Source: an uncultured bacterium (GTDB taxonomy: Bacteria > Patescibacteriota > Gracilibacteria > UBA1369 > PNNO01). Taken from it: a DNA stretch of 32,000 nt. The notes beneath the pieces were generated by a model, which saw nothing but the letters and a program-made list of their open reading frames with translations, did no database searches and had not been told where the DNA came from. Positions 1-32,000 of this stretch are shown piece by piece. The DNA lies in the NCBI GenBank assembly GCA_963704705.1, contig OY969931.1, positions 690,001-722,000 on the forward strand. The letters are read 5' to 3'. How positions within the stretch are numbered: position 1 is the first letter of the stretch; every line of letters starts with the position of its first letter. The position numbers and the translations under genes are program-made.

Positions 1-664
1 AAACGTAATAAATACCGATATCTTTAAATTTAATAACATCATCAAATTTATTGTTTTCTAAATTTATAAAACCTTCATTTAATACTTTTTCCGATTCCAA
101 TGAGAGTTTTACCCTGTAAAATATTTTATTAACATCAGTAAAAGCAAAACCTTTTAATCTTAAACCTTTTTTAAATTTAACCCTATTAGGAATTTTTTTA
201 TTGAAAATCAAATCTCGCGCAGCAAAATTTTGTGTATAGTAAAAGGTTTGATCTATACTTTTAATGATCCCGATACCAACAGTATTATAGTGTTTATTTA
301 AAATATTTGCTCTGTGGCCCGGACTGTTCATCAGGCCAATTTCAGCTCTCACAACCGGATTTTTGAATCCTCTTATTTTAGCTAGATTTTCACCTGCAAC
401 CACATCGGTAATTCTTGCTTTATCTAATCTGTCGAATGGTGTTTGGCCCAATATATTTTCATGTTCAAAATAAGACTTTCTCGCCATATCTTTACTGTGT
501 TTTCTGGCAACCTCTCTTAAATCCTGTTGCATACGCAATTTTCCCAAGCTATTTCTTTTTCGGTCTTTATTAAGTAATTTAAGCATCTTCCACTCCATTG
601 TCTTTAATGAACGTGGAAGAAAGATAAATCTAAAAATGTATTTTATATGTTCCCAAAATGTCAT
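1..664 (-). CDS. CAP/SCP (YkwD-like) domain protein; C-terminal end runs off the window
   Basis: Absent from the ORF track because it is open at the window edge. My own minus-strand translation from ATG (664-662) is uninterrupted: MTFWEHIKYIFRF...LGKLRMQQDLREVARKHSKDMARKSYFEHENILGQTPFDRL...VAGENLAKI...GLMNSPGHRANILNKHYNTVGIGI...FYYTQNFA. These are the CAP-domain blocks (A..HS.DM, F.H, GEN, SPGHR.NIL, VGIG, Y.TQNF). The start directly abuts the ribBA stop at 665-667. Confidence 0.7.
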   Translation of the reverse strand, partial: MTFWEHIKYIFRFIFLPRSLKTMEWKMLKLLNKDRKRNSLGKLRMQQDLREVARKHSKDMARKSYFEHENILGQTPFDRLDKARITDVVAGENLAKIRGFKNPVVRAEIGLMNSPGHRANILNKHYNTVGIGIIKSIDQTFYYTQNFAARDLIFNKKIPNRVKFKKGLRLKGFAFTDVNKIFYRVKLSLESEKVLNEGFINLENNKFDDVIKFKDIGIYYV

Positions 665-1870
665 TTAAACATTTTTTAATATATGACCCATTTTTTCTTT
701 TTTTGTTTGCAGATATTTATGATTTCTTTTATTCGGCGTTATCTCCAGAGGAATCCTTTTGTTTATTTTAAGACCATAACCTTCCAAACCAATAACTTTT
801 TTTGGATTATTAGTTAAAAGATCAATATTTTGAACTCCCAAATCTACCAATATTTGTGCTCCAATGCCATATTCTCTTAGATCTTCATCAAATCCCAGCA
901 TTTTATTTGCTTCAACTGTATCGTAACCCTGATCCTGCAAATTATAAGCTTTGATTTTGTTAATCAAGCCGATTCCACGACCTTCATGTCTTAAATAAAC
1001 CAATACACCTGATTTAGATTTCTGAATCAATTCAAGACTTTTAACCAGCTGACTATTACAATCACATCTTAATGATTTAAAAAGATCACCTGTCATACAT
1101 TCGGAATGGACTCGCACTAAAGTAGATTTTTGTTTGTTTATAGATCCTTTTTTAAGTACAACATGTTCTTTATCATTAATAAGATCTTTATAAATAATTA
1201 AATCAAACTCACCATATTCAGTAGGTAATTTAGCTTCGGCTGCCCGTTCTATTAATTTATCAGTTTTCCTTCTGTAAGCTATTAAATCGGCAATTGTTAT
1301 CATTTTAAGATTATGTTTTTGTGCAAATTTAACCAAATCTTTTTGACGAGCCATTTCTCCATCATCGCGCATAATTTCACAAATTGCTGCGCAAGGTTTT
1401 TTACCGGCTAAATTCATTAAATCTATCGCAGCTTCAGTATGGCCGGCTCTCACTAGAACCCCGCCTGCTTTCGAAATTAAAGGAAATATATGTCCGGGTT
1501 TTGAAAAATCTTCTGATTTAGACTTTGGGTTAGCAAGTGTTTTAATGGTAATCGCTCTGTCAGAAGCTGAAATTCCGGTTGTTACACCTTTTTTAGCGTC
1601 AATTGTTACTGTAAAATTACACCTGGTAAATTCTTCATTATTTTCCACCATTAATGGCAGCTTCAATTTTTTTGCTTTTTCATAAGATAGGGGAGCACAG
1701 AGTAAACCGCGTCCTTCTTTAATCATAAAATTGATCTTATCTGCTGTAATATCTTCAGAAGAACAAATAAGATCACCCTCGTTTTCCCGGTCTTTACTAT
1801 CGACTACTATAATAATCTCACCATTTTTTATGGCTTTTATAGCATCCTCGATAGGAGATAATTTATTCAT
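665..1870 (-). CDS. ribBA: Bifunctional 3,4-dihydroxy-2-butanone-4-phosphate synthase / GTP cyclohydrolase II
   Basis: 401 aa. The N-terminal half has DHBP-synthase motifs ([17 protein letters not shown]). The C-terminal half has the GTP cyclohydrolase II motif [21 protein letters not shown] and RHEGRGIGL. Confidence 0.9.
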
Positions 1871-1872
1871 TA

Positions 1873-2460
1873 TTAAATAGCGTATCTAACAAATTTCTCT
1901 AACTTAATATTTTCACCTATTTTAGTAATTGAATCAGTTAATAATTGTTCAATTGTTATTTCAGGATTTTTAACAAATGGCTGTTGCATCAAAGAAACCT
2001 CATCTCTGAATTTATTTTCTTTTCCAATCATAATCTGATCCCACATTTTTTCAGGTTTACCTTCTTCTTTTAATTGTTCTCTCCAGATTTCTTTTTCCTT
2101 TTCAATCAGTTCTTCAGGTACTTCATCAGGATTTATATACATTGGCGCAGTTGCAGCAATATGCATAGCAATATCTTTTGCAAGGTTTTTAAAGTCATCA
2201 TTTTTTGCAACGAAATCAGTTTCGCAGGCTAAATGCACCATTACGCCCAATTTAAAGTTTGGATGAATATAAGAAATTATAACTCCCTGGCCAGTAGTGC
2301 GTTCTGATCGTTTTGCAGCTTTAGCTACACCTTTTTTCCTTAGTAAATCAACTGCTTTATCCATATCTCCTTTTGTTTCATTTAAAGCTTCTTTACAAGA
2401 CATCATTGATACCCCGGTAATTTCACGAAGTTCTTTAATTTGTTCAACAGTAACATTCAT
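1873..2460 (-). CDS. tsf: Translation elongation factor Ts (short form)
   Basis: 195 aa. The N-terminal UBA-like block is [40 protein letters not shown]. It lies downstream of rpsB. Confidence 0.9.
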
Positions 2461-2484
2461 GTTATCGAAAAGTTAAGTATATAA

Positions 2485-3132
2485 TTATTGTTTTGGCTCT
2501 TCTGGTTTTTCAGCAGGAGGCTGTGTTTGTGGTGCCTCAGGTTGCTCTGGTTGTGCGGCTGGCTGCTCAGGAGTTTGAGGCTGCTGCGCTGGTGCAGCTT
2601 GTTCCTGACCAGGCTTTTGCGGTTCAACTGGATTTTTCCCGGTCATAGATCCTACAATTGCATTAACAGGTACATTTTTAGCTAAACCTGTAAGTATAGG
2701 AACTTTTAGTTCATAACTAGAAATAGCTTTAATAATTCCAAATACTGCTAACACTGTAATAACCAACATTAATAATCCTCCAACCACACTAAATATCGAT
2801 CCAATTGCCAATAAAATTAATCCAATAAACCAAAAAACGAATAATAGAAGTCCCTGCGATGCATGATGTTTACAAAATTCACTTTTTGGTTTCATAGCTA
2901 AAGTAACAACACCTAAGAATGCAATATAACCTATTGCTGCCCACATTCTTTCATCCTGACTTGTTTTTATTGGTTGTTCTGCTGGCTTTGCCGGTTGTGC
3001 AGGTTGTGCTGGTTGTGCAGGTTGTGCTGGTTGCTCAGGTTGAGCTGACTGCTCAGGCTGCGCTGGTGCTTGCTGTTCAGTTTGCATAGGTTCAGTTGGT
3101 TGTACTTGTTGAGGCTGATTATCTTCAAACAT
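2485..3132 (-). CDS. Membrane protein (DUF4870/Tic20-like core) with Pro/Gln/Ala/Glu low-complexity tails at both ends
   Basis: 215 aa. The central part, ERMWAAIGYIAFLGVV...KHHASQGLLLFVFWFIGLILL...LLMLVITVLAVFGII, gives 3-4 predicted TM helices. Both termini are PAQPEQ-type repeats. The family call is by resemblance only. Confidence 0.55.
   Translation of the reverse strand: MFEDNQPQQVQPTEPMQTEQQAPAQPEQSAQPEQPAQPAQPAQPAQPAKPAEQPIKTSQDERMWAAIGYIAFLGVVTLAMKPKSEFCKHHASQGLLLFVFWFIGLILLAIGSIFSVVGGLLMLVITVLAVFGIIKAISSYELKVPILTGLAKNVPVNAIVGSMTGKNPVEPQKPGQEQAAPAQQPQTPEQPAAQPEQPEAPQTQPPAEKPEEPKQ
2993..3046. repeat. 9-bp tandem repeat (GGTTGTGCW x4, then two degenerate units) encoding the PAQ repeats
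   Basis: Direct reading gives ggttgtgca ggttgtgct ggttgtgca ggttgtgct ggttgctca ggttgagct. The stretch is visibly GC-richer than its surroundings. Confidence 0.7.
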
Positions 3133-3164
3133 GAGTTTTAGAGTTAATAGATAAATTTATATTT

Positions 3165-3890
3165 TTAAGATTTTGTTGATTTGCTTTGCGCATTTAGTAT
3201 TGCGTCTTCAACTTTCGTTAAAAAATATTTTAAAGATTTAACCGCATCATCATTACCTGGAATTGGATAATCAATTTCATCAGGATTTGCGTTTGAATCT
3301 GTAATTGAAATGATTGGGATGTTTAATTTTTTTGCTTCATTTACAGCAATATGGTCTCTAACACAATCAACTACAAAAAGTACATCAGGTCTTTTTTTCA
3401 TATTCCTAAGTCCACTGAAAGCGATTGAAAGTTTTTCCAGTTCCTTTTTAAAATCACTTGCTTCTTTCTTGGTATATTTTTCCAATTCACCTGCTTTTGT
3501 TTTTTCTTCCAATTCAACAAAATGAACTATTCTTTTTTTAACAGTTGAAAAATTGGTTAATAAACCACCAATCCATTTATGTGTAACATAAGGCATATTG
3601 CATTTTTTTGCAGTGCTTTCAAGAGGCGTTGCTGCCTGTTGCTTGGTACTTACAAACAGTATGGTTTTACCTTCCTGAACTGATTTTCTAATAAAATTCA
3701 GAGCATTTTGAAGATTTTCGAATGTTTTTTGTAAATCAAAAATATGAATTCCATCTCTGACGCCGTATAAATAGCGTTTCATTCGTGGATTCCATTTTTG
3801 TGTTTGATGCCCGAAATGAACAGCATTGGCTAGCATCTCTTTTAATTCAGCTTGTGACATATCCTTGGGGTTAACGCCTAGCTTTTTCAT
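3165..3890 (-). CDS. rpsB: 30S ribosomal protein S2
   Basis: 241 aa. Contains HFGHQTQKWNPRMKRYLYGVRDGIHIFDLQKT and the rest of the S2 signature. Confidence 0.95.
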   Translation of the reverse strand: MKKLGVNPKDMSQAELKEMLANAVHFGHQTQKWNPRMKRYLYGVRDGIHIFDLQKTFENLQNALNFIRKSVQEGKTILFVSTKQQAATPLESTAKKCNMPYVTHKWIGGLLTNFSTVKKRIVHFVELEEKTKAGELEKYTKKEASDFKKELEKLSIAFSGLRNMKKRPDVLFVVDCVRDHIAVNEAKKLNIPIISITDSNANPDEIDYPIPGNDDAVKSLKYFLTKVEDAILNAQSKSTKS

Positions 3891-3891
3891 T

Positions 3892-3927
3892 TTGCAGGAA
3901 TGCCTTGCTGGAAGGAGGATACTGCAA
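3892..3927 (-). promoter_or_regulatory. rpsB 5' leader hairpin that encloses the only SD-like AAGG
   Basis: On the mRNA strand the sequence is UUGCAG-UAUCCUCCUU-CCAGC-AAGG-CAUUC-CUGCAA-A-AUG. The outer stem is 6 bp (3922-3927 with 3892-3897). The inner CCUU/AAGG stem pairs 3912-3915 with 3903-3906. Confidence 0.3.
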
Positions 3928-3999
3928 TCTAAAGTTAGACTGGAATTAAATACGTGCCTACTGTAATATAAGAATTAAGCAATTGCAAGTTAAAAATAT

Positions 4000-4257
4000 A
4001 TGATAATGATCAATGAATTAAGGAAAAAAATTGACAAAGTTGATAGAAAAATTGCAAAACAACTTTTAAAACGTTACAAAGTAATAACTAAAATAGCTCA
4101 AATAAAACAAAAAAATCAAATGCCGGTTCACAATAAATCCCGTGAAGATAAACATTTACAAGATATTTTAAATAATTTTACTGATAAAAAAAACTTTAAA
4201 AATTATTTATCAAAAATTTTTCATGAAATTTTTAGAATATCCCGTGATATTCAATAG
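4000..4257 (+). CDS. Chorismate mutase, AroQ (type II) class, stand-alone
   Basis: 85 aa. The pattern LRKKIDKVDRKIAKQLLKRYKVITKIAQIKQ..PVHNKSREDKHL...IFRISRDIQ places Arg/Lys/Arg-Glu/Ser/Gln at positions matching the E. coli AroQ active-site residues R11, R28, K39, R51, E52, S84 and Q88. Confidence 0.65.
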   Translation: MIMINELRKKIDKVDRKIAKQLLKRYKVITKIAQIKQKNQMPVHNKSREDKHLQDILNNFTDKKNFKNYLSKIFHEIFRISRDIQ

Positions 4258-4263
4258 CTATTG

Positions 4264-4292
4264 TTTACAAAACGTTAAAAAATTGATATAAT
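4264..4292 (+). promoter_or_regulatory. Sigma-70-like promoter TTTACA-17-TATAAT with a TGn extended -10
   Basis: tttaca at 4264-4269, a 17-nt spacer ending in tga, and tataat at 4287-4292. It sits 25 nt upstream of the kinase start codon. Confidence 0.45.
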
Positions 4293-4316
4293 AAATAAAG
4301 CATTTACGGAATAAAC

Positions 4317-4853
4317 ATGTCTGATAATTATCAAAAAGAAAAACAAAAACCACTGAAAATAGAAATTTCAATGCCAACCCATGCTTATTTTTTATCAGGA
4401 GTAAGGGATTTTACGCTTACTTTAATAAAAAATACTACTGAATTTTCTGAACAATGGGCATATCGATTTCAATCCGTAATCGACGAATTGTGCAGTAACG
4501 CAATTGAATTTGGTGCTAAAGATGGAGATACAATCAAAATTACATATAAATATAATCCTGGTGACAGTATTGAAATTTTAGTTGAAGATCCCGGAACCGG
4601 AAAAGGTAATCTAAAAGCTGATGAAATTAAAAAAATCATCGAGGAAAGATCAAAAAAAGAATTTAATTTGCATGAAATAAGGGGCAGGGGATTACCTAAA
4701 ATTGTGAAGGAATGGACAGATGAACTCGACTTTACTGACAGCCCAAAAGGTGGAATAATAGTAAGAGTAAAAAAATATTTGAATGACATTAAAACAAAAG
4801 AATTGCAACAGGGATTATCACTTGCAGGCGACCAAACACATATAGTAGTTTAA
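4317..4853 (+). CDS. RsbW/SpoIIAB-like anti-sigma-type serine kinase (GHKL ATPase)
   Basis: 178 aa. N box ELCSNAIEFG, G1 VEDPGTGKG and G2 GRGLPKI are all present. Confidence 0.75.
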   Translation: MSDNYQKEKQKPLKIEISMPTHAYFLSGVRDFTLTLIKNTTEFSEQWAYRFQSVIDELCSNAIEFGAKDGDTIKITYKYNPGDSIEILVEDPGTGKGNLKADEIKKIIEERSKKEFNLHEIRGRGLPKIVKEWTDELDFTDSPKGGIIVRVKKYLNDIKTKELQQGLSLAGDQTHIVV

Positions 4854-4877
4854 ATATATCAATAACCTAATTAAAAT

Positions 4878-5252
4878 ATGGCTACTCCTATAGAACTTAC
4901 AATATCAGATGTAGAATCTTCTAAACCTGAAACTTTAGTCAAATTAATTAAAATTGTCGGTCAACTAGATGAAAGTAATGTTGATGAAGAGGCAAAAAAA
5001 ATATATGACCTCATCGAACAGAACCCTAAAAACTTAAATTTGATATTGGATTTTGAAGGCCTTGAATATATGAATAGTAAATCAATTGGTTATTTAACTG
5101 ATTGGTACGGAAAAGTTTATGAAAATGGAGGAAAAGTACTTATTGCAAATGCAAAACCTAATATTTTAGATATTTTAGAGGTTGTTGGATTAACTCAGCT
5201 TATTAAAAATTATCCGAGTACTGAAGAGGCAAAAGCAGCTTTACTGGTATAA
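4878..5252 (+). CDS. STAS-domain protein (anti-sigma-factor antagonist type)
   Basis: 124 aa. Contains LILDFEGLEYMNSKSIGYL...VLIANAKPNILDILEVVGL. A Ser sits in the loop equivalent to the phosphorylated Ser of SpoIIAA/RsbV. Confidence 0.75.
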   Translation: MATPIELTISDVESSKPETLVKLIKIVGQLDESNVDEEAKKIYDLIEQNPKNLNLILDFEGLEYMNSKSIGYLTDWYGKVYENGGKVLIANAKPNILDILEVVGLTQLIKNYPSTEEAKAALLV

Positions 5253-6440
5253 ATGAGTATCACAATTTTATGGATAATTAGTATAGTATTAGCCTTTGTG
5301 CCAGCAGTTGTATGGCTCTGGATTCTTCTTCGAGATAGAAAAAGTAGCAAATTAATGCTTCTTTTAATATTTTCAGGAGGTATTTTAGCTGTATTCGGTG
5401 TTTTTACTGTACAATATTTATTTGAATTATACCCTATTATTGACCCTTTTTTATGGGTAAGCGAACATATTGAGAATCCAACTTATTATTTTGTTGGAAT
5501 ATTTATTTTAGTGGGTGTTTTTGAAGAATTGTTTAAACAATTCATGGTTAGATATGTTGATTCGAAAAAAGTACTTATACAAACAGTTAATGATTCCATA
5601 AGATTTAGTTTGGTTGCTGCATTGGGCTTTGCCTTCGCAGAAAACATTTTTTATTTTAAAACTGTACTTTTAACTTCACCAATCCAGGAAGTTGTAGTTA
5701 CATTCTTGTTTAGGTCGATTTTTACTGCTGCAGCACATATGATCTTTTCAGGAATATTTGGTATGTTCTTTGGTATCGGAAAATTTTCAATTGATATTTC
5801 AAGGTATAGACATTGGGAAGGGAAGATTTATTTAGGCCCTCATATTATTGGTAGAATTTTCAATATACCTTTTGCACAGGCATTTAAAGAATGGAAAATA
5901 TTAGAAGGTTTGCTGATTGCGATATTTATGCATGCAACATTTAATTTCTTATTGGAAATGAACCAGGTAATTCCAGTTATTATACTTGTTGCTATTTCAT
6001 TCACTTATTTATTTTATTTGTTAAAAAGGAAAGCCGGCAATTTGATATTGGTAACAGATATATCAAAAAAGAGAACTTCGAAAATGCCAAAAAAAGATAT
6101 TGATATTGTATTGGAATTGATGGGTATGTGGTTCGATCAAAAAAAATATGTTGATGTTATACATATATGTGAACGGTTGCTTGAGAGAGATCCTGACAAT
6201 AATGTAATAAAACTATTCAAGGCTAAAGCTCAGGATAAGATCGACCCTGAAAATCCTTATAATAAAGCTCTAGACGCCATATTAGGTAAAGACAGATCTC
6301 AAAAAGATGTGAATACAATCACTTATTATCGTCAAAAACAGGAAGCTGAAAACAAGAATATATCCGAAGAGGAAAAAGAAAAGCTAAGACAAGAATTTTT
6401 GGAAAGAAAGAAAAAGCAGGAAAAATTTTATAAGTTGTAA
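5253..6440 (+). CDS. PrsW-family intramembrane metalloprotease with a cytosolic Lys/Glu-rich, TPR-like C-terminal tail
   Basis: 395 aa and polytopic. All PrsW signature blocks are present: EELFK, FAFAENIFY, AAHMIFSG and HATFNF. Its ATG follows the STAS stop codon directly. Confidence 0.75.
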   Translation: MSITILWIISIVLAFVPAVVWLWILLRDRKSSKLMLLLIFSGGILAVFGVFTVQYLFELYPIIDPFLWVSEHIENPTYYFVGIFILVGVFEELFKQFMVRYVDSKKVLIQTVNDSIRFSLVAALGFAFAENIFYFKTVLLTSPIQEVVVTFLFRSIFTAAAHMIFSGIFGMFFGIGKFSIDISRYRHWEGKIYLGPHIIGRIFNIPFAQAFKEWKILEGLLIAIFMHATFNFLLEMNQVIPVIILVAISFTYLFYLLKRKAGNLILVTDISKKRTSKMPKKDIDIVLELMGMWFDQKKYVDVIHICERLLERDPDNNVIKLFKAKAQDKIDPENPYNKALDAILGKDRSQKDVNTITYYRQKQEAENKNISEEEKEKLRQEFLERKKKQEKFYKL

Positions 6441-6465
6441 AACATTTAGAATTATATATCATATT

Positions 6466-6488
6466 AAAGCAGTATTTATGCTTTTTTT
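6466..6488 (+). terminator. Weak intrinsic terminator candidate
   Basis: aaagca-gtattta-tgcttt followed by a T run that reaches the next ATG. The stem is only 6 bp and AT-rich. Confidence 0.25.
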
Positions 6489-7607
6489 ATGAAACTTTCA
6501 AATTTAAAAATAGCAATTGTTTGTGATTGGTTAACTAATTTTGCAGGTGCAGAAAGAGTGATTCTCAAATTACATAAAATGTTTCCCAATGCTCCCATTT
6601 ATACTTCTGTTTACAATGCAGAAAAAATGCCTGAATTTAAGGATGCTTTAATCTTTACTTCTTTTTTGCAGAAATATCCAAAGGCAAATGAAAAGCATCA
6701 ATGGTATTTACCCTTTTACCCTTTGGCATTTGAACAATTTGATTTAAGTTCATATGACATTGTTATTTCCAGCTGCCATTGTGCTTCCAAAGGCATTATC
6801 ACCAAACCTCAAACTATGCATGTTAGTTATTGTCATTCTCCAATGAGATATGCTTGGGATAATTCTCATGAATACTTAAGAACATATAAACTACCTTGGC
6901 CAATAAGCCATTTTATACCCAAATTAATCCACAAAATACGCATGTGGGATCGTTTGGCAGCTGATAGAGTCGATCATTTTCTAACTAATTCTAAATTTGT
7001 AAAAAAACGTATTAAAAAATACTATAAACGCGATTCAGAAGTCATTTATCCAATGGTAAATGTTCAAGATTTTTTTATAACTCCGGGAAAAAAAGACTAT
7101 TATCTTGCAGTAGGCAGATTTACCCCATATAAAAAATTTGATTTAATTATTGATACATTTAATGAACTTCCTTATAAACTTAAAATAATCGGCACTGGAA
7201 AGCAGGAAAAAGAATTAAAAGCAAAAGCTAAAAAGAACATAGAATTTTTAGGCAGGGTTTCTGAAGCAAAACTACGTGAAACATATGCCAATGCAAAAGC
7301 ACTTGTTTTTCCGCAAGTTGAAGATTTTGGCATTACACCGCTTGAATCAATGGCATCAGGCAGACCAGTTATTGCCTTTGCTGCTGGCGGGGCGTTGGAA
7401 ACAGTAAAAGATGGACAAACCGGTATATATTTTAACGAACAAAATGTAGCGAGTTTAAAAGCTGCTGTTATTCAATGTGAAAAAACAACCTGGAAGCCAA
7501 AAGTAATCAGAAATTATATTAAAAAATTTGATGAATCTTTATTTGAGAAAGAATTAAGAAAATATTTGATTGAAAATTATGACAAATGGATTAAAAAAAT
7601 GTGCTAA
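6489..7607 (+). CDS. Family 4 (GT-B) glycosyltransferase
   Basis: 372 aa. The C-terminal EX7E region is EDFGITPLESMASGRPVIAFAAGGALETVKDGQTGIYF. Confidence 0.8.
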   Translation: MKLSNLKIAIVCDWLTNFAGAERVILKLHKMFPNAPIYTSVYNAEKMPEFKDALIFTSFLQKYPKANEKHQWYLPFYPLAFEQFDLSSYDIVISSCHCASKGIITKPQTMHVSYCHSPMRYAWDNSHEYLRTYKLPWPISHFIPKLIHKIRMWDRLAADRVDHFLTNSKFVKKRIKKYYKRDSEVIYPMVNVQDFFITPGKKDYYLAVGRFTPYKKFDLIIDTFNELPYKLKIIGTGKQEKELKAKAKKNIEFLGRVSEAKLRETYANAKALVFPQVEDFGITPLESMASGRPVIAFAAGGALETVKDGQTGIYFNEQNVASLKAAVIQCEKTTWKPKVIRNYIKKFDESLFEKELRKYLIENYDKWIKKMC

Positions 7608-7611
7608 TATG

Positions 7612-7640
7612 TTTACTTAACCCTATATTTGTAGTATAAT
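7612..7640 (+). promoter_or_regulatory. Sigma-70-like promoter TTTACT-17-TATAAT
   Basis: tttact at 7612-7617 and tataat at 7635-7640, 35 nt upstream of the surface-protein ATG. Confidence 0.35.
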
Positions 7641-7674
7641 AAAGATAGTTTAAAATAAAAATAACAATAAAAAA

Positions 7675-10098
7675 ATGAAAAATCCAAACAATGATTTGGC
7701 TACTGCAAAGCCAAAGAGAAAAGGATGGCTACTACTTGTCATTTCTTTAATTGTACTTATTGCTGCGGTTATAATAATTGTATTAACCCAAAGCGGTCAG
7801 TTCTTTAAAGGTGAAGTATCTGTCCAACCTGGTGTTTTAGGCCAGGCTGTAGTATCTAAAAGTTCAATAACCGAAATTTCCAATGGTCCTTTTCTGCATG
7901 TTTCAACCACACATGGTGTAGCTTGCCCAGTTGGATCTGTTTTAGGAACAGCTAGTTGTCCGTTTAGTACAATTGATGAAGCAGAGCAACAAATTAAAAG
8001 CAAAAATCTTGATACAGTTGAAATAAGACTTATGGGAGGTGATATTTTCAGAGATGAAAATGGAGTTGAATTATCTGGTGGCAGAAAATCAATTATTGGT
8101 GGATGGGATGAATCTTTCAGTAAAATTACAGATACTCCATCAACTTTCTTCTTTAATATCAAGATAAATAATGCAAATGGCTCAATCCAGAATTTGAATA
8201 CTTATAATGCCGGAACAGCCAAACCATTCATAGAAATTAATAATAATGGAGCAAGCGATGGTACAAATTTTGATGTTAAAAATATTATTTTTAATAATAT
8301 TATCAATACTAATAGTTTGATTAAGTTTTCGGGTGATAATTATAAATCAACCGGTACAATTGCAAATGTAATTGTCTATAATTCAAAAGTTACAAATGGA
8401 TCGTTGATTGAAGTTAATGGAAATCCGGCAGTTAAAATTCAAAGAAATCATTTGAATGCATCTGATGCCGATAATTCATTAATTCATGTTGATTCAAATG
8501 TTGAAATTACCAATAACTTAATTACAAATACACCAAGTAATGGAATGAATACTCAAAACGCAGTATTAATTGATTCAGGTGATGATGTTAAATTGATAAA
8601 TAATACTATCGTAAACAATAATTTTGCTGATTTTGCTGTAAAACAAACCGGTGAAGGTTTTATGTGGATTTTCAATAATTTGATTGATGATAATACAAAG
8701 GCTTTAATATTTAATATGGCTGAAATCAATCAGCTTACAGCAAAAGGCAACACCTGGGGAATCATAGATTATCGTGAAACCAAATCCCTTGGTGTAAATG
8801 AGACTTCAAATTTTAGCTGTAATCCTAAATTTGCTGGTGGTGATAAAAATTCACCATTATATTATAAATTAGGCGGCGATTCAGATTGTTTAGATAGAGG
8901 ATGGGGAGTTGATAATGTTGTTAAATTAGCAACCCCTGATTATTTTGGAGTGAACAGACCAACAGGTGCAGGAGTCGATCCTGGATTTAGTGAATATATT
9001 ATTAATTTTCAGTGGGCACCACTTGCACCAATACAAGTTGGTGTTTATAACTTTCCGCCAGTTTGCGGAAACGGCACACTTGAAAGTGAAGAAGAATGCG
9101 ATGATGGAAATACTGTTGATGGAGATGGTTGTAGTGCAACTTGTACTATTGAAGAAGAAATATCACCTGTTTGCGGTAATTCTACGGTAGAACAAGGAGA
9201 GCAATGTGATGATGGAAATACAACAAACGGTGATGGATGTTCATCTACATGCCAAACAGAACAATCAATAGCAGCTGTTTGCGGTAATGGTAACCTTGAA
9301 CAAGGTGAAGAGTGTGATGATGGAAATATTATTGATGGAGATGGTTGTAGCGCAATTTGTGAAAATGAAGAAGAAGATGTTGATCTTTGCCCAAATATAA
9401 CTGGTATTCAGACTGAAATTCCAACAGGTAAACATATTGATTCAAACGGAGACTGTGTCGATTCAGAAGCTCCTGATGCTTGTCCAAATATTTCCGGATA
9501 TCAATCTGATATTCCAAGCGGATATCAAAAAGACAGTAATGATAATTGCGTTCCTTTAGAAGAAGTTGCTTGCGGCGACTGGTCAGATGTAAGCGATAAC
9601 GACCCTGAGTATGACATTTGGGTTTGGTTATGCGACAGAGGCATCTTTAAAGGAAACGAAGATGGAACATTGAGACCTGATGATAAATTAACCAGAGCTG
9701 AATTATTGGCCTTGGCATTTAGAGCAAGTGATTATGAAAATGAATATGAATTAGATAATGAGGCGTCTTATTGTTTCAATGATGTAGATGATCAATGGTT
9801 TGCTCCGTACGCATGTACTGCTGCTGATTTAGGGTTTGTTGAAGGATATACCGGAAATGTATTCAAACCGGGTAATACCGTTATTCTTGCTGAAGGTTTA
9901 AAGATGTTCCTTGGGGCGCTTGATGAACCTTATGCAATCAATCCAAATCCAAACAGATGGTATTATGATATGTTGCAGGATGCAGCTGATAATAATTATC
10001 TACCATACACTTTAACTGATGAAAGTGTTGTTGGACCAATTGAACTAACAAGAAGAAAAGCAGCTAATATGCTTTATAGAATTCTTATCTACAGATAA
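7675..10098 (+). CDS. Large cell-surface protein: N-terminal TM anchor, parallel beta-helix-like region, Cys-rich repeats, CPNI modules, C-terminal SLH-like modules
   Basis: 807 aa. KGWLLLVISLIVLIAAVIIIVL is the TM segment. It is followed by Asn/Ile-rich degenerate repeats (NNIINTNSLIKF, VIVYNSKVTNGSLIEV, ITNNLITN, LINNTIVNN). Then come three copies of CGNGxLExGEECDDGNxxDGDGCSxxC and two of CPNI[TS]G[IY]Q[TS][ED]IP[TS]G. The end is SLH-like: WSDV...GIFKGNEDGTLRPDDKLTRAE and FNDV...GFVEGYTGNVFKPGNTV. Confidence 0.8.
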   Translation: MKNPNNDLATAKPKRKGWLLLVISLIVLIAAVIIIVLTQSGQFFKGEVSVQPGVLGQAVVSKSSITEISNGPFLHVSTTHGVACPVGSVLGTASCPFSTIDEAEQQIKSKNLDTVEIRLMGGDIFRDENGVELSGGRKSIIGGWDESFSKITDTPSTFFFNIKINNANGSIQNLNTYNAGTAKPFIEINNNGASDGTNFDVKNIIFNNIINTNSLIKFSGDNYKSTGTIANVIVYNSKVTNGSLIEVNGNPAVKIQRNHLNASDADNSLIHVDSNVEITNNLITNTPSNGMNTQNAVLIDSGDDVKLINNTIVNNNFADFAVKQTGEGFMWIFNNLIDDNTKALIFNMAEINQLTAKGNTWGIIDYRETKSLGVNETSNFSCNPKFAGGDKNSPLYYKLGGDSDCLDRGWGVDNVVKLATPDYFGVNRPTGAGVDPGFSEYIINFQWAPLAPIQVGVYNFPPVCGNGTLESEEECDDGNTVDGDGCSATCTIEEEISPVCGNSTVEQGEQCDDGNTTNGDGCSSTCQTEQSIAAVCGNGNLEQGEECDDGNIIDGDGCSAICENEEEDVDLCPNITGIQTEIPTGKHIDSNGDCVDSEAPDACPNISGYQSDIPSGYQKDSNDNCVPLEEVACGDWSDVSDNDPEYDIWVWLCDRGIFKGNEDGTLRPDDKLTRAELLALAFRASDYENEYELDNEASYCFNDVDDQWFAPYACTAADLGFVEGYTGNVFKPGNTVILAEGLKMFLGALDEPYAINPNPNRWYYDMLQDAADNNYLPYTLTDESVVGPIELTRRKAANMLYRILIYR
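9061..9360 (+). repeat. Three tandem 108-nt (36-aa) Cys-rich repeats inside the surface-protein gene
   Basis: Units start at 9061, 9169 and 9277, each with gtttgcgg(a/t)aa. The peptide type is the myxococcal-style cysteine-rich repeat (CDDGN..DGDGC). Confidence 0.8.
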
Positions 10099-10115
10099 AA
10101 ATATTAAATAAAAAG

Positions 10116-10147
10116 GCTGCCTATTTAATTTATAGGCGGCTTTTTTT
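10116..10147. terminator. Bidirectional intrinsic terminator between convergent genes
   Basis: The stem is gctgcctat (10116-10124) with ataggcggc (10132-10140): 9 bp including one G-U. The loop is 7 nt. An A run lies upstream and a T7 run downstream (10141-10147). Confidence 0.75.
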
Positions 10148-10613
10148 ATATTGTAAGTGCAAATTGAATTAAATTCACAACAACCCACGCAACTAAAACA
10201 ATCACAATGCCTATTAATGCATTTTTAATTGTGCCTTTTGCCTTATCTTGGGCTTCCGAGGCTCCTGACATTATATACTGAAAACCAGCGATAACTAAAA
10301 ATAAAATTGCAACCAGTCCGGAAAGTCCAATAGCAAATTCAATAAAATAAACAATATAAAAAGGAATCATCCAGAATTTGATTTTGCCAGTAATAATTGA
10401 ACATGCGAGCACATCGTTTTTATCTGTTGTTGATTTTTTTTTAAAATCCTGAACAGGATCAGATGATATTTGAAAATCATCCATTAATTTGTTGCAATCA
10501 ACAGATACTGACTTTTCAGGCAATAAAGTTCCTGCTTCCTGCGCCAAAACTAAATTTGCAGTGTTTAAAAACAGTAAAAGTGCTAATATGCTTGTTGATA
10601 TAATTCGTTTCAT
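10146..10613 (-). CDS. Secreted two-TM small protein of the TrbC/VirB2-like (T4SS-pilin-like) type
   Basis: 155 aa. The signal peptide is MKRIISTSILALLLFLNTANLVLA-QE. The C-terminal part, LVAILFLVIAGFQYIMSGASEAQDKAKGTIKNALIGIVIVLVAWVVVNL, matches the hairpin pattern of pilin-like proteins common in reduced genomes. Confidence 0.5.
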   Translation of the reverse strand: MKRIISTSILALLLFLNTANLVLAQEAGTLLPEKSVSVDCNKLMDDFQISSDPVQDFKKKSTTDKNDVLACSIITGKIKFWMIPFYIVYFIEFAIGLSGLVAILFLVIAGFQYIMSGASEAQDKAKGTIKNALIGIVIVLVAWVVVNLIQFALTI

Positions 10614-10636
10614 GGAATAATTATAACATATAAGAA

Positions 10637-11968
10637 ATGAAAGCGTTAATAGCTATTGTAGGAAGACCAAATGTAGGTAAATCAACACTCTTCAACCGAC
10701 TTATCGGAAAACGGCTTGCAGTAATATCAACTGAAGCAGGCACAACAAGAGATAGAATCTATCATGATTTTGAATTTGGTAAATTTGAAGCAACACTTGT
10801 TGATACAGGAGGTTTGGAATACGGTAAAAAAGAAAGTATTGAAGCTGATATTAAAGCGCAGGCGGAGTTAGCTATTGAAGAAGCGGATTTAATTTATTTT
10901 GTTTTGGATTCCAGTGAAGATCCGAATGTTGATGATTTTGCTGCAGCAGATATTTTAAGAAAATCTAAAAAACCAGTAATTTTGATTGCTAATAAGTATG
11001 ATCATAAATCAGCTGACGACAAAATGATTGAATTTTATAAATTAGGTTTCGGAGATTCAATCGGTGTTTCAGGAATACATAATATTGGTTTAGATGAGCT
11101 TATTGAAACAACAATAACTCAATTAAAAAAACTTAAATTCAGGCAAAAATCCAAAAAAAGAGTTAAATCTACAGAAGAAATCAAAATTTCATTCTTAGGA
11201 AAACCTAATGTTGGAAAATCTTCTTTAGTTAATGCACTTTTAGGCGAAGATCGCGTAATTGTTTCAGATATTCCCGGAACTACAAGAGATACTACCAATA
11301 CTTATATTGAATATGACAGAACTAAATTTACATTAATCGATACTGCCGGCCTTAAAAGACGCAGTAAGATCAAAAAGGGGATTGAGAAATTTAGCAGTTT
11401 AAGATGCTTTCATGCTCTTGATAACAGCGATATCGCCTTATTAATCATTGATTTTAATGAAGAAATCTCAAAACAGGATATGCACGTTGCTGAATTTATA
11501 TTGGAAGCTAAAAAAGGAGTAATAATTGTTGTTAATAAAGTTGATTTGGCTGAAGACGAAGAAGCTCGTGAAAAATTTGCCCGTAAAATTCAAAGAAAGT
11601 TCGTTTTTATGCCATGGGCACCATTATTATTTGTTTCAGCTCTGCATAGGAAGAATATTGAACAAATATATATTCTTGCAAAGGAAATTATTGAACAACG
11701 AAAAAAACGCATTCCTACTAGTGAATTAAACAATTTTGTTAAAAGAATTATTTATAAACACGTTCCTTCGGGCACAAAAAATATTAAACCTAAAATACTT
11801 TATGTTAGTCAAACAGGTATTAATCCACCGGAGTTTGTATTTTTTGTGAATCAGGCGAATGCGTTTCATTTTTCATATCGTAGGTATCTTGAAAACGAGC
11901 TTCGTAAAGCCTACGGTTTTCACGGGACCGCAATAACGTTTTGTTTTCGAAGTCGCCCTCCAAAGTAA
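10637..11968 (+). CDS. der: Ribosome-associated GTPase Der/EngA (two GTPase domains plus a KH-like domain)
   Basis: 443 aa. Contains GRPNVGKSTLFN and a second P-loop GKPNVGKSSLVN. The C-terminal FHFSYRRYLENELRKAYGFHGTAI is also typical. Confidence 0.95.
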   Translation: MKALIAIVGRPNVGKSTLFNRLIGKRLAVISTEAGTTRDRIYHDFEFGKFEATLVDTGGLEYGKKESIEADIKAQAELAIEEADLIYFVLDSSEDPNVDDFAAADILRKSKKPVILIANKYDHKSADDKMIEFYKLGFGDSIGVSGIHNIGLDELIETTITQLKKLKFRQKSKKRVKSTEEIKISFLGKPNVGKSSLVNALLGEDRVIVSDIPGTTRDTTNTYIEYDRTKFTLIDTAGLKRRSKIKKGIEKFSSLRCFHALDNSDIALLIIDFNEEISKQDMHVAEFILEAKKGVIIVVNKVDLAEDEEAREKFARKIQRKFVFMPWAPLLFVSALHRKNIEQIYILAKEIIEQRKKRIPTSELNNFVKRIIYKHVPSGTKNIKPKILYVSQTGINPPEFVFFVNQANAFHFSYRRYLENELRKAYGFHGTAITFCFRSRPPK

Positions 11969-12884
11969 CAAATCTTGAAAAATGACTGTATCTTAAATTG
12001 TAAATCTTTTGATATTTTTCACGCATATCAACATCGTGGAATTTAAGCATATTATCCTTAATTATTATGCCATCAGAATTTTCGAGTCTGATTGCTTTTT
12101 TTCTGCTGCGCGACATCTGCCATTTTTTTAAAAGGTTTTCAACTAGATTACCTGACCAGCCTTTAAAAGGAAATTCCAATATTTTTTGAATTCTTATTAA
12201 TATTTTAGATTCAGTAATTAAATGTTTTTGCTGATCTACTTCATAATCAAAATATTTATTAAGCCAAATGTTAGCTTTAATGAATTCTCTATATGTATCT
12301 TGACCTAATAAAGGTCTTAATAACCTGGTCCAGAAGGTTAAATATATATCGTCTTCTTTTTTTATTGAATTTAAATCCAGATTATCCTTAGAAATCATAA
12401 AACTTAAACAAAATCGACCACTTATTTTACTTCCATGCCTGCGAATACCAAGAATTTGCATAAATATCCACGAGAAAGTTCTCGCTAAATACAAACGATT
12501 TTGTTCACTAATAATGAAAAGGTCTATATCGCTGCCTTTTTCTGCATCATAAAAAGATAAACTATTACAAATAGCAACTGTTCTTATAAAAGGCAGTATT
12601 TGCATCCATTTAATATATTTTTTTGCCTTCCTAATTAGTTTATGCGCTCTTGTTTCTTTATCTTTTCTTATTTTTAAAGTTATCGAACGGCCTTTCAGAA
12701 AAACATAATTGTTTGATTCTAATACGAATTCCTGATGATCAATAAAATCTTGCAATTCTTTTAAAGTAGATTTTTTATCGAGTTTATAATCGCAAAGTTC
12801 TTCTTTGGTAAGGGCAAAATCAAAAATATCGAAAAAAACCATTGTTTTTACCAGCGACTCTTTCATACTGTAATCATTATACAT
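11820..12884 (-). CDS. Nucleotidyltransferase-fold (Pol-beta-like) protein of unknown function
   Basis: The motif CNSLSFYDAEKGSDIDLFII matches the [GS]S..x..DxD minimal NTase signature. The track ORF reaches 12935, but I prefer the Met at 12884 (or 12866), because 12935 leaves only 7 nt before the divergent uvrC. The 3' end overlaps der by 149 nt. Confidence 0.5.
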   Translation of the reverse strand: MYNDYSMKESLVKTMVFFDIFDFALTKEELCDYKLDKKSTLKELQDFIDHQEFVLESNNYVFLKGRSITLKIRKDKETRAHKLIRKAKKYIKWMQILPFIRTVAICNSLSFYDAEKGSDIDLFIISEQNRLYLARTFSWIFMQILGIRRHGSKISGRFCLSFMISKDNLDLNSIKKEDDIYLTFWTRLLRPLLGQDTYREFIKANIWLNKYFDYEVDQQKHLITESKILIRIQKILEFPFKGWSGNLVENLLKKWQMSRSRKKAIRLENSDGIIIKDNMLKFHDVDMREKYQKIYNLRYSHFSRFVTLEGDFENKTLLRSRENRRLYEARFQDTYDMKNETHSPDSQKIQTPVD

Positions 12885-12942
12885 AACTTGACGATTACTA
12901 GGATTTGGGGCTTTAATATACAGGCAAAGCAACAATTTTTCA

Positions 12943-14961
12943 ATGAAAAATCCTGAAAAAATAATAAATGAAATTCCAAAGAAACCCGGTGTTTATCAAT
13001 TCAAAGATAAAGAGAGAAATATTTTATATGTGGGTAAGGCAATTGATTTACGTAAAAGAGTAAAAAATTACTTCCAACAGACAAATAAACAATCAATTAG
13101 AATCCAGAAAATGGTTTCACAGATTGATGATATTGAAGTTACCATTGTTAACAGTGAACTTGAAGCATTGATTCTTGAAACCAATTTAATAAAAGAAATC
13201 AGACCAAAATATAATATTTTAATGAAAGATGATAAAAATTATGTTTATGTAAAAATAACCAAAAATGAAGATTTTCCTCAGATAAAAATAGTCCGAAAAG
13301 TTGAAAATGACGGAGCACTTTATTTTGGACCTAAAACAGCAGCAGGAAAAGTACGAAAAACACTTGATGTGCTTAAAAAGGTTTTTCCTTATAGACATTG
13401 TAATTTGTTTTTGAAATATGAGAAAAACGGCAATGTTAAAGTATTAAAAAATACAATGAAATATCCTTGTCTGGATTATCATATTAAACGATGTATCGGA
13501 CCTTGTGTATGCAATTGTACAAAAGAAGAATATGACGAAATTATTAAACAAATAATCAGATTTTTAAAAGGTCATACAGATGAAATTATTGAAAATTTAA
13601 CTGTGCAAATGCAAAAAGCCGCCCTTGATAAACAATATGAAAAAGCAGCAAAAATCCGAGATAAATTACATGCAATTAGTGAAATTAGTGAAAAGCAAAT
13701 TATCAGCGCTCCTAACCGTGAAGATATTGATACCATTAACTTTGTATCAGAAGCAGGTCGAATCTTTTTTACGCTATTTATGATCAGGGATGGTAAGCTT
13801 ATAAATCAGGAGAATTTTGAATTTAAATCTGGTGTAGATAAAGAAGATATTAAAGATTACGAGGAAATTTTAGAGTCGTTTATAATTCAGTATTATGAAA
13901 AATGTACTGACTTTCCTAAAGAAATCCTTATTCCGCAGCAAATTCCATCAAGTGATATGCTTGAAAAATGGATTTCCGAATCAAAAGGAACTAAAGTTAA
14001 AATTCTAATTCCTCAAAAAGGAGAAAAAGATAAAATCATTAAACTTGCTGAAAAAAACGCTAAAAACTTTGCAAATTTAAGCAGAATTAAATGGCAAAAT
14101 GATGAGCAAAAACGAAAAAAAGCATTAGAAGAATTAAAAGATAAATTAAATTTAGAAAAACTCCCAAAACGAATTGAATGTTTTGATATATCTCATATAT
14201 CCGGAACAAATCAAGTAGCTTCAATGGTTGTTTTTAAAAACGGAGTACCATCAACTAAAGATTACAGAAGATTCAAAATAAGAACATTAAAAGAAGGCAA
14301 ACCAGATGATTTTGCTGCAATGCTTGAAGTATTAAAAAGAAGATTTTTATATTTAAAAAAGAGCAAAAGTGAAATGAAATTCAGAAAATCAAAAGAAATA
14401 GTAAAAGGAACTTTAAATAATAAAATTATTTTTACATGTAAACATCAGGCAGATAAAGATTTGGATTATTTTTATGATTTAAATATTAAAGATAAACCAG
14501 AAATGATTTTTATTGGTTTAATTCAAAGAGCAAAGAACAACAGAATTTATGTTGCAGTTGGGAAAAAACTCATTGAACAAGCTGAAAAAACAGGTTTTGT
14601 TAAAGTTAAAAAAGTGCCTGATAGTATTAAGATCCAAAAAGGAAAAACTTGTTTACTGTTTAATAAATCAAAATATAAAGAAGAAAAAGGATTCGCTGAA
14701 AAACCGGATTTAATATTGATTGATGGAGGAAAAGGCCAATTATCACAAGGAATAAAGGTTGAAAAAGAATTTAAAACCAATATTAAATTAGTTGCTTTGG
14801 CAAAAAGAAATGAGGATGTTTATATTCCCGGAGGCAATTTGCCAGTGCCATTTGCCAAAGATTCAGAAGCACTTTATTTATTGCAGCAATTACGTGATGA
14901 AGCTCACAGATTTGCAATTACTTATCACAAAAACCTAAGGAGTAAAGAAATGTTTAAATAA
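12943..14961 (+). CDS. uvrC: Excinuclease ABC subunit C with an atypical domain layout
   Basis: 672 aa. It has the GIY-YIG block (GVYQFKDKERNILYVGKAIDLRKRV), the UVR domain (KQYEKAAKIRDKLHAI) and the RNase-H-like endonuclease (ECFDISHISG...DLILIDGGKGQL...LRDEAHRFAI). Confidence 0.9.
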   Translation: MKNPEKIINEIPKKPGVYQFKDKERNILYVGKAIDLRKRVKNYFQQTNKQSIRIQKMVSQIDDIEVTIVNSELEALILETNLIKEIRPKYNILMKDDKNYVYVKITKNEDFPQIKIVRKVENDGALYFGPKTAAGKVRKTLDVLKKVFPYRHCNLFLKYEKNGNVKVLKNTMKYPCLDYHIKRCIGPCVCNCTKEEYDEIIKQIIRFLKGHTDEIIENLTVQMQKAALDKQYEKAAKIRDKLHAISEISEKQIISAPNREDIDTINFVSEAGRIFFTLFMIRDGKLINQENFEFKSGVDKEDIKDYEEILESFIIQYYEKCTDFPKEILIPQQIPSSDMLEKWISESKGTKVKILIPQKGEKDKIIKLAEKNAKNFANLSRIKWQNDEQKRKKALEELKDKLNLEKLPKRIECFDISHISGTNQVASMVVFKNGVPSTKDYRRFKIRTLKEGKPDDFAAMLEVLKRRFLYLKKSKSEMKFRKSKEIVKGTLNNKIIFTCKHQADKDLDYFYDLNIKDKPEMIFIGLIQRAKNNRIYVAVGKKLIEQAEKTGFVKVKKVPDSIKIQKGKTCLLFNKSKYKEEKGFAEKPDLILIDGGKGQLSQGIKVEKEFKTNIKLVALAKRNEDVYIPGGNLPVPFAKDSEALYLLQQLRDEAHRFAITYHKNLRSKEMFK

Positions 14962-15020
14962 CAAAATATGCTACATTCGCTATCGCTCATTCCATAGAGC
15001 TCCGCTAACGCTGTGCTCTG

Positions 15021-15107
15021 TGGTGCCGAAGGAGGGAATCGAACCCTCACCCCATTGCTAGGACACGATTTTGAGTCGTGCGCGTCTACCAATTCCGCCA
15101 CTTCGGC
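15021..15107 (-). tRNA. tRNA-Leu (anticodon CAA), type II with a long variable arm and encoded CCA
   Basis: The minus strand reads GCCGAAG-UG-GCGGAAUUGGUAGACGC-G-CACGA-CUCAAAA-UCGUG-UCCUAGCAAUGGGGU-GAGGG-UUCGAUU-CCCUC-CUUCGGC-ACCA. The cloverleaf was folded by hand. Confidence 0.9.
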
Positions 15108-15128
15108 ATATATAAATTGTTCCTTACT

Positions 15129-17077
<1,949 letters not shown>

Positions 17078-17078
17078 C

Positions 17079-17107
17079 TTGCATTTTATGCGGGTTTTCT
17101 TTAGATT
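17079..17107 (+). promoter_or_regulatory. Sigma-70-like promoter TTGCAT-17-TAGATT upstream of rplU
   Basis: ttgcat at 17079-17084 and tagatt at 17102-17107. Confidence 0.4.
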
Positions 17108-17133
17108 ATCATAGCATTTAACTTAATTTAACA

Positions 17134-17505
17134 ATGTACGCAATAGTAGAAATCGCTGGCAAACAATATAAAGTTGCTGAAAACGATCAGCTTGAAGTTG
17201 ATAGATTAGAAGAAGAAAAAGGTAAAATTACCTTTGATACCGTTCTTCTTTACGCAAAAGATGATAAAAATGTAGAAGTTGGCAATCCATATGTAAGCGG
17301 AGCAAAAATTGAAGCTGAAGTTTTAGACCAGACAAAAGGAGATAAAATCAGGGTTTTCAAAATGAAAGCAAAAAAACGTTACAGAAAAACCATTGGTCAC
17401 AGAAAAGCTTTATCCCTAATTGAAATCAAAAAAATCTCAGTAGGTGCGACAAAAACTACAACAGCTAAACCAGCTGCTGAAAAAAAAGAAGAAAAAGCTG
17501 AGTAA
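17134..17505 (+). CDS. rplU: 50S ribosomal protein L21 with a Lys/Ala/Glu-rich C-terminal extension
   Basis: 123 aa, starting MYAIVEIAGKQYKVAENDQLEVDRL. There is no rpmA downstream; the next gene is convergent. Confidence 0.9.
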   Translation: MYAIVEIAGKQYKVAENDQLEVDRLEEEKGKITFDTVLLYAKDDKNVEVGNPYVSGAKIEAEVLDQTKGDKIRVFKMKAKKRYRKTIGHRKALSLIEIKKISVGATKTTTAKPAAEKKEEKAE

Positions 17506-17509
17506 TAAT

Positions 17510-18436
17510 TTATGACATATTTGAAATGACCTTCTTAAGTTCTTTGGGAAGGTCTTTTTTTACATTAATTTCAGTTCCATCAGGCATTTTAAACTTAAGT
17601 TCTGCTGCATGTAAAAAAAATCTATTTAAATCAAATAAAGAATTTATTTTTTTATTTCCATATATTTCATCACCAATTACCGGATGACCAATGCTTGCAA
17701 AATGAACTCTGATCTGATGAGTGCGGCCTGTTAAAATTCTTGCTTCCACAAGAGTAAAAAGATTATTTTTAAAATCATATTCACTTTTAACTGTGTATTT
17801 AGTTATTGCTTCACGTCCTTCACCTTCTCCTGATAAAGCAACTTTTTTGTAATCACGCCTTGCTCTTGAAAGAGGAGCATCAATTGTTCCCTGCGGTGTT
17901 TCTAACTTACCTAATACCAAAGCGTAATATATTTTTTCAATCTTTCTATCCTTCATTTTTTTAATCAAATATCTGTGAATTTTATTATTCTTGGCAATTA
18001 TTAAAAGGCCTGATGTGTCTTTATCCAATCTATGCACAATCCCGGGTCTTAATGGACCGCCTATGTTACTAAGCCCTTTTGAACCGAATTTATTGAGTAA
18101 GGCATTAACTAATGAACCTGAAAAATGTTTACCTTCATCAGTAGGATGAACAACCATGCCCGACGGTTTATTTATAATTGCCAAATCTTTATTTTCAAAA
18201 ACAATATCTAATTTAATGTCTTCTGCCTCGGGCATTTTAAATTCTTCAAGATCAGGTAATTTAATATTAATATCATCATCCTCTTTTAATTTATAGTTTG
18301 AGTTTGATGGCTTAAAATTAACCAAAACTTCACCTTCTTTTATTAATTTTTGAATAATTGTACGTGAAAAATCTTTATATTTTTCAGATAAAAATTTATC
18401 GAGCCTTTTGCCTGTATCTTCTTTATCAACAATCAT
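17510..18436 (-). CDS. rluD: RluA-family 23S rRNA pseudouridine synthase (RluD-like) with an N-terminal S4 domain
   Basis: 308 aa. Contains RLDKFLSEKY...LIKEGEVLVN and the catalytic HRLDKDTSGLLIIAKN. Confidence 0.85.
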   Translation of the reverse strand: MIVDKEDTGKRLDKFLSEKYKDFSRTIIQKLIKEGEVLVNFKPSNSNYKLKEDDDINIKLPDLEEFKMPEAEDIKLDIVFENKDLAIINKPSGMVVHPTDEGKHFSGSLVNALLNKFGSKGLSNIGGPLRPGIVHRLDKDTSGLLIIAKNNKIHRYLIKKMKDRKIEKIYYALVLGKLETPQGTIDAPLSRARRDYKKVALSGEGEGREAITKYTVKSEYDFKNNLFTLVEARILTGRTHQIRVHFASIGHPVIGDEIYGNKKINSLFDLNRFFLHAAELKFKMPDGTEINVKKDLPKELKKVISNMS

Positions 18437-18445
18437 AGAATAAAT

Positions 18446-19234
18446 TTATTTTGTTCTGCCGGCCTTCCAAGCCATATCGAATATTGCTTTATGAGTAGTG
18501 GCTATTTCATGACTTTCAAATACTACACCTAATAATTCGTTCTTAGCCAGGGAAACTATAGAAACTTTATCATTATAAATATTTATTTCGTTTTTAAATT
18601 TCATAATATCTTTAGGCATCCATCTGGCTTCAATCAACAAATCCTTTCTTTTACTTAAAGTTGGATATTCTTTATTGAAAAAAGCCCTAACTGTTTTTGT
18701 ATCTTCAACAAGAACCCTTACTGGTATTTTATATTTTTCAATTCTTAGTTTGGCGTAATCATGAATAAATCCCTGTAAATTTTTTGATGAATTCATCCAT
18801 GAATCATAAGCGCCCCATGCGCGAATAGGTTCAGTTGCAGTTAAAGTATCTTCCATAGCTCTTTTTATGCCTTCCTCTCCTTCATAAAATTTAACTTTAG
18901 GTTTGATACTTAAAGGATTTATTAAAGAGTAAAATTCAGGCAATAAATCCTCAAATTCCTTTTTATGGTCATCCATTTCTTTTTCTCTTCTGCTTAGATC
19001 CTGGACTATTGTCTTTGGATCAGCTGCAGTGAAATACTTAACATCAGCTCTAACATGTTGATTAACATAACCTTGTTTAATTAAACTTTCTAAAACAAGA
19101 TATGTGGTTGATCTGTTGATACCGGATTTTTTACCAATTACACTCGCTGGTTGCGATCCGAGTTCAAGAAGTGACAGGTAGACCTGCGCTTCTTTTCTAT
19201 TGAGACCAATTTTGTTAAGAATAGTTGTTAACAT
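18446..19234 (-). CDS. TrmB-family transcriptional regulator
   Basis: 262 aa. The N-terminal winged HTH is LNKIGLNRKEAQVYLSLLELGSQPASVIGKKSGINRSTTYLVLESLIKQGYV. Confidence 0.75.
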   Translation of the reverse strand: MLTTILNKIGLNRKEAQVYLSLLELGSQPASVIGKKSGINRSTTYLVLESLIKQGYVNQHVRADVKYFTAADPKTIVQDLSRREKEMDDHKKEFEDLLPEFYSLINPLSIKPKVKFYEGEEGIKRAMEDTLTATEPIRAWGAYDSWMNSSKNLQGFIHDYAKLRIEKYKIPVRVLVEDTKTVRAFFNKEYPTLSKRKDLLIEARWMPKDIMKFKNEINIYNDKVSIVSLAKNELLGVVFESHEIATTHKAIFDMAWKAGRTK

Positions 19235-19328
19235 TTTTAAACTTAATGTTGTTTGTAATCACCAACAGGTCAATTATTGCATTTATAGAACAAAAAATCA
19301 AGTGATTACACTATGCTGTTATAAAACA

Positions 19329-19357
19329 TTGATTAGTTATGATCTTTGGTATAGAGT
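19329..19357 (+). promoter_or_regulatory. Candidate promoter TTGATT-17-TAGAGT
   Basis: ttgatt at 19329-19334 and tagagt at 19352-19357. The predicted start falls at the foot of the 19360-19409 hairpin. Confidence 0.35.
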
Positions 19358-19363
19358 GTGTGT

Positions 19364-19461
19364 GCAGCTAGATAGTTGAGCTCTCAAGCAGACTCACATC
19401 TAGCTACACCAAAAGAGTAGAAGCCCAAAAAAGTAGAAGAAGAGCGCGCTTCTACTTTTTT
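19364..19461 (+). ncRNA. Candidate small RNA or tyrS leader of about 100 nt (hairpin, single-stranded A-rich linker, intrinsic terminator)
   Basis: The first hairpin pairs AGCTAGAT (19366-19373) with ATCTAGCT (19398-19405), plus 4 more bp beyond a 2-nt bulge, and has a 24-nt loop. It is followed by the duplicated box AGTAGAAG (19416-19423 and 19432-19439) and a terminator. I did not recognise any known family. Confidence 0.3.
19427..19461. terminator. Intrinsic terminator hairpin flanked by A6 and T6
   Basis: AGTAGAAG (19432-19439), a 9-nt loop, CTTCTACT (19449-19456) and then T's up to 19461. It lies 50 nt upstream of the tyrS ATG. Confidence 0.6.
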
Positions 19462-19510
19462 GCATATAAAAAAGGTGATAATATGCATAAGGTATAAATA
19501 ATATTTAACT

Positions 19511-20710
19511 ATGATAAATACTGATGATAAGCTAATTAATGCTACTTTAAGCAGGGGAGTTGTTGATGTAATACAAAAAGAAGAATTAGTTAAAAAACTC
19601 AAATCCGGCAAACAATTAAGAATCAAATTAGGAATTGATCCATCAGGAGCTGACTTACATATTGGTCACATGGTTGTTTTAAAGAAACTCAAAGAATTTC
19701 AGGATCTGGGACATCAAATAATATTACTTTTTGGTAATTTTACTGGGCAGATAGGTGATCCAACAGGAAAAATGGAAACAAGAAAAACCAAAACCAAAGA
19801 ACAATTAGAGAAAAATGCAAAAAAGTACATAAAACAAGCAAGTTTCTTTTTAGATGTTGATAAAATTGAAGTCAGATGGAATGCTGACTGGCTTGAAAAA
19901 CTCAATTTTGCTGATGTTGTTCAACTTGCATCAACATTTACTGTTTCTCAAATGATGGAAAGGGATATGTTTCAGGAACGTCATGCAAAAAATATGCCAA
20001 TTTTTGTTCACGAATTCTTTTATCCTTTAATGCAAGGTTATGATTCTGTTGCTTTGGAGGCCGACTTGGAACTTGGCGGGACTGACCAGACTTTTAATAT
20101 GCTTGCCGGACGAACAATCCAAAAAGCTTACGGAAAACCTCAACAAGATATATTAACTGTACCGATTCTTGAAGGAACAGATGGAGTTAAGAAAATGGGA
20201 AAATCCGAAGATAATTACATTGCTGTTGATGATGAACCAAAGGAAATGTTTGGAAAAGTAATGAGTATTCCAGATGAATTGATTGTTAAATACTTTGAAC
20301 TTGCCACAAATGTAACTTTAGACGAAATCAAAATAATAGAAAAAGCAATTAGAGGTGGTGAAAATCCAATGATTTACAAAAAACAGGTTGCAAAAGAAAT
20401 TATTAAAATTTATCACGATGCTGATGCTGCTGAAATGGCAGAAGAGCAATTTACAAAAGTATTTAGCGAAAATAAACTTCCAGATGATATTGAAATAAGG
20501 AAAATTAATGCAGATTCAATTAATATTATTGAAATGATGGCATCTAACGATTTAGCATCATCAAAAAGTGAAGCAAGACGGCTAATAGAACAGGGCGCAG
20601 TAAAAATAAATGAAGAAAAAGTCAGTGATGTTGAAATGCAGATTGATCTTAAAAATGAAACTTTAATTCAGGTTGGAAAACGCAAGTTTTTAAAAGTTGT
20701 TAAAGGCTAG
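19511..20710 (+). CDS. tyrS: Tyrosyl-tRNA synthetase
   Basis: 399 aa. Has the HIGH-type motif (DLHIGHMVV), KMSKS as KMGKS, and a C-terminal S4 domain (SKSEARRLIEQGAVKINEEKV). Confidence 0.95.
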   Translation: MINTDDKLINATLSRGVVDVIQKEELVKKLKSGKQLRIKLGIDPSGADLHIGHMVVLKKLKEFQDLGHQIILLFGNFTGQIGDPTGKMETRKTKTKEQLEKNAKKYIKQASFFLDVDKIEVRWNADWLEKLNFADVVQLASTFTVSQMMERDMFQERHAKNMPIFVHEFFYPLMQGYDSVALEADLELGGTDQTFNMLAGRTIQKAYGKPQQDILTVPILEGTDGVKKMGKSEDNYIAVDDEPKEMFGKVMSIPDELIVKYFELATNVTLDEIKIIEKAIRGGENPMIYKKQVAKEIIKIYHDADAAEMAEEQFTKVFSENKLPDDIEIRKINADSINIIEMMASNDLASSKSEARRLIEQGAVKINEEKVSDVEMQIDLKNETLIQVGKRKFLKVVKG

Positions 20711-20723
20711 AATAATTGTTTTT

Positions 20724-22763
20724 ATGCTACAAACACCTCTTAAGGATGTCTTAAGAACCACAACCAGGCATTTAAATAAACTTAAAGATTTGGGTTTGAG
20801 AACCGCTGAAGATTTATTTAAGTATTTTCCGCGGACATACAATGATATGAGTGAAACAACCAAAATTGTTGATTTGCGAACCGATGAAGTAAATGTTGTA
20901 AAAGGCACAATCTCAAATTTGTTTATGCAGCGTACTAAGCACGGTAAATATCTAACAAAAGCTATTTTAACCGATGATACAGGAGCAATTGAGGTAGTTT
21001 GGTTTAACCAGCCGCATATAAAAAGAATGATTGCAAACGGCAGCCAAGTTGTTTTAACAGGCAAATTAAAATATGCATTCGGCAAAATGACTCTGCAAAG
21101 CCCTCAAATGGAAATGCAAAAAGAAGAGCTTATTCACAGCGAACGGATCGTGCCTGTTTATCATGAGACTGAAGGTATTTCATCCAAATGGCTTCGTGAA
21201 AAAATAAAACCTTTGGTTGATGACTGGAGCAGCCATTTTAAAGAATATATGCCAATGGATATTATTGCTGAAAACGGTTATTTGACTTATAACAAGGCAA
21301 TTAAAAATATCCACTTTCCGGAAAATGAAGAAATGTTAAATTTGGCCCGTGAACGCCTGGCATTTGATGAGCTTTTTTTGTTGCAACTTAAAGCATTGCA
21401 AAAAAAATGGTATTGGCAGCAGATTGCTTCGGAAGAACAAAAACAAATTCCTCAAAACATAGAATTGATTCGGGAATTTTTAAGCAAACTGCCTTTTGAA
21501 CTTACAAATGCACAGAAAAAAGTTTTATATGAGATTTTGCAGGATCTTGAAAAGCCTTACCCAATGAGCCGCTTGGTTCAGGGAGATGTTGGTTCAGGAA
21601 AAACTATTGTTGCAGCAGCGGCAATATTGAACACCGTAAAAGCAGGCTTTCAATGCGCTTTAATGGCACCAACCGAAATATTGGCAAAACAGCATTACTT
21701 AAGCATTAATAAAGATTTAAAACCTTATGCTTTAAATATTCAATTTGTGTCCGGCAGTACAACGGATAAAAAGAAAAAAGAAATCATTTCGCAAATGAAA
21801 TCAGGTACTGTTGATATAGTTATTGGAACTCATGCATTAATTCAAGAAGGTATCGGATTTAAAAAGCTCGGTTTAGCAATTATTGATGAGCAGCACAGAT
21901 TTGGTGTTAAGCAACGAAGTATTCTTAAAAGTTTCGGAAGCCCGCATTTGTTAAGTCTTTCTGCAACACCTATCCCGCGAACATTGGCTATGACAATTTA
22001 TGGAGATCAGGATTTATCAATCATTGATGAAATGCCGAAAGGAAGGCAAGAAATAATAACCAGACTAATTCCCGAGAAAAAACGTATTGATGCTTACAGA
22101 TGGATTGAAGACCAGGTTCGTAAAGGCCGTCAGGTGTTTGTTATCTGCCCCCTAATCGATGAATCTGACACACTTGGAGTTAAGTCGGTTAAAAATGAGT
22201 ACTTGCATTTAAGCGAACATATCTTCCCTGAATTTAAAATCGGATTATTGCATGGAAAGCTGAAATCAACTGAAAAAGAAGAAATAATGAATGCCTTTGA
22301 TGCCAATGAAATAAATATTTTGGTATCAACTTCTGTTGTTGAAGTTGGAATTGACGTTCCAAACGCTACAATCATGATGATTGAAGGCTCAGAACGCTTC
22401 GGCCTTTCACAATTACACCAGTTTAGGGGGCGTGTGGGTAGAGGAGAGCACCAATCATACTGTTTCTTGTTCACAAATTCGGAATCTCAGGAAACAAGAC
22501 AGCGATTAAATGCAATGGTTCTTCATTCATCTGGATTCAAACTAGCTGAAATCGACATGAATTTGCGCGGAGTGGGGGAGATATACGGTGTGAAACAAAG
22601 CGGAATACCTGACTTAAAAATGGCTAATCTTTCTGACAGCAAAACAATTGAAAAAGCCCGTAATGAAGCAATAAAAATAATTGAAAAAGATCCGATGCTA
22701 AACCAATATCCAAAATTAAACGAAAAAATTTCTGAATTTGAAGATGTGTATGTGAAGGATTAA
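20724..22763 (+). CDS. recG: ATP-dependent DNA helicase RecG
   Basis: Has a wedge domain, GDVGSGKT, DEQHRFGV and QLHQFRGRVGRG. The track ORF begins at a TTG (20697) inside tyrS. The ATG at 20724 (MLQTPLKDV...) fits the usual RecG N-terminus better. Confidence 0.9.
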   Translation: MLQTPLKDVLRTTTRHLNKLKDLGLRTAEDLFKYFPRTYNDMSETTKIVDLRTDEVNVVKGTISNLFMQRTKHGKYLTKAILTDDTGAIEVVWFNQPHIKRMIANGSQVVLTGKLKYAFGKMTLQSPQMEMQKEELIHSERIVPVYHETEGISSKWLREKIKPLVDDWSSHFKEYMPMDIIAENGYLTYNKAIKNIHFPENEEMLNLARERLAFDELFLLQLKALQKKWYWQQIASEEQKQIPQNIELIREFLSKLPFELTNAQKKVLYEILQDLEKPYPMSRLVQGDVGSGKTIVAAAAILNTVKAGFQCALMAPTEILAKQHYLSINKDLKPYALNIQFVSGSTTDKKKKEIISQMKSGTVDIVIGTHALIQEGIGFKKLGLAIIDEQHRFGVKQRSILKSFGSPHLLSLSATPIPRTLAMTIYGDQDLSIIDEMPKGRQEIITRLIPEKKRIDAYRWIEDQVRKGRQVFVICPLIDESDTLGVKSVKNEYLHLSEHIFPEFKIGLLHGKLKSTEKEEIMNAFDANEINILVSTSVVEVGIDVPNATIMMIEGSERFGLSQLHQFRGRVGRGEHQSYCFLFTNSESQETRQRLNAMVLHSSGFKLAEIDMNLRGVGEIYGVKQSGIPDLKMANLSDSKTIEKARNEAIKIIEKDPMLNQYPKLNEKISEFEDVYVKD

Positions 22764-24085
22764 TGAAATCTCACAGTTAGAACTCCTCCAACATTAAATC
22801 CAAGTTTGTCGGGTTTACTTCTTGCAGATTCTTTTCTTTCTGATACTGATCCATACAAATCCAAATCTATGTTATTACCCAAAGGTACTGAAAAACCTAG
22901 ATTTATATTTCGTTCCTTTGGACCATTTTTGATTTCGGTTTGGCTAACCCCTGCTCTTAACATAGAAACTTTACCTTTTCCAAAAAGATTAGGTAGTTTT
23001 AAAATTGCATTTAAATTATACATTTTAACATTTCTAATAAATAAACCTGGCTCAGCTTCATAATTCGGCGAATATCCATATAAGAATTCAAGAGTTAAGT
23101 GCGGATTATTAAAACCTTTTGGAATAATATTTGAATCAATTTTTATTACTCTCAAGCCTTTATTACTAATACCGGCTCTAACTGAAAATAATTGACCATA
23201 ATCTTTAACTTCATATTTATAATCTGCTCCAGTAAAAGCTTCAATTTCGTACCCTGTACGCTTAATTTGCATTATCCCATCTGCGAGTTTAGTAGAATTT
23301 AAACTTAATAATGTTCCGAGTTTTAGTTTCCCGTTTAGTAATTGAAAAACAGACATTATTTGCGCACTATCTAAATTCATTTCATTGTTAATCATAAATC
23401 CAGGTGCGTTTCGTATACTTTCTTGCAATTTTTCTATACTATTTTCTAAATTCTCAATTTCTTTTGAAAAACTAGCATTTTTCTGAGTTAACTCAATTAT
23501 TTTAAAATTCAGTTTTTTTATCTTTTGGTTAATTACTACTATATTTTTTTGTGCATCTGGATTATCTCTTTTATTAGATAACTTTAGTATTTCTTTTTTT
23601 AATTTAATTTTTTCTTCAACTAATTTTTGTTTTGTTTTCTCTAATTCATCGTCTTTTAATTCATCTAACTTATCATTTAACTTTTTTATTTTCAATTCTA
23701 TACTTGATAAATCTTTAAGTGCTAAAATTATCTTTTGGTTTACAGTGTTAAATTCTCGTTGGTCAATTTTTTGCCTTAAATGGTTTGAACGATTTCTGAA
23801 TTTTTTAATTTTATTAATCATTTCTACTATAGCAAGATTAAATGCTTGTAATTGTTTTCTGGACCCCATTACGTCATGAATTTGATTAACAGCTGTAAGT
23901 TGAGCTTCTTTCATTGGAGATGGATTACCTCTCATTGCAAGCATGTCTACGTTTCTTTTTTTAAATTTATGAACTGCAGTAGCAGAAACTTTTGTTTCTT
24001 TTTTAGCAGGTTTATCTTTAATGCTTTCAGGAGATACAGGCATTTTAAAAACCAAAAATCTTTCAGTAAAAAATGAATCATGCAT
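22760..24085 (-). CDS. Hypothetical protein: basic N-terminus, about 130-aa Lys/Glu/Ile/Leu coiled coil, C-terminal domain of about 200 aa made of amphipathic beta strands
   Basis: 441 aa with no signal peptide or TM helix. The heptad-like part is KIKKLNDKLDELKDDELEKTKQKLVEEKIKLKKEILKL...IENLENSIEKLQESI. The C-terminal strands alternate in polarity: YEIEAFTGADYKYEVKDY, QLFSVRAGIS, HLTLEFLYGYS, NINLGFSVPL, IDLDLYGSVS, and the protein ends LGFNVGGVLTVRFH. Confidence 0.6.
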   Translation of the reverse strand: MHDSFFTERFLVFKMPVSPESIKDKPAKKETKVSATAVHKFKKRNVDMLAMRGNPSPMKEAQLTAVNQIHDVMGSRKQLQAFNLAIVEMINKIKKFRNRSNHLRQKIDQREFNTVNQKIILALKDLSSIELKIKKLNDKLDELKDDELEKTKQKLVEEKIKLKKEILKLSNKRDNPDAQKNIVVINQKIKKLNFKIIELTQKNASFSKEIENLENSIEKLQESIRNAPGFMINNEMNLDSAQIMSVFQLLNGKLKLGTLLSLNSTKLADGIMQIKRTGYEIEAFTGADYKYEVKDYGQLFSVRAGISNKGLRVIKIDSNIIPKGFNNPHLTLEFLYGYSPNYEAEPGLFIRNVKMYNLNAILKLPNLFGKGKVSMLRAGVSQTEIKNGPKERNINLGFSVPLGNNIDLDLYGSVSERKESARSKPDKLGFNVGGVLTVRFH

Positions 24086-24413
24086 TATCCAGCTTTTTTA
24101 ATAAATTTTCAATTTTTTTTGAATTATTTTCTTTTTCAGCTTTCTTTTTTCTTTTTAATTTTTCAGATTCTTCTTCTCCTTCTATTTTTTTATTATATAT
24201 GTTAAAAACTTGCGCAAGTAAACCAGTTATTAAATCTTGTTCAATCAAGTGATTCCTCTTTTCAATTTCTGCATTTGTAAAAATATATGCTAATTCAGTC
24301 ATTTCTTTTTTATTCATATACATCATCTCGCTCAAAATTTCATTTTTTTGAGTTTTTGTTAAATAATTCGCATTAATTACAATTTTCAATAATTGTTCAA
24401 CTGTGATTTGCAT
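24078..24413 (-). CDS. Hypothetical small helical protein, translationally coupled to the 441-aa gene
   Basis: 111 aa from the ATG at 24413; the track ORF starts at a TTG at 24443. The C-terminus is Lys/Glu-rich. Its stop overlaps the downstream ATG (ATGCATGA at 24085-24078). Confidence 0.5.
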   Translation of the reverse strand: MQITVEQLLKIVINANYLTKTQKNEILSEMMYMNKKEMTELAYIFTNAEIEKRNHLIEQDLITGLLAQVFNIYNKKIEGEEESEKLKRKKKAEKENNSKKIENLLKKLDNA

Positions 24414-24478
24414 AAATATAATTATATTTAATTTATAGCACAAATATGCCTAGAAATCAATCACGTCCAGGTGTAAAT

Positions 24479-24506
24479 TTGACTTATATAGCTATTCGAA
24501 TATATT
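24479..24506 (+). promoter_or_regulatory. Sigma-70-like promoter TTGACT-16-TATATT
   Basis: ttgact at 24479-24484 and tatatt at 24501-24506, 26 nt upstream of the ATG at 24532. Confidence 0.4.
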
Positions 24507-24531
24507 TATATCTGGTAATTAACTTCAACTT

Positions 24532-25858
24532 ATGAATAATTCAGCTACTAAATTTTTTGCTGTTTATGATGATATCGAACCAAATGCAATTCAAATAGCT
24601 CAAAATGCTTTTATGCAGGATTCAAAATCGGCAGGTGCAGAAGTTGATCCATCTCAACGAAAACATAGTGCAGCTCAGGGATTTTTATTAAATGATGTTG
24701 CTTCAAATAATAGTGATTTAGATGGAAATCCTATTAATAACAATTTAGGATCAATCTTCGAAATGAAATCAGTAAGAAAAGCAATAAAACTTTATGATGA
24801 AGATATCACAACTGATCCTGATAAAAGAAGATACTTGGGACCTGGAGATCCACAACTTACAACTGTTGAAGCGGCTACTAAAGAAATTATTTTTGGAGAA
24901 GTGGATCCTCGAATAGTTACTGTACCTGTAGCAGGAATGGCTGTTGGATTTAAGGAAGCTGCTGAGCTAATTCAAAGAGAACATCCAGAAATTGATACAG
25001 TTATTAAAGGTTCAAATGGATATGGTGGTTACAATGGGCGTTTTAAGTAAATTATTCAAAAACTTGCTTTCGTACAGACATTCAACTGATGACAATAAAT
25101 TTGATTTTGATTCTTTTGAGAAAGCATTAAGAGATTTAGAAAATCCAGAGAAAGTTATGCTACTTATGCAGGCTGATGCTTATAATTATATAGGAGTTAA
25201 TCCAACTTCTGAGCAAAAGAAAAAAATAGTAGAACTACTTGAAGAACTTGGTATTTTTGTATTAGTTGATAGTGCTTACCAAGGCTTAGTTAAAAGCGTA
25301 GATGACGATGTAGAATTGGCTAGATTACTTGCTAAAACAAAGGTGCCATTTATGGTTTATGATTCTTATTCTAAAAAAGCACAGCTATATGGAATGCGAA
25401 TTGGCTTTTTACATTTTGCAACAGGTGATGAATCACAAGCTGCAATATTGCGCAAAAATCTTTTTGCACAACTAAGAAATAACCTGTTAACAGGTTCAAT
25501 TAATTTTAGAATTATTTATCAATTATTAAACGATTCTGAGTTAAAGAAAATTTGGTTAGAAGAAGATGTTCCAGCAGCAAGAAACATTTTAGTTAATACA
25601 AAAACTGAAATGTCAGAATTATTAGGTACTGGATTCGAATTTGTACATCCTAATGTTACTCAGGGAATGTTCAATGGTGTGCCAATAACTCACGAAGGTG
25701 GTAAATGGATGCAGGAAAAAGGACTTTATGTTGTTAATGCAAAAAATGAAGATACAGGTAAAGAAGCCCTAAGAGTAAATATGGGAAGTCTGGCAAAAGA
25801 TTCCCGCGAATATATTGCAGGAATAATTAAAGAGGCTCACGAAAAATATCCTGCTTAA
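24532..25858 (+). pseudogene. AspC/TyrB-like class-I aminotransferase split by a +1 frameshift near 25036-25047
   Basis: Track ORFs 24532-25050 and 24992-25858 are the N- and C-terminal parts of one protein. The second carries VDSAYQG, SYSKKAQLYGMRIG (PLP lysine) and LRVNMGS, colinear with E. coli AspC FDFAYQG, SYSKNFGLYNERVG and GRVNVAG. The first ends ...GSNGYGGYNGRFK*. The +1 frame continues GVLSKLFKNLLSYRH...FDFDSF, aligning with the AspC stretch ...SVFNSAGLEVREYAYY...LDFDAL. Confidence 0.7.
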
Positions 25859-26142
25859 ATTTCTTCGCGGATTTTTTTAATCATTGGATGATTTGATCCT
25901 TTAACGGTATCTAGCAAATGCTCTAAGCCATCTTCAATGGCATGTCTTATAAAAGTTTGAGTAAATCCTATTGCAAAACCATCAGGTGAATCTGAATAAA
26001 TAAGTGAAGCTATTGCTAATTCTAACATTTCTCGTCTTCTATTTATTGTTTCAGGGTGATATGTGCCAAAAACTTTATCTGAGAATTCAACTTCTCGGCT
26101 TTGATCCATAGCCATTTTACTAAGTGATTGTCTGTTATTCAT
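25855..26142 (-). CDS. Hypothetical 95-aa protein downstream of pabB
   Basis: The evidence is an ORF only. It has the same orientation as pabB and lies 38 nt after it. No family was recognised. Confidence 0.4.
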   Translation of the reverse strand: MNNRQSLSKMAMDQSREVEFSDKVFGTYHPETINRRREMLELAIASLIYSDSPDGFAIGFTQTFIRHAIEDGLEHLLDTVKGSNHPMIKKIREEI

Positions 26143-26180
26143 AATAAATAATTAAGGTAAATTAATTTATCGTATTGAAC

Positions 26181-27458
26181 TTAATTCGTCAAATTCAAAA
26201 TTTGCATGATGTTTTTGGCTTTATCAAAAGTTTCCTGATATTCGCTTTCTGGATCAGAATCATAAACTATCGCGCCACCAACATTAAAAGTCAGCTTATT
26301 TTTAAGAGCAATAATGGTTCGGATTACAATTGATGAATCCATTCGCATATCATTGGCAATAAATATCGATCCAGTATAAAGATTACGCGTGTAATCTTCA
26401 ATTTCATCAATAATTTCCATGCTTCTTATTTTTGGACAACCTGTGATTGAACCACCGGGAAAACAAGCACGCATAAGTGTGCCATAATTTTCTTTTGGCC
26501 TGAGTCTGCCTTCGATAATTGAGAGCATTTGCCAAACATTATTATATCCTTCTATTCTTTTATGTTCTTTTACTTTAACTGAGCCGTATTTGCAAACTTT
26601 GCCAAAGTCATTCCGCATTAAATCAACAATCATGCTTAGTTCAGCTTCGTCTTTTTTAGAGTTTTTGAGTATAATTTTTGATTTGGATCTTGGAAGGGTG
26701 CCTTTGATTGGCCTTGTTTCGAGCTTATCTTTATCCGCCAATATAAAACGTTCTGGAGAATTGCTAATTATTGTATGATCTCCAAATGGCAAATATGCTG
26801 AGAAAGGTGCAGAATTCAGTTTATAAAGTTTGTTGAATATAGCGAAAGTATCGCCTTTATATTTTATGTCGCATTTATGAGAGAGATTAACTTCATAAAC
26901 ATCTCCTTCAACAATATAATCTTTAATTTTTTCAACTTTTTTTATGTATTTAGATTTGGAATCGCACTTTAACGTACCTTCAACATTAAAATTATCAGCT
27001 TTGTAATGCGGAATTTTGAAATCTTTAAATCCTTTACCTAAATCAACCTGAATTAAATAAGTTTTATTTTTATGATGATCAAAAACAATCATATTTTGAT
27101 AAAAAACCATCTGCATAACAGGCATTTTTAAGTCATCTGGATTTGATTTTGGAAGCTTTTCAATAAAGTGTCCTGCATCATAACTAAAATAACCGATTCC
27201 TGCCCATAAATTTTTTGGATACCTTAATTTTTTTACAGAAAAATGCGTGATTAATCTTTGAAATTCATTGAATGGATCTCCTGATGGTTTATTTATATAA
27301 AACGGATCAATTCCAATAAATGAATAATGCGAATTATCTTTTTTGCCTTTGCCGGTTAATAAAGCAGTATAGGGCTGTTTTGAAAAATGCTTATAAAGTT
27401 CTATTGGTGATTTGTTCACCTTTAATTCTTTAGATATTATTTGTTTTATTTTATGCAT
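26181..27458 (-). CDS. pabB: Aminodeoxychorismate synthase component I (chorismate-binding enzyme, PabB type)
   Basis: 425 aa. Contains FPGGSITGCPKIRSMEIIDEIE and RNLYTGSIFI. The motif RPIKGT has Lys, which is characteristic of PabB, where TrpE has PIAGT. Confidence 0.75.
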   Translation of the reverse strand: MHKIKQIISKELKVNKSPIELYKHFSKQPYTALLTGKGKKDNSHYSFIGIDPFYINKPSGDPFNEFQRLITHFSVKKLRYPKNLWAGIGYFSYDAGHFIEKLPKSNPDDLKMPVMQMVFYQNMIVFDHHKNKTYLIQVDLGKGFKDFKIPHYKADNFNVEGTLKCDSKSKYIKKVEKIKDYIVEGDVYEVNLSHKCDIKYKGDTFAIFNKLYKLNSAPFSAYLPFGDHTIISNSPERFILADKDKLETRPIKGTLPRSKSKIILKNSKKDEAELSMIVDLMRNDFGKVCKYGSVKVKEHKRIEGYNNVWQMLSIIEGRLRPKENYGTLMRACFPGGSITGCPKIRSMEIIDEIEDYTRNLYTGSIFIANDMRMDSSIVIRTIIALKNKLTFNVGGAIVYDSDPESEYQETFDKAKNIMQILNLTN

Positions 27459-28011
27459 TTAAAAAATTGGTCATTATTTGATCTCCATATTCTGTCATAA
27501 AGCTTTCAGGATGAAATTGCACACCAAATACAGGATAATCTTTATGTTTAACTGCCATTGGAATTTCGTCTTTGGTCCAGGCAATCACATCAAGTTTAGG
27601 CGAAATATTGTCTATAATAAGCGAATGATAGCGTGCCACATTAATGTTTTGAGGAACATCTTTAAAAATTGATTTACCATTATGAATTAGCTCAGAAGTT
27701 TTGCCATGGAAGGGCAGGGGAGAGTGCACTGTTTCCCCTCCTAGCACTTCATTAATGCATTGCATTCCCAAACAAACTCCTAAAATTGGCTTAGATTTAA
27801 GGAATTTACGTATTAAAATATTTGAAACACCAGCATATTTTGGAGTTTTAGGTCCAGGAGAAATTATCAATCTGTCAAATTTTCCCCGGGGAATTTTTGA
27901 CAAATTCAGATTGTTGCGTATAGTAATAATTTCACATTTAACTAATGATTTAATTTGCTGAACCAAGTTGTATGTAAATGAATCAAAATTATCAATTAAT
28001 AAAATTTTCAC
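27451..28011 (-). CDS. pabA: Glutamine amidotransferase component II (PabA/TrpG type)
   Basis: 186 aa with a GTG start. Contains ILLIDNFDSFTYNL, the GVCLGMQC nucleophile elbow and FGVQFHPES. It overlaps pabB by 8 nt. Confidence 0.85.
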   Translation of the reverse strand: MKILLIDNFDSFTYNLVQQIKSLVKCEIITIRNNLNLSKIPRGKFDRLIISPGPKTPKYAGVSNILIRKFLKSKPILGVCLGMQCINEVLGGETVHSPLPFHGKTSELIHNGKSIFKDVPQNINVARYHSLIIDNISPKLDVIAWTKDEIPMAVKHKDYPVFGVQFHPESFMTEYGDQIMTNFLNA

Positions 28012-28267
28012 AAAATTTAATTAAAAGTTAAGCCACAAGAATATAACAAAGAAATATAAAAAAGTAGAGTAAAAACATGTTTAAAAATATTTATTAGACG
28101 AACAAATAGTCGACTTTTTTATAAAAACGCCTTAAATCGCAAGTTTTAAGTATTGCGCTTATGTAAGCCAATAACTCAACATGAGCGACAGGTGAATACT
28201 AGATTTTAACATAATTTGTTATAAAATCACGCTCAGAAAACACATATTTTTTATAAACACATAATAC

Positions 28268-28291
28268 TTTGCACAAGATATATTGTGCAAA
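28268..28291. repeat. Perfect 9-bp inverted repeat TTTGCACAA-N6-TTGTGCAAA
   Basis: Read directly from the sequence. It lies 41 nt downstream of the Elp3 stop and about 260 nt upstream of pabA. It could be a terminator hairpin for Elp3 (the tail is only partly U-rich) or an operator. Confidence 0.5.
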
Positions 28292-28332
28292 ATTAGATAG
28301 AGGATTAGAAACAGTCACCTGTTCTGAAAATT

Positions 28333-29901
28333 TTAAATATTTTTTACCATATAATTTTCTACCAATTCAAATCCTAGCTTTTTATAATATTCACGAACAC
28401 CAATTCCACTAATTACAGCTAATTTGCTTAAATTGTGAGATTTGGTTATCTCCCCTGCCCTCTCAATCAATTTTTTTCCATACCCTTTATGCTGCACGCC
28501 TGCAATTCTCTTCTTATCAATGGGTATCTGGATTCCATAAGTGTGAAGTTCTCTAATTATAGAAGCGTTTTTTAAATCATCGATAAATGTTCTCGAAGGT
28601 ATTCTTAAGCGTAAAAAGGCGATTAATTTATCTTTTACAGTATCTTCAAAGCTTAAAAAGTACTCGGTTCCGCCTGAAGATTCATATTTGCGTTCAATTA
28701 ATTCTACTTTTTCAGGAATTATATTTTTGATTTCACGGCATCTAATACATTTGCATTCCACACCTTGTTTAGCCATTTTCTCTTGGATAATCTGGCGCAT
28801 ATTTGAGATTTTTGATCCCCCCAAAATACTTTCCGCCGGAATATCGCGATAAAGACGTGCAACTCGCACATATTCCGGAATAATTTTTTTCATTTCAATT
28901 AACAAATCAATTATTTCATCATCAGCGTATGGCTTATGTTTACCGGCTTTAAATATTTTTTCAAGTTCTGAATAAGGCGTTACTACACATGGGTATATTT
29001 TAAGCCAATCAGGTCTGAAATCAGGATCTTCAAATAATAATTTGAACATTTCAAGATCTTTTTTAATTGAACTTCCATATAAATTCGGCATTATATGGGC
29101 ATTTATTTTGAAACCTGCATCTTTTAGGAGTTTCATTGCAACACGTACCTGGTTTACGGTATGTCCCCTTTTATTTAAGTCCAAAATTTTATCATCAAGC
29201 GTTTGGATGCCTATTTCTACTTTAGTAGCGCCAAGTTTACGCATTCTTTTAATTTCATCTTCAGTTATCCAGTCAGGTCTTGTTTCTAGAGAAAGCCCAA
29301 CACAACGATGTTTTGCTGTTTCATTTTTCTTGATAGCAATTTCTAATGAAGTTGATTTTTTATCTTCATTAAGAGCATTGTAGACTTGTTTTATGAACTG
29401 TGTTTGATAGTTTTTAGGATAATATGAAAAAGTTCCACCAGCTACAATAATTTCAATTTTATCTGTTTGATGGCCGGTTCTTTCCAACCCTTTCAGTCTG
29501 TTCTTTACCTGATTATAACCATCAAAATCATTCAAAATAGCCCTCATCATTGCTGGCTCATTAGACAAGTAGCTCTTGGGCATTTCAGGTTCAGAAGGGC
29601 AAAAAATACATTTACCAGGACATTTATAATGCTTAGTTAAAACAGTTATATTGGCTATCCCGGATTCAGTACGAACTTTACGTTTTATAATTAAATTAAA
29701 AAATTTAGCATTATCTTGAATTTTCCCTTTAGTTATAAGATCTCTATAAGTTTTAATTAAGCTCACATTCGTTGGAGAACTGGTTCCATGAATTAAACTA
29801 TAGCTATTTTTTAATGCCTGTAGACTTTTTTGATCGATAATTTTGCGATTAATTGCATCAATTATCATATCTTCCAAAATTTGTTCCTGCTTGCTATTCA
29901 T
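28333..29901 (-). CDS. elp3: Elp3-type radical-SAM / GNAT acetyltransferase (tRNA U34 carboxymethyl-uridine synthase homologue)
   Basis: 522 aa. The radical-SAM cluster motif is CPGKCIFCP. Elp3 blocks present are EIIVAGGTFS, VGLSLETRPDWI, KVEIGIQTLDDKILDLNKRGHTV and LKIYPCVV. The C-terminal GNAT region is VQHKGYGKKLIERAGEI...GVREYYKKLGFE. Confidence 0.8.
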   Translation of the reverse strand: MNSKQEQILEDMIIDAINRKIIDQKSLQALKNSYSLIHGTSSPTNVSLIKTYRDLITKGKIQDNAKFFNLIIKRKVRTESGIANITVLTKHYKCPGKCIFCPSEPEMPKSYLSNEPAMMRAILNDFDGYNQVKNRLKGLERTGHQTDKIEIIVAGGTFSYYPKNYQTQFIKQVYNALNEDKKSTSLEIAIKKNETAKHRCVGLSLETRPDWITEDEIKRMRKLGATKVEIGIQTLDDKILDLNKRGHTVNQVRVAMKLLKDAGFKINAHIMPNLYGSSIKKDLEMFKLLFEDPDFRPDWLKIYPCVVTPYSELEKIFKAGKHKPYADDEIIDLLIEMKKIIPEYVRVARLYRDIPAESILGGSKISNMRQIIQEKMAKQGVECKCIRCREIKNIIPEKVELIERKYESSGGTEYFLSFEDTVKDKLIAFLRLRIPSRTFIDDLKNASIIRELHTYGIQIPIDKKRIAGVQHKGYGKKLIERAGEITKSHNLSKLAVISGIGVREYYKKLGFELVENYMVKNI

Positions 29902-29944
29902 TTACCTTTTTAGTAAGGTTGTTAGAGGTTTAATATTCTATATT

Positions 29945-30643
29945 ATGAAAGCCAAAACTGCAAAAGAATTACTTAAAAAAGTTAAGGAGGATTATAGTAA
30001 AATAGCACCTGAATTTGATGAAACAAGAAAATTTTTATGGCCGGAATTTGAATTCTTTAAAAAACATTTAAAAAATAATCTGACAATTTTAGATTTTGGA
30101 TGTGGAAACGGAAGACTCTATGAATTATTTGAAAATATTAATTATATTGGAATTGATAATAATAAAGAGTTTATCAGCCTTGCACAAAAAAATTATCCAA
30201 GTGCAAAATTTGTACTCGGAGATTTGATTGAAATGCTTTCGCCTTATCAAGCGGATTTAATCTTTAGTATTGCAGCGTTTCATCATGTACCTTCCTTGGC
30301 ATTGCGCAAAAAAAGTATTCATACTTTAAGGCAAAATTTAATGAAAAATGGCCTCCTTATAATAACTGTTTGGAACCTTTTTCAAAAGAAATATTTTAAA
30401 TATATTCTTAAATCAATATTTAATTTTTTTATTAAATTTGGTAAATATGATTGGAACGATACGTTTATTCCATGGGGAAAATCAGGAATAAAAAGATATT
30501 ATCATGCTTTTACACCTAGTGAATTAAAAAGATTATTTCAAAAAAACGGTTTTGAAATACTGGAAATGTTCTATACTCGTAAAGGCGAAAAAGTCCCTTT
30601 TTTAAAATCTCATAATATTTGTTTAATATGCAGGAAGAAATAA
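29945..30643 (+). CDS. Class I SAM-dependent methyltransferase with Trm9/ALKBH8-MTase-like blocks
   Basis: Starts at the ATG at 29945; the track ORF extension from 29843 is antisense to the Elp3 start. Contains DYSKIAPEFDETRKFLWPEF, ILDFGCGNGRL, DLIFSIAAFHHVPS, LLIITVWNLFQ, DTFIPW and RYYHAFTPSEL. These are colinear with yeast Trm9 VYNEIAPHFSQTRYKPWP, DVGCGNGKY, FAISIAVVHHWST, YCWALEQ, DVFVPW and RYYHLYREGEL. Confidence 0.65.
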   Translation: MKAKTAKELLKKVKEDYSKIAPEFDETRKFLWPEFEFFKKHLKNNLTILDFGCGNGRLYELFENINYIGIDNNKEFISLAQKNYPSAKFVLGDLIEMLSPYQADLIFSIAAFHHVPSLALRKKSIHTLRQNLMKNGLLIITVWNLFQKKYFKYILKSIFNFFIKFGKYDWNDTFIPWGKSGIKRYYHAFTPSELKRLFQKNGFEILEMFYTRKGEKVPFLKSHNICLICRKK

Positions 30644-30648
30644 AAGTA

Positions 30649-31419
30649 ATGGATGTCCGGTTTAATAATGTATCTATGGACGAAGCATTAGACTTTATTT
30701 TCCATGCAAATAAAAAAGGTTACATTTGTACGCCCAACCCTGAAATGCTTTTAGAAACACAAAAAAATCATAAGTTTTTAAAAGTACTAAATCATTCACT
30801 TTTAAATATTCCGGATGGAATAGGTATTTTATGGGCAGCTACACAAATAATTAATAACGCATCAAAACTGATTGCATTATTAAATTTACCACTTATTGTC
30901 TTATATCCGGGTAAATTTAAAAAAGTATTAAAACAAAGAGTAACTGGAACAGATCTTTTACAAAAAATCTGTCAAAAGGCTGCAAAAAATAATACAAAAT
31001 TGTTTTTTTTAGGAGCTGCAACAGGAGTTAGTGAAAATGCAGCTCAAAAGCTTGAACATTTTTATCCGGGATTAAATATTGTAGGAACGCATGCTGGTTC
31101 ACCTTCACAATATGAACAAAAAGAAATCATTGATTTAATTAACTCTACGGATGCTGAAATACTTTTTGTTGCATATGGAGCACCAAATCAGGAAATGTGG
31201 ATTGCCGATTCAATTAATAAACTTAAAAATATAAAAATAGCTATTGGAATAGGAGGAGCTTTTGATTTTATTTCGGGTCGAAGAAAAAGAGCACCTAAAA
31301 TCATGCAAAAATTGGGACTTGAATGGTTATTCAGGTTAATTCAGGAGCCCACTCGTATAAAAAGAATCTATAATGCTACAATTAAGTTTCCTATAGAAAT
31401 TATTAAACGACTAAAGTGA
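30649..31419 (+). CDS. WecB/TagA/CpsF-family (GT26) glycosyltransferase
   Basis: Contains PDGIGILWA, VTGTDL, ILFVAYGAPNQEMWI and IGIGGAFDFISGRRKRAPKIMQKLGLEWLFRLIQEP. The ATG at 30649 is preceded by AGGAAG. In-frame alternatives are the ATG at 30628 and the TTG at 30619. Confidence 0.8.
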   Translation: MDVRFNNVSMDEALDFIFHANKKGYICTPNPEMLLETQKNHKFLKVLNHSLLNIPDGIGILWAATQIINNASKLIALLNLPLIVLYPGKFKKVLKQRVTGTDLLQKICQKAAKNNTKLFFLGAATGVSENAAQKLEHFYPGLNIVGTHAGSPSQYEQKEIIDLINSTDAEILFVAYGAPNQEMWIADSINKLKNIKIAIGIGGAFDFISGRRKRAPKIMQKLGLEWLFRLIQEPTRIKRIYNATIKFPIEIIKRLK

Positions 31420-31707
31420 TTATTTTTTCTTTGGCCTGCCTCTTTTCTTTTTAAATTCCTGCTCTCCCCTTTCCTTCAGATTTTCAATAATAGGTTTTAT
31501 ATGTTCCAAAATCGAATTCGCCATATGTAGTGGCTTGTAAATGAATTCATTTACTTTTTCAAGAGTATCTCGTGCCAAATAAGAAGCTTTACTGACATCT
31601 CTAAGGATCGTAATCAAATAAACAGTAGCGATTGCCAAAAGAATGCCGAGCAACAGGATTACCGCAGCAAGAACGATATAAAGCAAATTGAGTGGATTAT
31701 CAAACAT
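31420..31707 (-). CDS. Small single-TM protein (DUF948-like helical tail) ending in a basic GRP/AT-hook-like KKKRGRPKKK
   Basis: 95 aa. The N-terminal TM segment is LLYIVLAAVILLLGILLAIATVYLITIL. The family resemblance is weak. Confidence 0.45.
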   Translation of the reverse strand: MFDNPLNLLYIVLAAVILLLGILLAIATVYLITILRDVSKASYLARDTLEKVNEFIYKPLHMANSILEHIKPIIENLKERGEQEFKKKRGRPKKK

Positions 31708-31710
31708 AAT

Positions 31711-31782
31711 AATTAAGGTAAATTACTTAATCATTGTAATTATATTAGTTAATTAAATCAATTGAAACTCTTTACCTTAATT
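31711..31782. repeat. 12-bp perfect inverted repeat AATTAAGGTAAA ... TTTACCTTAATT separated by 48 nt
   Basis: 31711-31722 and 31771-31782, read directly. The pair spans the divergent intergenic region. The left arm belongs to an 18-nt exact repeat also present at 26147-26164. Confidence 0.6.
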
Positions 31783-31809
31783 GAATAATTGGCTCAAAAA
31801 TGCTATAAT
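31781..31809 (+). promoter_or_regulatory. Sigma-70-like promoter TTGAAT-17-TATAAT with a TGn extended -10
   Basis: ttgaat at 31781-31786, tgc at 31801-31803 and tataat at 31804-31809, 23 nt upstream of the ATG at 31832. Confidence 0.45.
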
Positions 31810-31831
31810 TAAACATAAAATAACAAAAACC

Positions 31832-32000
31832 ATGAGTGAAATATCAACATCTAATTATGATGAAGAAAATAATATGATAGTTAAATTTGAAGAATTTATT
31901 GGCGCAATAAAACCAAATATTGTTGGATTAAAAGTTCAACAAGCATTGCCAAGAATTATAGTAGGTATACGAAGTTACTTTTTATCTTTAGGTGAATCAA
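31832..32000 (+). CDS. Hypothetical protein, N-terminal fragment (runs off the window)
   Basis: My own translation is MSEISTSNYDEENNMIVKFEEFIGAIKPNIVGLKVQQALPRIIVGIRSYFLSLGES..., open to the window edge and preceded by a good promoter. Confidence 0.3.
   Translation, partial: MSEISTSNYDEENNMIVKFEEFIGAIKPNIVGLKVQQALPRIIVGIRSYFLSLGES

Follow-up and report, generated by a model that had tools for sequence, protein, structure and literature searches.

The two-gene cassette between recG and a broken aminotransferase gene is, on profile matches and gene order, one strain-specific copy of a module that appears to be ubiquitous in the order Peribacterales. The module pairs a small helical protein of ~110 aa with a larger, translationally coupled partner. 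The partners are very fast-evolving, and their C-termini vary while an N-terminal box is conserved. None of the described families and systems compared here appears to accommodate the pair, and "new" is used in that sense and not for a demonstrated mechanism.

The host genome is a 1.37-Mb Peregrinibacteria/Peribacteria chromosome in a single contig (99.4% complete), and the organism is an ultra-small, single-membrane bacterium (Peribacteria/CPR). CPR/Patescibacteria are considered to live in attachment to other cells and are unable to make lipids and many building blocks. To our knowledge, the means by which they reach into their hosts are largely unknown.

Gene order and composition of the cassette

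Positions refer to the window, the whole 32,000-nt stretch of DNA that was analysed. The features of the locus are as follows:

22760..22763, no strand: 4-nt overlap of stop codons where recG and the 441-aa gene converge
22760..24085, (-) strand: partner gene, 441 aa, no signal peptide or TM helix, pI 9.8
22763..23404, (-) strand: beta-rich C-terminal domain (aa 228-441) with a conserved PGFM motif at its start
23411..23917, (-) strand: Lys/Glu/Leu/Ile-rich helical region (aa 57-225), with AlphaFold2 helices and coiled-coil-type hits
24047..24073, (-) strand: N-terminal box FFTERFLVF (aa 5-13), local version of the F-x-E-N-R-L-V-F box
24078..24085, (-) strand: start/stop overlap ATGCATGA, 8 nt, read in the sequence
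24081..24413, (-) strand: small helical protein gene, 111 aa, stop codon 24078-24080, start taken from the family alignment
24414..24531, no strand: intergenic region from which the small gene and the broken aminotransferase gene diverge, promoter-like hexamers at chance level

The original prediction described an AT-rich, overlapping pair of open reading frames located between recG and a decaying aminotransferase gene, and every part of this description held. Both reading frames are real and ATGCATGA is present; the cassette showed a GC content of 28% and a GC3 of 16%, which places it at the 1st-2nd percentile of the genome (mean GC3 27 ± 9%). The 8-nt overlap ATGCATGA indicates translational coupling of the pair, and a -8 overlap was also present in three other modules, from other genomes. 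The small gene had been listed as an open reading frame at 24078-24443(-), and the family alignment moved its start to the ATG at 24413.

The 441-aa gene converges on recG, and the locus of its metagenomic homologue has the same kind of junction. On the other side, the aminotransferase gene is frameshifted and split into 172 + 288 aa, where same-genus genomes keep it intact (~445 aa). The intergenic region held 11 promoter-like sites against a shuffled expectation of 11.5. Direct and inverted repeats flanking the cassette amounted to AT-rich chance matches, with no integrase or transposase. The closest genomes lack the cassette, which therefore behaves as a patchy accessory element and, by this comparison, is a strain-specific insertion. 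Another genome of the same genus carries a different small gene at the recG/aminotransferase junction.

Sequence and predicted structure of the 441-aa partner

A Sec signal peptide was not found in the 441-aa protein, as originally claimed: a hydrophobic core is missing from its N-terminus, and the frame upstream is open for just 4 more codons (445 codons in total). The maximum 19-residue Kyte-Doolittle hydropathy was 0.96, at aa 243, so the protein has no TM helix. An F-x-E-N-R-L-V-F-like box within the first ~20 residues places it in the N-box partner class as defined here, and over the first 13 residues it shares 8 identities with the 357-aa G075 partner, which comes from another family of the same order.

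The region at aa 57-225 is probably a coiled-coil stalk. AlphaFold2 modelled long helices there, and this was the sole part with a pLDDT of 55-72. For the heptad region claimed earlier, the heptad signal was weak (z 1.55; alpha moment z 1.8). Pfam and NCBIfam searches returned coiled-coil-type noise only, such as SMC and DivIC.

The C-terminal domain contains 10% Gly and 9% aromatic residues. About 12-13 amphipathic segments, counted by eye, lie between aa 243 and 441; the strict alternation described originally was overstated, as the period-2 hydrophobic moment of the domain was moderate (z = 1.8, reached by 17 of 500 shuffles). By this moment the 441-aa protein ranked 25 among 688 genome proteins. 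It ends in ...VGGVLTVRFH, with an OMP-like last strand of the type G-x-x-hydrophobic-x-hydrophobic-x-R-F, in which Phe is penultimate and not terminal (V-R-F-H here, L-R-F-D in the homologue P0002). AlphaFold2 modelled the strands at low confidence, with pLDDT values of 39.9 for the full length and 32.0 for the domain alone, each run using a 2-sequence alignment only. Because these values are low, the models are also compatible with a soluble fold of the partner.

The porin and OMP barrel families (PF13505, PF13609) gave no match to the C-domain at E <= 10. Sub-threshold Porin_4 matches were obtained with P0002 (E 0.018, score 15.3 bits where the cut-off is 27) and with the partner of a second module of the genome (E 0.0055), and both cover the same part of the profile. 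A PDB profile search returned a chance hit only, and alignment of the C-domain with the sister-module partner by hhalign gave a probability of 0.2%. All-against-all BLAST of 13 partners linked two sub-groups only, neither of which included the 441-aa protein. The partner beta-domains are not detectably homologous, and their shared design could therefore reflect convergence or composition.

P0002, a 332-aa metagenomic protein, was the sole relative of the 441-aa protein among 1.84 billion representative proteins. The two share 35% identity over 210 residues of the C-domain (E 2e-27), with Gly, Pro, and aromatic columns kept. P0002 has no signal peptide, and its gene likewise converges on recG behind a homologue of the small gene, so the sole large-protein homologue argues for co-conservation of the pair. 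About 135 nt have been lost from that locus, spanning the tail of the small protein and the N-box of the partner; P0002 has no N-box and its small-protein neighbour no tail. Between the two loci the partner retains 35% identity where recG keeps 82%. P0002 begins M-P, and ATG 24043 was considered as the corresponding start of the 441-aa gene; it was rejected because the N-box and the -8 overlap recur in other modules.

Word-indexed searches, run with the full-length protein, with its C-domain, and with a profile of two sequences, recovered only the protein itself and P0002. The pair alignment yielded nothing new in GTDB genome contigs, JGI metagenomes, or IMG/VR, and the C-domain profile gave only chance-level fragments over the 205 genomes of the order. 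No relative was detected by tblastn in GenBank phages. Across these collections, the 441-aa protein appears as a near-orphan. The Pfam, NCBIfam, PADLOC, PHROGs, and PDB searches found no characterised family resembling either protein, as had been claimed at the outset.

The small-protein family across Peribacterales

The small protein belongs to a family marked by a Y-L-[ST]-x-x-[EQ]-K motif near the N-terminus and by an end of the L-L-K-K-L-D-N-A type, and it has no relative in Pfam or PDB. Profile A3 was built from six sequences including this protein, and its E-value of 6e-38 is therefore circular. When searched on its own, the small protein matched a 111-aa ORF of another genome over aa 3-110 (E 2.6e-6), which is independent evidence. 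Its full-length match to the family profiles defined here (A3/A5), together with a partner overlapping by 8 nt, assigns it to the family. DUF5663 was rejected as the identity of this family, since the sole DUF5663 protein of the genome (G000 591145-591516) was unmatched by the small-family profile.

The family profile matched 201 of the 205 Peribacterales genomes, with two to five copies in each. A larger hypervariable gene lay directly downstream in 32 of 37 sampled short members, almost always at a spacing of -35 to +25 nt, and 13 of these 32 partners, the 441-aa protein among them, carried an F-x-E-N-R-L-V-F-like box at the extreme N-terminus. What had been an isolated orphan pair becomes a recognisable order-wide module, open to cataloguing, in which the coupled partner is hypervariable and an N-terminal box is shared. 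The family also includes fused, conserved single-copy forms.

Four such modules were found in this genome, two of them as insertions, missing from relatives, between housekeeping genes; in period-2 amphipathicity the sister module ranked first in the proteome (z 5.6). Other modules are located inside ribosomal and translation-factor operons. The small-protein tree clustered by partner type: the giant-partner group required 2 changes against 7.3 in shuffles, a value reached by 0 of 500. Small proteins of short beta-type modules from four families also grouped together, with weak support (76/80). A C-terminal Phe was present in 4 of 12 complete short partners against a background of 6.5% (P = 0.006), and Phe or Trp occupied one of the last two residues in 6 of 12 (P = 0.003).

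Possible functions and known systems

In keeping with the earlier description of the genome as monoderm-like, Omp85/BamA (PF01103), LpxC, and secretin were absent from the 99.4%-complete genome, while control genomes responded to PF01103. A published description of Peribacteria includes a sortase, an S-layer, and peptidoglycan (PMC4736985), and a sortase-like gene was present here (TLITC motif read by eye). The genome also contains two VirB4-like (AAA_10) and three to four coupling-protein-like (T4SS-DNA_transf-like) genes, none adjacent to the modules. A monoderm-type T4SS has been described for Patescibacteria (PMC12102498). The LXG domain (PF04740) and WXG100 (PF06013) were absent from the genome, and EssB/YukC (PF10140) gave only a 16-bit match, below the cut-off.

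The reading that we tentatively favour is a small escort protein acting with a Sec-independent, coiled-coil-stalked, membrane-active beta partner. The small protein would serve as a cytoplasmic escort or adaptor, with predicted binding probably at or near the N-terminal box. The partner, having no Sec signal, would leave the cytoplasm by a Sec-independent route, a possible one being suggested by the VirB4-like and coupling-protein-like genes. Its coiled coil is predicted to oligomerise into a stalk, and the ~200-residue amphipathic beta-domain with its OMP-like last strand may engage a membrane or surface, either of the own envelope or of the host cell. Export of the partners would imply a new targeting code; should the beta-domains be real membrane barrels, they would add to the puzzle of outer-membrane-type proteins in a one-membrane cell without BAM.

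A far more speculative extension, which we regard as a long shot, is a Peribacterales-wide polymorphic delivery system. A universal escort would read the N-terminal box on signal-less cargos and direct them to a Sec-independent route, e.g., a monoderm-type T4SS. One class of cargo, with the 441-aa protein and the fusA-tuf module among its members, would be self-contained OMP-like barrels on coiled-coil stalks. In a Gram-negative host these would enter the outer membrane, possibly by way of the host BAM acting on the OMP-like last strand, and give the epibiont a nutrient or lipid conduit.

A purely cytoplasmic complex seems rather unlikely to us, yet several observations would suit it. The partner would be a coiled-coil scaffold with a soluble beta-sandwich or closed soluble barrel at its end, the small protein a regulatory or assembly subunit, and nothing would be exported. 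The 441-aa protein has neither signal peptide nor TM helix, barrel-insertion machinery is missing from the genome, and the alternation is moderate, a pattern of exposed and buried residues that soluble sheets show just as typically. Binding to nucleic acids or to a membrane surface could fit the basic pI, and the setting of other modules in ribosomal and translation-factor operons points the same way. The extreme turnover relative to recG (35% against 82%), the patchy presence, and the polymorphic C-termini behind the N-box are, however, more typical of surface or conflict proteins, and the enrichment of C-terminal Phe in short partners also disfavours this reading.

A selfish or conflict cassette at intergenic hot spots (toxin-antitoxin, anti-phage module, or phage-derived moron) is improbable. 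PADLOC and PHROGs gave coiled-coil noise only, IMG/VR and GenBank phages contained no relatives, and flanking repeats, integrase, and transposase were missing. The small family, near-universal, multi-copy, and including fused conserved single-copy forms, is also unlike sporadic mobile toxin systems. Such a cassette would account for the two-gene architecture, the atypically low GC3, the two sites at which conserved genes are separated by a strain-specific insertion, and the different small gene at the same junction in the same-genus genome.

Decaying, non-functional ORFs in a region degenerating beside a pseudogene might be suspected from the frameshifted aminotransferase, the AT-drifted composition, and the ~135 nt missing from the homologous locus, but this is very improbable: open frames of 441 and 332 codons have been kept in two lineages, Gly, Pro, and aromatic columns are conserved over 210 residues at 35% identity, and the coupling overlap and N-box are intact in this genome. 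An ordinary diderm outer-membrane protein with a mis-called start (OmpM/Slp-like tether, autotransporter, or porin), suggested by the coiled coil followed by a beta-domain and the aromatic residue near the C-terminus, is effectively refuted by the 4 codons open upstream, the signal-less P0002, the SLH, YadA-anchor, porin, and OMP_b-brl families unmatched at threshold, the BamA, LpxC, and secretin genes absent from a nearly complete single-contig genome, and the envelope described for Peribacteria (PMC4736985).

In the Firmicutes T7SS, LXG toxins are preceded by one or two small (~100-aa) helical Lap targeting proteins; the cargo is signal-less, has a targeting region conserved at the N-terminus ahead of a polymorphic C-terminus, and is encoded in several divergent copies in each genome. 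The module here resembles them in the small helical gene directly upstream of a signal-less partner, the conserved N-terminus, the polymorphic C-terminus, and the multiple divergent copies. It differs in that the genome has no LXG, WXG100, or YukC/EssB at cut-off, the N-terminal box spans only ~9 residues, and the C-termini are beta-rich or giant and not recognisable toxins; an immunity gene was also not noted at the loci inspected. With the chaperone/adaptor-effector pairs of type III, IV, and VI systems (VirE1-VirE2; Eag and Rhs effectors) it shares the adjacent small escort gene, a cargo predicted to be Sec-independent, rapid cargo evolution, and the VirB4-like and coupling-protein-like genes of the genome, but it shows neither sequence relationship to them nor linkage to secretion genes, and none of the known types of secretion signal was identified. 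As for anti-phage defence and phage families, the coiled-coil noise and the viral and phage contigs without relatives separate the pair from them.

OmpM/Slp tethers and FapF-like proteins have a similar layout, in which an N-terminal region is followed by a coiled coil and then by a C-terminal amphipathic beta-domain that has an aromatic residue close to its end. The 441-aa protein differs from them in having no signal peptide or SLH (Pfam E <= 1), no HMM match at threshold, a beta-domain of ~200 residues, and a host without BAM and LPS genes. Trimeric autotransporters are set apart by the missing YadA-anchor match and signal peptide and by the size of the beta-domain (~200 aa against ~70 aa for a 4-strand anchor). 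Compared with the OMP_b-brl (PF13505) and Porin_4 (PF13609) barrels, the 441-aa protein was unmatched even at E <= 10, its Phe is penultimate, and signal peptide and BAM are missing, but it resembles them in its Gly- and aromatic-rich amphipathic hairpins and last-strand type, and Porin_4 was approached below threshold by P0002 and the sister module.

An order-wide two-gene module

The cassette was a strain-specific member of the N-box, short, beta-type class of a two-gene module found across the order, in which a small "escort" family gene is followed by a larger partner gene. The genome under study (G000) is a single contig of 1.37 Mb (35.5% GC, 99.4% complete), with the window at G000:C1:690001-722000, and every relative of its recG was labelled Peregrinibacteria, Peribacteria or Patescibacteria. 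The two ORFs are as follows.

22760-24085, minus strand: large ORF, 441 aa
end at 24078, minus strand: small ORF

The start and stop of the two genes overlapped by 8 nt (ATGCATGA), and the stop codon of the large gene shared 4 nt with that of the convergent recG. On the other flank, the aminotransferase gene was broken into 172 and 288 aa, while it was unbroken in same-genus genomes. The GC content was 28% and the GC3 16%, compared with a GC3 of 27 ± 9% for 688 long ORFs (1st-2nd percentile). The original prediction of an AT-rich coupled pair between recG and a decaying aminotransferase gene was borne out.

As a single query, the small protein gave weak full-length matches to ORFs of ~110 aa in other genomes, each followed by a larger gene. 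A profile built from six small-family sequences matched 201 of the 205 genomes of the order, with 2-5 copies each; outside the order (E <= 1e-5) it matched 5 of ~11 same-class genomes and 6 of ~280 other Patescibacteria. These matches exclude orphan status for the small protein. Searches of 46 family members singly against Pfam, and of their profile against PDB sequences, returned scattered chance matches only. For 32 of the 37 distinct short members sampled, a partner of 100 aa or more began on the same strand between -35 and +25 nt relative to the stop, in four cases with the -8 overlap of the cassette; at least two of the five members without a partner were at contig ends.

The partners (259-1844 aa) were mostly unrelated to one another by BLAST. 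The N-box (F-x-E-N-R-L-V-F-like) began 13 of the 32, and a second class consisted of giants of ~1680 aa with the N-terminus M-P-F-[DQG]-[QE]-A-K. In the 441-aa protein the N-box is FFTERFLVF (aa 5-13), and 8 of the first 13 residues were identical to a 357-aa partner from another family. The N-box match to other partners and the recurrent -8 overlap support ATG 24085 as the start. In the small-protein tree, those before giants formed one well-supported group (2 changes vs 7.3 in shuffles, 0/500), which is confounded with taxonomy; those before short beta-type partners, from four families, grouped together with weak support (76/80).

Four modules were found in G000.

22760-24443 of the window, minus strand: the cassette under study
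G000:C1:1124450-1125458 (L129:4451-5459), between fusA and tuf: module with a 262-aa partner
two further modules: partners of 1654 and 1462 aa

As fusA and tuf were directly adjacent in 8 of 11 family relatives, and two same-genus relatives had nothing in the gap but short ORFs of 68 and 85 aa, both unrelated, the fusA-tuf module is a second strain-specific insertion. Between rpsJ and rplC (G000:C1:1130934-1132137), two genes in tandem, encoding 139 and 263 aa, both begin F-S-E-N-R-L-V-[FY], with no preceding escort gene.

The ~100-aa escort domain was also C-terminal in conserved proteins of 140-310 aa with Pro/Gln-rich N-termini. Such a protein adjoined a sortase-like gene, with a TLITC motif recognised by eye, in G000, where a conserved 186-aa protein is convergent on it (G000:C1:450246-451658), and in one distant genome, where the two genes are in tandem (L165:2874-4475).

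The large protein and its C-terminal domain

The large protein is close to being an orphan. Its beta-rich C-domain (aa 228-441) had no match in Pfam, NCBIfam, PADLOC or PHROGs, and aa 67-236 gave only coiled-coil-type noise there. When 1.84 billion representative proteins were searched exhaustively with phmmer, the C-domain had a single true relative, the 332-aa metagenomic P0002 (35% identical across 211 residues, E 2e-27); a repeat-protein artefact scored too. On its metagenome contigs (2.0-2.4 kb), P0002 lies between the end of a small-protein homologue upstream (19/25 residues identical) and a convergent recG downstream (82% identical), with stop codons again overlapping. The pair is therefore co-conserved. 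Conservation with the 441-aa protein begins at the PGFM motif (aa 228), in Gly, Pro and aromatic columns. The N-box is missing from P0002 and the tail from its small gene, which looks like a deletion of ~135 nt; at L002:60-100 this copy is without the stretch that in the window codes for the charged tail of the small protein and the N-box of the partner.

About ten strictly alternating strands and an OMP-like end had been predicted. In the alignment with P0002, ~12 amphipathic segments could be made out by eye, together with short Gly/Asn/Pro turns and a last strand of OMP type; the alternation was moderate, not strict (z = 1.8, reached by 17 of 500 shuffles, rank 25/688), and z was 2.3 in P0002. 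The 262-aa fusA-tuf partner, ending V-V-G-G-V-S-A-R-F, had the strongest period-2 amphipathicity in the whole proteome (z 5.6). This partner and P0002 gave sub-threshold matches to the same part of Porin_4 (E 0.0055 and 0.018, respectively); hhalign found no link between this partner and the C-domain of the 441-aa protein. Among 12 complete partners of <= 460 aa, picked by length only, four ended in Phe vs 6.5% background (P = 0.006), and six had F or W within the last two positions (P = 0.003). AlphaFold2 gave no confident fold for the full-length protein or the C-domain (pLDDT 39.9 and 32.0, respectively).

With only 4 open codons upstream and a peak 19-residue hydropathy of 0.96 (pI 9.8), the 441-aa protein has neither a signal peptide nor a TM helix; the lack of a signal peptide had been predicted. 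Tentatively, we favour a reading in which the small protein would escort its partner, the partner would be exported independently of Sec, and its coiled-coil stalk and amphipathic beta-domain would act at a membrane or on a surface. Somewhat less likely is the main rival, in which the partner would be a cytoplasmic scaffold and its beta-domain soluble; the missing signal peptide and moderate alternation sit easily with it, the enrichment of C-terminal Phe less so. Monoderm-type T4SS have been reported to be widespread in Patescibacteria (PMC12102498), and G000 has two genes resembling VirB4 and three to four resembling coupling proteins; T7SS markers and LXG were absent from G000.

G000:C1:497708-498640, 644663-645730, 668653-669681, 736652-736942: T4SS coupling-protein-like genes, three clear and one weak
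G000:C1:855260-856063, 1038892-1039035: VirB4-like genes

Patchy distribution of the cassette

The 441-aa protein had no match in 40 relatives, nor the C-domain profile in the 205 genomes of the order. An intact aminotransferase gene directly followed recG in three same-genus genomes, and pabB followed it in other genera of the family. In one of these three, G003, the recG/aminotransferase junction has a different, unrelated 107-aa minus-strand ORF (L006:1782-2102), so the junction is a variable spot. In the recG tree, the related genome G006 adjoined the P0002 contig; the two recG genes share 86% DNA identity and the similarity ends exactly at the stop codon, hence near relatives differ in cassette presence. 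A selfish or conflict cassette, for which such variability might speak, is improbable; neither repeats nor mobility genes were seen to flank the cassette, and searches revealed no relatives among viruses or phages. Decay of both ORFs, which the broken neighbouring aminotransferase might suggest, is more improbable still, given the Gly, Pro and aromatic columns conserved with P0002. An RNA or a decayed gene might lie in the ~720 nt after recG in G006 (L012:780-1500), a stretch with a GC-rich hairpin and no long ORFs.

Cell envelope

BamA, LpxC and secretin were absent from G000 (99.4% complete), in line with its predicted monoderm-like character and in agreement with the published description of Peribacteria with sortase, S-layer and peptidoglycan (PMC4736985). 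A classical OMP, despite the OMP-like last strand, is thus very hard to credit. OMP_b-brl (PF13505) matched below threshold (20.8 bits) at G000:C1:912274-912582 (L105), within an open frame of 1854 codons, and ORFs at 599668-600861 and 19767-20378 of G000 have OMP-like C-termini.

Follow-up and report, generated by a model that had tools for sequence, protein, structure and literature searches.

Two genes stand head to head in the window, by which we mean the whole 32,000-nucleotide stretch of bacterial DNA analysed here. One encodes an Elp3 protein and the other a Trm9-like methyltransferase (hereafter MT), and both are predicted to act on the wobble uridine of tRNA. MT is followed on the same strand by a GT26 glycosyltransferase gene and, convergently, by a gene for a small membrane protein (Table 1). 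The motifs that an earlier note on this DNA had read in the two proteins are all found at exact positions: CPGKCIFC, GGTFS, ETRPDWI, EIGIQTLDD, KRGHTV and QHKGYGKKL in Elp3, and IAPEFDETR..WPEF, DFGCGNG, SIAAFHH, TVWNLFQ, TFIPW and RYYHAF in MT. Its 43-bp gap between divergent start codons is likewise present, and so is the overlap of GT26 with the MT stop at 30643, whether GT26 opens at TTG 30619 or at ATG 30628.

Table 1. Features of the Elp3/MT locus, in window positions.
Feature	Position	Strand	Remarks
Terminator-like hairpin, 40 bp past the Elp3 stop	28266..28293	minus	11-bp stem and T-rich tail; consensus match only
Elp3 (radical-SAM and GNAT/KAT), predicted wobble-uridine carboxymethyl-forming tRNA enzyme	28333..29901	minus	522 aa; TIGR01211, Pfam, PDB
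KAT/GNAT acetyl-CoA motif QHKGYGKKL, aa 470-478	28468..28494	minus	Aligns with MinElp3 QHMGYGRML
CKCIRC Cys triad, aa 383-388, zinc site of prokaryotic Elp3	28738..28755	minus	Aligns with MinElp3 CRCIRC
Radical-SAM [4Fe-4S] motif CPGKCIFC, aa 94-101	29599..29622	minus	Alignment with MinElp3 CPHGKCIFC
Divergent spacer between Elp3 and MT start codons	29902..29944		43 bp
Trm9-like class I SAM methyltransferase (MT), predicted tRNA (cm5U34) carboxyl O-methyltransferase	29945..30643	plus	232 aa
N-terminal substrate-binding segment Y17...FDETR28..WPEF (ScTrm9 Y18, R29)	29993..30049	plus	
SAM-binding motif I DFGCGNG (aa 50-56) and acidic D71 (ScD72)	30092..30157	plus	Columns invariant, 43 homologues
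SIAAFHH, H113/H114 (ScH115/H116)	30266..30286	plus	Invariant, 43 homologues
TVWNLFQ, W143 and Q147 (ScW145, Q149)	30365..30385	plus	Invariant, 43 homologues
TFIPW177...R184-Y-Y186-H (ScW168, R241, Y243)	30461..30511	plus	W177, R184, Y185, Y186 invariant, 43 homologues
GT26 (WecG/TagA/CpsF) glycosyltransferase	30628..31419	plus	Overlaps MT stop by 16 bp; conserved operon partner
Single-pass membrane protein, fourth block member	31420..31707	minus	95 aa; convergent with GT26; no Pfam match

Judged from its sequence, the 522-aa protein belongs to the Elp3 family and retains in full the radical-SAM cysteines, the zinc-site cysteines and the acetyl-CoA motif. In the HMM search that the earlier note had proposed as a check, TIGR01211 (ELP3) scored 585 bits, far over its cut-off of 350, and aligned residues 17-522 with model positions 7-522. 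Pfam recognised Radical_SAM and Radical_SAM_C, together with weak GNAT matches under the cut-off over residues 424-517. Solved Elp3 structures matched at 1e-132 to 1e-101 overall, among them those from M. infernus (6ia8, 1.6e-132) and D. mccartyi (5l7j, 7e-111); the alignment starts at residue 21 and therefore includes the archaeal-type N-terminal extension. CPGKCIFC retains its three Cys in a Cx3Cx2C spacing, one residue fewer than the Cx4Cx2C of MinElp3, and the zinc-site Cys triad is conserved among bacterial and archaeal Elp3 (PMC6367351). The second-best NCBIfam match, TIGR01212 (MnmL/YtqA), was partial (residues 197-374) and at 74.6 bits lay far below its cut-off of 180, so we identify the protein as Elp3 and reject MnmL. 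The terminator-like hairpin suggests that Elp3 may be transcribed alone. A consensus scan gave two overlapping promoter-like matches in the spacer; such matches were fewer than in shuffles (13 versus 20), and hence we claim no promoter. An Rfam search of the window returned tRNA-Leu(CAA) alone.

We place the MT start at ATG 29945 on the basis of homologue lengths (232-235 aa) and the public gene call; the listed open reading frame opens at TTG 29843. Pfam and NCBIfam returned generic methyltransferase families only and thus cannot decide Trm9 membership. The earlier note had held that MT is colinear with Trm9 and the ALKBH8 methyltransferase domain rather than with a generic enzyme, and direct comparisons bear this out. 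Yarrowia Trm9 (5cm2_Z) was the best PDB match by phmmer (7.5e-16; runner-up 1.3e-8), and a profile of the MT family ranked Trm9 at 4.6e-23 (85 bits) ahead of a runner-up at 6e-17 (65 bits). Foldseek with the AF2 model of MT (pLDDT 95) also placed 5cm2_Z first; 1404 PDB chains matched the fold at E<=0.001. In the Trm9 profile comparison that the note had suggested, a reciprocal HMM built from 21 named fungal Trm9 sequences matched MT full-length (residues 10-212) with 81 bits, whereas the four next-best solved methyltransferases reached 21-36 bits, a gap of 45 bits to the best outgroup. Other MT homologues of the fetched loci scored 48-123 bits, with the exception of the Caldilineaceae MT of locus L029 (22.8 bits). 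A neighbour-joining tree grouped Elp3-linked MTs and fungal Trm9 apart from four outgroups, which were fragments, but weakly (53 of 100 bootstraps). Sequence, profile and fold all make Trm9 the solved methyltransferase nearest to MT.

MT has a Trm9-type active site and fold. Yeast R29, D72, H116, W145, W168, R241 and Y243 correspond to R28, D71, H114, W143, W177, R184 and Y186 of MT. In yeast Trm9, R29A keeps about 5% activity, D72A abolishes SAM binding, H116A and W145A are inactive, and mutants of W168, R241 and Y243 are inactive or strongly impaired (PMC4678810). Across an alignment of 43 homologues, R28 does not vary and Y17 is kept in at least 90%, alongside the invariant columns given in Table 1. 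N224 is probably the equivalent of ScN271, another residue that Trm9 needs, as placed by its position on the last strand. The activity residues are largely retained also in Elp3-linked MTs of other phyla. The intact, strongly conserved catalytic residues speak for an enzyme that is active and takes the predicted Trm9 substrate.

The head-to-head arrangement recurs well beyond this genome. Among GTDB-species loci with upstream DNA, 19 of 39 have an MT homologue divergent from Elp3 and within about 110 bp of it; these belong to Patescibacteria, to the DPANN archaea of Aenigmatarchaeota (four loci) and to Chloroflexota (two loci). In metagenomes, Elp3 lies divergently upstream of MT at 48 of 68 loci. 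The synteny whose conservation the earlier note wanted measured is thus kept, with a spacer of -34 to about 140 bp at most loci, and between about one quarter and one half of the loci with Elp3 or MT have no partner nearby. The outer neighbours of the pair differ from lineage to lineage, and since the adjacency recurs across phyla and domains while these flanks change, it is far beyond chance. Elp3 and MT distance matrices also correlate (Mantel r = 0.76, 0 of 2000 permutations); any two genes passed on vertically together should show such a value, which is therefore consistent with the pairing without discriminating.

Several known systems resemble the one described here. Haloferax volcanii (HVO_2888/HVO_1032, aTrm9-Trm112) and Sulfolobus solfataricus likewise combine a stand-alone Elp3, without Elp1, 2 and 4-6, with a Trm9 homologue, and the window Elp3 has its closest counterparts in archaea (446 bits with M. 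infernus versus 375 bits with Dehalococcoides). Archaeal Trm9 converts Elp3-dependent cm5U to mcm5U, and the Elp3 and Trm9 genes are clustered in Sulfolobus (PMC2584109, PMC6144793). By contrast, the host here is a bacterium, no Trm112 was found nearby, and MT is coupled to GT26. Trm9 homologues had been reported in Sulfolobales and Halobacteriales only and none in bacteria, where homologues of Trm112-dependent methyltransferases, Trm9 included, were undetectable (2017 review, PMC5372719). Because clustering of Elp3 and Trm9 was reported for Sulfolobus in 2008, the pairing is less new than the earlier note implied; what stands as new is its bacterial occurrence. We found nothing relevant in the literature on Elp3 in Patescibacteria/CPR or on CPR tRNA modification.

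The eukaryotic combination of Elongator Elp3 with Trm9-Trm112 or ALKBH8-TRMT112 shares the predicted chemistry and the Trm9 active-site residues. It differs in its Elp1-6 scaffold subunits, which are missing here; MT is only about 23-25% identical to Yarrowia Trm9 and, unlike the eukaryotic enzyme, carries a 34-residue helix-bearing insert between W143 and W177. Dehalococcoides mccartyi Elp3, the bacterial Elp3 that has been studied, likewise stands alone and combines rSAM and KAT domains with a zinc site, but has no basic N-terminal extension (PMC6367351), whereas the window Elp3 has one. The literature examined makes no mention of a downstream methyltransferase for DmcElp3; the related Chloroflexota loci L028 and L029 carry a divergent MT beside Elp3. 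For xm5U34 in bacteria, MnmE and MnmG constitute the textbook route. This route (with or without MnmC) and the pairing of the radical-SAM enzyme MnmL (YtqA) with the methyltransferase MnmM (YtqB, which we take to be the same protein) have the same target, the C5 side chain of U34; MnmL and Elp3 are distantly related radical-SAM proteins. A carboxymethyl ester is predicted here, in contrast to the aminomethyl group formed there, and Pfam and PDB searches gave no MnmM-type match for MT.

We consider it probable that the pair forms a two-step (m)cm5U34 tRNA route of archaeal and eukaryotic type in this Patescibacteria (Peregrinibacteria-like) bacterium. The stand-alone Elp3, combining a [4Fe-4S]/SAM radical domain with an acetyl-CoA-using KAT domain, would put a carboxymethyl group on C5 of U34, giving cm5U. 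MT would then use SAM to methyl-esterify the cm5U carboxylate, giving mcm5U, which might afterwards be 2-thiolated. Likely targets would be the U34 tRNAs for codons that end in A, the prevailing kind in this genome of 31% GC. The TIGR01211 score, the similarity to Trm9, the active-site residues and the synteny all favour the mcm5U-type pathway that the earlier note had proposed; the substrates, the products, activity free of Trm112 and the choice of tRNAs are what we infer.

Eukaryotic Trm9 requires Trm112 (PMC4678810), as does Haloferax Trm9, and in Haloferax lacking either protein cm5U is quickly diverted into other products. A motif regex, and tblastn with YcaR and yeast Trm112 as probes, gave no convincing Trm112-like ORF within the window, itself one part of a 1.37-Mb genome, or within 124 related loci (0.92 Mb), in agreement with the earlier note, which saw none near the pair. 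Across the window and about 0.9 Mb of related loci, probes for MnmE, MnmG and MnmA matched only the window's Der GTPase domains and an MnmA beside Elp3 in locus L036.

The GT26 gene, which the earlier note had called an odd operon mate, turns out to be more strongly conserved beside this MT subfamily than any other neighbour. It follows MT in the same order and on the same strand, usually overlapping it, at 55 of 63 loci. Its product is full-length and carries the PDG catalytic motif (PF03808 1.9e-56, 190.9 bits; TIGR00696 153 bits; PDB 7mpk TagA 2.9e-51), and in this respect resembles the TagA, TarA and WecG enzymes of wall teichoic acid, ECA and secondary cell-wall polymer synthesis; it scores under the cut-off of each equivalog (TarA, WecG, EpsA). 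At 14 of 67 loci MT and GT26 stay together with no Elp3 beside them, as where they follow type IV pilus genes. In a sister clade the two are fused: the full-length fusion proteins make up at least 26 clusters at 90% identity, with 53-86% identity between clusters and a conserved short linker in common. Identical fusion proteins recur in independent samples, one cluster on at least 24 contigs, and together with the shared linker this leads us to reject an assembly artefact. The AF2 model of one fusion (pTM 0.82, linker confident) suggests that the domains might pack in a fixed manner. Whereas ALKBH8 joins a Trm9 domain to AlkB/RRM domains, the partner here is GT26, and we know of no other GT26 coupled or fused to a Trm9-type methyltransferase. 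The mcm5U model leaves this coupling and fusion unexplained.

It is conceivable, if unlikely, that MT mainly serves GT26 by esterifying a uronic-acid sugar, such as ManNAcA, or another envelope component, and that the Elp3 neighbourhood is inherited but secondary. GT26 enzymes of the WecG branch use ManNAcA as donor sugar, and the operon order, the persistence of MT with GT26 away from Elp3, the stable and confidently modelled fusions and the ordinary TagA-like character of GT26 would all fit such a role. However, the Trm9 substrate-binding signature is whole in every context class, including H113, N224 and W143 (modelled as uracil-reading), and most of the fusion genes examined still diverge from Elp3 across a gap of 16-34 bp. 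The Elp3-MT link is also far older and wider, spanning three phyla and two domains, whereas GT26 is absent beside Elp3-MT in distant lineages (other phyla, archaea). To our knowledge, no methylated uronic-acid polymer belongs to a GT26 system. A purely coincidental adjacency, in which MT would be a generic class I enzyme with an unrelated function, has a negligible chance of being correct. Class I methyltransferases are all alike in fold, many PDB chains match MT, and its Pfam and NCBIfam hits are generic; but the pairing holds across phyla while the flanks change, Trm9-specific motifs beyond the Rossmann core align full-length, and the synteny and reciprocal HMM gap effectively refute it.

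There is also a slim chance that Elp3 acts on tRNA and the end product is other than mcm5U. MT could be inactive without a Trm112-type partner, it could act on another Elp3-derived intermediate, or further hypermodification could involve GT26. For the last of these ALKBH8 offers a precedent, its Trm9 domain being fused to a second tRNA-modifying domain. The lack of a Trm112-like gene in the neighbourhoods examined and the diversion of cm5U in Haloferax also favour this reading. Fused proteins mostly have C, A, V, I or L at the position of Y243 (RYCH/RFAH), and the additional genes downstream of MT hint at extra steps. Against this, the catalytic residues of MT are otherwise intact and strongly conserved, and we know of no GT26 enzyme that acts on RNA. 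A bolder extension of the two-step route, which we regard as doubtful, would see in the MT of Peregrinibacteria/Gracilibacteria-type CPR bacteria more than an archaeal gene copied into bacteria; as a member of one module with Elp3, MT and the membrane protein, it would make GT26 the Trm112-type partner or tether of MT, or have it catalyse a further step (an extended or glycosylated xm5U, or a link to the envelope), with the route also replacing MnmE/MnmG.

If the two-step mcm5U reading is true, a bacterial Elp3 would gain a downstream partner, and this would suggest that Elp3 and MT move and are inherited together. Biochemistry would also be supplied with small, possibly Trm112-independent Trm9 enzymes, and the pair hints at how ultra-small genomes decode abundant A-ending codons. 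The operon and fusion link of MT to GT26 is a concrete, testable oddity. The link extends to the small membrane protein: a homologous convergent ORF is present at 35 of the 50 loci that have DNA beyond GT26, and also beside fusion genes, so that Elp3, the divergent MT, GT26 and the convergent membrane protein form a conserved four-gene block.

The window encodes an Elp3 homologue and a Trm9-like class I SAM methyltransferase (MT), and we consider it probable that the two represent an archaeal/eukaryotic-type route from cm5U34 to mcm5U34 in a bacterium, inherited as a head-to-head gene pair. In this route, Elp3 would form cm5U34 on the wobble uridine. The MT would then methyl-esterify cm5U34 to mcm5U34, possibly followed by 2-thiolation. 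Both reading frames were found as the earlier note had described them, divergent and with 43 bp between their start codons, and all of the motifs it quoted for the two proteins could be located. The ORF table lets the MT open at a TTG (29843); homologues of 232-235 aa and the public annotation of an identical contig place the start at the downstream ATG instead. The overlap of the MT stop by a gene for a WecG/TagA/CpsF-family glycosyltransferase (GT26), also described previously, amounts to 16 bp.

Positions of the features discussed here, in nucleotides of the window
Feature	Position	Strand	Remarks
SLH-domain surface protein	7675-10098	+	807 aa, DUF4215 repeats and SLH domains
T4SS-pilin-like protein	10146-10613	-	155 aa
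Der	10637-11968
TTG-start ORF	11820-12935	-	371 aa, no Pfam match
Class I/II aminotransferase, apparently split	24532-25858	+	two overlapping ORFs in different frames
Aminotransferase ORF 1	24532-25050	+	172 aa, no Pfam match
Aminotransferase ORF 2	24992-25858	+	288 aa, profile positions 118-353
Terminator-like hairpin with T-rich tail	28266-28293	-	40 bp past the Elp3 stop
Elp3	28333-29901	-	522 aa
Radical-SAM motif CPGKCIFC of Elp3	29599-29622	-	Cx3Cx2C
MT	29945-30643	+	232 aa, ATG start 29945
GT26	30628-31419	+	ATG start 30628
Convergent membrane protein	31420-31707	-	95 aa

The Elp3 assignment is secure. The TIGR01211 model, which the earlier note had proposed as a check, spans nearly the entire protein at 585 bits against a cut-off of 350, while the next family, MnmL/YtqA, reaches just 74.6 bits against a cut-off of 180. 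Among solved structures, the best matches are the Elp3 proteins of M. infernus (MinElp3; 1.6e-132) and Dehalococcoides mccartyi (DmcElp3; 7e-111), and those of yeast, mouse, and human Elongator match at about 1e-103. Since the MinElp3 alignment begins at residue 21, the protein has the archaeal-type N-terminal extension that is used in anticodon-stem-loop binding; DmcElp3, a rare bacterial case, lacks it (PMC6367351). The radical-SAM motif is one residue shorter than the CPHGKCIFC (Cx4Cx2C) of MinElp3, and the protein also carries a CKCIRC zinc triad and the acetyl-CoA motif QHKGYGKKL.

Pfam and NCBIfam assign the MT to generic class I families only, and four other tests were therefore applied. 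By sequence, its best solved-structure match is Yarrowia Trm9 (5cm2_Z; 7.5e-16, runner-up 1.3e-8), which is also the only structure aligned over the full span (residues 27-212), all others covering just the Rossmann core. A profile of 43 family members widened this gap (4.6e-23 for Trm9 versus 6e-17 for the next). The AF2 model (pLDDT 95.4) again retrieved 5cm2_Z as the top Foldseek match in the PDB, by a narrow margin, as expected for such a fold. In the reciprocal direction, an HMM built from 21 named fungal Trm9 proteins scored the MT at 81 bits over its full length (model positions 14-216, residues 10-212) and the MT homologues of the other loci we fetched at 48-123 bits, with the single exception of a Chloroflexota protein (L029; just 22.8 bits); the four solved methyltransferases ranked right after Trm9 obtained 21-36 bits. 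Sequence (with the profile), fold, and HMM thus bear out the proposal that the MT is Trm9-like rather than a generic Methyltransf_11 protein. A neighbor-joining tree also placed all Elp3-linked MTs with fungal Trm9, apart from four outgroups, but in only 53 of 100 bootstraps, and we give it no weight in either direction. Some automated JGI annotations already name members of the family "TRM9" or "ALKBH8".

The fourth test, the active site, points in the same direction. Activity of yeast Trm9 requires R29, D72, H116, W145, W168, R241, Y243, and N271 (Létoquart et al., PMC4678810). Modelling placed R29, H116, R241, and Y18 on the cm5U carboxylate, with H115 and N271 contacting the uracil, on which W145 stacks (PMC4678810). 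The aligned MT residues are Y17, R28, D71, H113, H114, W143, Q147, W177, R184, and Y186, and they are invariant or close to it among the 43 homologues. They are also mostly retained in Elp3-linked MTs of other Patescibacteria, Aenigmatarchaeota, Pacearchaeota, and Chloroflexota. N224, which opens the last strand behind a lineage-specific hairpin, probably corresponds to N271.

Trm112 is needed by yeast Trm9 (PMC4678810) and by Haloferax Trm9 (PMC6144793). In agreement with the first reading of the window, motif scans and tblastn found no Trm112-like ORF there, nor in 124 related loci (0.92 Mb). The MT may act independently of such a partner. The pair might likewise take the place of MnmEG. MnmE, MnmG, and MnmA probes matched only the GTPase domains of Der in the window and a single gene, an MnmA, in the related loci. 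This MnmA-type 2-thiouridylase homologue (bacterial locus L036, 1245-2264, minus strand) is 42% identical to an E. coli MnmA sequence and lies directly after and convergent with Elp3 (1-1221); the arrangement hints that cm5/mcm5 and s2 could occur on the same uridines.

The pairing recurs well beyond this contig. A scan that used the window Elp3 as query and covered a single genome for each GTDB species returned 42 true Elp3 loci, 39 of them with DNA upstream of Elp3. An opposite-strand MT homologue starts between -20 and +108 bp from the Elp3 start in 19 of these 39, comprising diverse Patescibacteria, four Aenigmatarchaeota (34-35 bp), and two Chloroflexota (60 and 108 bp), and in six further loci an MT lies 0.5-5 kb from Elp3. 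Conversely, we took the 80 metagenome loci with the greatest similarity to the MT; 68 had at least 300 bp upstream of it, and 48 of those showed a divergent Elp3. Because the genes outside the pair vary by lineage, this synteny indicates a functionally coupled pair rather than an inherited block. The Elp3 and MT distance matrices are correlated (Mantel r = 0.76), which is consistent with co-inheritance and falls short of proof. Chance adjacency can be excluded, with both synteny and the reciprocal HMM speaking against it.

Clustering of Elp3 and Trm9 genes has been known in Sulfolobus solfataricus since 2008 (PMC2584109), and Haloferax Trm9-Trm112 converts cm5U to mcm5U (PMC6144793). A 2017 review described the Trm112-partner methyltransferases as lacking detectable bacterial homologues and archaeal Trm9 as confined to Sulfolobales and Halobacteriales (PMC5372719). 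Our literature search found no paper tying Elp3 or Trm9 to Patescibacteria/CPR. What is new here is therefore a bacterial Elp3-Trm9-like pair; the archaeal clustering is not.

The strange part, and the one that merits follow-up, is the conserved coupling and fusion of the MT to a TagA-like glycosyltransferase. GT26 had initially been regarded as an odd operon mate, and it is instead the best-conserved gene next to this MT subfamily. Among 63 loci with DNA downstream of the MT, 55 have a GT26 gene following on the same strand, usually with an overlap of 10-25 bp. Where both flanks were available (n=67), 35 loci had Elp3 and GT26, 14 only Elp3, 14 only GT26, and 4 neither. An exhaustive MT family search (1130 50%-identity clusters at E<=1e-30) returned long proteins that are MT-GT26 fusions by Pfam; a follow-up search extended these to at least 26 full-length clusters at 90% identity (480-515 aa, 53-86% mutual identity, annotated as Peregrinibacteria or Gracilibacteria) and two truncated ones. 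One fusion was present on 24 or more contigs, two independent samples yielded another in identical form, and all share a conserved short linker (...GNHxVVARPFLASR...). These observations rule out an assembly error and mark the fusions as real and old. The AF2 model of one fusion (pTM 0.82, confident linker) suggests that its two domains pack in a fixed manner. In the fusion clade, a sister clade of the unfused MTs, Cys, Ala, Val, Ile, or Leu mostly replaces the Tyr that corresponds to yeast Y243 and to Y186 of the window MT (RY(C/A/V/I/L)H in an alignment of the fusion proteins), and the remaining catalytic residues are invariant.

The main alternative to an mcm5U route is that the MT serves a GT26 pathway in this clade. 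The frequency of the GT26 neighbour and the fusions would fit such a role, as would a subclade (L057, L059, L068, L072, L082, L084, L095, and L111) in which MT and GT26 follow type IV pilus genes in the same orientation and Elp3 is absent within 4 kb; these pilus genes (an ATPase, a pseudopilin, and a PilC-like gene) were recognized solely from their N-terminal sequences. We nevertheless think it unlikely: a divergent Elp3 lies 16-34 bp from the fusion gene in four of the five contexts inspected, the MT retains its Trm9 substrate-binding residues whether or not Elp3 or GT26 is adjacent, and distant lineages with the Elp3-MT pair have no GT26 neighbour. GT26 itself resembles a normal TagA-type enzyme. 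A further alternative, which we rate slightly lower still, is an Elp3-dependent end product other than mcm5U, perhaps with GT26 involved; the conserved block of Elp3, MT, GT26, and a small membrane protein would suit it, and the otherwise intact catalytic residues speak for an active enzyme with the Trm9 substrate. In our reading, the Elp3-MT link is ancestral and accounts for the MT chemistry, while the MT-GT26 link is later and clade-specific.

Other neighbours were also noted. The 95-aa convergent protein, with one transmembrane helix, a lysine-rich tail, and no Pfam match, is a fourth conserved member of the block: homologues occupy this position in 35 of 50 related loci and also occur beside fusion genes. 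In lineages without GT26, a phosphomannomutase/phosphoglucomutase-like gene ('YDIRG' N-terminal motif) lies by the MT (downstream in L007, L011, and L086, nearby in L006), a second sugar-metabolism neighbour. The usual ligand of SLH domains is a secondary cell-wall polymer, the linkage unit of which is synthesized by a TagA-type enzyme. The SLH protein of the window, adjoined by a T4SS-pilin-like protein, thus offers an ordinary candidate role for GT26.

The window is otherwise an ordinary bacterial chromosome (29-35% GC) encoding S2, EF-Ts, Der, UvrC, Obg, Pth, L21, a pseudouridine synthase, TyrRS, RecG, and PabA/PabB, with Leu-CAA as its only tRNA. The exact MT protein is already in the public record, and the nearest relatives carry the labels Peregrinibacteria, Patescibacteria, or Gracilibacteria. 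The terminator-like hairpin, within the 320-bp gap before PabA, suggests that Elp3 is monocistronic. The 371-aa ORF overlaps the 3' end of Der by about 150 bp, and probably either starts later or is spurious. The split aminotransferase could reflect a frameshift, a pseudogene, or a sequencing error.
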